Part shown: in pieces, positions 1 to 64,000 of the stretch | How the letters are laid out: each line of letters starts with the position of its first letter | Position numbering within the stretch: the first letter of the stretch is position 1 | From: an uncultured Solirubrobacterales bacterium | Lineage (GTDB): Bacteria > Actinomycetota > Thermoleophilia > Solirubrobacterales > 70-9 | Reading direction: 5' to 3' | Assembly: GCA_963770315.1 (NCBI GenBank) | Contig: CAVYPC010000002.1 | Location: 2,227,168-2,291,167, forward strand | DNA length: 64,000 nucleotides | Program-made: the position numbers and the translations under genes | The notes under the pieces: model-generated | Database searches by the model: none | What the model saw: the letters and a program-made list of their open reading frames with translations, nothing else | What the model was told of the DNA's origin: nothing

Positions 1-452
1 CCCTCACCCGCCGCCGCGGCGACCCGTTCGTCGTCTCCGACCTCGACGAGGCCGGCTGGGTCGAGCGCTTCAGCGCCCCCGACCCGTCGCTGGCCCCGGC
101 GGGCGAGGAGCTCGTCCAGGCGCAGATGCCGGTGCGACCCGGCGAGAGCACCGAGCAGGCGGCATTGCGCCTCGACCGGCTCCTCGACGTCTCGCTTCCC
201 GACTGGCGCGAGCGCGAGACCTGGCGGCGGCGGCAGACGATGGTCGCCCGCACCGGGCCGCTCGACTACCCGGGCCAGAGCTGGCGCGACCGCCCGGCGA
301 TCGACCGCGGCGACGGTGTGTTCCTCGCCGGCGACATGGCCGCTGCCCCCGGGCTCCTCTCCGAGGTCTCCTGGGCGAGCGGGGTCGAGGCCGCGCGGCT
401 GGCGCTGGTGGCGGCGAAGAGCGGTCAGCCCCAGCTGCGCCGGGTGGCCTGA
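1..452 (+). CDS. FAD/NAD(P)-dependent oxidoreductase, C-terminal part (5' end outside window)
   Basis: Frame 3 is open from the window edge. The tail DGVFLAGDMAAAPGLLSEVSWASG resembles the C-terminal FAD-binding segment of amine-oxidase/phytoene-desaturase-like flavoproteins. Confidence 0.55.
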   Translation, partial: LTRRRGDPFVVSDLDEAGWVERFSAPDPSLAPAGEELVQAQMPVRPGESTEQAALRLDRLLDVSLPDWRERETWRRRQTMVARTGPLDYPGQSWRDRPAIDRGDGVFLAGDMAAAPGLLSEVSWASGVEAARLALVAAKSGQPQLRRVA

Positions 453-453
453 C

Positions 454-1251
454 TCAACTCACCGCTTCGATCGCCCGTTCGACCTGAGCGAGGCCGGGGC
501 CGTCCTGGAGCGTGCGAGTACCGCCGGGGCCGCTGACGATCATCGCCTGGCCGGCGCGTATGCCGAGGTTCATCCCCAGGTCTTCGTAGCCTTCGAGCTT
601 CGTCGCGATCGCCCCCCCGGAGCCGCCCTGGCTGTCGAGGTATTCCTGCCATTCGGGCACGTCCAGTTCGCCGATCGAGCCGGCCAGTGAGGCCATGAAC
701 TCGTTGTCGATCCCGAATCGCTGCGCCTCGGCCTGGTTGCGGAAGAAGAGGTAGGTGTACTGCCAGCCATAGCCCTGCTGCGCCGCCGCCTCGGCGCCGA
801 AGAAGCCGAGCTCGAGCGGGTTCTCGGCGACCGAGTAGTGGCGCAGCAACAGCTTCACCGCTCCCGGCCGTACGTAGCCTTCGACCAATCCGGGAATCGT
901 GTCGAGGAAGTCGGCGCGGCAGTTCCCGCACTGAAGGTCGTTGAAGACCTGGATCGCGACCGGCGCATCGCCGGAGCCGAGCCGGTCCCCTTCCTGGGGG
1001 ATGCCGCCGAAGAGCTCCTGGGCGTCGGAGATGCCTTCGACGCTGACCACGTCGCGACCCGCCTCCCTGGTCGCTATCTGGACGACCGCATAGCCGAGCG
1101 CGGCCAGCGTCAGGCCGAGCACAAGGATCACCCAGAGCCGGCCCCGCCGGGGAATCGGAGTGGCGGCGACTTCGGACACCGCTGCATTATCGCGACCGCG
1201 AAGCTCGAACCCTTCGATCTTCCGCAAAGAGCGGCCGGATTCGGTTGACAC
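454..1251 (-). CDS. DsbA-family thiol:disulfide oxidoreductase, membrane anchored
   Basis: 265-aa ORF. N-terminal TM helix LWVILVLGLTLAALGYAVV. Thioredoxin-fold CxxC site in FNDLQCGNCRADF. Confidence 0.75.
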   Translation of the reverse strand: MSTESGRSLRKIEGFELRGRDNAAVSEVAATPIPRRGRLWVILVLGLTLAALGYAVVQIATREAGRDVVSVEGISDAQELFGGIPQEGDRLGSGDAPVAIQVFNDLQCGNCRADFLDTIPGLVEGYVRPGAVKLLLRHYSVAENPLELGFFGAEAAAQQGYGWQYTYLFFRNQAEAQRFGIDNEFMASLAGSIGELDVPEWQEYLDSQGGSGGAIATKLEGYEDLGMNLGIRAGQAMIVSGPGGTRTLQDGPGLAQVERAIEAVS

Positions 1252-1309
1252 GTCCGCCCAGCGGGGTAAGACTTGACGTACCCGATTTCAACTACCTGGG
1301 AGGTCCGCC

Positions 1310-1495
1310 GTGGCCAATCATCTCACCCCGTCCGAGCTTGCCGACGAGCTGCGCATGAAACGGCAGGAGGTGATCGGCAAATGCGTCGAGATGCATGTCC
1401 CGATCTTCCACGGCCGTATCGACAAGTCGCTCTTCCAGACCTCGTTGCGGCAGACCTCTGAACAGCGGCAGCGGCAGGGCGCACCCACCGCATAG
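1310..1495 (+). CDS. small helix-turn-helix DNA-binding protein (excisionase/MerR-like pattern), putative
   Basis: 61-aa ORF with a GTG start preceded by the GGGAGG Shine-Dalgarno. LTPSELADELRMKRQEVIGKCVEMHVPIFHGRIDKSLF fits the LTxxEaA...V...vP..r.G pattern of short HTH proteins. Confidence 0.4.
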   Translation: MANHLTPSELADELRMKRQEVIGKCVEMHVPIFHGRIDKSLFQTSLRQTSEQRQRQGAPTA

Positions 1496-1527
1496 CACTG
1501 CGGTAACCGTCCACTAGACTCCCCGCG

Positions 1528-3309
1528 GTGGAGGAGCGGGGAACCAAATCGGCCACGCTCGCGGACCTGCTTCCGCGTGCCGCACGGCTTTACGGCAGCG
1601 CTCCGGCGATCCGGTTCAAAGACGGTGACGAGTGGGTCACGCGCAGCTTCCTCGAGGTCGAGGAGACGGTCCGCGAACTGGCCCTCGGCCTGGTCGACCT
1701 GGGCGTCGGCAAGGGCGACAAGGTCTCGATTCTCGCCAACACCCGCCCCGAGTGGACCTACCTCGACTTCGCCGCGCTCTCGATCGGTGCCACGGTGGTC
1801 CCGATCTACCAGACCAACTCGCCGGAGGAGTGCCAGTACGTGCTGGAGAACTCCGATGCCAAGGTCGTCGTGGTCGAGGACGACGAGCAGCTGGAGAAGA
1901 TCCGCACGGTGCGCGACCAGCTGCCGCTGCTCGAGCAGGTCGTGCGGATGACCGGTGCCAGCGATGACGCGATCTCGATCGATGACCTCGCCTCGCGCGG
2001 CGGCCAGGATGCCGAGGAGTGGGAGCGGCACTGGCAGGCGGTAACTCAGGAGGACATCTGCACCTTCATCTACACGTCGGGAACCACCGGCCCGCCCAAG
2101 GGCTGCGTGATCTCCCACGGCAACTACCGGGCGATGCTCGACATGGTCAACGAGACCAGCGTGATCGAAGGCGAAGACGTCACCTACCTCTACCTCCCCC
2201 TCGCCCACTCTTTCGCCCTGCTGATCCAGCTCGGCAGCTTCGACCTCGGCGCGACGCTCGCCTACTGGGAGCGCGACCCGCTGAAGATCATGCCCAACCT
2301 GGCCGAGCTGAAACCGACCTACTTCCCCTCGGTGCCGCGGATCTTCGAGAAGATTTACACCCTCGCGACCAGCAGCATGGAAAAAGAGGGCGGGCTCAAA
2401 AAGGCGATTTTCGACTGGTCGATCCGGGTCGGGGGCAAGATGCGCGAGGTCGAGCGGTCCGGCCGCAGCCCGGGCTTCCTGCTGCGCAAGCGCTACGAAT
2501 TCGCCGACAAGCAGGTTCTCTCGAAAATTCGCGGCCTGTTCGGCGGCAAGCTGCGACTCGCAGTCTCCGGCGCCGCTCCGATCAGCCCCGAGATCCTGCG
2601 CTTCTTCGACGCCGCGGGCGTGCTCGTGCTCGAGGGCTGGGGGATGACCGAGACCTCGACCGCGGCGACGATCTCCTCGCCCGATGCCTTCAAGATCGGC
2701 ACGATCGGCAAACCCTTCCCGGGCTGCGAGATCAAGATCGCCGAGGACGGCGAGATCCTGGTCAAGGGCCCCAACGTCTTCCAGGGCTACTACAAGAACG
2801 AGGAGGCGACCCGCGAGACGATCGTCAACGGCTGGCTCCATACCGGCGATCTCGGCACGATCGACGCGGAGGGCTTCATCACGATCACCGGGCGCAAAAA
2901 GGACATCATCATCACCGCCGGCGGCAAGAACATCACCCCGGCCAACCTCGAGAACGAAATCAAGCAGCACCCGCTCGTCTCGCAGTGCGTCGTGGTCGGC
3001 GACCGCCGGCCTTACCTCGTTGCGCTGGTCACCCTCGACCCCGAAGAAGCGGCTGCCTACGCGAAGGAGCACGGGCTGCCGGAGGATCCCGCGCAGCTTG
3101 CCTCCAACGGCGCGGTGCGCGAGGCGATCGAGGCCCACCTGGCCAAGGTCAACGAGAAATTCGCCCGGGTCGAGCAGGTCAAGAAGATCGCGATCCTCCC
3201 CCACGACCTTTCGCAGGAGAACGGCGAGCTGACGCCGACGCTCAAGGTCAAGCGGGCGGTCGTCGCGCAGAAGCACGAACCGGAGATCGAGAAGCTCTAC
3301 GCGAGCTAA
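1528..3309 (+). CDS. long-chain fatty-acid--CoA ligase (AMP-dependent synthetase)
   Basis: 593 aa. AMP-binding motif YTSGTTGPPKG, plus GWLHTGDLG and a C-terminal TPTLKVKR motif. Confidence 0.88.
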   Translation: MEERGTKSATLADLLPRAARLYGSAPAIRFKDGDEWVTRSFLEVEETVRELALGLVDLGVGKGDKVSILANTRPEWTYLDFAALSIGATVVPIYQTNSPEECQYVLENSDAKVVVVEDDEQLEKIRTVRDQLPLLEQVVRMTGASDDAISIDDLASRGGQDAEEWERHWQAVTQEDICTFIYTSGTTGPPKGCVISHGNYRAMLDMVNETSVIEGEDVTYLYLPLAHSFALLIQLGSFDLGATLAYWERDPLKIMPNLAELKPTYFPSVPRIFEKIYTLATSSMEKEGGLKKAIFDWSIRVGGKMREVERSGRSPGFLLRKRYEFADKQVLSKIRGLFGGKLRLAVSGAAPISPEILRFFDAAGVLVLEGWGMTETSTAATISSPDAFKIGTIGKPFPGCEIKIAEDGEILVKGPNVFQGYYKNEEATRETIVNGWLHTGDLGTIDAEGFITITGRKKDIIITAGGKNITPANLENEIKQHPLVSQCVVVGDRRPYLVALVTLDPEEAAAYAKEHGLPEDPAQLASNGAVREAIEAHLAKVNEKFARVEQVKKIAILPHDLSQENGELTPTLKVKRAVVAQKHEPEIEKLYAS

Positions 3310-4559
3310 GAGGCTTCGCCGGGGAGCAGCGCAGCGGTGGTCTGCTCGAGCACCCGGCGCCAGGCCGAGGCCTGCTCGGGCTCCTCTTCGGAGGCGCGCT
3401 CGACCGCACGGCGCACCCGGCGCTCGGAAATCTCGAGCCCGTGGCGCTCGGCGATCTCCTTGTAGCGATCGTAGTCCTGGGCGAGGGTCGCGGTGACCGA
3501 CTCGAAGCCGTGGCGGGCGATCTGCAGCCGCCGCGAATAGTCCATGATCGGCGTCCCGAACATCAGCTCGTCGTTGGGCTCGGGCTCGACCAGGATGATG
3601 TCGACGCCCGGGTACTTCTCCTCCCACTGAGCCACCGCCTCGTGCAGCCGCGCGTGGGCGATCAGCCGGAAGGCCTGGTTGGCGATCGCCGGCAAGCCCA
3701 TGTCGGCGACCCGCCGCACGCGCGTCCCGAAAACGGTCGGGATGGTCTGCTCGAAGTCGTTGACGTAGGGCACGAGCGGGTTCACGACGACGATGAACTT
3801 CGCCCCCTTCTCGACCGCGATGTCGACGTTGGTGGTCGAGCGGATGCCGCCGTCGACCAGCTGGCGACCCTTCATGTCGACCGGCTTGTAGACGATCGGC
3901 AGCGCGGTCGAGCACTCGATCGCCTTCGAGATCGGCACGTCGTCCCAACCCTGCTCGCCGAAGACGAGGCGCTCGCAGGTGTCGAGGTCGGTCGCCGTCA
4001 GGTACAGCTCTTTGTCGAGCTGGCGGAAGTCGTTTATGCGGCCGGCCTCAGCCAGCGACTGCTCGACGTAGTCGGCGATTCCACGGCCCGAGTAGATGCC
4101 GGTCGGCAGCGCCTCCGCCAGCCCGACGACGACGTCCATCGCCGAGAAGTCGCCCATCTGGATCAGCCGTCGCAGCAATTCACCCGTGCGCAGCGGCAGC
4201 AGCGCGGCTTTCTGCAGAAAGCCCAGGTAGTTGAACCTCAGCACCTTGTCGAGGTCGAGGTCGTCGAGGTCCGATGGCACCCGGTCGTTGATCACCTGCA
4301 TCATTTCGTCGGGGGTGACGCCGTTGGCCAGCATCGTGGCGACGAAGGAGCCGGCGCTGGTGCCGACGTAGACGTCGAAGTTGTTGACCGTGCTGTTGAC
4401 CGCGAGCAGGTCGAGCGCGCGCAGCGCGCCGATCTCATAGACACCACCGGTGAAGCCGCCGCCACCGAGCACCAGGGCCGTCTTCGACGGGCGCTTGCGG
4501 CCTTTGCCGCGTTTGCGCCGGGTTGGGGCCTCGATGTCTACGACCTTGCCCATAAACAC
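3306..4559 (-). CDS. patatin-like phospholipase
   Basis: 417 aa. Oxyanion loop LGGGGFTGG, nucleophile elbow GTSAGS (GxSxG) and catalytic DGG in QLVDGGIRS. Confidence 0.85.
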   Translation of the reverse strand: MFMGKVVDIEAPTRRKRGKGRKRPSKTALVLGGGGFTGGVYEIGALRALDLLAVNSTVNNFDVYVGTSAGSFVATMLANGVTPDEMMQVINDRVPSDLDDLDLDKVLRFNYLGFLQKAALLPLRTGELLRRLIQMGDFSAMDVVVGLAEALPTGIYSGRGIADYVEQSLAEAGRINDFRQLDKELYLTATDLDTCERLVFGEQGWDDVPISKAIECSTALPIVYKPVDMKGRQLVDGGIRSTTNVDIAVEKGAKFIVVVNPLVPYVNDFEQTIPTVFGTRVRRVADMGLPAIANQAFRLIAHARLHEAVAQWEEKYPGVDIILVEPEPNDELMFGTPIMDYSRRLQIARHGFESVTATLAQDYDRYKEIAERHGLEISERRVRRAVERASEEEPEQASAWRRVLEQTTAALLPGEAS

Positions 4560-4591
4560 GGATTATCCCAGGTCGGGCAGGCAGGTTGGCA

Positions 4592-4712
4592 GGGGTGGGC
4601 AGGGGGTGTCCGCGCGTTGCTGGGTTTTTCGCCAGGCTAGCCCGCCGCTCTCGCTGAGTTGGTGGGGCGAAAAGGGGACGCCGCTGCCGCGTGGACACCC
4701 CCTACCCACCCC
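4592..4712 (+). repeat. palindromic intergenic element, copy 1 (about 121 nt)
   Basis: Outer arms GGGGTGGGCAGGGGGTGTCCGCGCG and CGCGTGGACACCCCCTACCCACCCC are complementary apart from 2 positions. Core GCTGGGTTTTTCGCC...CTCTCGCTGAG...GGGGCGAAAAGGGGACGCCGC is shared with copies 2-4. Confidence 0.85.
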
Positions 4713-4748
4713 AGTCAGCCGTGAACGCCGCTACCTTGCTTTGTTCTC

Positions 4749-8832
<4,084 letters not shown>

Positions 8833-8846
8833 GGAAGCCGATTCTA

Positions 8847-8966
8847 GGGACGGGACAGGGGGTGACCGAGCGTTGCTGGGTTTCGCCACGGTCGCGCCCG
8901 TCTCTCGCTGAGCCAAAGGGCAAAAAAGAGGACGCCGCCGCCGCGAGGACACCCCTCCCCCGTCCC
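8847..8966 (+). repeat. palindromic intergenic element, copy 2 (about 120 nt)
   Basis: Arms GGGACGGGACAGGGGGTG... and ...CACCCCTCCCCCGTCCC. Core GCTGGGTTTCGCC...TCTCTCGCTGAG...GGGCAAAAAAGAGGACGCCGC. Confidence 0.8.
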
Positions 8967-8984
8967 ATCAAGCGCAGCCGAGAC

Positions 8985-9028
8985 GTGTCCGAGCTTATGG
9001 GTCCATATGGCACTGAAAACTCGGACAC
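8985..9028. promoter_or_regulatory. inverted repeat in the surE/truA divergent spacer
   Basis: GTGTCCGAG (8985-8993) and CTCGGACAC (9020-9028) are 9-bp arms around a lower-GC 26-nt spacer that contains CCATATGG. Confidence 0.3.
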
Positions 9029-9064
9029 GCCCCCTGCGAGCTTGGTCGCGGGCATACTGCGCGC

Positions 9065-9799
9065 GTGGCGACGGTGCGGCTGGACATCGAATACGACGGT
9101 TCGGGCTTTCGTGGCTGGGCGGCTCAGCCGGGGCTGAGGACCGTGCAGGGGGAGCTGGAGGCTGCGCTTGCCACCGTGCTGCGCGAGCCGGTGCAGCTGA
9201 CGGTCGCGGGGCGGACCGATAGCGGGGTGCACGCACGGGGGCAGGTGGCCAGCTTCGCCACCGCCGCCGAGATCGGCGGGGACCTGGCTCGCCGGTTGAA
9301 CGGAGTCGGCCCCGACGACATCGCGATCACCGCCGCCAGCGCAGTCGAGGACGGCTTCGACGCGCGGCGCAGCGCCAAATCGCGCAGCTACCGCTATCGG
9401 GTGCTGGCGCGTTCCGCGACGAACCCCTTCGAGCGGGGCCGCGCCCTCTGGTGGCCGTACCGCTTCGACCTCGCCGCCCTGCATGCCTGCGCCGAGGCGC
9501 TCCCCGGCAACCACGACTTCACCGCCTTCACCCCGACCCAGACCGACCACGTCCGCTTCGACCGCGACATCTACCACGCCAGCTGGGAGCAAGAAGGCGA
9601 CATCCTCGGCTTCCGCATCACCGCCGACGCCTTCATGCGCAACATGGTCCGAATCCTCGTAGGCACCATGCTGGAGGTGGGAAACGGCCGCCGTTCCCTG
9701 GACAACTTCACGAAGCTGCTGACCGGCGCCCCCCGCACCGAAGCAGGCGACACCGCCCCACCCCACGGCCTCTACCTGGAATCGGTCAGCTACGCATAG
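9065..9799 (+). CDS. truA: tRNA pseudouridine(38-40) synthase
   Basis: 244 aa. Catalytic motif GRTDSGVHARGQV. N-terminus VRLDIEYDGSGFRGWA. Confidence 0.92.
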   Translation: MATVRLDIEYDGSGFRGWAAQPGLRTVQGELEAALATVLREPVQLTVAGRTDSGVHARGQVASFATAAEIGGDLARRLNGVGPDDIAITAASAVEDGFDARRSAKSRSYRYRVLARSATNPFERGRALWWPYRFDLAALHACAEALPGNHDFTAFTPTQTDHVRFDRDIYHASWEQEGDILGFRITADAFMRNMVRILVGTMLEVGNGRRSLDNFTKLLTGAPRTEAGDTAPPHGLYLESVSYA

Positions 9800-9878
9800 C
9801 CGACTTTGACCCCTCCCTGGGGTGGTCAATCTCGGACGCGCTGACCAGCTATTTGGCAGAGCTCGCCTGGCTCCGAGT

Positions 9879-9996
9879 GGAGGGACAGGGGGTAGCGCCG
9901 CGGCAGCGGCGTCCTCTTTTCGCCCCAGGGGCTCAACGAGAGAAACCGGCGCAGCTGGCGAAAACCCAGCAACGCGGCGGTGCCCCCTGTCCCTCC
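9879..9996 (-). repeat. palindromic intergenic element, copy 3 (about 118 nt, opposite orientation)
   Basis: The reverse complement carries GCTGGGTTTTCGCC...TCTCTCGTTGAG...GGGGCGAAAAGAGGACGCCGC. Arms are GGAGGGACAGGGGGTAGCGCCGCG and CGCGGCGGTGCCCCCTGTCCCTCC. It lies between the convergent truA and rplQ genes. Confidence 0.85.
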
Positions 9997-10006
9997 CAAC
10001 TACGAG

Positions 10007-10360
10007 CTAGACGAGCTCTAGATAGACCATCTCGGTGCTGTCAGAGCGCCGAGGGCCCAACTTCACGATGCGGGTATACCCGCCGGGCCGCTCCGTGTAC
10101 CGCGGCGCGACCTCCTCGAAGAGCTTGTGCACGATGAACTTGTCGTTGTGCAGGGTCGCCAGCGCCTGACGACGGGCATGCAGGTCGCCGCGCTTGGCGA
10201 GGGTGATCAGCTGCTCGACCTCGGGCTTGACCGCCTTCGCCTTCGCCTGGCTGGTCTTGATCCGCTCGTGCTCGATCAGCTGCTTGGAGAGGTTGGAGAG
10301 GAGCGACTCGCGATGCGACGCGTTGCGACTCAGTTTGTTGCGTTTCTTGCGGTGGCGCAT
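10007..10360 (-). CDS. rplQ: 50S ribosomal protein L17
   Basis: 117 aa. MRHRKKRNKLSRNASHRESLLSNL. Last gene of the alpha operon, after rpoA. Confidence 0.97.
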   Translation of the reverse strand: MRHRKKRNKLSRNASHRESLLSNLSKQLIEHERIKTSQAKAKAVKPEVEQLITLAKRGDLHARRQALATLHNDKFIVHKLFEEVAPRYTERPGGYTRIVKLGPRRSDSTEMVYLELV

Positions 10361-10391
10361 CGGGCTCCTCGGGTTCCGCTCTCGCCGTCGT

Positions 10392-11387
10392 TCAGTCCTG
10401 GCTCAGATCGAGGCCGCGGGCCTGCAGGGTCTCGATCACTTCCTCGATCGACTTCGAGCCGAAGTTCGGGATCGCGTTCAGCTCCGAGCGCGTCTTGCGA
10501 ACCAGGTCGCCGACCGTCTGCACGCCGGCCCGCTTGAGGCAGTTGTAGGAGCGCACGCCCAGCTCGAGCTCCTCGATCAGGATCTCGTCGAGGCCGTTGT
10601 TGGCGGCCGAACCGGCTCCATCGCCACCGCCGATGGCGGCAAGGGCATCGCCACCGGACAGCGGTGCGGCGATCGCCTCGCGGGCGGTCAGCTCCTCGAC
10701 CCGATCGGCGTCGGTGAAGATCGCCAGGGTCTTGATCAGGATCTCCGAGGCCTCGCGCAGAGCGGCGGCGGGCTCGATCGAGCCGTCGGTCTCGAGATCC
10801 AGGGTCAGTTTGTCGAAGTCGGTCCGCTGACCGACACGCGCGGTGGCCACCGCATAGGAAGCCCGCCGGATCGGCGAGAAGATCGAGTCGATCGGGATTA
10901 CCCCGATCGGCTGGTCGTCGGACTTGTTTTCCTCGGCCGGCGAGTAGCCGCGGCCACGGCCGATCGTCAGGTAGACCTTGAGCTTGGTTTTCTTCTCCAG
11001 CGTCGCGATCGGCGCCTCGGGGTTGAGGATCTCCACTCCCGAGGGAAGGTCGATGTCCTTCGCCCTAACCTCGCCGGGGCCGGTGGCGACCAGCGGCGCC
11101 TCGACCTCGTCGGCGTCGGTGTGCATGCGAACGACGAGATCCTTCAGGTTGAGGATGATGTCGGTGACGTCCTCTTTGACGCCCGGCACGCTGGAGAACT
11201 CATGCGCGACCCCCTCGATGCGGACGCTGGTGACGGCCGCGCCGCCCAGCGACGAGAGCAGGACGCGACGGAGGCCGTTGCCGAACGTGTAGCCAAAGCC
11301 CTTATCGAGGGGCTCGATCGTGAAGGTGCCGAGGCGGTCATCCGCCTTCTCTGCGGTTATACGAGGGACCTGAAAGTCAGTGGTCAT
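10392..11387 (-). CDS. rpoA: DNA-directed RNA polymerase subunit alpha
   Basis: 331 aa. N-terminal dimerisation domain plus alpha-CTD (VRSYNCLKRAGVQTVGDLV). Confidence 0.97.
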   Translation of the reverse strand: MTTDFQVPRITAEKADDRLGTFTIEPLDKGFGYTFGNGLRRVLLSSLGGAAVTSVRIEGVAHEFSSVPGVKEDVTDIILNLKDLVVRMHTDADEVEAPLVATGPGEVRAKDIDLPSGVEILNPEAPIATLEKKTKLKVYLTIGRGRGYSPAEENKSDDQPIGVIPIDSIFSPIRRASYAVATARVGQRTDFDKLTLDLETDGSIEPAAALREASEILIKTLAIFTDADRVEELTAREAIAAPLSGGDALAAIGGGDGAGSAANNGLDEILIEELELGVRSYNCLKRAGVQTVGDLVRKTRSELNAIPNFGSKSIEEVIETLQARGLDLSQD

Positions 11388-11426
11388 GAGTTCCTTGCTT
11401 ATGGGTGTTTCAGAAATCGATCCGGA

Positions 11427-12047
11427 CTACTTGGAGTACAGCTCGACGATCAGCTGCTCCTGCACCGGCGCCGAAATCTCCGCGCGCTCGGGGAGGCGCA
11501 GAACCTTGGCGGTAAGCGAATCGTGGTCGGCCTGCAACCAGGCCGGCACGGTCGAGACGAGCTCGGTCGCTTTGCGAATCGTGTCGGTGGCGGCCGAGCC
11601 GGACTTGATCGAGATCACGTCCTCGGGTCGCACCTGGTAGGAGGGAACGTCGACGCGCCGGCCGTTCACCATCCAGTGCCCATGGCCAACCAGCTGCCGG
11701 GCCTGGCGCCGTGAGGCGGCGAAGCCGAGGCGCACGAGGACGTTGTCGAGGCGCGACTCGAGCAAGCGCAGGAGGTTCTCGCCGGTGACGCCGTCCTGGC
11801 GCGAGGCCTTGTCGTAATAGGCGCGGAACTGGCTCTCGAGCACCTGGTAGTAGCGGCGCGTCTTCTGCTTCTCGCGCAGCTGCACCCGGTACTCGGACTG
11901 GCGCATGCGGCCGCGGCCATGATCGCCGGGCGGGTAGGAGCGGCGCTCGACCCCGCACTTGTCGGTGAAGCAGCGCTCGCCCTTGAGGAAGAGCTTCTGG
12001 CCCTCGCGACGGCACTGCTTGCACTGGGCGGAGGTATCGCGGGCCAT
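11427..12047 (-). CDS. rpsD: 30S ribosomal protein S4
   Basis: 206 aa. [19 protein letters not shown]-terminus and an S4 RNA-binding domain. Confidence 0.97.
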
Positions 12048-12445
12048 CAGACGCGCCTCCGCTTCTTCGGCCGGCAGCCGTTGTGGGCCTGCGGCGAGAC
12101 GTCCTTGACCGTGGTCACGTCGAGGCCGGCGGCCTGCAGCGAGCGGATCGCCGTCTCCCGTCCGGAGCCGGCGCCCTTGGCGAACACCTCGACCTTCTCG
12201 AGGCCGTGTTCCATCCCCTTCTTGGCCGCCGCATCGGCGGTGACCTGAGCGGCGAACGGCGTCGACTTGCGCGAGCCTTTGAAGCCCGCCGATCCGGCCG
12301 ACTCCCAGGCGATCACGTTGCCCTGGGGGTCGGTCAGGGTGACGATCGTGTTGTTGAAGGAAGTTTTGATGTGGGCCTGCCCGTAGGCGATGTTCTTTTT
12401 GACGCGGCGCCGGGTGCGCCCTTTGGCGGGTTTTTTGGCTGCCAT
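12047..12445 (-). CDS. rpsK: 30S ribosomal protein S11
   Basis: 132 aa. [22 protein letters not shown]. Confidence 0.97.
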
Positions 12446-12453
12446 CTGAGCTC

Positions 12454-12834
12454 CTACCTCGCCGGTGCCTTGCGCTTACCGGCGACGCTCATCCGGCGCG
12501 GGCCCTTGCGGCCACGCGCGTTGGTCTTGGTCCGCTGGCCCCGGACGGGAAGGCCGCGACGGTGGCGCAGCCCCCGGTAGGCGCCAATCTCCATCAACCG
12601 TTTGACGTCCTGGGATCGCTCGCGCCGCAGGTCGCCCTCGACCTCGCGGCGCTCGACCGCTTCGCGCAGTTTCACGACCTCTTCCTCGGTCAGGTCCTTG
12701 ACCGAGGTATCCGCGTCGATCTTGGTCTCCGCGAGGATTTCCTGCGCGGTGGAGCGACCGATGCCGAAGATGTAGGTGAGCCCGATCTCGACCCGCTTGT
12801 TTACCGGGATGTTGATCCCCGCGATTCGTGCCAC
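12454..12834 (-). CDS. rpsM: 30S ribosomal protein S13
   Basis: 126 aa, GTG start. [26 protein letters not shown]. Confidence 0.97.
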
Positions 12835-12837
12835 GCG

Positions 12838-12951
12838 TCAGCCCTGCCGCTGCTTGTGACGCGGGTTCTGACAGATCACCAAGACCGCGCCATTGCGGCG
12901 GATCACCTTGCACTTTTCGCACATCGGCTTTACGGAAGCTCGGACCTTCAT
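12838..12951 (-). CDS. rpmJ: 50S ribosomal protein L36
   Basis: Below the ORF-track size cutoff. My own minus-strand translation is [37 protein letters not shown] (37 aa), in the canonical position upstream of rpsM. Confidence 0.93.
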
Positions 12952-13012
12952 CGCTCCGGGGTTGTCTCGACTACAGGACTCCCGCCCACCCCATGAATCG
13001 GGCCAGCGGGCA

Positions 13013-13035
13013 CGAACAAACGGCCCTCAGGGCCG
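13013..13035 (-). terminator. intrinsic-terminator-like hairpin downstream of the DUF2283-like gene
   Basis: Minus-strand RNA would read CGGCCC-UGA-GGGCCG followed by UUUGUU. It sits between the 13073 stop and the rpmJ start. Confidence 0.4.
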
Positions 13036-13072
13036 ACCGGGAAAGATAGCAGGGGACGCGCTGCGGCAGGCG

Positions 13073-13375
13073 TCAGGCAGCGACCCGAACGCCGACATCG
13101 AGCCGCACCGGACGGTCGGGGGCGGCGAGAGCAGCGTGCGCTGCTGCAATCAGTGCCTCCGTGTCCAAGTCATACCGCTCGGCCGCAACTTGAAGCGGCT
13201 TCTCGAAATCGTGCTTGTGGGTGCCGATCGCGTCGATCATCACCGGGCGATCCTCGAGGAAATGGACAACGACTGCGCCACCCTCGACCGGCACCCCATG
13301 ATCAAGTCGATCAACCGGTTTCAGCTCGATCTCGATGGCGTCAGTCCTGCTCTCGTAGTCAGCTCGCACCATCAA
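13073..13375 (-). CDS. DUF2283-like small protein (antitoxin-like), orphan
   Basis: 100 aa. VRADYESRTDAIEIELKPVDRLDHGVPVEGGAVVVHFLEDRPVMIDAIG fits the Y[DE]xxxDAlxIxL...G.ivgiEi pattern of DUF2283. It occupies the slot where infA normally lies. Confidence 0.55.
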   Translation of the reverse strand: MMVRADYESRTDAIEIELKPVDRLDHGVPVEGGAVVVHFLEDRPVMIDAIGTHKHDFEKPLQVAAERYDLDTEALIAAAHAALAAPDRPVRLDVGVRVAA

Positions 13376-13424
13376 TCCAAATGGTAGAGGAGTCAGCTCG
13401 CACCATCAATCCAAATGGTAGAGG
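13357..13424. repeat. perfect 34-bp tandem duplication (2 units)
   Basis: AGTCAGCTCGCACCATCAATCCAAATGGTAGAGG occurs at 13357-13390 and again at 13391-13424. It duplicates the stop/start junction between the toxin remnant and the DUF2283-like gene. Confidence 0.95.
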
Positions 13425-13583
13425 GTGATCACGGTGCTCATGTCGTCAAGGGCCAGCACCAGGCAGATCGGGATATCCCTGATTTTGCCGACGAAAAATG
13501 GATTTCCGTCTGGATCGGCACCCGAGCGTGAAGTGGTCGGGCGTATGGATATCGCGGTCGGGAAGGCCAGGTCTACCTTCGTC
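13406..13583 (-). pseudogene. remnant of a DUF4258-like toxin gene (C-terminal third only)
   Basis: The minus-frame tail DPDGNPFFVGKIRDIPICLVLALDDMSTVITLYHLD resembles the G...l.VV....vITVY end of DUF4258 toxins. No ATG/GTG/TTG start lies downstream of the map stop except very near the 3' end, and the upstream part of the ORF merely overlaps map out of frame. GC is locally lower. Confidence 0.35.
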
Positions 13584-14351
13584 CTACTCGTCCTCGTGCC
13601 AGGGCGTGAGAATCCGCGGCCCGTCGGCCGTGACGGCGATCGTGAACTCGAAGTGGGCCGCCTGGGAGCCGTCCTGGGAGTAGACGGCCCAGCCGTCGTC
13701 GCCCATCCGCACCAGCGGGCCACCGGCGTTGACCATCGGCTCGATCGCCAGCACCGTGCCCTCCTCCAGCTCCGGCCCCCGGCCGGGCTCGCCGAAGTTG
13801 GGGACCTGCGGATCCTCGTGCATATCGCGGCCGATCCCGTGGCCGACCAGCGTACGGATAATCGAGAGCCCCTCGATCTCGACCGCCCGCTGGATCGCCG
13901 CCGAGACGTCGCCGAGGTGATTGCCCGGCCGCATCTGCTCGGCGCCGGCGAACAGCGCGGCCTTGGTCACGTCGAGCAGCTTGCGCGCCTCCGGGGCGAC
14001 CGATCCGATCGGGACGGTGAGCGCCGCGTCGGCCACCCAGCCGTCCTTGACGACACCGACGTCGATCGAGAGCACGTCGCCGCGCTTCAGCTCGTAGGCC
14101 CCGGGGATTCCGTGCACGACCATCGAGTTGGGCGAGGCGCAGATCGAGCCGGGAAAGCCACGGTAGCCCTTGAAGGCCGGCTCGGCGCCCTGCGAGCGGA
14201 TGAACTTCTCCGCCGCGGTGTCGAGCTCCTTGGTCGTCACGCCGGCGCGCGCCTTGGCCGCAAGCATGCGCAGGCAGCGGACCAGAACCTGGCCCGAGGC
14301 CGCCATCTTGTCGAGCTGCTCAGGCGTCTTCTTGATGATCATGCGATACAC
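13584..14351 (-). CDS. map: type I methionine aminopeptidase
   Basis: 255 aa. Metal ligands lie in DVGVVKDGWVAD, GHGIGRDMHE and AIEPM. The start may instead be the MIIKK methionine at 14342. Confidence 0.95.
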   Translation of the reverse strand: MYRMIIKKTPEQLDKMAASGQVLVRCLRMLAAKARAGVTTKELDTAAEKFIRSQGAEPAFKGYRGFPGSICASPNSMVVHGIPGAYELKRGDVLSIDVGVVKDGWVADAALTVPIGSVAPEARKLLDVTKAALFAGAEQMRPGNHLGDVSAAIQRAVEIEGLSIIRTLVGHGIGRDMHEDPQVPNFGEPGRGPELEEGTVLAIEPMVNAGGPLVRMGDDGWAVYSQDGSQAAHFEFTIAVTADGPRILTPWHEDE

Positions 14352-14372
14352 GCTAGCCCCCCGGCAACGCCG

Positions 14373-15050
14373 CTAAATAGCCTCGTCGGCTTCCAGCTTC
14401 AGCGTAGCCAAAGAGCGGCGCAGCTCATCCGCCACCGCATCCGGGGAGGCACTGCCGTCGATCCGTCGCAGCAGGCTCTGGTGGTCGTAGAGCTCGATCA
14501 GCGGCTCGGTCTTCTCGTGATAGGTCTGAAGCCGGTGGCGGATCACCTCGGGCTTGTCGTCGTCGCGGACGATCAGCTCGCTGCCGTCGACGTCGCACAC
14601 GCCCTCGCGCTCGGGTGGATTGAAGTCGACGTGGAAGACGTGGCCGTTCTCGATGCAGGTGCGGCGGCCGCCCAGCCTCCGCATGACCTCCTCGTCGTCC
14701 GCGTCGATCAGCAGCACCGCTGTCAAGTCCCGTCCCAGCTCGCCGAGCTTCGCCGCCAGCGCTTCGGCCTGCGGCACAGTGCGCGGGAAGCCATCGAGGA
14801 TGAAGCCGTCGGCCGCCTCTGCCGAATCGATCCGCTCGGCGATCGCGCCGACGATCACCTCGTCGGGCACCAGGTCGCCGCGGTCCATGTACTCCTTCGC
14901 CGCCCGGCCGAGCTCGGTTTCGTCGCGCACAGCCGCCCGCAGGATGTCCCCGGTCGCGTAGTAGGGAAGCTGCAGGTCTTCCTGCAGCCGCTCCCCCTGA
15001 GTTCCCTTCCCACTGCCGGGAGGGCCTAGAAGAACGAGATTGAGCTCTAT
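14373..15050 (-). CDS. adk: adenylate kinase (start codon unresolved)
   Basis: NLVLLGPPGSGKGTQ P-loop, a lid region and AMP-binding motifs. No ATG/GTG/TTG was found in frame within the roughly 45 codons I hand-checked upstream of the P-loop. The only candidate there is ATA (15048-15050), which overlaps the secY stop. Confidence 0.9.
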   Translation of the reverse strand: MELNLVLLGPPGSGKGTQGERLQEDLQLPYYATGDILRAAVRDETELGRAAKEYMDRGDLVPDEVIVGAIAERIDSAEAADGFILDGFPRTVPQAEALAAKLGELGRDLTAVLLIDADDEEVMRRLGGRRTCIENGHVFHVDFNPPEREGVCDVDGSELIVRDDDKPEVIRHRLQTYHEKTEPLIELYDHQSLLRRIDGSASPDAVADELRRSLATLKLEADEAI

Positions 15051-16321
15051 TTCAGGAACCCCTCGTAGTTGCGCATCATCAGCTGTGCCTCGAGCTGCTT
15101 GACGGTATCCAGAGCCACGCCGATCACGATCAGGATCGAGGTGCCGCCAAAGAAGAAGTTGGCCGAGGTCTGGCTGATCAAGATCGTCGGCAGCGCCGCC
15201 ACCGCACCCAGGTAGAGGGCGCCGGGAAAGGTGAGCCGGGAGAGGATCCGGTCGAGGTACTCGGCGGTTGGGCGCCCGGGACGGACCCCGGGGATGAAGC
15301 CGCCGTATTTCTTCAGGTTGTCGGCCTGGTCGACCGGGTTGAAGGTGACCGCCGTGTAGAAGTAGGTGAAGATGATGATGAAGAACACCTCGCCTATCAC
15401 GTAGGCCCAGCCGTTGGGGCTGAAGAAGGCGGCGAAATCGAGCGCCGCCGGGGTGTTGAGCAGCTGGCCGATCGTCGGCGGGAAGGCCATGATCGAGGCG
15501 GCGAAGATGACTGGGATCACGCCCGCCATGTTGACCCGCAGCGGCAGGTAGGTCGACCCGCCGGAGGTCATTTTGCGCCCGACCATGCGTTTCGCGTACT
15601 GGACCGGGATGCGGCGCTGCCCCTCCTGGACGAAGACGATCGCGACGATCACTGCCAGCGCGATGAACGGCATCATCACGACGAAGACCTGATCGGGATT
15701 GGTCCACCAGGCGGTCAGCCCGTTGGGGATGCGCGAGACGATCGAGGCGAAGATCATCAACGAGATGCCGTTGCCCACGCCCCGCTGGGTGATCAGCTCG
15801 CCGAGCCACATCAGGAGGGTGCAGCCGGCCGTCAGACAGATCACGATCAGCAGGACTTTGGGGCCGGTGAGGCTGCCGAGGACGTTGCCTCCCCCGGCCT
15901 GGTTGCCGAAGGAGCGGAAGAGGAAGACGTAGCCGAAGGACTGCGCGAAGGCCAGCCCGACGGTGAGATAGCGGGTGTACTGGGTGATCTTCTGCTGGCC
16001 GACCTCACCCTCTTTCTGCAGTTTCTCCAGCGACGGCACGACCACCGTGAGGAGCTGCAGGATGATCGAGGCGGTGATGTAGGGCATGATCCCCAGGGCG
16101 AAGAGGGAGAGGCGCGAAAGACCGCCGCCCGAGAAGAGGTTGAGGAAGCCGAGGATGTTGCTGCCGGCGAAGTTGTTTCCCAGTTCCTTGACCGCGTTCG
16201 CGTCGACGCCCGGCGCGGGGATGTAGGCGCCGAGCCGGTACAGCAGCAGCATCGCCGCGGTGAACGCAAGCTTCTTGCGGATGTCCGCGACGCTGAAAGC
16301 GTTCGCAATAGTCCTGAGCAT
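15047..16321 (-). CDS. secY: preprotein translocase subunit SecY
   Basis: 424 aa with 10 TM segments, in the canonical position after rplO (TAATG overlap). Confidence 0.97.
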   Translation of the reverse strand: MLRTIANAFSVADIRKKLAFTAAMLLLYRLGAYIPAPGVDANAVKELGNNFAGSNILGFLNLFSGGGLSRLSLFALGIMPYITASIILQLLTVVVPSLEKLQKEGEVGQQKITQYTRYLTVGLAFAQSFGYVFLFRSFGNQAGGGNVLGSLTGPKVLLIVICLTAGCTLLMWLGELITQRGVGNGISLMIFASIVSRIPNGLTAWWTNPDQVFVVMMPFIALAVIVAIVFVQEGQRRIPVQYAKRMVGRKMTSGGSTYLPLRVNMAGVIPVIFAASIMAFPPTIGQLLNTPAALDFAAFFSPNGWAYVIGEVFFIIIFTYFYTAVTFNPVDQADNLKKYGGFIPGVRPGRPTAEYLDRILSRLTFPGALYLGAVAALPTILISQTSANFFFGGTSILIVIGVALDTVKQLEAQLMMRNYEGFLK

Positions 16322-16848
16322 TACGGCTCCAGAGTGTGACAGGAACCGCCGGCTGCCTCGATCTTCTCCCTGGCGGCAGCGCTGAAGCCGTGCGCGTGGA
16401 TCTCGAGCTTCTTCGAAATCTCCCCGCGGGCGAGGATCTTGACCGGGTCCGAGCGCTTCGCCAGGCCCTTTTCCTTGAGCGAGTCCGGGGTCACCTCGGC
16501 GCCGGCATCGAAGCGCTCCTCGAGGTCGGCGAGGTTGACGGGCTGCGTCGCGGTGCGGAAGTTCTCGAATGGCATCGACTGCTTTTTGTGCGGGCCGCGA
16601 AGCTTTCGCATCCGCATGTGGATCGGGTTCTGGCCGCCCTCGTAACCCGCCTTGCGCTTGCGGCCTGAGCGCGCGCCGGCACCCTTGTGCCCGCGGCCGG
16701 AGGTCTTCCCCAGCCCGCTGCCCTCGCCGCGGCCGATCCGCTTGCGTGGCCGTTTGGAGCCGGGCTTGGGCGAGAGGTTGTGAAGCCCGATCTCCAGCGA
16801 GCGCTCGCTGGGCGCGGCGTCTTTGGCTTTCGCGTCTTTCTCAGCCAC
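16321..16848 (-). CDS. rplO: 50S ribosomal protein L15
   Basis: GRGEGSGLGKTSGRGHKG motif. I chose the GTG start at 16848, which overlaps the rpmD stop. The ORF-track start at 16944 runs through rpmD. Confidence 0.93.
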   Translation of the reverse strand: MAEKDAKAKDAAPSERSLEIGLHNLSPKPGSKRPRKRIGRGEGSGLGKTSGRGHKGAGARSGRKRKAGYEGGQNPIHMRMRKLRGPHKKQSMPFENFRTATQPVNLADLEERFDAGAEVTPDSLKEKGLAKRSDPVKILARGEISKKLEIHAHGFSAAAREKIEAAGGSCHTLEP

Positions 16849-17020
16849 CGTCGACCTCCACCAGATGCGACACGACCCGGATCTGGCCCTGCAACTGAGG
16901 GGAGTCTTTCTTCTCCACGGCAGAACCGATCTTCCCCAGCCCAAGCGCGTAAAGCGTCGCTTTCTGACTGGGGTTGCTGCCGTTAGCCGACCGAATCTGC
17001 TTGACCTTGACGGCGCTCAC
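16841..17020 (-). CDS. rpmD: 50S ribosomal protein L30
   Basis: Below the ORF-track cutoff. My translation is [59 protein letters not shown] (59 aa). GTGA overlap with the rpsE stop. Confidence 0.9.
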
Positions 17021-17787
17021 GACTGCTCCTCAGCTTTGGTCTCCTCAGTGGCCGGGGCAGTCGTCTCCCCGGCCGGAACCCCCTCAGCTGCCGCGGCATC
17101 GGCCTCTCCGGCGGGTGGCGCGGTAGGGGGGACCTCCTCCGAGGAAGCTTTAGCTACCGCAGGAGGAGGTGGGTCCCCTGCGGTGACAGGACCCGCGGCT
17201 GAGGCGTCAGAACCCTCGGCCGAAATGGTGGTAGCCCCGTTCGTCTTCTCAACTCCAAGCACCTGAGCAACGGTCAACCCGCGAAGCTCAGCGACCTCCT
17301 CGGGCCGCCGCAACCGAACCAGCCCGTCCATCGTCGCCTTGACCAGGTTGATCGGGTTCTGCGTGCCGATGCTCTTGGTCAGCACGTCGCGGACACCGCC
17401 GAGCTCGAGCACGGCGCGGACGCCGCCGCCGGCGATGACGCCGGTACCGGGGCTGGCCGGGCGCAGGACGACGTGCCCGGCGCCGTAGCGACCGATGATT
17501 TTGTGGGTCAGCGTCTGCCCGTATTTGGGCACGCGGATCAAGCTCTTGCGCGCGTTCTCGACCGCCTTCTGGATCGCCAGCGGAACCTCGCGAGCCTTGC
17601 CGTAGCCGATCCCGACGACGCCCTCTTCGTCGCCAACCGCGACGAGCGCGGTGAAGGAGAAGCGACGGCCGCCCTTGACCACCTTGGCGACGCGGTTGAT
17701 CTCGATCACCCGCTCCTGGAGATCGAGCCCCCGCGGGCTCACCGTCTCCACATTGGTCATGTCCATGCCCTTCATCGGACCGGACAA
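17017..17787 (-). CDS. rpsE: 30S ribosomal protein S5 with a roughly 78-aa Pro/Ala/Glu-rich C-terminal extension
   Basis: 256 aa. Core [22 protein letters not shown]. The tail starts at [14 protein letters not shown] and ends at ...ETKAEEQS. Confidence 0.95.
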
Positions 17788-17818
17788 GGTAGCTGAATGG
17801 GCAAGGCGCGGTTGGCCA

Positions 17819-18172
17819 TCAGAACTTCAGGCCTTTCTCGCGGGCTCCTTCGGCCAGCGCCTTGACGCGGCCGTGGAACTTGTAACCGCCGCGATCGAAG
17901 ACGCAGGTCTCGACGCCGGCGGACTTGGCGCGCTCTGCAAGCAGCTCTCCCGCCCGCTTCGCCTGCCCGCTCGCGGACAGCTTGCGCAGCTCCGGCTCGG
18001 TCCAGTTGACGGCGGCCAGGGTGTGGCCGGCGGCGTCGTCGACGAGCTGGGCGAAGATGCCGTGGTTGGAGCGGTAGACAGAGAGGCGCGGCCGCTCGGC
18101 GCTGCCGACGATGCGGGCGCGGACGCGGCGACGGCGGCGCAGGCGCTGCTGGCGCTTGGTCATGACGGTCAT
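17819..18172 (-). CDS. rplR: 50S ribosomal protein L18
   Basis: 117 aa. [20 protein letters not shown]. Confidence 0.97.
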
Positions 18173-18702
18173 GCGCGCTTACCCACCTTGCGGGCGACGT
18201 GCTCGCCGCGGTAGCGGATCCCCTTGCCCTTGTAGGGCTCCGGCGGGCGGCGCTTGCGGATGTCCGCTGCGACCTGCCCGACCAGCTGCTTGTCGATCCC
18301 CCGCACGATTATCTCGGTCTGCTGCGGGACCTCGAACTCGATCCCCTCGGGGGGCTCGATCGAGACCGGGTGGGAGTAGCCGAGCGCCAGCTCAAGGCCC
18401 TTGCCCTTGAGCTGGGCGCGGTAGCCGACGCCCTGGATCTCCAGCCGCTTCTCGAAGCCGTCGGTGACGCCCTCGACCATGTTCGCGATCAGGCTCCGGG
18501 TCAGCCCGTGGAGGGCGCGGTGCTCGCCGCGGTCGGTCGGGCGCTGCACGGTGACCGCGCCATCGTCCTGCTCGACCTTCATCTCGGCAGAGAGGCTTTG
18601 CGCCAACTCGCCCTTCGGCCCTTTGACCGCGACCCGCCCAGGGGCAAGCTCGACCGTGACGGACTCGGGAACGGGGATCGGCTTTCTTCCAATTCGACTC
18701 AT
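18169..18702 (-). CDS. rplF: 50S ribosomal protein L6
   Basis: 177 aa. [17 protein letters not shown]. Confidence 0.97.
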
Positions 18703-18718
18703 CGCTGAATGTCCTCGA

Positions 18719-19114
18719 TCACCAGACGTAGGCGACGACCTCGCCGCCGACGCCTTTCGCCTTCGCTTCGTGCCCGGTCATCACGCCAACCGAGGTGCTG
18801 ACGATCGCCGTGCCGCTGCCGCCGTGCACGCGCGGCACTTCCTTGTGATCGACGTAGCGTCGCCGCCCCGGCCGCGAGACCCGCTCCAGCCCGATGATCA
18901 CCGGGCGGCGGTCCTCGGTGTACTTGAGCGTGATCTCGATCGCCTCGCCGACCTTGGCCGGCTTGCGGTGGAAATCGCGGATATAGCCCTGCTCCTTGAG
19001 GATCCGCGACATCTCTTCCTTCAGGCGCGAGGCGGGAATCTGCACGTCGTCGTGACCGGAGCCGAGCGCGTTGCGGATCCGGGTCAGGTAATCGGCTATC
19101 GGGTCGTTCAGCAT
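18719..19114 (-). CDS. rpsH: 30S ribosomal protein S8
   Basis: 131 aa. [16 protein letters not shown]. Confidence 0.97.
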
Positions 19115-19121
19115 CGTTCTC

Positions 19122-19307
19122 CTACCAGCTCGACTTGGTCATGCCGGGCACGTAACCCTCGTGGGCGGCCTCGCGCAGGCAGATCCGGCAGAGGCCGAAC
19201 TTGCGGTAGTAGCCCCGCGGGCGCCCGCAACGGCGGCAGCGGTTGTATTCGCGGGATTTGAACTTGGCCTTGCGCGACTGCTTGACCTTCATGGAAGTCT
19301 TAGCCAT
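19122..19307 (-). CDS. rpsN: 30S ribosomal protein S14, zinc-binding type Z
   Basis: 61 aa. [20 protein letters not shown]. Confidence 0.96.
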
Positions 19308-20145
19308 CTGAGCTCTCCTTATCGTCCTGCGCGTCGGCCTCTCCGGCGGCTGGCGTGGAGGTGGGCTCCTCGCCCGCAGCCTGCGAGGACGAGGAGTCCT
19401 CCTCCGCGACAGGATCCGCCGGTTGAGGCGTCGCGTATGCGTCAGGGTTCTCCTCTTTCAACTGTTCCAGGGCGGCCTGCTCGGCCTCGGCCCGCTGGCG
19501 GGCCTCCTCCTTGCGCCGCTCCTCCTCCGCCTCGGCCTCAGCCTCGGCAGCAGCGCCCGGGCGGCCCTCTTTGGCGAACGGCATGCCCAGCCCGAGCAAC
19601 AGCTCGAAGGCCTCGATGTCGGTCTGCGCGGAGGTCGCAATGGTGACGTCGAGGCCGCGCACCTCGTCGATCGAGTCGTAATCGATTTCCGGGAAGATGA
19701 GTTGCTCGCGGACCCCCATCGAGTAGTTGCCACGGCCATCGAAGGAGCGCGGGTTGAGTCCGCGGAAGTCGCGGATGCGCGGCACCGCGATCGAGGTCAG
19801 CCGGTCGAAGAACTCCCACATCCGCGCCCGGCGCAGGGTTACCGAGAGGCCGACCGGCATCCCCTCGCGGACCTTGAAGGAGGCGATCGACTTGCGCGCC
19901 CGCCGCACGCTGGGCTGCTGGCCGGCAATCGTCGCCAGCTGCTCCTGCGCGGCCTCGAGCATTTTCGCGTTCTGCTTCGCCTCTCCGACCCCCATGTTGA
20001 GGACGATCTTCTGCAGGCGCGGCAGCTGCATCGGCGTCGAGTAGCCGAATTTCCGCGTCAGCGCCGGCGCCACCTCCTGCTCGTAGAGCTCGCGCATGCG
20101 GGGCGGTGGCGCGGCCTGGGACTGGGGAGTCGTCGCGGCCTCCAT
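19300..20145 (-). CDS. rplE: 50S ribosomal protein L5 with a roughly 90-aa acidic C-terminal extension
   Basis: Start MEAATTPQ at 20145 (ATGA overlap with the rplX stop). Core [16 protein letters not shown]. Tail [24 protein letters not shown]...[11 protein letters not shown]. Confidence 0.93.
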
Positions 20146-20486
20146 CAGAAAGCCACCCCGCTCCGCTTCGCGAACCGCTCGCGTTTGCCGCCTTTGCCGA
20201 TGCGCACGCCGACCCGGGTCGGCTTGTTGTCTTTGGGGTCGAGCAGCATCACATTGGAGACGTGGATCGACCCCTCCTTCTCGACGATCCCGCCGAGCTG
20301 CTGGCCAGCTTTCTGCACGTCCTGGGTCGGCCGTGCTTTTTCGTGCCGCTTGACCATGTTGATGCCCTCGACATAGACGAAGCTGCGCTTCGGATCGGTG
20401 CGCAGCACACGGCCGGTCTTGCCGGAGTCCTTGCCACCGATCACCTTCACCGTGTCGCCGGTCCTCACCTTCATCCCCCTGGCCAT
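20145..20486 (-). CDS. rplX: 50S ribosomal protein L24
   Basis: 113 aa. KOW motif [19 protein letters not shown]. Confidence 0.97.
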
Positions 20487-20857
20487 CAGAGAACCTCCGG
20501 CGCAAGCGAGACGATTTTCATGAAGTTGCGATCGCGCAGCTCGCGGGCGACCGGCCCGAAGATGCGCGTGCCGCGCGGGTTGTTGCTGGCCGGGTCGATC
20601 AGCACGGCGGCATTCTCGTCGAAGGAGATATAGGTGCCGTCGGAGCGGCCGAGCTGCTTGCGTGTTCGCACGACGACGGCCTGCACGACCTCGCCCTTGC
20701 GGACCGCCCCCTGCGGGCTGGCCTGTTTGACGGTCGCCGTGATCACGTCGCCGACGCCGGCGTAGCGGCGGTGGGAGCCGCCCTTGACCCGGATGCAGAG
20801 GATCTCCCGCGCGCCCGAGTTGTCGGCGACCTTCAGTCTGGACTCCTGCTGGATCAT
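20486..20857 (-). CDS. rplN: 50S ribosomal protein L14
   Basis: 123 aa starting [24 protein letters not shown]. The ORF-track start at 21433 is an out-of-gene extension. Confidence 0.97.
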
Positions 20858-20861
20858 CGCT

Positions 20862-21482
20862 CTACTTCGCCTTCTCCAGGATCTCGACCAGGCGCCAGCG
20901 CTTGGTCTTCGAGAGCGGCCTCGTCTCGACCACGCGGACCGTGTCGCCCTCGCCGGCCTCGTTGCGCTCGTCGTGAGCGTGGAGGGTGCGCGAGCGGCGC
21001 ACCACCTTCTCGTAGGTCGGGTGACGCCGCGCCGTGTCGATCCGGACGACGATCGATTTCTGGCCCTTGTCGGAGACGACGATCCCCTGCCGCACCTTGG
21101 CGGCATTGGCGTCCTTCTCGGCGGGCGGCGTCCCGGTTCCGGGCGTCTTCTTGGCCTTCGCGACAGCCCGTTCCTTGCGCCGTTCGGCTGCCGCGCGCTT
21201 CCGCGCCTCGGCCCGAGCGGTCGCCCGCTCCTCGGGAGACTGCTGGGGCCTCGCTTTGCCGGGCCTGCGTGAGGCTTCGAGCCGCTTCTTCTCCTTCCAG
21301 GGAAGATCGTCCTCGGGATTCGGCTCGGCTTCGGTGGCAGGCTCCGCTGCTTTCTCCTCGGCCTGAGCGGGAGCATCCGCCTCCTCAGCCGCAGGCTCCT
21401 CTGACGCGGGACCCGCGTCCTGAGGGGCCTCATCCTGAGGAGTCTCCTCTACTGCATCTTTTTTCTGCTCGTCCTCAGCCAT
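20862..21482 (-). CDS. rpsQ: 30S ribosomal protein S17 with a roughly 125-aa charged N-terminal extension
   Basis: 206 aa. The S17 core is only the last ~77 aa ([31 protein letters not shown]...). The ATG at 21482 overlaps the rpmC stop (TAATG). An internal GTG at about 21095 is an alternative start. Confidence 0.9.
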
Positions 21483-21694
21483 TACTTCCTCAGCTCTCTA
21501 TCCAGATCGATTCCGCGCTGCTTGGCAATCGTCAGCAACCGCGCGATGTCCCGTTTGGCCACGCTCAACCGGTGGGTGTTCTCGAGCTCCCCGGTGGCGT
21601 GCTTGAAACGCAGGTTGAAGGACTCCTGCTTGGCGTCGATCAGCTTCGCCACCAGCTCGTCGTCTTTCATGTTGTGGGCCTCGGCCGCCTTCAT
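21482..21694 (-). CDS. rpmC: 50S ribosomal protein L29
   Basis: 70 aa. [47 protein letters not shown] overlap with the rplP stop. Confidence 0.95.
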
Positions 21695-22113
21695 CAGGAC
21701 TCGGCCCCCTCGCGCATCACGAACTTGGTCTTGATCGGAAGCTTGTGGCCGGCGAGGCGCAGGGCCTCGCGGGCGAGATCCTCGGGCACGCCGGCAAGCT
21801 CGAACATCACCTTGCCGGGCTTGACCACGGCGACCCAGCCCTCGGGATTGCCCTTGCCCGAGCCCATCCGCGTCTCGGCGGGCTTCTTGGTGTAGGGCTT
21901 GTCCGGGAAGACGTTGATCCAGACCTTGCCGCCACGTTTGATCTTGCGGGTCATCGCGATACGCGCGGCCTCGATCTGGCGGTTGGTGATCCAGCCGCGG
22001 TCGAGGGCCTTCAGCCCATACTCGCCGAAGGCGACGTGGCTGCCACCCTTGGTGTAGCCGCGCATCCGGCCGCGCATCTGTTTGCGGTGCTTGACCCGCT
22101 TCGGCATCAGCAT
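21694..22113 (-). CDS. rplP: 50S ribosomal protein L16
   Basis: 139 aa. [19 protein letters not shown]. Confidence 0.97.
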
Positions 22114-22835
22114 CAGCGATCACGTCCTCCGCGCCCGCGGTCGCCACCACGCCCGCGCCCGCCACCGCCCTGCGGCTCGCCGTCGGCGGGAACCTGGTCG
22201 GAGCGGAACCCTTCGGGCATCACCTCGCCCTTGTTGATCCAGCATTTGACGCCGATCCGGCCCGCGGTGGTGCGCGCCTCGAAGAAGCCGTAGTCGATGT
22301 TGGCGCGCAGCGTGTGCAGCGGCACCCGCCCGTCGGAATAGCTTTCGGTCCGCGCCATCTCAGAACCGCCGAGGCGGCCCGATACCTGCAGCTTCACCCC
22401 TTTGGCGCCGGAGCGCATCGCCGAGGTCAGGGCGCGTTTCATCGCCCGCCGGAAAGCGACCCGGTTCTGCAGCTGCTCGGCGATCGACTGGGCGACCAGT
22501 TTCGCATCGAGCTCGGGGCGCTTGACCTCGCGGATGTTGACCTTGACCGGCGTTCCGGTCAGCTTGTGCAGCTCCTTGCGCAGCGCGTCCACTTCGCTGC
22601 CCGACTTGCCGATCACGATGCCGGGACGGGCGGTGTGGATGTCGACGGAGACCTCGCCGCGGCGCTCGATCGTGATGCTGGAGAGCCCCGCGTGGGCGAG
22701 TTTGCCCTCGATATGATCGCGGATCTTCAGATCCTCCGCGAGCACGTCGGCAAAGCCCTTCTCGTCGAACCAGTTCGACTTCCAGTCCTGGATGTAGCCG
22801 ACCCTGAAGCCGCCGGGATGGATCTTCTGTCCCAT
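22113..22835 (-). CDS. rpsC: 30S ribosomal protein S3 (RGG-rich C-terminal tail)
   Basis: 240 aa. [23 protein letters not shown]. Tail [18 protein letters not shown]. Confidence 0.97.
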
Positions 22836-22842
22836 GGTCTCG

Positions 22843-23415
22843 CTACTCCTCTTCCGGACTCAGAGCCACTGCGATGTGGCTGGTTCGCTTGTTGATCGGG
22901 GTTGCCCGGCCCAGCGCCCGCGGACGGAAGCGGCGCAGCGTCGGGCCTTCGTCGACGGTGATCTCGGCGACCCGCATCTCGTCGGCGACGAGATCGTGGT
23001 TGTTCTCCGCATTGGCCGCGGCCGACTCGATCAGCTTGCCGATGTCCTGGGCGGCGGCGCGCGGCGAGAACTGCAGCAGCGCCCGCGCCCGATCGATCTG
23101 CAGGCCGCGGACCTGATCGGCGATGAGACGGGCCTTGCGAGGGGCGACGCGCACGTAGCGAGAGCTGGCGCGGACGACGATCGGCCCCACCGGCTTCGGC
23201 GGCTCTTTCTTCTTCGCCGGCTCTTTTTTGGCAGCGGGTTTTTTCGCGCCCTCTTTTTTCGCCGCAGCTTTTTTCTCGGCCGGCGCTTTTTTCGCTTTCG
23301 CTTTTTTCGGCGCCTCTTTTTCGGCAGCAGTTTTTTTTGGCTCTTTTTTCGCCATTTTTTTGCTGTTTTTCTTATCCGGGTTGCTGCTTTTCTTATCCGG
23401 GTTCTCGTCGGCCAT
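22843..23415 (-). CDS. rplV: 50S ribosomal protein L22 with a roughly 78-aa Lys/Ala/Pro-rich N-terminal extension
   Basis: Start MADENPDKK at 23415. Core [19 protein letters not shown]. The extension contains a 21-nt direct repeat encoding [14 protein letters not shown]. Confidence 0.92.
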
Positions 23416-23417
23416 CG

Positions 23418-23690
23418 CTAGTCGCCCTTGCCGGTGCCGGAATGTGCGCGGAAGGTCCGAGTCGGCGCGAACTCGCCGAGCTTGTGCCCGACCATCGACT
23501 CCGAGATGAAGACCGGTACGTGCTTGCGGCCGTCGTGGACGGCGATCGTGTGACCGACCATGTCCGGGAAGATCGTCGAGGTCCGCGACCAGGTTTTCAC
23601 CATCTGCTTCTGGCCGGAATCGTTCATCGCGGAGATCCGCCTCATCAACGCCGCTTCCACCCACGGTCCCTTTTTGGTCGAGCGTCCCAT
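23418..23690 (-). CDS. rpsS: 30S ribosomal protein S19
   Basis: 90 aa. [16 protein letters not shown]...[15 protein letters not shown]. Confidence 0.97.
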
Positions 23691-23700
23691 GATCTGTTTC

Positions 23701-24543
<843 letters not shown>

Positions 24544-24551
24544 CTCTCTCC

Positions 24552-24845
24552 CTACGCAGTCTCGGCGCCTTCGAACAGCTCGATTCGCTCGCCCGGGGCG
24601 AGCTGGACGATCGCCTTCTTCCAGCCCCGGGTCCGGCCTTTGCTGAGGCCCCGCCGCTTCGGCTTCGGCCGCACCTTCGAGGTGTGCACCCCGGCGACGC
24701 CGACATCGAAAATCTCTTCCACCGCGGCGGCGATCTGGGTCTTGTGGGCACGGTCGTTGACCCTGAAGGTGTACTTGCCTTCGGCGATCAGCGCGTAGCT
24801 CTTCTCCGAGACGACCGGGCGGACGATGATGTTGCGAGCGTCCAT
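24552..24845 (-). CDS. rplW: 50S ribosomal protein L23
   Basis: 97 aa. [14 protein letters not shown]. Confidence 0.96.
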
Positions 24846-25456
24846 CAGCCCAGTCTCTCCTCGAGCTTCTCCAGCGCCTTTTCGGAGATCACCAGCGAGG
24901 CGGCGCCGATCACGTCGGCGACACCGATCGCGCCCACCTCGGCGACCTCAACCCGAGCGATGTTGCGAAAGCTCTTCAGGGCGCCCGTCTCCTCGCCTTC
25001 GAGGACGACCAGGGTCGGGCGCTTGGCCCCCCATTTGGCCAGCGCCTCGGCGGCTGCCTTGGTCGAGGGAGTCTCGTAGGCCGCCGGGTCCAGGACCGCG
25101 ATGCTGTCGCGCTCGGCGTGGACCGAGAGCGCCGAGCGCATCGCCTTGCGCCGCGCTTTGCGGTTGACCTTGACGGTGTAATGGCGGGGCTTGGGGCCGA
25201 AGGTGACGCCGCCGCCGAACCGGCTGGACACGCCGAGGGTGCCGGCGCGAGCGCGGCCGGTGCCCTTCTGGCGCCAGGCCTTGGCGGTGGTGAAGGAGAC
25301 CTCGCCGCGGGTCAGCGTGGAAGCGGTGCCGCGCCGTCGGGAGGCGAGGTCGGCGCGAGCCGTCTCGTGCACCAGCGAGTGGTGGAAGGGCTCGGCGAAG
25401 AGCTCTTTCGGCAGGTCCGCCTTGGTCGTCTTGCCCAGCACAGCCGCTTTAGCCAT
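24845..25456 (-). CDS. rplD: 50S ribosomal protein L4
   Basis: 203 aa. [13 protein letters not shown]. Confidence 0.96.
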
Positions 25457-26078
25457 CGGTCCTCACCTCGATCAAGGCGTTGCGCGAGCCGGGAACCGAG
25501 CCTTTGAGCAGCAGCAGGTTGCGCTCCGCGTCGATCTCGGCGACTTCGAGGCCGCGCTGGGTGGTCCGCTTGTTGCCCATCTGACCCGGCATCCGCTGCC
25601 CTTTGAAGACGCGGCCCGGGAAGGCGCTGGCGCCGATCGAGCCCGGCGCCCTGACGTTGTGGGAGCCGTGACTGACCGGGCCGCGGCTGAAGTTGTGGCG
25701 CTTGATCCCACCCTGGAAGCCCTTGCCGATCGAGATCCCGGAGACTTTGACCTTCTGCCCCGCCTCGAAGGAGTCGACGGTGACGTCGTCCCCAACCTTG
25801 GGGCCCCCCTCGGCACCGAGATCCTCGTCGCGGAACTCGACCAGATGGCGCATCGGCGCCGCCCCGGCCTTCTTCAGGTGCCCCAGCTCCGCTTTGCTCA
25901 GCTTGCGCTCCTTGACCTCGCCGTAGGCGAGCTGGACGGCAGCGTAGCCGTCTCGCTCGGCGTCGCGGACGGCCGTCACCTTGCAGGGGCCGGCCTCGAT
26001 CACCGTTACGGGTACCACGGTGCCGTCCTCGCGGAAGACCTGCGTCATGCCGAGCTTCTTGCCGAGGATCGCAGCCAT
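25449..26078 (-). CDS. rplC: 50S ribosomal protein L3
   Basis: 209 aa. [12 protein letters not shown]...[11 protein letters not shown]. Confidence 0.97.
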
Positions 26079-26085
26079 TAGCCGA

Positions 26086-26406
26086 CTACAGCCTGATCTC
26101 GATGTCGACGCCCGCCGGCAGCGAGTCGAGCCGCTGCAGTGAGTCGACGGTTTTCGGCGAGGGCTGCAGGATGTCGATCAACCGCTTGTGGGTGCGGATC
26201 TCGAAGTGCTCGCGCGAGTCCTTGTCCTTGAAGGGAGAGCGGATCACGCAGTAGACGTTTTTCTCGGTGGGAAGGGGGACCGGGCCGGAGACGCTGGCGC
26301 CGGTGCGCTCCGCCGTCTCGACGATCTCGCGGGCAGCCCGATCTATGGCGTCGTGGTCGTACGCCTTCAGTCGGATCCGGATTTTTTGTGCCGCGATAGT
26401 CGCCAC
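26086..26406 (-). CDS. rpsJ: 30S ribosomal protein S10
   Basis: 106 aa, GTG start. [26 protein letters not shown]. Confidence 0.97.
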
Positions 26407-26423
26407 AGTCGTTTCTCTTTTTC

Positions 26424-26451
26424 TTCCTGCGCGGTCTTTACCGCGCAGGAA
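26424..26451 (-). promoter_or_regulatory. perfect 11-bp-stem hairpin 17 nt upstream of the rpsJ start (possible S10-operon leader structure)
   Basis: TTCCTGCGCGG-TCTTTA-CCGCGCAGGAA. There is no U-tract on either strand. Confidence 0.35.
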
Positions 26452-26507
26452 GGGCGCCGCCCCCTGGTGGTGGGGCGCCGCCCCTGGTCGTATGTCTTTT
26501 TAGTTTT

Positions 26508-26548
26508 CTCGCCGCAAGAGCGGCGAGGGCGGGTGAACGCCCGCCCTC
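26508..26548 (-). terminator. two adjacent GC-rich hairpins just downstream of tuf (U-tract-less terminator candidates)
   Basis: CTCGCCGC-AAGA-GCGGCGAG (26508-26527) and GAGGGCGGG-TGAACG-CCCGCCCTC (26525-26548). The tuf stop is at 26559. On the minus strand they are followed by an A-rich rather than U-rich tract. Confidence 0.35.
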
Positions 26549-26558
26549 CGATGCTGGA

Positions 26559-27743
<1,185 letters not shown>

Positions 27744-27864
27744 CGCTCTCCGTTCTACCTTTCGAAGTCGGGTTCTGTCTGACTTGGGTGATTGAGTCTG
27801 CTTGAAAATTCCTGGCAGCCGGGAATCTGCTGCCTGCGGGCGAACCTGGGAAATATAGCCAGAT

Positions 27865-29976
<2,112 letters not shown>

Positions 29977-30063
29977 GGTCTTAAGGTAAGCGTTGTCTTG
30001 AAGTCGGGACGAGAGAAATCTAAGAAGTCATCGCCTGCCGGCAAGAACCGCCGGGATCGGCGC

Positions 30064-31053
30064 ATGAAAAAGGCCCTCGCGGGCCCGGCGAAACGTACTG
30101 CGAAAAAGAAGCCTGAGCGACGCGCGATGATAGCAGCGACGCGACGGCGCATCGGAAAGATGCCCCGGCAGGCGGGGAAGCGCCTCGGCAACGCCCTCCC
30201 CGGGCTCCTCACCGCGACTCGCAGGGTCGACCGCACGGTCGACCGGCAGCTGCAGCGCGCCTGGCCACCGATCGCCCGCGCCGGTCGATCGGCCCGTGCT
30301 GCCGGCAATCGCCTCGGTCGGCGCCTGCGCCCGGTCGGCGTCGTCCTCTTCCGCGGCCTCGCCCTGCTCGAACGCCATCTGCTGCGTACCGCCGCCTGGG
30401 CGCAGCGAGCGGCGACCCGCGGCAGCGCCGTGCTCACCCCGCAGCGGGCGATCTGCCTGACGATCCTCGGCTCGGCGGGGTGCCTGCTCGCCTCCCAGTT
30501 CGTCGACTACCGGGCGGTCGAGATCGGCCAATCGGGCTATGCGGGCCTGCCGGCCGCGACCCCACCGACCGCCGGCGCCGAGACCGCCGGGCAAGCCCAT
30601 GCCTACCTGCTGATCCCGGTGGCGCTGCTCGCCGCCGCACTGGCCCTCGCCGTGCTGCGCAACGGCCGCCGGCAGGGGCTGGGGCGGATCGTCTTCGTGC
30701 TCGGCCTGCTCAGCCTCGCCGTCATCCTCCTGGTCGACCTGCCGGCCGGGCTGGATGCGGGGGCCCAGGCCTCGCGCTTCTCCGGCGCCAAGGCGGTCCT
30801 CTATGACGACTTTTACGCTCAGATCGCCGCCGCGGCCGGGCTGATGCTGGGCGGCGCGCTGCTCGTTGCAGCCCCGAAAGCGGCGGCCCGCTACCATGCG
30901 CGGCCGTGCCGAACACGAACCAACTCATTCGCAAGGGCCGCAAGCGCCCTAAGAAGAAGACGACGACGCCGGGCCTCAAGTCGGGGCAGGGCAACAAGAA
31001 GAGGGTCGCGGCGCCGCAAAGGCGCGGTGTCTGCACCCGCGTCGCCACGGTAA
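30064..31053 (+). CDS. hypothetical membrane protein (basic N-terminus, about 4 TM helices); 3' end overlaps rpsL out of frame
   Basis: Strong third-position GC from about 30160 to 30890. TM-like segments [58 protein letters not shown] and [17 protein letters not shown]. The start is uncertain: TTG 29998, or ATG 30064, 30127 or 30163. The stop is at 31053, which is 148 nt inside rpsL. Confidence 0.5.
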
Positions 31054-31301
31054 CGCCGAAGAAGCCGAACTCGGCTCTGCGCAAGATCGCCCGCGTGCGC
31101 CTCACCAACGGGATGGAGGTCACCACCTATATCCCCGGCGAGGGCCACAACCTGCAGGAGCACTCGGTGGTGCTGGTGCGCGGCGGCCGGGTCAAGGATC
31201 TGCCGGGCGTCCGCTACAAGGTCGTCCGCGGCACCCTCGACGCCGCCGGCGTCTCCGACCGCAAGCAGGCCCGCTCCCTCTACGGCGTCAAGGCCAGCTG
31301 A
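30906..31301 (+). CDS. rpsL: 30S ribosomal protein S12
   Basis: 131 aa, GTG start. NQLIRKGR...[60 protein letters not shown]. It is on the strand opposite to fusA-tuf. Confidence 0.97.
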
Positions 31302-31305
31302 ATCC

Positions 31306-31776
31306 GTGCCGCGCCGCTCCGCCGCACAGATCCGCCCGGTCGAACCCGACGCCCGCTACCGCAACCGGCTCGTCCAGCAGCTCATCAACAAGGTGATGAG
31401 CGACGGCAAGAAGTCGCTTGCCGAGCGGCTCGTCTACGACGCGCTGGCGATCGTCGGCGAGCGCTCCAACGAGGATCCCGTCGAGACCCTCGAGGCGGCG
31501 ATCAAACAACTTACCCCGGTGCTCGAGGTTCGCTCGCGCCGGGTCGGCGGCGCCACCTACCAGGTGCCGGTCGAGGTCCCCGCCCGCCGCGCCCGCACGC
31601 TTGCGGTCCGCTGGCTGGTCGACTTCGCCCGCAACCGCCGCGAGTACTCGATGTCGGAGCGGCTCGCCAGCGAAATCCTCGACTCGAACCAGCAGCAGGG
31701 CGGGGCCTGGAAGCGCAAGGACGACATCTACCGCATGGCTCAGGCCAATAAGGCCTTTGCGCACTATCGCTGGTAG
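31306..31776 (+). CDS. rpsG: 30S ribosomal protein S7
   Basis: 156 aa. [44 protein letters not shown]. Confidence 0.97.
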
Positions 31777-31789
31777 CTAGCCTGGCTCC

Positions 31790-32266
31790 ATGAGCCGGCC
31801 AATCCTCGCCGTCGACGTCGACGGCGTCATCTCGCTCTTCGGCTTCGACGAGCCGCCGGACCGCAAAGCCGCGCGGTTCGAACTGATCGACGGAATGGTG
31901 CACTGCATCTCGCTGGCCGCCGGAGAGCGGCTGAAGCGGCTGGCCGAGGTCTACGACCTGGTCTGGGCCACCGGCTGGGAGGAAAAAGCCAACGACTACC
32001 TGCCCAACATCCTCGGCCTGCCGGAGCTTCCGCACCTGAGCTTCGACGGCGCCGCCCGCTTCGGCTCGGCGCACTGGAAGCTGGGGCCGTTGGACGAGTA
32101 CGGCAAGGGTCGGCCACTGGCCTGGGTCGACGACAGCTTCGACGAGAGCTGCTACGAGTGGGCGCGGGGTCGGGACGTGCCAACCCTCCTCGTCCCCACC
32201 GAGCCCCAGCTCGGCCTGGAGGAGGTCCAGGTCGAAGCGCTGATCGCCTGGGCCGGCGGGCTCTAA
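31790..32266 (+). CDS. HAD-superfamily hydrolase-like protein
   Basis: 158 aa. Motif I ILAVDVDGVI, with a later WVDDS acidic motif. Confidence 0.6.
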   Translation: MSRPILAVDVDGVISLFGFDEPPDRKAARFELIDGMVHCISLAAGERLKRLAEVYDLVWATGWEEKANDYLPNILGLPELPHLSFDGAARFGSAHWKLGPLDEYGKGRPLAWVDDSFDESCYEWARGRDVPTLLVPTEPQLGLEEVQVEALIAWAGGL

Positions 32267-32303
32267 CCCCACCGCCGGGAAGAGGCTGTCTACACTGCCC
32301 CCG

Positions 32304-32645
32304 ATGGAGGGATTCTGGCCAATCTTCTTCTTGCTGGTCGTCCTGAAGATCCCGGTCTTCGGCGCGCTCTGGCTGGTCTGGTGGGCGAGTAAGGCGCCAG
32401 AGGCGGACGGTGCTGCCGAGGACAACGGCGAGGACTTCAACCGCTGGCGACCGCAGCCGATCCGGCCCCGTGGCCCTCACCACTTGCCCGGAGGCAGTGC
32501 TGTCAGGAGGAGGCGGGGTGCCCCTCCTGGCCGCTGGGTTTTTCGCCGGGAGCCCGGGCTCTCTCGCCGAGCGATCAGGGCGAAAAACAGGACGCCGCTG
32601 GTCAGGAGGGGCACCCCGCCTCCTCCCGTCAAGCCGCCTGCCTAG
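32304..32645 (+). CDS. small hypothetical membrane protein (doubtful)
   Basis: N-terminal TM segment FWPIFFLLVVLKIPVFGALWLVWWA. The 3' third of the ORF, including its stop, is supplied by repeat copy 4. Confidence 0.3.
   Translation: MEGFWPIFFLLVVLKIPVFGALWLVWWASKAPEADGAAEDNGEDFNRWRPQPIRPRGPHHLPGGSAVRRRRGAPPGRWVFRREPGLSRRAIRAKNRTPLVRRGTPPPPVKPPA
32506..32626 (+). repeat. palindromic intergenic element, copy 4 (121 nt, perfect 24-bp outer stem)
   Basis: GGAGGAGGCGGGGTGCCCCTCCTG (32506-32529) is exactly complementary to CAGGAGGGGCACCCCGCCTCCTCC (32603-32626). Core GCTGGGTTTTTCGCC...CTCTCGCCGAG...GGGCGAAAAACAGGACGCCGC. It ends 2 nt before the monooxygenase stop codon. Confidence 0.9.
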
Positions 32646-33951
32646 ATCGCTTTCTCTCGTGGCGGATCTCTCGTATGTACGGGTGGAAGTCAACCTCGAT
32701 CGTGTGACGCTTGGAGCTTACGAAGCGCTTTTTTAGCCAGCGTTCGTAATCGACGATCTCCTCGCGCATCTCGGGTGCCGTGGGTAGAGCTGCCTTATCC
32801 GTGAGCAGGTCGGCTACCCATTCGGACTGGGCCTCAGCCAGCGGCATGATTGGGCCCAGGGGCTGGATGAAGCCGATGAAGTAGAGGCCGGGGTTCTCCG
32901 TGGAGACGACCCGTTTGTATAGCGGCATGCGGTTGTCGCGGGCGGCGAAGACCTTCTCGTCGAGGAAGGGGAATGAGATTTCGTAGCCGGTGCAGTAGAC
33001 GACCAGGTCGATCTCCTCCTCGCTGCCGTCGGCGAAGCGCACGGTGCGGTCGCCGGTAAAGCGGTCGATGCTTGGCTTGGCCGCGATATCGCCGTGGCCG
33101 AGTCGCGGCAGCAGCTCCGAAGAGACGGTGGGATGGGCCTCGAACAGCTTGTGGTCGGGCCTGGGAAGGCCGTAATCGGTCATCTCGCCGATCGACATCT
33201 TCAGCAGTCGCGAAGCGAAGAAACGCTGCACGGTCATCGGCAGGTAGCTCAGCGCCGGCGGCATCGATTCGTCGATCGGCTTGCCACCGAGGAACTTCGG
33301 CAGCACGTAGGCGCCGCGCCGCATCGCGAGGAAGGTCTTCTCGGCGATTCGCGACGCCTCGACCGCGACGTCGACGGCGGAGTTGCCGATTCCCAATACC
33401 AGCACCCGCTTGCCCTCCAGCACGTCGGACTCGCGGTAGTGGTGGACGTGCATCTGCTCGCCCTCGTACTCGTCGGCACCCGGGAAGGGCGGTTCGGGCC
33501 AGCGCGGCTTCCAGTGATGCCCGTTTGCCACCAGGACCGCGCGGTAGCGCTCGGTATGCTGGGTGCCGTCGGCGTCCTCGACGGTCACATCCCAGCCGCC
33601 ATCGACAGGCTCAGCGGCGGCGACCTCGGTACGGAAGACGATCTTCTCGGCGAGGCCGAAGCGCTCGGCATAGTCGTCGAAGTATTTGGCGACCTGGTAG
33701 TGGCTGGGGTAGTCCGGATAGTCCTCCGGCATTGGAAAAGCCTTGTAGGACATGAGCTTGCGGGCACTGTTGATGTGCAGCGACCGATAAGCCGACGAAG
33801 TCCCGTTGTCGTTCTCATAGCGCCAGTTCCCACCGATCATCGACCCCTTCTCGAAGCAGTCGAAAGGGATGCCGCGAGCGGCCAAGACCTGGCAAGCGGT
33901 CAGCCCCGACGAACCAGCTCCTATGATGCAGACCTTCTCCACCTTGGCCAC
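32629..33951 (-). CDS. flavin-containing monooxygenase (class B, FMO/BVMO-like)
   Basis: 440 aa. FAD site IIGAGSSGL, an FMO-type motif around GEQMHVHHY, and NADPH site VLGIGNSAVD. Confidence 0.85.
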   Translation of the reverse strand: MAKVEKVCIIGAGSSGLTACQVLAARGIPFDCFEKGSMIGGNWRYENDNGTSSAYRSLHINSARKLMSYKAFPMPEDYPDYPSHYQVAKYFDDYAERFGLAEKIVFRTEVAAAEPVDGGWDVTVEDADGTQHTERYRAVLVANGHHWKPRWPEPPFPGADEYEGEQMHVHHYRESDVLEGKRVLVLGIGNSAVDVAVEASRIAEKTFLAMRRGAYVLPKFLGGKPIDESMPPALSYLPMTVQRFFASRLLKMSIGEMTDYGLPRPDHKLFEAHPTVSSELLPRLGHGDIAAKPSIDRFTGDRTVRFADGSEEEIDLVVYCTGYEISFPFLDEKVFAARDNRMPLYKRVVSTENPGLYFIGFIQPLGPIMPLAEAQSEWVADLLTDKAALPTAPEMREEIVDYERWLKKRFVSSKRHTIEVDFHPYIREIRHERKRSRQAA

Positions 33952-34071
33952 CCAGCCAATCTATCCAAGAGCCCTGCCGCCCGCGATTGCAGCTTTGTCC
34001 CCACCATAGGGTGGAAAAAGCTGCAATCGAGGTGGGTCGAGGCAAGGCAGCTAAGCGAAGGGCAGATGGGT

Positions 34072-34177
34072 GAGGGGGGCGCGGGTGCCCCTTCGTCGGA
34101 ACTTGTGAGCCGCGGGACCTCTATCCCATCGGCAGGTGTGGGCGCGGGTTCCGCCGAAGGGGCACCCGCGCCCCCTC

Positions 34178-34178
<1 letters not shown>
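34072..34178. repeat. palindromic intergenic element, copy 5 (variant core, about 107 nt)
   Basis: GAGGGGGGCGCGGGTGCCCCTTCG and CGAAGGGGCACCCGCGCCCCCTCC form the outer stem (21 nt perfectly complementary). There is an inner CGGAAC/GTTCCG stem, and the apical sequence differs from copies 1-4. It abuts the rpoC stop codon. Confidence 0.75.
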
Positions 34179-41811
<7,633 letters not shown>

Positions 41812-41892
41812 AGTCGGCGACTCCTCAGACGGTCAGAGGGACGTGGATACAGCGCAGATATGGGCAAGGGGAGACAACAGGCGCGCGACCAC

Positions 41893-41921
41893 GAAAAATA
41901 ACACACGGCCGCGCTCGGCCG
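41893..41921 (-). terminator. rplL-rpoB intergenic attenuator/terminator hairpin
   Basis: Minus-strand RNA reads CGGCCG-AGCG-CGGCCG followed by UGUGUUAUUUUUCG, in the 155-nt rplL-rpoB spacer. Confidence 0.55.
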
Positions 41922-41966
41922 CTGGATCGGCTCCCTGCCGGCGATCCATTCGCGGTCGGTGCAGCT

Positions 41967-42362
41967 TTATTTCAACTCGACAGTCGCTCCTGCCTCCTCC
42001 AATTCTCCCTTGATCTTCTCGGCTTCGTCGCGCTCGATGCCCTCTTTGATCGCTTTCGGGGCCTCGTCGACGATCGCCTTGGCCTCTTTCAGGCCGAGCC
42101 CGGTCGCGGCGCGGACCACCTTGATCACCGGCACTTTCTGGCCGCCGACCTCGGTCAGCACCACGTCGACCGTGGAGGACTCTTCGGCACCGCCATCGCC
42201 ATCGCCCGCCGGGGCGCCGGCGGCTGCCGGGGCGGCTGCGGCGACCGCGGTCGCGGAAACGCCGAACTCCTCCTCGAGCGCTTTGATCCGCTCGGAGAGC
42301 TCGAGCACCGAGATGCCTTTCAGCTCCTCGATCCAATCCTCAGTTTTGACTTTGGTTGCCAT
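41967..42362 (-). CDS. rplL: 50S ribosomal protein L7/L12
   Basis: 131 aa. C-terminal [22 protein letters not shown]. Confidence 0.97.
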
Positions 42363-43033
42363 TACTCCTCTTCCTTGCTTTCGTCGTCAGTTTCAGAAGT
42401 CTCGTTTTCCTCAGACCCGTTGTCCGCGGGTCCCTCGTCAGCTGAATCGCCTGGGGTACCAGCGGGCTCTTCCTCGACTGGCGCAACCTCGGGCTCAGCT
42501 GCAGGAGCCTCGCCGGTGACCAGTCCTTTCTCAGCGATTTGGCCCAGCTGAAGGGCAAGCCCCTGAATCATGGAACCCAAGCCCCGAACCAGGCCGGTGA
42601 GTGGGCTGGCGATGACGCCGGCCAGCTGACCGTTGAGCACTTCGCGGGCCGGCAGGCGCGCTATCGACTTGAACTTTTCCTCGTCGAGCGCGAGGTCGGC
42701 CATGAAGCCGCCCTTGAAGGTGAGGACTTCGTGCTCTTTGTTGAAGGTCGAGATCGCCTTGGCGGCCTGGGCGGTGTCGCCGCGGACGAAGGTCAGCGCG
42801 GTCGGGCCCTGCAGCAGCTCCGCGAGACGAGCCTCGCCGACCTGCTCGGCCGCCCGTTTGGTGAGGCGGTTCTTGACGACCCGGAAGCTGGCGTCGGCCT
42901 CGCGCAGCTTGCCGCGCAGTTCAGCCGCCTGCGGGACGCTGATGCCGCGATAGTCGACCGCGAAGATCGCTTCGGCGCCCTCGATCTGGGCGGCGATCTC
43001 CTCGATGGCTTGTGCCTTTTCGTCTCGGTTCAT
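42362..43033 (-). CDS. rplJ: 50S ribosomal protein L10 with a roughly 48-aa acidic C-terminal extension
   Basis: Start [33 protein letters not shown] at 43033. Tail [14 protein letters not shown]...[10 protein letters not shown]. Confidence 0.94.
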
Positions 43034-43101
43034 TGGTTCGCCTGCACCGGGCTTCTGGGCTTGGCCCCGCCGGTGGTCTAGGGGTCGCGCGGCGGGGGAG
43101 T

Positions 43102-43836
43102 CTACGCGGTCGCCGGCTCCGCTGCCGACTCGGCGGCCACCTCGCGCTCGCCGGTCTTGCCGGCGTCGATCCGGATGCCCGGGCCCATCGTCGTCGTCAG
43201 CGTCGCCGAGAGGATGTATTTGCCCTTCGATGAAGACGGTTTGGCGCGAACGACCTCGTCGATCACCGCGAGGCAGTTGTCGAGCAGCTTCTGCGCGTCG
43301 AAGCTGGCCTTGCCGATCGCCAGGTGGATGATCGCCTGGCGGTCGGTGCGGTACTCGATCTTGCCCGACTTGGACTCGGTCACGGCCTTCTCGATGTCGT
43401 CGGTGACCGTGCCCACCTTTGGGTTGGGCATCTTGCCCTGCGGCCCGAGCACGCGGCCGAGCTGGCCGACCGTTTTCATCATGTCGGGGGTGGAGATCGC
43501 GACGTCGAAGTCGGTCCAGCCCTCCTGGACTTTCTCGACCAGATCCTGGCCGCCGACGAAATCGGCGCCTGCCGTCTCCGCGTCGCGGGCCTGCTGGCCC
43601 TGGGCGAAGACCGCGATCGTCACGTCTTTGCCGAGGCCGTGGGGCAGGGCGAGGGTACCGCGCAGCTGCTCCTCGGCGTGGCGGACGTTGACGCCGAGCC
43701 GCAGGTGCAGCTCCACCGTCTCGTCGAAGCCGGCGCTGGCGGTCTCCTTGATCAGCGAGATCGCCTCGGCCGGCGGGTATTCCCGCTCGCGCTGGACCTT
43801 GCCGAGCTGTTTGCGGTAGCGCTTGCCGTGGGCCAT
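43102..43836 (-). CDS. rplA: 50S ribosomal protein L1
   Basis: 244 aa. FDETVELHLRLGVNVRHAEEQLRGTLALPHGLGK. Confidence 0.97.
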   Translation of the reverse strand: MAHGKRYRKQLGKVQREREYPPAEAISLIKETASAGFDETVELHLRLGVNVRHAEEQLRGTLALPHGLGKDVTIAVFAQGQQARDAETAGADFVGGQDLVEKVQEGWTDFDVAISTPDMMKTVGQLGRVLGPQGKMPNPKVGTVTDDIEKAVTESKSGKIEYRTDRQAIIHLAIGKASFDAQKLLDNCLAVIDEVVRAKPSSSKGKYILSATLTTTMGPGIRIDAGKTGEREVAAESAAEPATA

Positions 43837-43838
43837 GG

Positions 43839-44261
43839 CTATTTGACGTCCACGCCCATCGAGCGGGCGGTGCCGGCGATGATCTTCGAGGCGGCATCGA
43901 GGTCGTTGGCGTTGAGGTCGGGCATCTTGCGCTCGGCGATCTGGCGGACCTGGTCCATCGAGATCGTGCCGACTTTGTTCACGTGCGGCTCGCCCGAGCC
44001 CTTTTTGATGCCGATCGCCTCGCGGATCAGCACGGCGGCGGGCGGCGTCTTGGTGATGAAGCTGAAGGAGCGATCCTCATAGACGGTGATCTCGACCGGG
44101 ATGATCGTGCCGCCCTCGCTCTGCGTCTGGGCGTTGAAGGCTTTGCAGAACTCCATGATGTTGACGCCGTGCTGACCCAGCGCGGGACCGACCGGCGGCG
44201 CCGGGTTGGCGTTGCCTGCCTGGATCTGCAGCTTGATGAGGGTGAGGACTTTTTTCGCCAT
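43839..44261 (-). CDS. rplK: 50S ribosomal protein L11
   Basis: 140 aa. [35 protein letters not shown]. Confidence 0.97.
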
Positions 44262-44288
44262 TGGGATCGGGGAGCGTAGCGGGCCGGG

Positions 44289-44813
44289 CTAGATCTTCTT
44301 GACTTGGTCGTAATTGACCTCGACCGGCGTCTCGCGGCCGAAGATCGAGACCAGCACCTTGAGTTTGGCGGCGTCCTCGTTGATCTCGGCGATCTCACCG
44401 GAGAAGTCGGAGAGCGGGCCGGAGATGACCTTGACCGACTCGCCGATCGAGAACTGCGCCTGGGTGCGGGGGCGCTCGGCGGTCTCGCGGTGCAGCAGGC
44501 GGTCGACCTCCGGTTTGGAGAGCGGCACCGGCTTGTTGCGGGAGCCGACGAAGCCGGTCACCCCGGGGGTGTTCTTGACCAGTCCCCAGGCGTCGTCGGT
44601 CATCTCCATGTTGACCAGGACGTAGCCGGGCATCGTCCGTTTCTCCTTCGGTTCTTTCTGGCCTTCTTTGTTGACCTCCATCACCTGCTCGGTCGGCACC
44701 ACGACCTGGCGCACGTTGCGGTTCTGGGCCATCGTCTGCACCCGGTGCTCGAGGTTGTGCTTGACCTTGTTCTCGTGCCCGGAGTAGGTGTTGATCACGT
44801 ACCAGCGATACAT
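44289..44813 (-). CDS. nusG: transcription termination/antitermination factor NusG
   Basis: 174 aa. WYVINTYSGHENKV NGN domain and KOW motif GESVKVISGPLSDFSGEI. Confidence 0.96.
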   Translation of the reverse strand: MYRWYVINTYSGHENKVKHNLEHRVQTMAQNRNVRQVVVPTEQVMEVNKEGQKEPKEKRTMPGYVLVNMEMTDDAWGLVKNTPGVTGFVGSRNKPVPLSKPEVDRLLHRETAERPRTQAQFSIGESVKVISGPLSDFSGEIAEINEDAAKLKVLVSIFGRETPVEVNYDQVKKI

Positions 44814-44842
44814 CTAGAGGTCGCCTTTGTCTTGGGATCCCG

Positions 44843-45367
44843 CTAAAGGATCTGCTTGATGAGGAAGCTGAAGGCGCTGTCGAGAGCGCCGAGATAGGTG
44901 GCGGCGACGGCGACGAAGATGATCGTCACGGCGGTCGCCTGCACGAGGGTTTCGCGATCCGGCCACTGGACTTTGCGCAGCTCTGCCCAGCAGGAGACCA
45001 GGAAGCCGATGACGCCGCCGCGCTGGCGCTTCTCCGCCTGCGCCTGTTTCTGGCGCTTGGAGAGCTGCTCGCGCTCGCGGCGCTTCTGCTCCTCGCGCTT
45101 GCGCTTCTCGGCCTGCTTGGCCTCCTTCGCGTCGGCGCGGCGCAGGCTGCGGGGCTTGGGCGCGTCCGGGGTCTCGAGCTCGGCTTCGGAGGCGCCGGCC
45201 GCGATCCCAGCCTCTACCGCCTCGATCTCGGCGATGTCGCCCGAGACCGGGACCTGGGTGTCGTGCTGGGCCCGCGAGTCGGACTTGCGGCTATCGCCGG
45301 AGCGTTTCTGCTCTTCGGCTTCGCGGGCGCGGCGCTCGGCCTTGCGCTGTGCGCGGGTTTTGGCCAT
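44843..45367 (-). CDS. secE: preprotein translocase subunit SecE (long charged N-terminal extension)
   Basis: The C-terminal 60 aa, FLVSCWAELRKVQWPDRETLVQATAVTIIFVAVAATYLGALD, form the SecE TM core. Confidence 0.9.
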   Translation of the reverse strand: MAKTRAQRKAERRAREAEEQKRSGDSRKSDSRAQHDTQVPVSGDIAEIEAVEAGIAAGASEAELETPDAPKPRSLRRADAKEAKQAEKRKREEQKRREREQLSKRQKQAQAEKRQRGGVIGFLVSCWAELRKVQWPDRETLVQATAVTIIFVAVAATYLGALDSAFSFLIKQIL

Positions 45368-45373
45368 CGCCCT

Positions 45374-45538
45374 CTACCGCGTCTCCTTGTGCGGAGTGTG
45401 GTGACCGCACCAGCGGCAGTACTTGCGCAGCTCGACGCGGTCCGGCGAGTTTCGCCGCGACTTGTTGGTCTGGTAGTTGCGCCGCTTGCAGTCTTCGCAA
45501 GCCAGCGTCACCGCGATGCGGACATCTCCGCGTGCCAT
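45374..45538 (-). CDS. rpmG: 50S ribosomal protein L33
   Basis: 54 aa. [54 protein letters not shown]. The ORF-track start at 45619 is an upstream extension. Confidence 0.95.
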
Positions 45539-45650
45539 GTTCTCCTCGTTGCCTAACGACGCCGTTACAAGAGAAAACCCCGGGCCGAGGCGCGAGGCTG
45601 GGCTGAAGGATAGCGCCAAGCGGGCCGCGGGTGCGGCGCCCCCGAGCTGG

Positions 45651-46794
45651 CTAGAGGCCGAGCGTTTTGGCGATGATCGTGCGCTGGATCTCGGAGGTGC
45701 CGCCGTAGATGGTCGAGACCATCGTCGTGCGCACGAGGCGCTCCATGTCGTACTCGGAGGAGTAGCCGTAGCCGCCCATCAGCTGCATCCCCTCGACCGC
45801 GATCCGTTTGGCGACCTCGGTCACATGCAGCTTCACCATCGAGGCCTCGCGAGGCAACATCCGGCTGGGGTCCTCGTCGGTCAGGCTGGCAACCCAGCGG
45901 GTCATCAGGCGGGCCGACTTCGAGCTCGGTCGCCATATCGGCGAGCCGGTGCTGGAGCGCCTGGAAGGAGCCGATCGGGCGGCCGAACTGCTTGCGCTCC
46001 TTGACGTAGGCGAGGGCATCGTCGAAGGCGCGCTGGGCGATGCCGAGCATCGTCGCGGCGAGGATCAGCCGCTCGACGTTGAGCCCGGCCATCAGCTGCG
46101 TCCAGGCCTGGTCGACCTGACCGAGCAGGGCGTCGGCGGGGGCCTCGACGTCGGTCAGGTAGAGGGTGTTGGTCTCGGTGCCCCCCATCGTCTTGATCGG
46201 GACGATCTCCAGGCCCGCCGTCTCGCGCGGCAGCCAGATCATCGAGAGCCCGTCGTGCTTGGACTCGCCCTTGGTGGTGCGGCAGACGATCAGGATGTGG
46301 TCGGCGATGTGGGCGTTGGAGATGAAGACCTTCTGCCCGTTGAGGACGAAGCCACCGTCGACCTGCTCGGCCGAGGTGGTGAGAGCACCGACGTCGGAGC
46401 CGGCCTCGGGCTCGGTCATCGCGATCGCCTCGACCGCGCCGCCGGCGATGCCGCCGAGGATCTCCCGCTTCTGCTCGTCGGTGCCGAAGCGCTGGGTGGC
46501 GCCGGCGACGATCAGCGTCGTCGCGTAGCCGCCGATCGGCGCCAGCCCGCGCGAGGTCTCCTCCATGAAGAGGCAGGCGTCGAGCATCGAGCCGGCCGAG
46601 CCGCCGTACTCCTCCGGGATCGTCACCCCGAGCCAGCCCAGCTCCGCCATCTGCTTATAGAGAGCGGGGTTGTGGTGCAGCTCGTAGCCGTCGGTGAGCT
46701 GCTCGCGCTGCTCCTGCGTCCCGCACTCGCGCGCGCAGAAGTCGCGGATCGCGGCGACGAAGTCCTCCTGCTCGTGGGTCAGGGAGAAGTCCAC
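45651..46794 (-). pseudogene. acyl-CoA dehydrogenase interrupted by a single-base frameshift near 45918
   Basis: Residues 1-292 (to ...ALQHRLADMATELE) are in one frame. The C-terminal 88 aa (SARLMTRWVA...[17 protein letters not shown]) are in another frame (ORF 45651..46019). One extra base lies between GAA (45919-45921) and TCG (45915-45917). Confidence 0.75.
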
Positions 46795-46795
46795 T

Positions 46796-48098
46796 GGGGC
46801 GGCAGGCTACCGGCCAAAGGCGGGAGCATGTTTTCTGTTGGTTCATGCCCTGGCCCGTCATCGCGGCGTCTTCTTCCAGGCCGACGAGCAGAACGAGCGC
46901 GCCCACCTCGACCTTCTCGCCCGTGAGGTAGCGCGCCTGTTGGGGGCCACAGGTACCGCTGCGCTTCGATTCATGGGATCAGGCTCTGGAGACGATCGGC
47001 GAGCTTGCTCGAGAGAAGCCGCTTGCCATCGTCCTCGACGAGTTCCAGTGGCTGAAGGCGGCGCAGCCGTCCTTGGACTCGATCGTCCAGCGGCACTGGG
47101 ATCGCTGGCAGCGCGAAGGGACCGGCGTGACGCTGGTCCTCAGCGGGAGCGCCCTGCGGTTGATGGAGGGGCTGCTGGAGCCGGGCGCGCCGCTGTACGG
47201 GCGTGCCGATTACCGACCGCTGCTGGAGCCCCTTGACTACCGCGACGCGTCTCTGTTCGCACCGAGCCTCGGCCCCGAATCGAGGCTGCGCCGCTACGCC
47301 GTCCTTGGCGGCACGCCGCAGTACCAGGTCTGGGCAGAGTCGGGTGACCTTCCCGAGCTGGTCGCCGAGCGCATCCTCCAGAAAGGCGAATCCCTGTACG
47401 AGGAGCCGCTGCACCTCCTCCGCGAGGAGCAGGAGATCCGAGACCCAGCCACTTATTTCGCCGTGGTCCGCGCGATCGCCAATGGAAGCACCCGACTTGG
47501 GGAGATTTCCAGCGCGTCACAGATCTCGACGCCGAACCTGGCCAAGATGCTGAGCCGGCTGGAGGCGCTGGGCTATCTCGAAGCCCGTACACCCCTCACC
47601 CCCAAAGGACCCGAGGCGAGGCGCTCCAGCTATCGCCTCGCCGACCCCTTCTTTCGCTTCTGGTTCCGCTTCGTCTTCCCCAACCGCAGTCTCCTGGAGC
47701 GGGGACGGGTCAAGGAGGTGCTGCGAATCGTCGAACGCGATATGGACACCTACATGGGCTTGGCGTTCGAGGATTGCTGCCGTGAGTGGGTCGGTCGCTA
47801 CGCAGGCGAGACTCTGCCCGCATCCCAGCAGCTCGGCAGCTGGTGGTCGCGAAACAGGCAGACCGAGATCGACGTGGTCGGGACCTCCCGCGGCCGCTAC
47901 GACCTCCTGGCCTCTTGCAAGTGGGCTAAGTCGGCCCCCACCTCCACTCTCGAGCAACTACTCCGGCAGCGCGATTCTCTGCCCAAGGCAGGTTCGGCCA
48001 AACTCGCGATCTTCGCCCGGGGCTTTTCGCCTGGGCTCGAACAACGGGCGAAGGAAGAGGGCGTCTGGCTGGTTGGAATGGATCGGCTCTTCGCCTAG
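46796..48098 (+). pseudogene. DUF234/archaeal-type ATPase family gene, 5'-truncated and frameshifted
   Basis: Frame 2 holds ...FLLVHALARHRGVFFQADEQNERAHLDLLAREVARLLG. Frame 3 from 46932 holds FDSWDQALETIGELAREKPLAIVLDEFQWL (Walker B) through the C-terminal DUF234-like region. The Walker A position reads KAGAC, with no GKT/S. The expected N-terminus would lie under the divergent ACAD gene. Confidence 0.5.
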
Positions 48099-48112
48099 CG
48101 GAGGGCCGCGGG

Positions 48113-48763
48113 TCAGTCGCCCAGGGCGGTCTTCAACTCGGCCACCTGCGCGCGCAGGTCGGCGAGCTCTCGCTCCAGGCGCTCGAGGCGCTGCTCGGCG
48201 GGGACCCCATCGCTCGCCATCTGAGCGGAAGGCTCGGCGGGGGTAGCGGCCGCTGTTGCGTCGACGATCGACCCGTCCTCCTCACCTCCGAGGAGATGCG
48301 CGTAGCGCTCCTCCTTTTGCCCAGGCCGGCGCTCGAGCCGGGCGACGTACCCTCGCTCGATCAAGCGCTCCAACGTCCCCTGCACCGCGGCGAGATCCGC
48401 CAGGCGGTGCAGGCGGTCGCTGCGCTGCTTCAGCTCGCCCGGGGTCTGGATGCCGCGCAGCATCAGGACGGCGAGCAGGGCCGTCTCCTCCGGCGACAGC
48501 TCGAGCGCCTCCTCGATCAGCTGGCGATACTTCGGCGCGCGGCTGCCGGGACCGCTGGCGAGGCGGGTCCAGCCGCGCAATGCGAGCCGCCGCAGCGCCT
48601 CGCGCACGATCGCCTCGTCGTACTCGACGACCGGGTCCCGGTTGGTCGCCTGGTTGCAGGCCAGCCGCAGCGCGTTCAGCGAGAGCGGATACGCGTCCGG
48701 CGTCGTGCGCTGCTTCTCGAGCAGGCAACCCACCACGCGGATCTCTATGGCATCAGGCTCCAT
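48113..48763 (-). CDS. DUF480 (YceH-family) protein
   Basis: 216 aa. IRVVGCLLEKQRTTPDAYPLSLNALRLACNQATNRDPV and LRGIQTPGELKQRSDRL closely follow the YceH pattern, with a C-terminal coiled coil. Confidence 0.85.
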   Translation of the reverse strand: MEPDAIEIRVVGCLLEKQRTTPDAYPLSLNALRLACNQATNRDPVVEYDEAIVREALRRLALRGWTRLASGPGSRAPKYRQLIEEALELSPEETALLAVLMLRGIQTPGELKQRSDRLHRLADLAAVQGTLERLIERGYVARLERRPGQKEERYAHLLGGEEDGSIVDATAAATPAEPSAQMASDGVPAEQRLERLERELADLRAQVAELKTALGD

Positions 48764-48788
48764 CTACAGTCCCGCTGCGTTCAAGCAA

Positions 48789-48861
<73 letters not shown>

Positions 48862-48889
48862 GGAACGATCAACTTTAGCGGCGCACTGC

Positions 48890-49366
48890 TCATCCTGAGC
48901 CGCCGCGCGCGACCCGCTTCGCCTCGGCTGCACCGAGGTAGGGCGTAAGGACGAACTGGGTCGCCTCCGGAGCGATGGCGGGGAGCTCGCTGCAGCGGTC
49001 GAAGTTGAGGCGCTGGGCGATCAGCATGGCGACACCCCCCACCATCGTCTTCTCGGTGATCTCGGGAAGCCACTCACCCTCCTGGCGCTCGGCGCGCCCT
49101 GGCTGCAATGCAGCGGCGAAATGCTCGATCATGCGGTCGTAGCGGGCAAAACCCGCCCTGCCCCCCGCCATCGCCTCGTTGGTCAGAACCTGGGCCGCAG
49201 CGGGATCCGCGGCGGCGAAGGTAAGCGCCGCCCGAATGCCGGCCGACACCTTTGCCGGCCACCCGGCCTCGGAGGCGCAAGCCGTCTCGACGCGAATCTG
49301 CAGGCGGGCTAGAGCGGACTCAAAGGCGGTTGCGAAATCGTCAGGGTGCCGTGCCTCGTCCCTCAT
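48890..49366 (-). CDS. hypothetical protein resembling a TetR-family C-terminal (ligand-binding) domain without an HTH
   Basis: About 158 aa from MRDEARHPDD. All-helical pattern AFESALARL...GIRAALTFAAADPAAAQVLTNEA...VGGVAMLIAQRL. No HTH is encoded in any frame upstream. It overlaps the 3' end of the 970-aa gene. Confidence 0.4.
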   Translation of the reverse strand: MRDEARHPDDFATAFESALARLQIRVETACASEAGWPAKVSAGIRAALTFAAADPAAAQVLTNEAMAGGRAGFARYDRMIEHFAAALQPGRAERQEGEWLPEITEKTMVGGVAMLIAQRLNFDRCSELPAIAPEATQFVLTPYLGAAEAKRVARGGSG

Positions 49367-52253
49367 GCCCCGCCGCGCCGCGCTTCGCCGTCCGCGCTCG
49401 CTTGTGCTTGCCTTTCCTCTTCCCCCCACAGTCAGCCCGCATCACAGGGCTGGCGCTCGACCGCTTCCCGTTATGCCCAGTGAAGTCCACAGCGGCCTTC
49501 GAGGTAGCCCCACACAGGTTGCGGCTGTTGACGATCAGCCCCTTCTTGCCGCCCTGCATCTTCAAGACGACTTTGGAGAGCGGCGCGTCCGGTGAGTTTT
49601 CAAGCGTAGCCCTGATCCCGCCGTTGGCGGAGTCGATCCGAACGCTGACCTCGACATCGACTAAGCCGTGCAGATCGAAGACGAGATCCGGCAGCTTGTG
49701 GCTCGAGGACCTAAGCCAGACCGGCCCTTCGAGCGGTTCTTCGAGCAGCGGCGTCCAGGCTTTGATGAAGCCGTACTGGGCTCCGGGAGGACAGGCCTTG
49801 GCGGCGAACTGGACGCGGGTGCAGATCGTCCTGATGTGGGCCTGGTCGAGGAATGCGGATCTCGGCAATCTCACAACTAGGTCTTTGACGTTGGCATCGC
49901 CTTTTCTCGGCGTGTAGGTGGCGATCAACCCCGGGTGCCCGCCGCGCTTGGTGCCGCCTTTGAGAGCCAGGTCGAGCTTCGGCTTGAAGCCCAGGTTCAG
50001 GCAGTTTGCGGCCTGGTAGCGATCTGAGAGCGCTACCGGGACGTCGTCGGATGGATCGAAGACGTTCAGGTAGGAGCCAAAGAGAGTCGCTTTGGCGCTC
50101 GATTCATCGCAACCCGTCGGGTTGAGGAGGAAGTTATGCCGATCTACGTAGACCCTCAGGTCCCTGACCTTCAAGACGATGCCGTCGAGGATGTGGGGGA
50201 TCGGGTCTGAGTTGGCGCCGTCGACTTCGACTTCGGCGGTCTTTGAGTTGAGGGTCAAAGCGAGCCTGACGACCACCGTTCCGGCGTCAAAGGGTCCGGC
50301 CACAGCCGGGGTCACCGAGATCACACTCAAGGGATCGCCGTGGTAGGGGCCTCCGAGGTAAATCTGGCCGCCGACGTAGGTCAGGGCTCCCCCCACTCCG
50401 GCTCCAGCCAGGGTGTGGCCGATCAGCGAGCTGGCGGGACAGCTTGGATTTGCGATCTCCTGGCGACCGGTCTTCGATCTGGCGACCGCGATCGCCGAAT
50501 CGGGGCATTTGCTCACTCCGACCAGGGAGCCGATCTCCCCCGGGGGCAGGATCGAAGAGAACTTGGTCATGTCCTGTTCGCCGTCTGATCTGATCAAGCG
50601 CATGTTGAAGGGAGAGAAAGAGCCGGCGTTGTTGTTCAGCGCTCCGGCGCTGAAGCCGGGATGGAAGGGCGGCACGCCCCCCGGTGGGCAGGGCCCTCCG
50701 CCGACTCCCCTGGTGATCTTGAAAGAGGAGGTCGCCGTGGTCGGGTTACTGGGATCCGACCAGGGGTAGAACTTTGCCTCGGTGGTGTAAGTGCCGCAGG
50801 CCGATGGGGTGATCAGCGGCGCCCTGGCGCCTTCTTTGAAGTGGAAGTTGAAGTGGCCGATCGGGACCTGGGGGCTGTTTTCCAGGGTCGCGACGAGTTG
50901 CCCGGTTTTCGGATCCGGTTCCACTTTCAGCGGCACTTTTACGATCACGCCGAGGTTGGTGTTCCTCAGGACCAGGTAGAGCGCGATCAGGCTGTCGAAT
51001 GGGTTCTCCGCGCCTGGGGTGGTCGTCGCCGCGTCGTCTTGTTGGGCCAAGAAGACAGATCCGTTGATCGCTTCGTCCAGAACTGGCGTTTGAGTTTCAA
51101 GCGAACCCAGCTTGGAGGCCTCCGGGCAGCCTTCTCCCGGTTGGGAGTGAAGCGTCTCCTTGGCTATCTGGGCTGGGGTGCAGATCGCCAGGCCTTCTCC
51201 TACCGAGGGATTGATCGTCAGCCCTTCCGGCAGGGTGATCACCGCTTTCTTCACATAGGACTGGGCCAGCCCTTCGACGCTGGTCAGGCCTTCGTCTTTG
51301 AAGTCGACGTTGAAGTCCAGGCCCGAGCCGGTCTCCGCCGATTCGGTGCCGAGCTTGGATTCGGTCTTCGGTGAGAAGCCGAGTTTGCCGCAGCCGGTGA
51401 AGGGCTGGGGGTTGCCCTGGGCGTCGTGGATCGTCACCCCGCCTGAATCGGTGTCGAGCAGACCGTCTTTGTCGCCGTCGGTCCAGGAGGTCGCGTCATA
51501 GGTGATCGCCAGCGCTTCGGCGCAGTTGGTCGGCAAGGTGAGCAGCGGCCTTGGGTTGGGTGGGGTCGGGCAGAGCTCGCCGTTGCCTTCGAATTCGAAC
51601 TCGTCGATCGCGTCGCGCGCCAGTTCTTCGTGGGCTCTTTCCTTCAGGCATTCGCCGCGCAATCCGTCGTGGCTCGGGTCGCTCGGGTTGCCCCAGACCG
51701 TGATCTTGGAGCCGATCACTTCGACGACCTGCGGCGTCTTTCTCAGGAGGGCGATCACGTGGTAGGGGGCTTCGGGGCTGAGCACGAACTCGACCACGAT
51801 GTTTGCTTCGCCGCCGACGTTCCAACCGACCCGCAAGAGCACCCCGGGGGGCGTGGTCAGGTTGTAGACCGGCGAGGAGCGCCACCCTCCCAGGTCGAGT
51901 GAGACGGCGGTGACGCCGAGTTGGGTCTCGAGCGGGCAGTTGGCGCCCTGCAGGAAGGCCAGCGAGGAGCAGCGCGGGTAGGCGGTCGGGTCGCCGATCA
52001 AGCCGGGTGCCAGATGGCTGAAGAAGTCCTTGAGCCGCCCTTCGGCGAAGGGGCCTTTTTCGTCTTCGGCGAAATTGACCCCGAAGGATCCCGTCACCGC
52101 ATAGGGATGGGATCCCGCCTGGGTTGCCATGCTGCCGTCTTCGTTGGTGAAGATGAAATCGAAGCCGAAGAGGCCGAAGTGGGCCTGGGCTGCAGCAGGG
52201 GCGAAGGCCGCGCCGGCGAGGGCGATCGCAAAGATCGAGATCAGGCGCTTCAT
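49341..52253 (-). CDS. 970-aa secreted Cys-rich protein of unknown function
   Basis: Start MKRLISIFAIALAGAAFAPAAAQA (signal peptide) after a GGGAGGG SD, with an ATGA overlap with the upstream gene's stop. Motif TQAGSHPY. Many paired Cys residues. Lys/Arg-rich C-terminal tail. I recognise no named domain. Confidence 0.8.
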   Translation of the reverse strand: MKRLISIFAIALAGAAFAPAAAQAHFGLFGFDFIFTNEDGSMATQAGSHPYAVTGSFGVNFAEDEKGPFAEGRLKDFFSHLAPGLIGDPTAYPRCSSLAFLQGANCPLETQLGVTAVSLDLGGWRSSPVYNLTTPPGVLLRVGWNVGGEANIVVEFVLSPEAPYHVIALLRKTPQVVEVIGSKITVWGNPSDPSHDGLRGECLKERAHEELARDAIDEFEFEGNGELCPTPPNPRPLLTLPTNCAEALAITYDATSWTDGDKDGLLDTDSGGVTIHDAQGNPQPFTGCGKLGFSPKTESKLGTESAETGSGLDFNVDFKDEGLTSVEGLAQSYVKKAVITLPEGLTINPSVGEGLAICTPAQIAKETLHSQPGEGCPEASKLGSLETQTPVLDEAINGSVFLAQQDDAATTTPGAENPFDSLIALYLVLRNTNLGVIVKVPLKVEPDPKTGQLVATLENSPQVPIGHFNFHFKEGARAPLITPSACGTYTTEAKFYPWSDPSNPTTATSSFKITRGVGGGPCPPGGVPPFHPGFSAGALNNNAGSFSPFNMRLIRSDGEQDMTKFSSILPPGEIGSLVGVSKCPDSAIAVARSKTGRQEIANPSCPASSLIGHTLAGAGVGGALTYVGGQIYLGGPYHGDPLSVISVTPAVAGPFDAGTVVVRLALTLNSKTAEVEVDGANSDPIPHILDGIVLKVRDLRVYVDRHNFLLNPTGCDESSAKATLFGSYLNVFDPSDDVPVALSDRYQAANCLNLGFKPKLDLALKGGTKRGGHPGLIATYTPRKGDANVKDLVVRLPRSAFLDQAHIRTICTRVQFAAKACPPGAQYGFIKAWTPLLEEPLEGPVWLRSSSHKLPDLVFDLHGLVDVEVSVRIDSANGGIRATLENSPDAPLSKVVLKMQGGKKGLIVNSRNLCGATSKAAVDFTGHNGKRSSASPVMRADCGGKRKGKHKRARTAKRGAAGHEGRGTAP

Positions 52254-55200
52254 CGTTTGGCCCTCCCGTTGTGGTTGGCGGTTCGGCTTGCCTTTTGCTT
52301 TGCGCCTCGCTTGAGGCAGCGGACCTTGCCCGCCCTGCGCACCTGGCGGCGGCCTTTGGCGCAGCGTCGCTTCGAGGGCGCTTTTTTGACGGTGCTGCCG
52401 GGACCGCGGAGAGAGGAAGAGGCAGGGGTCGGATCGTTTGGCGCCGAGACCGGGCCCTGGCAGGCTTCGCCTTCGCACTGGGGCCGCTCGGGGAGCTGGG
52501 GGAAGCCGCCGCCTACGCGGGCGTCATAGAGGTCGACCGAGCCGGGATCCTGGGGCAGGAGGCTCGATTCGGTGGTGAAGAAGACATCTGCCCCATCCGG
52601 GCTCGCTTCCCAGAATTCCGATTCGAAGGGGCTTTCGCCGCTCGAGATCAGATACAGGCAGCCGCCATTTTGGGGGAAGTAGGAGGAGCTTTCTTCGTTA
52701 CAGCCCCCCGTTCCCGGCGCCTCCCACTCATAGACGTCCTGGGCGCCGTTGGTGTCGCGCGGCAAGAGCGCGTCGTTTGAGTTGAAGAAGAGGCGCTTGC
52801 CGTCGGCGGAGAGGACGTTTGAGGCGTGCAGCGGGTGTTCCCAGGTGGGGATCCAGGCTGCGGCCTGGACTTTGGTTTCGCGGCCTTCTTGTCTGTACGG
52901 TTCTGGGAGTTCGCGGGTGGCGGGACGTGCGCCGCTCGGGTTGCACGAGATGCAACGCAGCTGCCCGCCTGCGGTGTAGGTGTAGACCTCTACCGCTGGC
53001 TTGCCGCTGCTCGCGGCGGAGTTGTCGAAGTTGGTTAGAGGCGCGCGCGACTCGAAGGCGATGCGAGAGCCGTTGGGGCTGACCCTGGTGGCGCGGCGGT
53101 ACGTGCTCCGATCGGCGATGTTGTAGGCGGTGGTAACCGCGCCGAGGTCTTTTACGCCGGCGTCGCTTTCGAGCACGGTGGCGACAAACTCGAAGGAGCC
53201 CGAGCCGGCTTCGTAGAGGTAGAGGTTGGGCTTGCCCGCGCTCGCTTCATCGCCCTCGCTGTTTTGCCCAGATCCCGCCAACACGTCGGTGGAGAGGAAG
53301 TAGACGCGCGAGAGGTCCTGCGAGAAGCCAGCCACTCCTCCTTGGCTAGCGCCGCCTTCGAACGCCCTGACATGGTGGGCGATCAGCCTCGACGCTTCCC
53401 CCGCTTCGGCTTCGCCCAGGTCGAACTCGTAGAGGTCTTGGCCTTCTGAGTAGAGGGCTTTGGAGCCATCGGAGGCGGCGGCCCAGAAGAAGGCGTTGTT
53501 ACCGGTGCTGACCGCGATCGTGCAGGCTTTGGTGGCTTTGGCGCATTCGCCTTTGACGATGCCCTGCTCGGGGTGGCGGCGCAGGTAGATCTTTCCTTCT
53601 TGACCGCCCGAGGTCCAGTAGACCAGCGAGCCGTCGGCGGAGACGGCACCTTCCTGGTTGGAATTCCGGCCGCTCCCGACCGCGGCGTCAGCGGTGTCGG
53701 CCGTGCCGCCGGGCAGGACGCTGACCAGGTGAAGACCACTGCCGAAGCGGTCATAGAGCTGGGCGTTCACTCCCGCGGCGGCATCGGCGGTGAGTGGCGC
53801 CTTGGCAAGGAAGATCGCGTGGCGGGAGTTGGCGGAGACGCCCTGGACCGAGTATGCGTCGACATAGTGGCTCCTTGCCTCGCCTTCGAGCGCCAGCGGG
53901 GCCGTGGTCAGCGTTTCGAAGCTGCCGGCGCCGGCGTCGCAGTTCTGGCGCCGGTAGAGGTTGGCGGCTTCGGGCTGGGCGTCGGGGTTCAAGGCCGGGG
54001 TCTGGTAGTCGACCAGCCAAGCGCTGCAGAGGTCAGGCGAGAAGGCGATGAATTCGCGAGAGGCGCCTGCCGCGATGCCGGGGATGCGGCGGCCCAGGTA
54101 GGGCGGGTGGATACCCTCGCTCGACCAGCCGGCTCCTTCCTGACGGGTGGCCAGGTACTGGTTGAACTTGAAGCTATTGGAAGGTTCCTCACCGAAGGCG
54201 GGGACCCCCTTGGTGGCGTAGGCGAGCCTCTCGCCGTCGGGGGACACCTGGACGTAGCCGCCGGGGTCCGAGTCACTGCTCGAGCCGCTGACGATGTCGG
54301 CGCCGTTTTTGTCGACCGGGCTGACCATCTCATAGGCGCGGCAGTCGGGCAGCGGGGCCGAGGCGCCGGTCCGGAAGGCATCGTTGGGGCAGGGCGCGGG
54401 GGGCTCGGGGCGCCGGTAGGTGGTGAGGGTGCGGTCTTCGCCTTCGCTCACACCGCCGTTTAAGACGGCGGTGTTGGTGCAGAGGTAGCGCCAGTGGTAG
54501 GTGGCGCCCGCTTTGAGGCCGGCGAGGAGGACCGGCAGCGGATGGTCGCCGCGGTCCGATCCGACGGAGACCTCCGGCGTGCTCTGCCCGTAAGAAGCAT
54601 CGGGGCCGTAGTCGACGTGACAGCTGGTCGGGAAGCCTTCGGGATTGACCAGCGCCTTCAAGGTGGCCTCGGTGTCCGTAGCGCTGATGACCTGCTCGGC
54701 GGAGATCGCCGGCGGGCCGAGGGTCTTGAAGCTCACATCGGGACTGGTCTCGGTTTCGCCGCCGATTTTTGCCCGCAGGCGGACGTGGTAGACGGTTGCC
54801 CCCTGCAGGGGACTGATGTCGGCGTGCACCGATACGGGGCTGGTGCCCGAGCCGATCGTCGCCGGGGACTCCGCGCAGGGGGCGGTGCTGCCATAGGCGA
54901 TCGTGGTGCCGTATTCGAAGCGGCATTCGCCGCTCAGCGCGCCGCCGGGGTTGACCGTGCCTTTGAGCGTGGCGCTGGTTTCGGTGACGTTGGTGGCGGG
55001 GAAGGCCCTCGCTTTGAAGCAGCCGACCGGTTCGGTGCCGTAGGCGCGGATGAAGGCTTTTCCGGTCCTATCGTCGCCGGGTGAGCTGGCTTCGCTGCTG
55101 AGGTTGGTGACGTAGAGGTTGCCCGGCGCTTCGCTTCCCGGGCAGAGGTTGGCGGCGAGGCCGGTGGAGGCGACGAATTCATCCTTGCCGAAGTGTTCGA

Positions 55201-57121
55201 CCACGTTGCCGGCGGGGTCGAACTCGAAGATCGGGTCGATCGGGACCGGGGTCCCGCCACCCACTCCGTTGACCGGGCCAAAGGCGTAGACGTGACCTGC
55301 CGCGGCGACGGCGACGGCCTTCGGGATCGGTTGGACTTCGCCAAGCTTGGGGATTTCAAAGCGCTCGAGCTCTTCGCATTCCCCGCCGGCGTTGAAGGAC
55401 AGCTTGCGCACACCCAGCTGGAATTCGTAGGCGGCGTAGAGCTTGCCCGCGGAGTCAGTGGCGAGCGACTGCACTTTGCCGGGCACCGAGCACTCGTCCT
55501 GGTAAGCGCCGCCGGTGTCGAAGCGCTGGATGCGGTTCTGATCGCCGACGTAGACCCTGTCGGTGGGGTCGATCGCGATGAAGTCGCCGATCCCCCATTC
55601 ACCGAACTCGCCTTCCTTGGCGCCTTTGCTGCCGGCTTTGCAGCTGTCGGCGGCTTTGCAGACCTCGGTGCCGCCGCCGTCGAGGAGGGTGGCGGTTATG
55701 TTGGCGGGCGAGACGTTCGCCTGGACTTCGGGCGCCGGCGGCGTGCTCGGCGCCGGGGAGGTGGCGAGGTTCTCGCTCAGCTTGGCGGCTTCGGAGAAGC
55801 CGGCGGCAAAGAGGCCGCTGGTCTTGACTTCGCACTGGAAGACCGCGGCGGCGGCGAGGTCGGCTGCGGTCACCGTGTAGGTCTGATTGCTGGCGTGTTC
55901 TTTGATGCTCTCGCCGTTGCGGTACCAGTGGTAGTTGAAGTTTCCACTGCTGTCCTTCCAGCCCGCTTCGCCTGGATCGCAGCTGAGCGTCTGCCCGCCA
56001 CCGCCGCCAACCGTGAGCGGGGCACTTGCTTCGGGGACAGGGATCGGGGTTGGATGGCGCGGGGCAGGGCGCCCGGGGGCCGGGGCGATCAGCTGCCCGG
56101 GGTCTGAGAGCTGGGTGGAGGCGGCGTCGGCGTTGGTGGCGGTGACCCGGCACTGGATCGCCTTGCCTTTGTCTTCTGCGGTGGCGATATAGGTGGAGGC
56201 GGTGGCGCCTTCGATCTCGCCGCCGTTGCGAAGCCACTGGTAGGAGATCGATTCGGCAACGGTCGGAGTCGAGCATTTGAGCTGGGCGCCGGCGTCGAGG
56301 GTGACGGTGAGCGGCGACACGTCATCGCCCGCGAGGTTGCCTTCGAAAGTGACGACGAAGGGGTTCGATCCGGTGACCGAGACCGAGCCGCCAACTCCGG
56401 CGATCGAGGGCAATGCATTCAGCGCGGTTTGGATTTCCGCGGCCGAGGCGTTGAAGGGCAGGGGAGCGGTTTCGGCGTTGGTCCCTTCTGGGAAGGGATT
56501 GGTGAAGTTCAGCCTGAAGGTCCCGGCGCTCTGGGCGATGGAGATTTCCTGGGTCTCTTTGTTGGTCGAGTCATCGGGGCCGAAAGCGACCGTGTCGCCG
56601 CCGAAAGCCGCGAGGAACTGGCCGGCGGGGGAGAACTTCTGCACGCGCTGGTTGGATGGGAAGCCAGTGTCGACAACGTAGACGTTGCCGGCGGAGTCGA
56701 CGGCGACGCCCTGGGGGGTGCCAAGCTGACCCGCGCCACTTCCTCCGACCCCCGCTTTGCAGACGTCGCCGTTATCGGGCACGCATATCTCAAAGCCCGT
56801 GCCGGTGTTGCCGGGTCCCGACTGGACCACGTCCCAGCCCCAGGTCTTGACGAATTCGCCCAGGGGGTTGAACTCGACGATGCGGTTGCCAATCAGATCG
56901 GCGACGAAGACGTGGCCGTCTTTGGGGTCGGCGGCCACACCGCTGGGAGAGTTGCACCGCTGGCCGGCCGGCTGGCCGCTATCGCAGCGCTGCCAGAGCT
57001 GCGGCGGGGCCGCGGAGGCGGCGGCCGCAACGAGGAGGAGGGCGCAGACGCAGACCGCCAGCGCGGCCAGCGCCCTCGCTGCGATTGGTCGCCTAGCCGG
57101 TGCCTTCCCCTTAGCCCTCAT
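52250..57121 (-). CDS. 1623-aa secreted multidomain protein (NHL-type blades, 2 Ig I-set-like, 2 FN3-like, PD40/TolB-like propeller, basic Cys-containing tail)
   Basis: I prefer the start at 57121 (MRAKGKAP...), which follows a GAGGAGAG SD; 57142 is an alternative. Signal peptide ALAALAVCVCALLLVAAAASA. Repeat motifs are quoted in the findings. Confidence 0.85.
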   Translation of the reverse strand: MRAKGKAPARRPIAARALAALAVCVCALLLVAAAASAAPPQLWQRCDSGQPAGQRCNSPSGVAADPKDGHVFVADLIGNRIVEFNPLGEFVKTWGWDVVQSGPGNTGTGFEICVPDNGDVCKAGVGGSGAGQLGTPQGVAVDSAGNVYVVDTGFPSNQRVQKFSPAGQFLAAFGGDTVAFGPDDSTNKETQEISIAQSAGTFRLNFTNPFPEGTNAETAPLPFNASAAEIQTALNALPSIAGVGGSVSVTGSNPFVVTFEGNLAGDDVSPLTVTLDAGAQLKCSTPTVAESISYQWLRNGGEIEGATASTYIATAEDKGKAIQCRVTATNADAASTQLSDPGQLIAPAPGRPAPRHPTPIPVPEASAPLTVGGGGGQTLSCDPGEAGWKDSSGNFNYHWYRNGESIKEHASNQTYTVTAADLAAAAVFQCEVKTSGLFAAGFSEAAKLSENLATSPAPSTPPAPEVQANVSPANITATLLDGGGTEVCKAADSCKAGSKGAKEGEFGEWGIGDFIAIDPTDRVYVGDQNRIQRFDTGGAYQDECSVPGKVQSLATDSAGKLYAAYEFQLGVRKLSFNAGGECEELERFEIPKLGEVQPIPKAVAVAAAGHVYAFGPVNGVGGGTPVPIDPIFEFDPAGNVVEHFGKDEFVASTGLAANLCPGSEAPGNLYVTNLSSEASSPGDDRTGKAFIRAYGTEPVGCFKARAFPATNVTETSATLKGTVNPGGALSGECRFEYGTTIAYGSTAPCAESPATIGSGTSPVSVHADISPLQGATVYHVRLRAKIGGETETSPDVSFKTLGPPAISAEQVISATDTEATLKALVNPEGFPTSCHVDYGPDASYGQSTPEVSVGSDRGDHPLPVLLAGLKAGATYHWRYLCTNTAVLNGGVSEGEDRTLTTYRRPEPPAPCPNDAFRTGASAPLPDCRAYEMVSPVDKNGADIVSGSSSDSDPGGYVQVSPDGERLAYATKGVPAFGEEPSNSFKFNQYLATRQEGAGWSSEGIHPPYLGRRIPGIAAGASREFIAFSPDLCSAWLVDYQTPALNPDAQPEAANLYRRQNCDAGAGSFETLTTAPLALEGEARSHYVDAYSVQGVSANSRHAIFLAKAPLTADAAAGVNAQLYDRFGSGLHLVSVLPGGTADTADAAVGSGRNSNQEGAVSADGSLVYWTSGGQEGKIYLRRHPEQGIVKGECAKATKACTIAVSTGNNAFFWAAASDGSKALYSEGQDLYEFDLGEAEAGEASRLIAHHVRAFEGGASQGGVAGFSQDLSRVYFLSTDVLAGSGQNSEGDEASAGKPNLYLYEAGSGSFEFVATVLESDAGVKDLGAVTTAYNIADRSTYRRATRVSPNGSRIAFESRAPLTNFDNSAASSGKPAVEVYTYTAGGQLRCISCNPSGARPATRELPEPYRQEGRETKVQAAAWIPTWEHPLHASNVLSADGKRLFFNSNDALLPRDTNGAQDVYEWEAPGTGGCNEESSSYFPQNGGCLYLISSGESPFESEFWEASPDGADVFFTTESSLLPQDPGSVDLYDARVGGGFPQLPERPQCEGEACQGPVSAPNDPTPASSSLRGPGSTVKKAPSKRRCAKGRRQVRRAGKVRCLKRGAKQKASRTANHNGRAKR

Positions 57122-57244
57122 CTGCTCTCCTCGCTGTCTCATCGGTGTGGATCGTCTGCGGCGTGTCGCTGGCGGTCGGACCGTGGAGGGCCTCCACCCC
57201 GGGCGGCTTGCCGCTCGGGGTGTCGACCGGCTCTCACTCGTGGG

Positions 57245-58075
57245 TTATCCGGCCACCGCCCAGACGCCACGGTTGATGCATTTGCCAAAGAGGCCCGTGG
57301 GGCAACTCAGCTTGAGCGAGGCTCCAGCCGGAGCCGTGGTGGCGCTTTCTCCGCCGTTGGTGGGGTTTTGGACGGCCACGGTCGCGGACGGGATGACCAG
57401 GCCCGGATTGATTTGGAACCCGACGCCGTAGACGCAGAGCTTGCCCGGGTTGGCCTGTGGCATGCCGCTGGTCACACCGGGGCAGCCGGCGGCGGTGCCA
57501 GTTTTCCCTTCGGCGTCTGCCGGGACGAAGACAAAGGTGGGTGCCGGGCTGACGGGAACCGAGAAGCTGGCCGAAGTCAGTTCTTCGCTTCCTTCCGCGG
57601 TGCCGTTGTTTGGTCCCTGGTAAGTGCCGGTCTCGGTGGCACCTGCGGGGAGAGTGCCGGTGGCAGTCCAGGGGGAGCCGTTGCAGGCGTAGTGGACGAC
57701 GCCCGAGCCTTCGACTGCGACTTCGTTGCCGCCGTTCAGTGCGCAGGGTTCCCCGGCCGGTTCTTCGTTTTCTTCGTCTTCGGCGCTGAAGGAGCCGACG
57801 ACTACCGACTTGCCGTTTGCCCCAGGAGCGCCGTTGGCTCCGTCTTTGCCGCTGGCGCCCGCGGGGCCTGCGGGGCCCTGCGGACCTGCCGGTCCGGCTG
57901 GACCCGTCGCGCCCTTGGGGCCCCGTGGGCCCTTCTTGGCCTTGGACTTCGAGGCCGCGGCCTTGCCGCCGCCGTTGTTGGTTGCGGCGTAGGCGCCGCC
58001 CATCATCGCGAAGACCAGGGCGATCACCGAGATCGCGCCCGGGATGCCGAAGCGGTTGCGCATTGGCGAGAACAT
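57245..58075 (-). CDS. collagen-like triple-helix repeat protein with N-terminal signal/anchor
   Basis: Start MFSPMRNRF after an AAGGAGAGAG SD. Hydrophobic segment GIPGAISVIALVFAMMGGAYA. 13 consecutive Gly-X-Y triplets (GPRGPKGATGPAGPAGPQGPAGPAGASGKDGANGAPGANGK). About 190-aa Cys-containing C-terminal domain. Confidence 0.85.
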   Translation of the reverse strand: MFSPMRNRFGIPGAISVIALVFAMMGGAYAATNNGGGKAAASKSKAKKGPRGPKGATGPAGPAGPQGPAGPAGASGKDGANGAPGANGKSVVVGSFSAEDEENEEPAGEPCALNGGNEVAVEGSGVVHYACNGSPWTATGTLPAGATETGTYQGPNNGTAEGSEELTSASFSVPVSPAPTFVFVPADAEGKTGTAAGCPGVTSGMPQANPGKLCVYGVGFQINPGLVIPSATVAVQNPTNGGESATTAPAGASLKLSCPTGLFGKCINRGVWAVAG

Positions 58076-58170
58076 CAAATCTCTCTCCTTGTCCCGTGAG
58101 CCCCTCTGCCTGCCGCTTCCCTTGCGGCTCCCTTGTGGCGAAGCTCGTTTGTTGGTCCCTGTAGCTACAA

Positions 58171-58193
58171 GGAACACGGACATCCGTGTTTCC
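58171..58193 (-). promoter_or_regulatory. inverted repeat in the predicted 5' leader of the collagen-like operon
   Basis: GGAACACGGA-CA-TCCGTGTTTCC, with one bulged T. Confidence 0.45.
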
Positions 58194-58207
58194 TATGTGC
58201 TGTGGGC

Positions 58208-58236
58208 ATTAAGACACACGTGTGTCTGAATGTCAA
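58208..58236 (-). promoter_or_regulatory. candidate sigma70-type promoter of the collagen-like operon, with a perfect 16-bp palindrome in the spacer
   Basis: On the minus strand, TTGACA (58236-58231) is followed by a 17-nt spacer and then CTTAAT (58213-58208). The spacer is almost entirely the palindrome AGACACACGTGTGTCT (58212-58227). Confidence 0.45.
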
Positions 58237-58271
58237 GGCCGGGGCGAAGAGCCGCTTTCAGCGCGTCAAAC

Positions 58272-58301
58272 TTGACAATTCTGGCGCTGAATTGTTACAT
58301 T
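58272..58301 (+). promoter_or_regulatory. candidate promoter of vapB-vapC pair 1
   Basis: TTGACA (58272-58277), an 18-nt spacer ending in TGT, and -10 TACATT (58296-58301). The ATG is at 58324. Confidence 0.45.
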
Positions 58302-58323
58302 ACATTGCCAGAAGTGATGTAAA

Positions 58324-58572
58324 ATGGCCCGCATGAAGCGACTGCAGATATCGATCGAGCCCGAGCTGGACGCGGCGGTGGAAAGACGCGCCGAAGAAGA
58401 GGGGCTCTCGAAGGCGGAGGTGATCAGGCGTTGCGTGCGGGAAGAGATACGGCCATTGCCGCCGATAGAGGAGGATCCGCTGTTCAAGATGTTCGGCACC
58501 GTGTCGAGCGACCCCGGCGACAACCGCTCGATCGACGAGGTCGTCTACGGGCCGTCGAACCCGGACCCCTGA
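58324..58572 (+). CDS. vapB: ribbon-helix-helix (CopG-type) antitoxin
   Basis: 82 aa. RLQISIEPELDAAVERRAEEEGLSKAEVIRRCV is an RHH pattern. It lies directly upstream of a PIN gene. Confidence 0.8.
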   Translation: MARMKRLQISIEPELDAAVERRAEEEGLSKAEVIRRCVREEIRPLPPIEEDPLFKMFGTVSSDPGDNRSIDEVVYGPSNPDP

Positions 58573-58970
58573 TCTTCGTAGATACCTCATTCCTGATCGC
58601 GGGCTTCGATGACCGCGATCCCCACCACCGGGAAGCCGTGCTTCTCGCCCAGCAAGTCGTCGGACGGCGAATGATCACGAGCAACCACGTTCGAGGCGAG
58701 AGCTGGACGTGGTTCCGCCGCAAGCGGTGGCACGGAAAGGCCGTTGAGCTCCTCGACGCTCTACGCTCGGGATCCAGCAACGTGCGAGTCGACTTCGTTT
58801 TGGAGAAGCTCGAGGACGAGGCGCTGCGCTGGCTCCGCCAGCACGACGAGTGCGAGTACTCGTTCGTCGACGCGACCAGCTTCGCCTACATGCGGGCCAA
58901 GGGCATCGAGGAGGCGCTCGCCTTCGACGGCGACTTCGCCGCCGCCGGCTTCACGGAATTGCGTCCGTAG
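58569..58970 (+). CDS. vapC: PIN-domain ribonuclease toxin (start codon non-canonical or unresolved)
   Basis: LIFVDTSFLIAGFDDRDPHH...SFVDATSFAYM...AFDGDF carries the PIN acidic residues. The only candidate start at the conserved N-terminus is CTG (58569-58571), which overlaps the antitoxin TGA. Confidence 0.8.
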   Translation: MIFVDTSFLIAGFDDRDPHHREAVLLAQQVVGRRMITSNHVRGESWTWFRRKRWHGKAVELLDALRSGSSNVRVDFVLEKLEDEALRWLRQHDECEYSFVDATSFAYMRAKGIEEALAFDGDFAAAGFTELRP

Positions 58971-58978
58971 CCCCTTCT

Positions 58979-60721
58979 TCAGCCGCCGTTGTTGAGGCCG
59001 GCCACGGGCGTGCCGTGGACGACGTCGGCGCAGAGGAGGGGCGGCGGATCGAAGGAGTCGGTGAGGGCGCGACCGGCGGGCGTGCCGTGGAGGATCGGTT
59101 CGGGGCGCGGGCCCTTCTTGGGCTTCGGCGGTTGGGTGTAGAAGCCGGCGCCGCACTGGATCACTTCGTCGCGGACGCCGTCGCGGGCGTCGATCGTGTC
59201 GTCGCCGCCGTTGCCGTAGAAGCGGTCGACGCCCGGTTGGCCGAGCATCGCGTTGGGGCCGCTGTCGCCGATCAGCACGTCGTAGTCGAAGGAGCCCTCC
59301 ATGTCCTCGTCGCTGGGATCGAGGCGGACCGGGTGGCAGCCCTTGACGACGTCGATCCAGGCTTTGTGCTGGAGAAAGGAGATGTAGAGGATGCCGGGGT
59401 GGGCCTGGGTCTCGGCGAAGGAGGCGTCGTCGCGGCCTTCGCCGCCGACGATCGCGCCGCCGGCGCAGCCGCCGCCCGCCGCGAGCAGGTCGCCGTTTCC
59501 TTCCCCATATAAGAAGGTCGGCCCGGGCAGGCCGCCGACCAACCCGTCGGCGCCGTCGCCGCCGTAGAGGCGGTCGGCGCCGGGACCGGACTCGAGCAGG
59601 TCGTCCTCGGGGCCGGCTTTGATCGTGTCGTCGCCGAAGCCGCCGGCGATTCGGACGTTCGCCGCGGCCTGCAGCGAGCCTTCGACCGTGAGCCGGTCGT
59701 TGCCGGGGCCGAGGTCGGCCATCAGCCAGCGCGCCGGCCCTTCGGTCGCGCAGACGACCCGCTTCGGGTCTTCCCCCGACCGCGTGCAGCCGGCGCCGAT
59801 CGCCACCCCCCTGGCGGCGGTGATGCCAAAGCTCTCCGAGGCTTCGTCGAAGGCGACGGTGAAGTCGTCGGGGCCGCCGCCGCCGACGATCGAGAGTCCC
59901 CCGCCGGTGCCTTTGGTGCGGTCGACCTGGATATAGGCCGAAGCCTTAGGCGGCGCTTCCTTGCCGCAGGAGACGGCGTTCTTCGCCCCGAAGCAGGCAT
60001 CGCTTCCCTGGCCGCCGACGATCGCGTCCTCCCCACCCCCGCCACGGATGACGTCGTCGCCGGGACCGCCGTTGATCGCGTTGTCGCCCTTGCTGCCGAT
60101 CAAGGTGTCGCGGAAGGCCGAGCCTTCGATGCTCTCCAGCCGGAAGAGGCGATCGTGGCCGTCGCCCCGGGCCCTGTGCCCGTGCAGCGAGACCCAGACG
60201 CCGTCGCCCCTGCCCCCTGCGACCTTGGTCGCGAAGGAGGCGATGTCGCCTTTGCCCGGGCCACCGTCCATGCGGTCGTAGCCGTAGTCGCCGTGGACGA
60301 GGTCGAATTCGCCGGGACCGCCGTTGAGGGTGTCGATGCCGAGGCTGCCGGCGACCTCATCGGCGTTGCCGGTGCCGCCGAGGATCTTGTCGTCGCCGAG
60401 GTCGCCGATGACGCGATCGGTCCCGGCCCCGCCGTCAGCCGTGTCGTTGCCGCGCCCGCCGTGGATCAGGTCGTCGCCGGGGCCGCCGCAGAGCAGGTCG
60501 TTGCCGAGGCTGCCGAGGATTTCGTCGTCCCCCCCACCGCCCCAGATCACGTCGCGGCCAGGGGTCCCGCGCAGCACATCCGACCCTTCGGTGCCGACGA
60601 TCTTCGCCCGCCGCCCGTGGCAGCGCGCTTCGTCTTCTTCCTTGACCGGCGCTGCGCCGAGGGCGAAAAAGGCGCCCAGCAGCACCAGCCCGATCGCGAT
60701 TCCCCTGCCCATCAACCTCAT
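58979..60721 (-). CDS. secreted protein with hemolysin-type (RTX-like) calcium-binding GGxGxD repeats
   Basis: Signal-like GIAIGLVLLGAFFALGAAP. Repeat runs GGGGDDEILGSLGNDLLCGGPGDDLIHGGRGNDTADGGAGTD and GGPGDDVIRGGGGEDAIVGGQGSD. The start is 60721 or 60712; the ORF-track start at 60754 lies in low-GC, probably untranslated, sequence. Confidence 0.8.
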   Translation of the reverse strand: MRLMGRGIAIGLVLLGAFFALGAAPVKEEDEARCHGRRAKIVGTEGSDVLRGTPGRDVIWGGGGDDEILGSLGNDLLCGGPGDDLIHGGRGNDTADGGAGTDRVIGDLGDDKILGGTGNADEVAGSLGIDTLNGGPGEFDLVHGDYGYDRMDGGPGKGDIASFATKVAGGRGDGVWVSLHGHRARGDGHDRLFRLESIEGSAFRDTLIGSKGDNAINGGPGDDVIRGGGGEDAIVGGQGSDACFGAKNAVSCGKEAPPKASAYIQVDRTKGTGGGLSIVGGGGPDDFTVAFDEASESFGITAARGVAIGAGCTRSGEDPKRVVCATEGPARWLMADLGPGNDRLTVEGSLQAAANVRIAGGFGDDTIKAGPEDDLLESGPGADRLYGGDGADGLVGGLPGPTFLYGEGNGDLLAAGGGCAGGAIVGGEGRDDASFAETQAHPGILYISFLQHKAWIDVVKGCHPVRLDPSDEDMEGSFDYDVLIGDSGPNAMLGQPGVDRFYGNGGDDTIDARDGVRDEVIQCGAGFYTQPPKPKKGPRPEPILHGTPAGRALTDSFDPPPLLCADVVHGTPVAGLNNGG

Positions 60722-60782
60722 CCGATAGAGAATACCATTTGGATTGCTATCCAATTTCGTTCATGCTCGCTATCCTTGACCG

Positions 60783-61007
60783 ATGGCCACCGCTTCCAAC
60801 AGGCACAAGACGTCGTTCGAGATCGACACCGACAAGGTCACGGCGGCGAAGGAGGTCCTCGGCACCAAGACGCTGACCGACACCGTGGACGCCGCGCTGT
60901 CGGAAGTCGTCAGGCTGCGACAGCGGCGGCAACTGGTCGAGCTGCTCTTCAGGCCAGGGGCGCTGGCCCTCGACGAGCCGGAGACCATGGCCGACGCCTG
61001 GCGCTGA
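60783..61007 (+). CDS. vapB: type II antitoxin, VapB family
   Basis: 74 aa. KTSFEIDTDKVTAAKEVLGTKTLTDTVDAALSEVV matches the TxxDIDdeLl..A....g..tk...V..AL pattern. It is upstream of a PIN gene. Confidence 0.75.
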   Translation: MATASNRHKTSFEIDTDKVTAAKEVLGTKTLTDTVDAALSEVVRLRQRRQLVELLFRPGALALDEPETMADAWR

Positions 61008-61019
61008 CACTCCGCCCCG

Positions 61020-61436
61020 GTGCCCGCCTTCATTGCCGACAAGAGCGCCCTGACCCGTCGCGAGACCCGGCCGGAGGTGCGCGAAGTGCTGGAGCCGTTG
61101 CTGGTGGCGGGAGAGATCGCGACCTGCGGCATCGTCGACCTGGAGCTTCTCTACAGCGCCCGGGACCGCGCCACCTACCGAGCCCTGGTCGAGGCCCTGC
61201 GAGGGATGCCCCGGGTACCCGTCGAGGACGCAGCAGTGAGCCGAGCGCTCGAGGTCCAGGCGATGCTCGCCGAGCGCTCCCAGCATCGCGCGGTCCCGCT
61301 TCCCGATCTGCTGATAGCGGCCTGCGCCGAGCTGGCGGGGCTGGCGGTGCTGCACTACGACGCCGACTTCGAGCGGATCGCGGAGCTCACCGGCCAGCCC
61401 GTGCAGTGGATCGTCCCTCGCGGCAGCGTGTCGTAG
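61020..61436 (+). CDS. vapC: PIN-domain ribonuclease toxin
   Basis: 138 aa. FIADKSAL...DLELLYSA...PDLLIAACA...LHYDADFE carries the PIN acidic residues. Confidence 0.85.
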   Translation: MPAFIADKSALTRRETRPEVREVLEPLLVAGEIATCGIVDLELLYSARDRATYRALVEALRGMPRVPVEDAAVSRALEVQAMLAERSQHRAVPLPDLLIAACAELAGLAVLHYDADFERIAELTGQPVQWIVPRGSVS

Positions 61437-61446
61437 CCGGCACTGT

Positions 61447-62889
61447 CTATTCGAGGTTGATCATGACGTGCTTGATCTCGGTGTAGTCCTCGAGCGCATA
61501 CATGGAGAGATCCTTGCCGTAGCCGGATTCCTTGTAGCCGCCGTGCGGCATCTCGGAGACGAGCGGGATGTGGTCGTTGATCCAGACGCAGCCGAAGCGC
61601 AGTGCGTTGGCGACCCGCATCGCGCGGCCGACGTCGCGGGTCCAGACCGAGGAGGCGAGGCCGTAGGGGGTCCCGTTCGCCCACTCGATCGCCTTCGCCT
61701 CGTCGCTGAAGGGCTGCACGGTGATCACCGGGCCGAAAATCTCCTTCTGGATCATCTCGTCGCCCTGCTCGAGCCCAGCGACGACCGCCGGCTCGAGGAA
61801 GTAGCCCGGCAGGTCGGGCTGGGTGCCGCCGGTGACGATCTCGGCGTTGCCGGGCCTGCGCTCGAGAAAGCCCTCGACCCGCTCGCGCTGGCGCTCGGAG
61901 TTGAGCGGCCCGAGGGTCGTGTCGGCGCTGAGGGTATCGCCGAGGACGAGCCCCTTCGCTTCGCCGACGAGGCCATTGACGACGTCGTCGTAGATCCCTT
62001 TCGAGGTGAGCACGCGGGTCGCCGCCGTGCAGTCCTGGCCGGCGTTGTAGTAGCCGGTGCCGGCGATCGTCTCCATCGCGGCTCCCATGTCGACGTCGTC
62101 GAAGACGACGACCGGCGCCTTGCCGCCGAGCTCGAGGTGCACCCGCTTCAGCGTGTCGGCCGCCGCCTTGGCGATCCACTTGCCGGTCGGCGGCGAGCCG
62201 GTCAGCGAGACCATCTCGACGTCGGGGTGGGTGACCAGCTCGACCCCGGTCGGCTCGCCGTGCCCGCCGATCGCGTTGAGCACGCCCGGCGGCAGCAGGT
62301 CGGCGCACCACTCGGCGAAGAGCAGCGTCGTCAGCGGCGTCGTCTCGGCCGGCTTGAGGACGACGGTGTTGCCGGCGGCGAGCGCCGGCCCGATCTTCCA
62401 GATCGCCATCATCAGCGGGTAGTTCCAGGGGGTGATCTGGCCGACGACGCCGATCGGCTCGCGGCGGATGAAGGAGGTGTGGCCCTCCATGTACTCGCCC
62501 GCCGCGCGGCCCTCCATGCAGCGGGCAGCGCCGGCGAAGAAGCGCAGGTTGTCGGCCATCACCGGCACCTCGTCCTCGAGCACCGCGCCCCGCGGCTTGC
62601 CCGCGTCGGCGGCCTCGAGGTCGGCGATCTCCTCACCCCGCTCCTCGATCAGGTCGGCCATCCGCAGCAGTGCTCGCGCCCGTTCTCCGGGCGGGGTCGC
62701 GGCCCAGCCCTCGAAGGCCCCCTTGGCGGCGGCGACCGCGGCGGCGACGTCGGGCTTGGTCGAGAGCGGCGCCTCGGCGATCGCCTCTCCGCTCGCCGGA
62801 TTGACCACGTCCTCGCTCTGCCCCTCGGCCGGATCCACGGCCTTGCCGCCGATGAAGTTCCTCAGCTTCGTCTTCGTCGCCGCAGCCAT
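61447..62889 (-). CDS. NAD-dependent aldehyde dehydrogenase
   Basis: Start [15 protein letters not shown] at 62889 (ATGA overlap with the ald stop). Catalytic Glu in HLELGGKAP and catalytic Cys in GQDCTAATR. Confidence 0.9.
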
Positions 62890-64000
62890 CAGTCGCGCAC
62901 CTCCGCGTTTTCTTGGGGCCGATGGGCCGAAAGGCGGACTCCGGCTCCGCTTTCCTGCCCGTCGACGGGTGGTTGGTCCATGCCAAGCGCCTGCTCGACC
63001 GGGACGCACTCCATCCCCACGGCCTCGGCGACCGCCGGGTGGGTCACCTGGCCGGCCGCGACGTTCACTCCGGGGCGCAGGCCTGGGTCGCGCCGGATCG
63101 CGCCCTCGACACCGCGGTCGGCGAGCGCGATCGCGTAGGGAAGGGTGGCGTTGGTGAGGGCGTGGGTGGAGGTGATCGGGACCGCGCCGGGCATGTTCGC
63201 GACGCAGTAGTGGGTGATCCCGTCGACCTCGAAGGTCGGATCGTGGTGGGTGGTCGGGCGCGAGGTCTCGAAGCAGCCGCCCTGGTCGATCGCCACGTCG
63301 ACCAGCACCGCGCCCGGCTTCATCAGCGCCAGCTGCTCGCGGCGCACTACATAAGGGGCGCGGGCGCCGTGGACGAGGACGGCGCCGATCACTAGGTCAG
63401 CGCGGGGCAGCATCTCCTCGACCGCGAGGGTGGTCGAGTAGACGGTCGAGCAGGCGCCGGCGAAGGCGATGTCGAGCTGGCGCAGGCGGTCGATCGACTT
63501 GTCGTAGACGAACACGTCGGCACCCATCCCGATCGCGACGAAGGCGGCGTTCATGCCGACCACGCCGCCGCCGATCACCATCACGTTGGCCGCCGCCACG
63601 CCCGGCACGCCGCCGAGCAGTATGCCGCGCCCGCCGAGCGGCTTCTCGAGCATGAAGGCGCCGGCCTGGGTGGCGATCTTGCCGGCGATCTCGCTCATCG
63701 GCGCCAGCAGCGGCAGCCGCCCCGCCGCGTCCTCGACCGTCTCGTAGGCGACGCAGGTGGCGCCTGAGGCGCAGAGGCCGCGGGTCTGCTCGGGGTCGGG
63801 GGCCAGATGGAGGTAGGTGAAGAGGAGCTGGCCGCGCCGCAGCATCTCGATCTCGGGCGCCTGCGGCTCCTTCACCTTGAGCACCATCCCCGCCTCGGCG
63901 AAGACCGAGGCCGCGTTGGGGACGATGCGGGCGCCCTGCGACTCGAACTCGGCGTCGGCGATAGCGCTGCCCTCGCCGGCGCCGGCCTCGATCAGCACCA
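62889..64000 (-). CDS. ald: alanine dehydrogenase (N-terminus outside window)
   Basis: [12 protein letters not shown] site [12 protein letters not shown] and [12 protein letters not shown]. The frame is open to the window edge. Confidence 0.9.

Follow-up and report, generated by a model that had tools for sequence, protein, structure and literature searches.

Gene order at the str locus

The str operon of Escherichia coli (rpsL-rpsG-fusA-tufA) lies between rpoBC and the S10 operon, and the E. coli S7 operator site is located within the rpsL-rpsG intercistronic region. The operon forms part of the rpoBC-str-S10-spc-alpha supercluster, the colinearity of which is maintained by selection in the Enterobacteriaceae (PMC6735719). 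In Salmonella, an inversion mediated by tufA and tufB that breaks the ribosomal supercluster costs ~8% of the growth rate (PMC6735719). Here we describe a locus from an uncultured family of the Solirubrobacterales (Thermoleophilia) in which the rpsL-rpsG unit alone has very probably undergone a single, ancient, in-place inversion of ~0.9 kb, in the ancestor of a clade of several genera.

The window, by which we mean the whole 64,000-nt stretch of DNA analyzed, belongs to a MAG in two contigs. It contains the same four genes as the canonical operon, also between rpoBC and the S10 operon, and all four are found within 26.5-31.8 kb, adjoining rpoBC, in the following setting:

26086-26406, minus strand: rpsJ
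26559-27743, minus strand: tuf
27865-29976, minus strand: fusA (EF-G), upstream of tuf and rpsJ on the same strand
29977-29997: divergent gap of 21 nt with overlapping -10-like boxes on both strands
29998-31053, plus strand: memb, a fast-evolving membrane ORF whose 5' part lies antisense over the fusA control region
30906-31301, plus strand: rpsL, ribosomal protein S12 (131 aa; Pfam S12, 7e-38; NCBIfam rpsL_bact, 202 bits against a cut-off of 113)
31306-31776, plus strand: rpsG, ribosomal protein S7 (156 aa; Pfam S7, 1e-57; rpsG_bact, 206 bits against 136)
31790-32266, plus strand: HAD-like protein with a DVDG motif (HAD; weak Pfam HAD_SAK_2 match, E = 3e-5, 24.8 bits against a cut-off of 27.5)
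32304-32645, plus strand: small membrane ORF (small), of which the first ~40-75 residues are conserved and the remainder crosses the palindromic element
32495-32640: palindromic element of 145 nt between the convergent small ORF and FMO gene
32629-33951, minus strand: flavin-containing monooxygenase (FMO; Pfam FMO-like, 6e-91), between rpoC and the plus-strand genes
34178-38218, minus strand: rpoC
38218-41811, minus strand: rpoB

S12 and S7 are encoded at one locus each across the 2.9-Mb genome, and both score above the curated NCBIfam equivalog cut-offs (TIGR00981 and TIGR01029, respectively), as expected of the housekeeping proteins. The sequence-only reading had reported a split str cluster with rpsL-rpsG inverted relative to fusA-tuf, and gene calls and strands bear this out. 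rpsL and rpsG are on the plus strand and fusA and tuf on the minus strand, rather than in the one-strand order of the classical operon, making co-transcription from a promoter upstream of rpsL impossible. The window also departs from the canonical operon in that rpsL-rpsG is preceded at leaderless distance by a -10 box of its own, and in that a divergently oriented membrane gene, memb, lies between this pair and fusA as the one additional ORF of the interval. With only 4 nt between rpsL and rpsG, an operator comparable to the E. coli S7 site could not be accommodated. The actinobacteria sampled outside the Solirubrobacterales (L058-L063) keep the tight colinear str form.

Family searches with memb, HAD and the small ORF returned a single match, the subthreshold Pfam hit to HAD noted above; memb had no Pfam or NCBIfam match and HAD no NCBIfam or PDB sequence match.

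Extent of the inversion

When the window was aligned by blastn to the colinear locus L036, one segment matched plus/plus, whereas fusA, the membrane ORF and HAD-small matched plus/minus:

30892-31775, plus strand: inverted segment of 884 bp, beginning with the rpsL -10 box and ending at the rpsG stop codon

Comparison by tblastn with six further colinear loci (L125-L130, of which L128, a short contig, informs on the memb side only) agrees that the reversed part is rpsL-rpsG alone. The closest colinear relatives, L125 and L126 (S7 87%), have exactly the gene order of the window, including FMO, save for the orientation of rpsL-rpsG. Their layout is fusA(-) memb(+) memb2(+) rpsG(-) rpsL(-) HAD(+) small(+) FMO(-), and FMO occupies the same place in L125-L127 and L130, indicating that it predates the inversion.

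These alignments bear directly on the suggestion in the sequence-only reading that the five-gene plus-strand block had been inverted as a unit, with a palindromic element at its right edge. An inversion of this whole block (memb, rpsL, rpsG, HAD and small; ~2.6 kb) is hinted at by the codirectional, tightly packed arrangement of the five ORFs and by the element at the right end of the block. It predicts, however, that colinear relatives have HAD-small beside fusA and memb beside rpoC, and the opposite is seen. In L036 and L125-L130, memb and HAD-small are already oriented as in the window relative to fusA and rpoC, that is, on the plus strand in all colinear relatives, where HAD lies antisense and upstream of rpsL. 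The palindromic element (fold of -110 kcal/mol, z = -6.4) occurs at the same site in many members of the inverted clade and is missing from L036. It marks the convergent small ORF/FMO junction rather than a breakpoint, the reversed DNA being only 30892-31775. Inversion of the whole block is thus refuted by the L036 blastn and L125-L130 tblastn comparisons, and we give it next to no credence.

Nor did the inversion deprive fusA of its usual upstream genes, as had been supposed. The colinear family relatives examined already have one or two antisense membrane genes and a separate fusA promoter and leader in the rpsG-fusA interval, and across the Solirubrobacterales rpsG and fusA are commonly 0.3-4.6 kb apart.

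We predict that the ancestral layout was that of the closest colinear relatives, with tuf preceding fusA and rpoC following FMO, all four on the minus strand in window orientation. One breakpoint would fall where the -10 boxes of HAD and rpsL stand back to back, within the 10-18 nt that separate them, and the other immediately past the rpsG stop codon, leaving both promoters and both genes intact. After the flip, memb, memb2 where present, rpsL, rpsG, HAD and small would share one direction. The breakpoints are delimited by the loss of alignable similarity, and the junctions may have been trimmed by later deletions. Terminal inverted repeats pairing the segment ends were found neither in the window nor in the colinear L036, and no other recombination scars were seen in L036. 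In an attempt to fix the right breakpoint, the memb2-rpsL spacer of the inverted genome G157 was compared with the rpsG-memb2 spacers of colinear loci, and these were too diverged to align.

Phylogenetic distribution

In the genus of the window, rpsG is divergent from fusA in all 20 genomes that have both genes on one contig. Across the family as a whole, the inverted state is seen in 14 genomes from 11 genera, each with an S7 at least 88% identical to that of the window, and ~45 genomes of ~40 other genera are colinear, as are all 12 informative genomes of other families (rpsG and fusA codirectional). Altogether the inverted layout is present in ~35 independent assemblies, from the genus of the window and members of 10 sister genera. 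The compared genomes are all MAGs with no isolates among them, many of them long-read assemblies in one or a few contigs. In an S12+S7 tree of 60 rows, the inverted state forms one clade (support 100/99) requiring one change, sister to the colinear L036. Orientation is fixed and tracks phylogeny in ~95 informative genomes.

Misorientation of the 0.9-kb segment or of the whole block by the assembler might be suspected in a two-contig MAG. The sequence-only reading had proposed a comparison of synteny with related genomes, and this has now been made. The ~35 independently assembled genomes of 11 genera, at least seven of them single-contig, share the orientation and the junctions; sequences at the junctions are conserved, their divergence keeping pace with that of the genes on either side. 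An assembly artefact is effectively refuted, and its residual probability is negligible. The same reading held that the arrangement would be less novel were it the norm of a whole clade; it is the fixed norm of one comprising at least 11 genera, and its novelty is lowered by that measure.

The tree also speaks to the origin of the segment. Loss of the native rpsL-rpsG and insertion of a horizontally acquired cassette in the opposite orientation would account for the inverted segment being exactly a self-sufficient unit of promoter plus genes, as expected of something transferable. This is very improbable given that S12+S7 of the clade are sister to the colinear L036 of the same family and fall inside the Solirubrobacterales, that the family itself has this -10 box at this spacing, and that no mobility genes or repeats flank the segment. 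A reversible, phase-variable segment caught in one orientation is suggested by the shortness of the segment and by the promoters at its bounds. We regard it as exceedingly improbable, as orientation follows phylogeny perfectly (a single change on the tree), flanking inverted repeats were looked for and not found, there is no recombinase-sized ORF between fusA and the FMO gene, and the genes keep their own promoter either way, meaning that a flip would switch nothing. The combination of end repeats and both orientations among relatives or populations that marks a site-specific invertible switch was not found. A single ancestral inversion of rpsL-rpsG remains the preferred reading by far, and the inversion is a real, inherited gene-order variant of uncultured soil actinobacteria, neither an assembly error nor a new kind of system.

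Putative promoters of rpsL and HAD

Among the Actinomycetota, leaderless transcription units have been described for Mycobacterium. We know of no mapped transcription start sites in the Solirubrobacterales. Like the actinobacterial leaderless units, rpsL, fusA and HAD of the window have TANNNT 6-10 nt before the start codon with no Shine-Dalgarno sequence (rpsL, TACCAT, 8 nt, GTG; fusA, TACCTT, 6 nt, ATG; HAD, TAGCCT, 6 nt, ATG), the likeness to Mycobacterium being one of sequence. Two of these boxes border the inverted genes:

30892-30897, plus strand: TACCAT, -10-like box 8 nt before the rpsL GTG, a putative promoter of leaderless type
31778-31783, plus strand: TAGCCT, -10-like box 6 nt before the HAD ATG and 1 nt past the rpsG stop

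The spacing is widespread in the genome, TANNNT being found before the starts of long ORFs 168, 165, 100, 106 and 47 times at distances of 6-10 nt against a background of ~20, with the offset of 6 the commonest class. The 25 listed loci of the inverted clade have TA[CG][CTG]AT followed by 8 nt and GTG at rpsL, and all other Solirubrobacterales loci have cTGCTAnnnT 8-10 nt before the rpsL start. A -10 box and 8-10 nt, lacking a Shine-Dalgarno sequence, precede the rpsL start codon across the order, whereas actinobacteria outside the Solirubrobacterales have purine-rich, Shine-Dalgarno-like rpsL leaders and lack the box. In colinear relatives, the equivalent HAD box (TAGGCT, TACGCT, TAAGCT or TACCCT) stands back to back with the rpsL box at a spacing of 10-18 nt (three measured).

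From these conserved signals we infer that the Solirubrobacterales rpsL-rpsG is an autonomous unit whose own -10 box apparently drives a leaderless or near-leaderless mRNA. The flip was probably tolerable because rpsL-rpsG is self-contained with its leaderless-type promoter, and because fusA-tuf had long been uncoupled by antisense genes and has its own promoter and leader.

The fusA control region

Every Solirubrobacterales locus examined has its own fusA promoter-like box and leader, and the parts of this order-wide leader are a promoter, a hairpin, a six-codon uORF and an intrinsic-terminator-like hairpin. Four elements were located in the window:

29982-29987, plus strand: TAAGGT, -10-like box 10 nt before the TTG at 29998
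29983-29988, minus strand: TACCTT, -10-like box 6 nt before the fusA ATG
30067-30086, minus strand: hairpin GGCCC-GCGA-GGGCC followed by T5, intrinsic-terminator-like in a terminator scan, 90 nt before the fusA ATG
30127-30135, minus strand: TGCTATCAT, extended -10-like box and putative distal fusA promoter P1, which derives from the leader common to the order

Like the order-wide leader, the window has an extended -10 box TGCTAnnnT upstream of fusA and a GC hairpin with a T-run 30-90 nt before the ATG. At the position of P1, TGCTAnnnT is present in 18/18 outgroup leaders, and GCTGCTATCATCGCGCGTCGCTCAGGC is kept with a few substitutions at most in inverted and colinear family members. Each of the 20 other loci examined has a similar GC hairpin and T-run 30-90 nt before fusA, that of L047 being imperfect. 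Within the inverted clade this terminator-like hairpin varies in the loop alone and its stem is invariant; across the order the stem shows a few compensatory changes. A consensus fold of the fusA leaders recovered the terminator hairpin alone, and Rfam gave no relevant match to the region or to an outgroup fusA leader. A candidate antiterminator pairing (CCGGGC/GCCCGG) did not hold consistently across families, and no such pairing could be established.

Unlike the order-wide leader, of which the window keeps the promoter box and terminator hairpin, the inverted clade is missing the uORF and ~110 nt flanking it. Neither the window nor any inverted-clade locus read has the six-codon uORF (ATG GAG/GAT ... 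stop) between promoter and terminator, and the strict uORF pattern is found in 0/4 genomes of the window's genus versus 85/201 in the order. In 19 of the 21 listed inverted-clade loci (the exceptions being L015 and L035), TACCTT precedes the fusA ATG by 6-8 nt; at this position L132 has TACCTT, L133 TACCCT and colinear relatives TACGCn. We predict that the branch on which the flip occurred also saw the deletion of the uORF-bearing central part of the fusA leader and the origin of the leaderless-type -10 box 6 nt before the fusA ATG.

The 21 nt (29977-29997) that had been counted between fusA and the first possible divergent start, TTG 29998, are correct, as is the A-richness ascribed to 29977-30160 (28% A versus 14.5% for the whole window). 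The further claim that the fusA promoter must lie inside or antisense to the divergent ORF holds in part. The control-like TGCTATCAT and the hairpin with its T5 are indeed antisense within the ORF, but TACCTT lies in the gap at leaderless distance, and the fusA promoter need not lie wholly inside the ORF.

The membrane genes

The protein encoded by memb is 46-75% identical across the clade and 36-39% identical to that of L036. Its 3' end overlaps rpsL by 148 nt, an overlap attributable to loss of the downstream memb2 and of the original memb 3' end. Colinear relatives have memb2, as does the inverted genome G157 (L132), but the genome of the window does not. G157, inverted yet keeping memb2, is the predicted intermediate; memb2 would have been lost later, in the lineage of the window, after which memb would abut the rpsL promoter.

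Indels in memb are all in frame and its start position is conserved (TTG, ATG or GTG, then Lys). These two features rule out, as the whole story, that the first ~45 memb codons are wholly noncoding antisense of fusA signals. The strongest nucleotide-level constraint at the memb 5' end, an invariant stem with a variable loop, points to the antisense elements.

Replication orientation

dnaA is located ~350 kb away and 61-66% of genes are on the strand fitting its position, a geometry shared by six single-contig inverted genomes and one colinear genome. GC skew is weak and noisy and cannot define replichores, for which reason replication direction was taken from the dnaA position and gene-strand bias. 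On this basis, the flip puts the sole S12 and S7 genes head-on to replication, the rest of the ribosomal supercluster being codirectional.

Implications

Like the inversions and insertions, fixed or made experimentally, that break the supercluster in other lineages (the Salmonella tuf inversion among them), the rearrangement described here separates translation-gene operons that are normally colinear. Supercluster breaks elsewhere are large and arise by recombination between tuf copies, whereas this flip spans 0.9 kb and one cassette and has no end repeat. Unlike Salmonella-type inversions, it has been stably inherited across at least 11 genera.

A more elaborate and rather doubtful reading links the flip to further rewiring events on one branch, and the clade would then be a naturally occurring deletion mutant of an elongation-factor attenuator not previously described. 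The deleted six-codon-uORF module would be a candidate translation-status sensor setting EF-G and EF-Tu transcription, its control being replaced by a leaderless promoter at the fusA ATG. The retained promoter and terminator would yield a ~50-nt RNA antisense to the extended 5' end of memb, and S12 and S7 would be read head-on to replication in a codirectional string with four accessory genes. If this were true, the promoter and terminator that were retained would together constitute a working gene for a small antisense RNA.

The simple inversion, which we favor, involves no new mechanism, and its value is as a well-resolved example of gene-order change. Its history explains why memb runs 148 nt into rpsL and why memb has a conserved, A-rich "N-terminus". 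For studies of the order-wide fusA leader, the family offers a natural comparison between uORF present and uORF deleted. For this uncultured clade, the inverted orientation is a clear-cut synapomorphy.

The supercluster is among the most conserved bacterial gene orders, its colinearity being under measurable selection in fast growers (PMC6735719). The present case shows a route to breaking this rule: with a self-contained rpsL-rpsG and a separately promoted fusA-tuf, a cassette-precise flip is fixable, and it persists across at least 11 genera despite placing two essential, highly expressed genes head-on to replication.

Organization of the str Region

Published work describes the canonical str operon, the supercluster it belongs to and the fitness cost of disturbed colinearity in Salmonella (PMC6735719). 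A sequence-only reading of the window had claimed a split layout, with rpsL-rpsG opposite in strand to fusA-tuf, and this is borne out by the ORF map and family searches.

Genes of the str region (ORF map and family searches; ORF map for the two membrane ORFs)
26086-26406, minus: rpsJ
26559-27743, minus: tuf
27865-29976, minus: fusA
from TTG 29998, plus: membrane ORF (memb), 302 codons
30906-31301, plus: rpsL
31306-31776, plus: rpsG
31790-32266, plus: HAD-like ORF (HAD)
from 32304, plus: small membrane ORF
32629-33951, minus: flavin monooxygenase gene (FMO)
34178-38218, minus: rpoC
38218-41811, minus: rpoB

The products of rpsL and rpsG, S12 and S7, score above the NCBI bacterial equivalog cut-offs and are present in one copy each in the 2.9-Mb genome. 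The earlier observation is confirmed, including the 21-nt gap between fusA and the divergent ORF, the A-richness of 29977-30160 (28% A vs. 14.5% in the window) and a palindromic element near the small ORF (32495-32640); its interpretation is right in part. Outside the window, its genome encodes a second EF-G paralogue (G000:C2:1304604-1306640; 44% identity to fusA), which most relatives also have.

A Single Clade Carries the Inverted State

Among named records, the closest are MAGs of uncultured Solirubrobacterales or Thermoleophilia, many of them long-read soil assemblies. Within the window's genus, rpsG diverges from fusA in all 20 genomes that carry the two genes on a single contig, and the two are co-directional in all 12 informative genomes from the other five sampled families of the order, often 0.8-4.6 kb apart (16 kb in one case). 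A family-wide sample contained the inverted state in 14 genomes from 11 genera, in all of which S7 shares at least 88% identity with that of the window, and the colinear state in ∼45 genomes from ∼40 other genera. On a maximum-likelihood tree of S12 and S7 from 60 loci, all 25 inverted loci form one clade (100/99, one change), with a colinear family member (L036) as sister. Because the inverted state is shared so widely and falls in one clade, misassembly is very unlikely; a reversible switch is likewise very improbable given a single change on the tree, as is xenologous replacement of the two genes, given that the sister is the family's own colinear L036. Full-text searches found no publication on an rpsL-rpsG flip or a leaderless rpsL in Solirubrobacterales.

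Extent of the Inversion and Order of Events

Window proteins were placed onto related loci by tblastn. In colinear relatives, memb is antisense and lies between rpsG and fusA, and the HAD-small pair, also antisense, stands between rpoC and rpsL. In window orientation, the gene order of the closest colinear genomes (L125 and L126; S7 87%) is tuf< fusA< memb> memb2> <rpsG <rpsL HAD> small> <FMO. It differs from that of the window in the direction of rpsL-rpsG and in the additional membrane gene memb2. Since memb2 is still present, between memb and rpsL, in the inverted genome G157, the flip preceded the loss of memb2 in the window's lineage.

In a DNA alignment to L036, the stretch 30892-31775 alone is reversed relative to its flanks, its first base being the start of the rpsL -10 box and its end the rpsG stop codon. 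Since HAD and rpsL have their -10-like boxes back to back in colinear relatives, 10-18 nt apart in the three measured, one breakpoint must, as judged from these motifs, fall inside their spacer. The HAD -10-like box in the window starts 1 nt past the rpsG stop. Terminal repeats were sought at the inverted segment and none were found.

The palindromic element had been placed at the right edge of the inverted block, a position that did not hold: it sits ∼0.7 kb away from the closer breakpoint, where the small ORF and the FMO gene converge, and L036 lacks it. It folds as a long hairpin, has the same position in many clade members and is unnecessary for explaining the inversion. Different clade members have palindromic (MITE-like) hairpin elements inserted at intergenic sites of this gene cluster; at loci L004, L005, L014, L015, and L019 one sits between rpsG and HAD and would separate the two transcriptionally.

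An Apparently Self-Contained rpsL-rpsG Cassette

Leaders of the attenuator type have been described for rpsL and, in streptococci, for fusA (PMC2965389). Across Solirubrobacterales, rpsL lacks a preceding Shine-Dalgarno sequence, and a conserved box (cTGCTAnnnT or TAnnnT) stands 8-10 nt 5' of its start codon, whereas rpsL leaders of actinobacteria outside the order are purine-rich and Shine-Dalgarno-like, without the -10-type box. We counted, genome-wide and at each offset, the TANNNT hexamers that precede the start codon (ATG or GTG) of a long ORF with high GC3.

Genome-wide TANNNT counts by offset to the start codon
6 nt: 168
7 nt: 165
8 nt: 100
9 nt: 106
10 nt: 47
other offsets: ∼20 each

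The hexamer is thus enriched ∼2- to 8-fold over background 6-10 nt before long-ORF starts (roughly 490 excess sites), and leaderless-type promoters and transcription therefore seem pervasive in this genome. Here as throughout, what we say of transcription draws on sequence motifs and conservation: rpsL-rpsG resembles a self-contained cassette that carried its own promoter along.

A Shortened fusA Leader

At all Solirubrobacterales loci examined, fusA is preceded by an extended -10 box and by a GC hairpin with a T-run, whichever gene stands further upstream. It would appear that fusA-tuf was independent of rpsL-rpsG before the flip, which may have been tolerated on this account and in that rpsL-rpsG brings its own promoter.

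An order-wide fusA leader, read at the colinear loci L036-L056 and L113-L130, runs from TGCTAnnnT through a 5' hairpin, a six-codon uORF, ∼40 nt and a hairpin with T-run to fusA. The uORF reads ATG GAG/GAT through to a variable stop (TAG/TAA/TGA), encoding peptides such as METSSR and MDSRST, and the terminal hairpin (GGGCCC-loop-GGGCCC plus T5-8) lies 30-90 nt before the fusA ATG. A strict uORF-terminator pattern matches exactly once per genome in 85 of 201 Solirubrobacterales genomes, compared with ∼6 matches in total for the reversed control, and in none of four genomes of the window's genus. No antiterminator was established in this leader, Rfam gave no match, and full-text searches found no publication on a uORF leader of fusA.

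The inverted clade keeps the promoter box (30127-30135, minus) and the hairpin with T5 (30067-30086, minus), a remnant spanning 30067-30135 on the minus strand of the window, without the ∼110 nt between them that held the 5' hairpin and uORF. Six nucleotides 5' of the fusA ATG, TACGCn has become TACCTT, at the offset of the commonest leaderless class genome-wide, and a proximal promoter with its -10 box within the 21-nt gap is a plausible prediction. The fusA promoter had been expected inside or antisense to the divergent ORF; this stands for the older conserved signals, which run antisense inside memb, but not for the plausible proximal box.

Consequences for Neighboring Genes

The stretch 29977-30160 is A-rich because the antisense of the fusA hairpin and promoter box is conserved there, as reflected in its conserved “...RRAMIAA” translation; the hairpin stem is invariant across the inverted clade and the loop alone varies. 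The fast-evolving memb appears to be translated across this stretch, since all indels there are in frame and the start position (TTG, ATG, or GTG, then Lys) is kept 10-12 nt after a TAAGGT box. Inverted-clade genomes have a memb 5' end that is ∼45-55 codons longer and covers the fusA promoter box and hairpin in antisense (29998-30160, plus); in colinear relatives memb begins with an ATG 4-8 nt outside the TGCTATCAT box. Should the old fusA promoter still fire, it would yield a ∼50-nt RNA antisense to memb. Because memb2 and the original 3' end of memb were lost after the inversion, the memb reading frame now continues across the rpsL promoter and overlaps rpsL, out of frame, for 148 nt (30906-31053) until the first stop inside that gene.

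The position of dnaA, ∼350 kb from the locus, and a gene-strand bias of 61-66%, with switches at about 1.2 Mb and 2.6-2.7 Mb, make minus the leading strand here, and thus the sole S12 and S7 genes are head-on to replication. The dnaA/locus geometry is alike in six single-contig inverted genomes, and in colinear G074 all the genes share the direction of replication. Equal weak Bac_DnaA scores (24.9 bits) occur outside the window at G000:C2:594955, 626623, 1286704, and 2091369, in open frames of 257 aa that are probably copies of one insertion-sequence AAA+ helper gene. By a crude ORF filter, ∼1.5-1.6 Mb of G000:C2, also outside the window, has only six coding-like long ORFs in this 100-kb bin vs. 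∼40-65 in most other bins, and could be masked sequence, of atypical composition or noncoding.

HAD, which starts 13 nt past rpsG with its own -10-like box, has probably lost the promoter context it formerly shared with rpsL. The inversion is ancient, cassette-precise and clade-defining, and it took place in a lineage with an already modular str region. It amounts to an instructive variation on a kind of event already known, not to a new system.

Follow-up and report, generated by a model that had tools for sequence, protein, structure and literature searches.

The window analysed here is a stretch of 64,000 nucleotides from an uncultured Solirubrobacterales bacterium. According to our analysis, the four minus-strand open reading frames (ORFs) that the original prediction had described in it are real, and they belong to an operon cassette that is undescribed so far. 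The features of the locus are the following.

48890-49429, minus strand: predicted HTH-less homologue of the TetR C-terminal domain, ~158-179 aa, the start codon deciding
49341-52253, minus strand: O protein, 970 aa, secreted Ig-like array
52250-57121, minus strand: giant G, 1623 aa, NHL/Ig/FN3-like/PD40
57245-58075, minus strand: collagen-like gene, 276 aa, optional first cassette gene
58078-58170, minus strand: conserved cassette leader (5' UTR), ~93 nt, ending at the Shine-Dalgarno sequence (SD) of the first cassette gene
58173-58190, minus strand: second inverted repeat AACACGGA-TG-TCCGTGTT, just 3' of the predicted transcription start
58207-58236, minus strand: candidate promoter, with -35 TTGACA (58231-58236), a 17-nt spacer and extended -10 TGTCTTAAT (58208-58216)
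58212-58227, minus strand: perfect 16-bp palindrome AGACACACGTGTGTCT, filling the promoter spacer
58324-58970, plus strand: RHH/PIN pair just upstream of the cassette
58979-60754: RTX gene just upstream of the cassette

The RTX gene and the plus-strand RHH/PIN pair had not been mentioned before, and a tRNA-Thr gene adjoins this copy of the cassette. A public protein collection holds exact entries for the products of O (49344-52253, 970 aa) and G (52253-57121, 1623 aa), with the same start codons as proposed earlier and both from one 2,840,676-bp contig. The ATGA overlap of G and O, in which the G stop meets the O start downstream of the Shine-Dalgarno sequence GGGAGGG, can be seen in the sequence as claimed, and so can the SD-like sequences AAGGAGAGAG before the collagen-like gene and GAGGAGAG before G. 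No minus-strand terminator-like sites were found inside the gene cluster. All three large proteins are Cys-rich and start with an N-terminal Sec-type signal sequence, in which AXA signal peptides are readable; a co-transcribed, dedicated set of Sec-exported proteins is plausible. At least seven paralogous cassettes occur in the genome, of which this locus is one. A search of five proteins against the PADLOC anti-phage defence models gave no match.

The giant G consists, in this order, of a signal peptide, an interrupted NHL propeller, two FN3-like modules, a PD40 propeller region and a Cys-rich polybasic tail, with a ~300-aa insert in the NHL propeller that comprises an unassigned ~95-aa domain and two Ig-like modules. 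The calls of Collagen, NHL, Ig, FN3-like and PD40 modules at the locus were borne out by Pfam, the FN3-like one with a score under the curated cut-off (Pur_ac_phosph_N, residues 734-800). In G, NHL scored 44.3 bits (cut-off 20, E 1.4e-11), Ig_2 was found with E 4.7e-10 and Ig_3 more weakly, and PD40 reached 34.8 bits (cut-off 20.9), a score summed from several weak repeats, as it is in the paralogues. By sequence, the NHL region matches PDB entries of the TRIM71, Pizza and PknD NHL propellers, with E as low as 9e-19. G contains 34 Cys; its paralogues, of 1260-1360 aa, have NHL, FN3-like and PD40 parts in common. The TolB protein of the Tol-Pal system was rejected as an identity for G, which has no TolB_N match and whose neighbour genes are not tol/pal. 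Since NHL- and PD40-type propellers may also act as enzymes, the binding-head role that we give to those of G is an assumption.

The O protein carries a signal peptide, a near-invariant TQAGSHP motif, 18 Cys, many of them invariant, and a C-terminal polybasic tail of the form (D/E)CGGKRK... It had been described as an orphan without a nameable domain. The latter part stands, as O matched nothing in Pfam, NCBIfam, PHROGs or PADLOC, nor anything in the PDB by sequence, profile searches included, whereas the word orphan has to be dropped for a family of at least 13,369 clusters at 50% identity. The AlphaFold2 model (pLDDT 91.8, pTM 0.84) predicts an all-beta array of about nine Ig-like sandwich domains, for which Foldseek returned only generic multi-Ig proteins, namely the Saf pilus polymer, integrin alpha legs, TEP/complement MG arrays and AgI/II, the top match being 5y9h, an Ig-like subunit polymer. 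Foldseek gave no enzyme fold for O, save weak matches driven by transglutaminase beta-sandwich domains. Some O relatives bear up to 15 tandem copies of the C-terminal module of O, as expected of a stalk, which argues for such a role. Two identities were considered and discarded: an alpha-2-macroglobulin/TEP thioester protein, since the C.EQ motif is absent from O and G of the window and present in 2 of 79 O relatives, and the TEP/complement fold matches are of low probability with TM below 0.1; and a chaperone-usher (Saf-type) pilus, since usher and chaperone genes are absent and the organism is a monoderm actinobacterium.

In our set of 75 Solirubrobacterales loci, a G homologue lies directly upstream and on the same strand in 70 of 70 evaluable O genes, a count that speaks for O with G and not for G without O, as most comparison loci were retrieved via O. 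The tblastn matches of G and O abut with zero gap in 16 of these 70 pairs, and G-O fusions occur in the forms NHL-FN3-FN3-O (P0229, P0232 and P0272) and PD40-O (P0197). The predicted co-occurrence in other genomes is hence decisively established for G and O, which are shown to be the conserved core of the cassette, an obligate, translationally coupled and at times fused pair. Both proteins end in Cys-containing, polybasic tails, with a mean net charge of +12.3 in G and +7.1 in O, compared with -0.6 for the other ORFs of the loci. No LPXTG signal is present at the window, as had been stated, and neither G nor O has a C-terminal transmembrane (TM) segment, the tail maximum on the Kyte-Doolittle scale (17-aa window) being below 1. 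None of the 75 O tails and one of the 64 G tails contain an LPXTG-like string; with no LPXTG signal and no recurrent sortase family in the flanks, a sortase-anchored Gram-positive adhesin or pilus was rejected. We infer from the tail sequences that anchoring to the envelope may take place through the polybasic tail.

The third protein starts with a highly conserved hydrophobic anchor/signal, MFSP.RNRFGIPG.ISVIALVFAM.GGAYAA, followed by 14 consecutive Gly-X-Y triplets (13 had been counted before) and a Cys-containing beta-sandwich head of 177 aa; Pfam Collagen (PF01391) was matched with 32.2 bits (cut-off 27.2, E 8.8e-8). The anchor and head motifs are common to 24 homologues. In the AlphaFold2 model, pLDDT is 68.9 overall and about 75-90 in the head, for which Foldseek found no match in the PDB with E <= 0.001, the best (E 0.5) being the R1 pyocin fibre tip and H-type lectins. 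A BclA-type exosporium protein was rejected because BclA/C1q heads are absent from the top Foldseek matches of this model of moderate quality, and an LPXTG adhesin of the Scl1/Scl2 type because NF038329 scored 23.4 bits against a cut-off of 325 and the protein ends in ...GVWAVAG without LPXTG or TM. The gene had been expected to accompany the other two. It is, instead, an optional first gene of about 25-35% of cassettes: it stands before G at 14 of the 61 genome loci, and 39 of the 109 leader-tagged metagenome contigs have it there too.

The cassette is specific to a lineage, that of soil Solirubrobacterales with small genomes, and the locus is one of its paralogous copies. At least seven O paralogues are found on the contig of the window (2.84-Mb genome), at least 11 in OY970321.1 and at least seven in OY969794.1; the copy number ranges from 5 to 11 or more per 2.5-2.9-Mb genome. 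The repeat unit, of ~6.9 kb with sharp borders, extends from the leader to the O stop, and at least 11 copies of it take up roughly 3% of a 2.83-Mb genome. Copies share 92-98% identity within a genome, whereas identity to the best match from another genome does not exceed ~70-75%; judged by these sequences, cassette copies are homogenised within genomes. Variability decreases from the N-terminal half of G towards the C-terminal part of O: the divergence of paralogues is concentrated in that half of G and in the first ~300 residues of O, and the G C-terminus and the C-terminal ~650 residues of O are near-identical within a genome. The dN/dS values, 0.04-0.30 for O and mostly 0.10-0.60 for G, show purifying selection, as estimated from sequence, on every copy examined. 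A value of 0.96 was reached only in the first 100 columns of G, the poorly aligned signal-peptide region, and with no alignment segment of dN/dS >1 positive diversifying selection is not demonstrated. The loci are syntenic between genomes and lie beside core genes.

When the ORFs of the 75 loci were clustered, just three large recurrent families emerged, namely the TetR-like, G and O families. Among the smaller families, which are unannotated, none was recognised as phage structural, integrase or transposase, and the flanks show no recurrent transporter or catabolic genes. Of the 948 flanking ORFs, 121 belong to a single TetR subfamily, present in 43 of the 75 loci; its genes sit outside the duplicated unit, and no full-length TetR gene adjoins the window copy. 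The small last ORF of the window (179 aa) was confirmed by tblastn as an HTH-less homologue of the TetR C-terminal ligand-binding/dimerisation domain, to judge by its 30-47% identity over ~140 aa to flanking-locus paralogues with Pfam TetR_N (carried in L013 and L046). It has itself no Pfam match, TetR_N included, its N-terminus overlaps the 3' end of the O coding region, and it is 65-85% identical to HTH-less copies occupying the corresponding place behind O.

The association with this family, the conserved leader and the operator palindrome had all escaped the original prediction. The palindrome AGACACACGTGTGTCT occurs once in the window and is a likely operator for a dimeric repressor. Promoter and palindrome are kept nearly base for base in the eight loci that align with the window (L005, L010, L014, L023, L027, L028, L053 and L064), whose DNA upstream of them is unalignable. 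The second inverted repeat is likewise conserved across aligned loci and forms the 5' hairpin in the minimum-free-energy fold; it may act either as a 5' stem-loop or as another operator. The leader has the consensus ACAGGGA..CCGAGC..GCCGC-(A)AGGGAA-GCGGCCGGCAGAGGGGCTCNNGGGACAAGGAGAG, with the GGA-rich motifs ACAGGGA, AAGGGAA in the hairpin loop, and GGGACAAGGAG; a CsrA/Rsm-regulated leader would be expected to have GGA in hairpin loops and over the SD. The leader's nhmmer profile gave 50 matches in 48 loci plus the window, all on the coding strand directly 5' of G or the collagen-like gene and none elsewhere; at least 120 metagenome contigs match it as well, and a cassette gene follows it downstream in 103 of 109. 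In a two-helix model of the leader 95.6% of cells pair, and the hairpin has two compensatory variants (L003 and L019), the covariation not being significant. The Rfam 15 covariance models matched 57900-58400 at chance level only (E >= 1.3), far under gathering scores.

Leader, operator palindrome and TetR-family association together point to a regulated, amplified cassette. We propose, and give it about an even chance, that the cassettes encode a TetR-controlled repertoire of complexes for binding at the cell surface, in which a conserved Ig-like stalk bears variable propeller heads. Promoter and putative operator are followed by the leader of ~93 nt, the optional collagen-like gene, G and O, the HTH-less TetR-like gene after O being a feature of the window locus. 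O would serve as a rigid Ig-like stalk or scaffold whose basic tail keeps it attached to the anionic cell envelope, and G would dock on O through its conserved C-terminal propeller and tail, displaying variable propeller heads that bind ligands such as polymers, other cells or particles. The collagen-like protein may act as an accessory stalk, trimeric and anchored in the membrane, that bears a small beta-sandwich head. Cognate TetR-family repressors would switch each cassette at a locus-specific operator, and the common GGA-rich leader could place all cassettes under one post-transcriptional control.

The cassettes could instead be inducible extracellular enzyme systems, which we deem unlikely but credible, with catalytic NHL and/or PD40 propellers (lyase, lactonase or peptidase-like; cf. 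Vgb, PAL and SMP-30), O as a carrier or substrate-binding scaffold, and each TetR sensing its cognate small molecule, giving a detoxifying or scavenging repertoire. The strong TetR association suits small-molecule induction, the variable part is the NHL half of G, and one homologue is labelled 'streptogramin lyase' by its source. The G NHL region also has weak Pfam and PDB matches to SGL/SMP-30 and the PAL lyase domain, but these are repeat-level only and under family cut-offs (SGL 21.7 bits vs 26.3). Furthermore, O is large and conserved without an enzyme fold, such enzymes do not obviously need an obligate 950-aa Ig-rod partner, and the flanks lack the recurrent transporter or catabolic genes of such a system.

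A bulk cell-envelope structure (S-layer, sheath or nap) made of G and O, with or without the collagen-like protein, and with the paralogues as alternative isoforms, strikes us as rather improbable. Its proteins would be secreted, Cys-rich, all beta and basic-tailed as found here, and the sizeable genome share given above, the strong SDs with the conserved leader, and the analogy with BclA-like collagen filaments (BclA matched the collagen region by sequence) are in its favour. However, lattices usually come from one or a few highly expressed genes and not from 7-11 separately regulated ones with differing promoters, propeller heads are commoner in binding proteins, and no similarity to known S-layer or SLH/CWB anchoring domains was seen. 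Very improbable, in our estimate, is an origin as phage, tailocin or mobile-element cargo encoding receptor-binding fibres. It would account for the presence of collagen repeats, for a head that looks like a fibre tip and for the many copies; the repeat unit is sharply bordered, a tRNA-Thr gene lies beside the window copy, and the head has its best fold match, which is not significant, in an R-type pyocin fibre tip. The collagen-like protein matches PHROG tail-fibre families, yet mainly on the Gly-X-Y repeat region and an Ig module, and O has no PHROG match. Against this origin also stand the synteny beside core genes, the purifying selection on all copies and the clustering of the 75 loci, with its smaller families unannotated and no phage family identified.

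The proposed surface complexes share traits with several known systems. In genomic logic they recall, by an analogy from general knowledge only, the polysaccharide-utilisation loci of Bacteroidota, which have many paralogous SusC/SusD pairs with their own regulator each: in both, an obligate surface pair is amplified and regulator-flanked. There is no homology, the organism is a monoderm, and the loci have no TonB-dependent transporter, glycoside hydrolase or transport genes. The TetR_N HTH of flanking paralogues and a 16-bp palindrome over the promoter spacer correspond to the classic repressor-operator arrangement of TetR switches; by contrast, the window copy lacks a DNA-binding domain, and the putative targets are huge secreted proteins instead of efflux or catabolic genes. 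As in BclA and Scl1/Scl2, a Gly-X-Y triple-helix segment precedes a globular domain, with weak BclA/SclB matches in the collagen region, but there are only 14 triplets, the head has no significant match to the C1q/TNF-like head of BclA, and the anchor is a conserved N-terminal hydrophobic segment and not an LPXTG or exosporium-targeting motif. Sec-exported tandem beta-sandwich rods are also typical of Gram-positive Ig-fold adhesins and pili (AgI/II C-domains, Als, Saf and MSCRAMMs), which O matches in fold with E 6e-8 to 5e-4 and to which its relatives with many tandem repeats conform. They differ from the cassette, which lacks LPXTG, sortase, chaperone-usher genes and sequence homology to them, has an obligate propeller-protein partner and would be anchored, if at all, via a polybasic Cys-containing tail. 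Integrin alpha chains, among the top Foldseek matches of O (E about 1e-6, TM-scores only 0.11-0.15), differ in having FG-GAP propellers in place of NHL and PD40 and a TM helix, and share no sequence similarity with the cassette proteins, which are prokaryotic, multi-copy and usually have head and stalk on separate polypeptides. With the ectodomains of integrin alpha and of other propeller-plus-Ig surface receptors, nevertheless, the cassette has in common one or more propeller heads and a rigid series of Ig-like sandwiches (the thigh/calf legs), and the PD40-O fusions present this head-on-leg architecture in a single chain.

Our analysis establishes the locus listed below as a genuine operon cassette that is both conserved and amplified, and we regard its composition as likewise established: an obligate core formed by the genes of a giant protein (G) and of a 970-aa protein (O), an optional collagen-like first gene, a leader of its own, locus-specific promoters, and an associated subfamily of TetR proteins.

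Features of the locus and its surroundings
44289 to 45373, minus strand: secE and nusG (Pfam)
48789 to 48861, minus strand: tRNA-Thr(GGT), 29 nt after the small ORF and on the same strand
48890 to 49429, minus strand: small ORF, 179 aa
49341 to 52253, minus strand: O, 970 aa
52250 to 57121, minus strand: G, 1623 aa
57245 to 58075, minus strand: collagen-like gene, 276 aa
58078 to 58170, minus strand: leader
58272 to 58301: candidate sigma-70-like promoter of the RHH/PIN pair
58324 to 58970, plus strand: RHH (CopG-like) antitoxin and PIN-domain toxin, VapBC-like, situated between RTX and the promoter of the cassette
58979 to 60754, minus strand: RTX calcium-binding-repeat protein, 591 aa (HemolysinCabind, E 8e-29)
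61008 to 61436, plus strand: second PIN-domain ORF, just past the RTX gene (E 8.5e-13)

The four minus-strand ORFs of the original prediction (48890 to 58075) are present and match their description, and the start codons chosen for the 1623-aa and 970-aa proteins are borne out, both products being exact entries of a public protein collection, encoded on the same 2,840,676-bp contig as an identical 276-aa collagen-like protein. Pfam recovered the named domains at the expected places (Collagen, NHL, Ig_2/Ig_3, an FN3-like module and PD40), while giving no match for the 970-aa and 179-aa proteins; NCBIfam added nothing above its cut-offs for the proteins of the locus. The start of O and the stop of G do share an ATGA, preceded by a GGGAGGG Shine-Dalgarno (SD) sequence, and the small ORF, which overlaps the 3' end of O, does encode a TetR C-domain protein without HTH. 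The uninterrupted Gly-X-Y run of the collagen-like protein also stands, with 14 triplets instead of the 13 counted before. The collagen-like gene is separated from G by 123 nt, where no terminator-like site was found on the minus strand. The G+C content of the window is ~67%.

The proposed co-occurrence of the large genes in other genomes was evaluated in 75 genomic loci, all from metagenome-assembled genomes (MAGs); 73 of the loci carry the label Solirubrobacterales and the other two those of Dormiibacterota and Actinomycetota, respectively, and complete chromosomes in this set measure 2.5 to 2.9 Mb. As far as G and O are concerned the proposal holds, since a G homologue precedes O on the same strand for all 70 O copies with upstream sequence. 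This partner matches the C-terminal part of the giant (FN3-like modules and PD40), the tblastn matches of G and O abut with zero gap in 16 loci, and nine seeming exceptions have an O ORF that is extended at its N terminus and abuts G with this extension. The collagen-like gene, by contrast, is not the constant member that had been supposed, since 14 of the 61 loci that could be evaluated have it ahead of G. Clustering of the 948 called ORFs yielded only three large recurrent families, namely O (79), G (74) and a TetR-like family (121 genes in 43 loci), with TetR-like genes before G-O and another one after it as the usual order. Together with the fusion proteins described below, the obligate pairing of G and O makes a clear Rosetta-stone case.

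The G paralogues are 1260 to 1360 aa long and have a common architecture of NHL, FN3-like and PD40 regions, from which the G of the window differs by an insert of ~300 aa comprising one unassigned domain and two Ig modules. The ~95-aa module at residues ~190 to 285 (56222 to 56584, minus strand), which had no Pfam match, may represent an undescribed small domain. It reads …TFRLNFTNPF…NASAAEIQTALNALPSIAGVGGSVSVTG…VVTFEGNLAGDDV…, and a similar segment, …GQFKLSFGAPS…GGAEVEAALNALASIGGVGGAVSV…VVTFKGSLAATDV…, occurs in the giant of locus L013. Two or three G-O units lie in direct tandem in L007, L025, L043, L005, L023 and L030. In the first three of these the leader had no match in all fetched DNA, which fits one long operon for the tandem units, although the locus edge cuts the first unit. 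In L002 (DATCPU010000076.1), a cassette whose O is 68% identical to that of the window sits on a contig of 10.7 kb placed in a 'Candidatus Dormiibacterota' bin; the contig probably belongs to Solirubrobacterales and was mis-binned, so that no occurrence across phyla need be assumed.

Upstream of the collagen-like gene, the candidate promoter consists of TTGACA, a 17-nt spacer and CTTAAT with an extended TG, and its spacer is filled by a perfect 16-bp palindrome, AGACACACGTGTGTCT, occurring once in the window. Promoter, palindrome and the 18-nt inverted repeat downstream of them are near-identical in the eight loci alignable with the window, where the DNA further upstream is unalignable; the remaining cassettes have other promoter-proximal sequences, which recur between genomes. 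Common to all promoter classes is the leader of ~93 nt, ending in the SD. Its nhmmer profile gave 50 matches, spread over 48 loci and the window; every one lies on the coding strand and either immediately precedes G or is 800 to 950 nt ahead of it, with the collagen-like gene in between, and the rest of the fetched DNA has none. A strict leader pattern was found on at least 120 JGI metagenome contigs, and a cassette gene follows in 103 of the 109 with a scorable downstream ORF (G in 61, plus two short ones, the collagen-like gene in 39, O in one). In all, 95.6% of cells agree with a two-helix model, compensatory hairpin variants occur in two loci (L003 and L019), and the fold z-score of the window leader is -1.82; covariation assessed by RNAalifold and pair counting was not significant (73 of 500 shuffles scored at least as high), and Rfam gave no match. 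Since it is conserved but lacks significant covariation, we treat the leader as an element conserved in sequence that plausibly forms a hairpin, and not as a proven structured RNA. GGA motifs recur in it, the hairpin loop holding one and another lying over the SD, and we take them to be reminiscent of CsrA-type sites.

Full-length proteins of the TetR-like family contain Pfam TetR_N. Homologues of the HTH-less small ORF directly follow O in L005, L010, L023, L027, L038, L055 and L070, with 65 to 85% identity, and the first four of these also have the palindromic promoter. In these seven loci the small ORF is far better conserved than G or O. Its product could sense a ligand, or could serve as a decoy by forming heterodimers with TetR paralogues of full length. 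For the regulation of the cassettes, the leader specific to them and the operator-bearing promoters offer direct experimental routes.

The cassette is amplified within genomes, with at least seven O paralogues in the genome of the window, at least 11 in OY970321.1, at least seven in OY969794.1 and at least five in CAWINZ01; at least 11 cassettes of ~6.9 kb make up roughly 3% of one 2.83-Mb genome. The repeat unit in OY969794.1 extends for ~6.9 kb from the leader to the O stop, with 73 to 94% nucleotide identity, sharp borders and unrelated flanks. At the amino acid level, paralogues are least alike over the N-terminal half of G and within the first ~300 residues of O, and most alike, with 90 to 100% identity, at the C terminus of G and in the C-terminal two-thirds of O. 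NG86 estimates of dN/dS are 0.04 to 0.30 for O and mostly 0.10 to 0.60 for G, at a dS of about 0.2 to 0.4, and all examined copies are therefore maintained by selection. A value of 0.96 was reached only in the first 100 columns of G, the poorly aligned signal-peptide region, and a sliding-window NG86 search for positive selection returned dN/dS below 1 in every window.

In several genomes the O copies are 92 to 98% identical to one another and at most about 70 to 75% identical to those of any other genome. The RTX gene, which lies outside the duplicated unit, is the syntenic upstream neighbour in six other genomes, and at these loci, too, O is closer to the copies of its own genome than to those of other genomes. 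Compared with the window, they show 68 to 81% identity for RTX and mostly 76 to 82% for the small ORF, but 29 to 44% for G and 49 to 66% for O. Because the copies resemble each other within genomes and the flanks are better kept than the cassette genes, these comparisons indicate that cassettes evolve in concert or are replaced within genomes, and that G diverges rapidly. Such homogenisation suggests that a surface repertoire of many genes undergoes concerted evolution in a monoderm that lives freely.

The RTX-syntenic loci lack the RHH/PIN pair, the RTX stop there being about 77 to 135 nt from the palindromic cassette promoter; since RTX genes nearly adjoin the promoter in these loci, the pair is an insertion specific to the genome of the window. 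Downstream, the tRNA-Thr(GGT) gene, which may share a transcript with the cassette or stand at an old site of integration or recombination, is followed by DUF480, DUF234 and acyl-CoA dehydrogenase genes and then by secE-nusG. The minus-strand ORFs at ~15000 to 45400 (of 1205, 1388, 721 and 440 aa, with numerous small ORFs) resemble, by size and order, rplKAJL, rpoB/rpoC, fusA/tuf and the S10 operon, so that, with secE and nusG identified by Pfam, the cassette would adjoin the most conserved part of the chromosome.

O, deemed an orphan in the original prediction, has 2,611 relatives in a word-indexed search, mostly full-length and mostly unnamed or annotated as 'hypothetical protein', the organism-labelled ones coming from Solirubrobacterales MAGs. 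A divergent O paralogue used as query recruited members at 33 to 50% identity, some with a CARDB/DUF11-like N-terminal extension (JGI label TIGR01451) and some fused to NHL or PD40 regions. An exhaustive profile search raised the family to at least 13,369 clusters at 50% identity (5,341 at E ≤ 1e-30), with relatives of up to 7161 aa containing as many as 15 tandem copies of the C-terminal module of ~650 aa. Such tandem arrays characterise P0241 (7161 aa), P0243 (6729 aa), P0242 and P0244 to P0253; the cluster of P0241 holds a member from an Actinomycetota MAG, and one cluster of these giants bears the JGI label 'Cu/Ag efflux protein CusF'. The O family extends far past its cassette form.

Pfam coverage is essentially nil in the six O relatives scanned, and O itself gave no match in Pfam, NCBIfam, PHROGs, PADLOC or the PDB, as a single sequence or as a profile. 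Its AlphaFold2 model (pLDDT 91.8, pTM 0.84, from a 104-sequence alignment with many invariant Cys residues) shows an all-beta fold of about nine sandwich domains. Foldseek against the PDB and BFVD returned only generic Ig/FN3/DUF11 rods at TM ≤ 0.25, among them the Saf pilus polymer, integrin alpha legs, TEP/complement MG arrays, AgI/II and Als, and with matches of this kind O is not assignable to a specific family. A thioester (A2M/TEP) identity was ruled out, the CxEQ motif being absent. The family is a large annotation blind spot, with at least 13,369 clusters and no relative in Pfam, NCBIfam or the PDB, for which a confident fold is now available.

All three large proteins begin with a basic, hydrophobic, AXA-type signal. 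The mean net charge of the last 30 residues is +12.3 in G and +7.1 in O, compared with -0.6 in other ORFs; these tails almost always contain Cys and include no transmembrane segment or LPXTG motif, and their inspection ruled out sortase or PEP-CTERM-type sorting. The 24 collagen-like homologues share the anchor, Gly-X-Y runs of variable length and the head motifs CNGSPWTAGGTLP, GCPG, PGKLCVY and GVWAVTG. Because their N-terminal segment is unusually conserved, it suggests a retained anchor and not a simple signal peptide. This N terminus follows a leader-G/hydrophobic pattern, …RNRFG/IPGVISVIALVF…, so that prepilin-like processing is conceivable; 7tgg_a ('Geopilin domain 2 protein') aligned with profile positions 13 to 65 (57881 to 58039) at a non-significant E of 0.028. 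PHROG and PDB profile matches of the collagen-like protein fall mainly within the collagen repeat region. Its AlphaFold2 model is moderate overall (pLDDT 68.9) and better in the head, a predicted beta-sandwich, for which the fold search gave no significant match; the best hits (E 0.5 to 0.9), the R1 pyocin fibre tip and H-type lectins, are a lead only.

We propose that O would act as a stalk or scaffold, given its Ig-rod fold, tandemly extended relatives and conserved C-terminal part, and that G would carry ligand-binding propeller heads, given its variable N-terminal half, conserved docking end and fusions to O. The basic tails would fix the complex to the anionic envelope, and single cassettes would be switched by TetR proteins. 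The chief competing explanation takes the propellers to be catalytic, with small molecules as inducers. A bulk structural role is less likely, as is a phage or tailocin origin; after the PHROG and PADLOC searches and the clustering of the ORFs of the loci, a phage or defence origin was rejected as the main reading.

At its fullest, the receptor reading would describe a programmable surface-receptor repertoire of abundant uncultured soil actinobacteria, in which variable propeller heads sit on a conserved Ig-like stalk kept uniform within each genome by gene conversion, with a paralogous TetR network including HTH-less decoys selecting what is expressed and a new class of GGA-rich cis-regulatory leader RNA, common to all copies, as the gate; we consider this complete picture rather improbable. 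Solirubrobacterales are widespread in soil and have small genomes yet many cassette copies, so that the cassette products probably dominate the contact of these cells with their surroundings. Nothing relevant to this system was found in the literature searched, and four elements of it seem not to have been described: the family of O, its obligate pairing with G, the organisation in many copies homogenised within genomes, and the shared leader. G is built from domains of known kinds, and the cassette would belong with the known secreted multi-domain surface-protein systems. If true, the receptor repertoire would be a monoderm counterpart of PUL-like and variable-surface-protein systems, built from an unrecognised protein superfamily.
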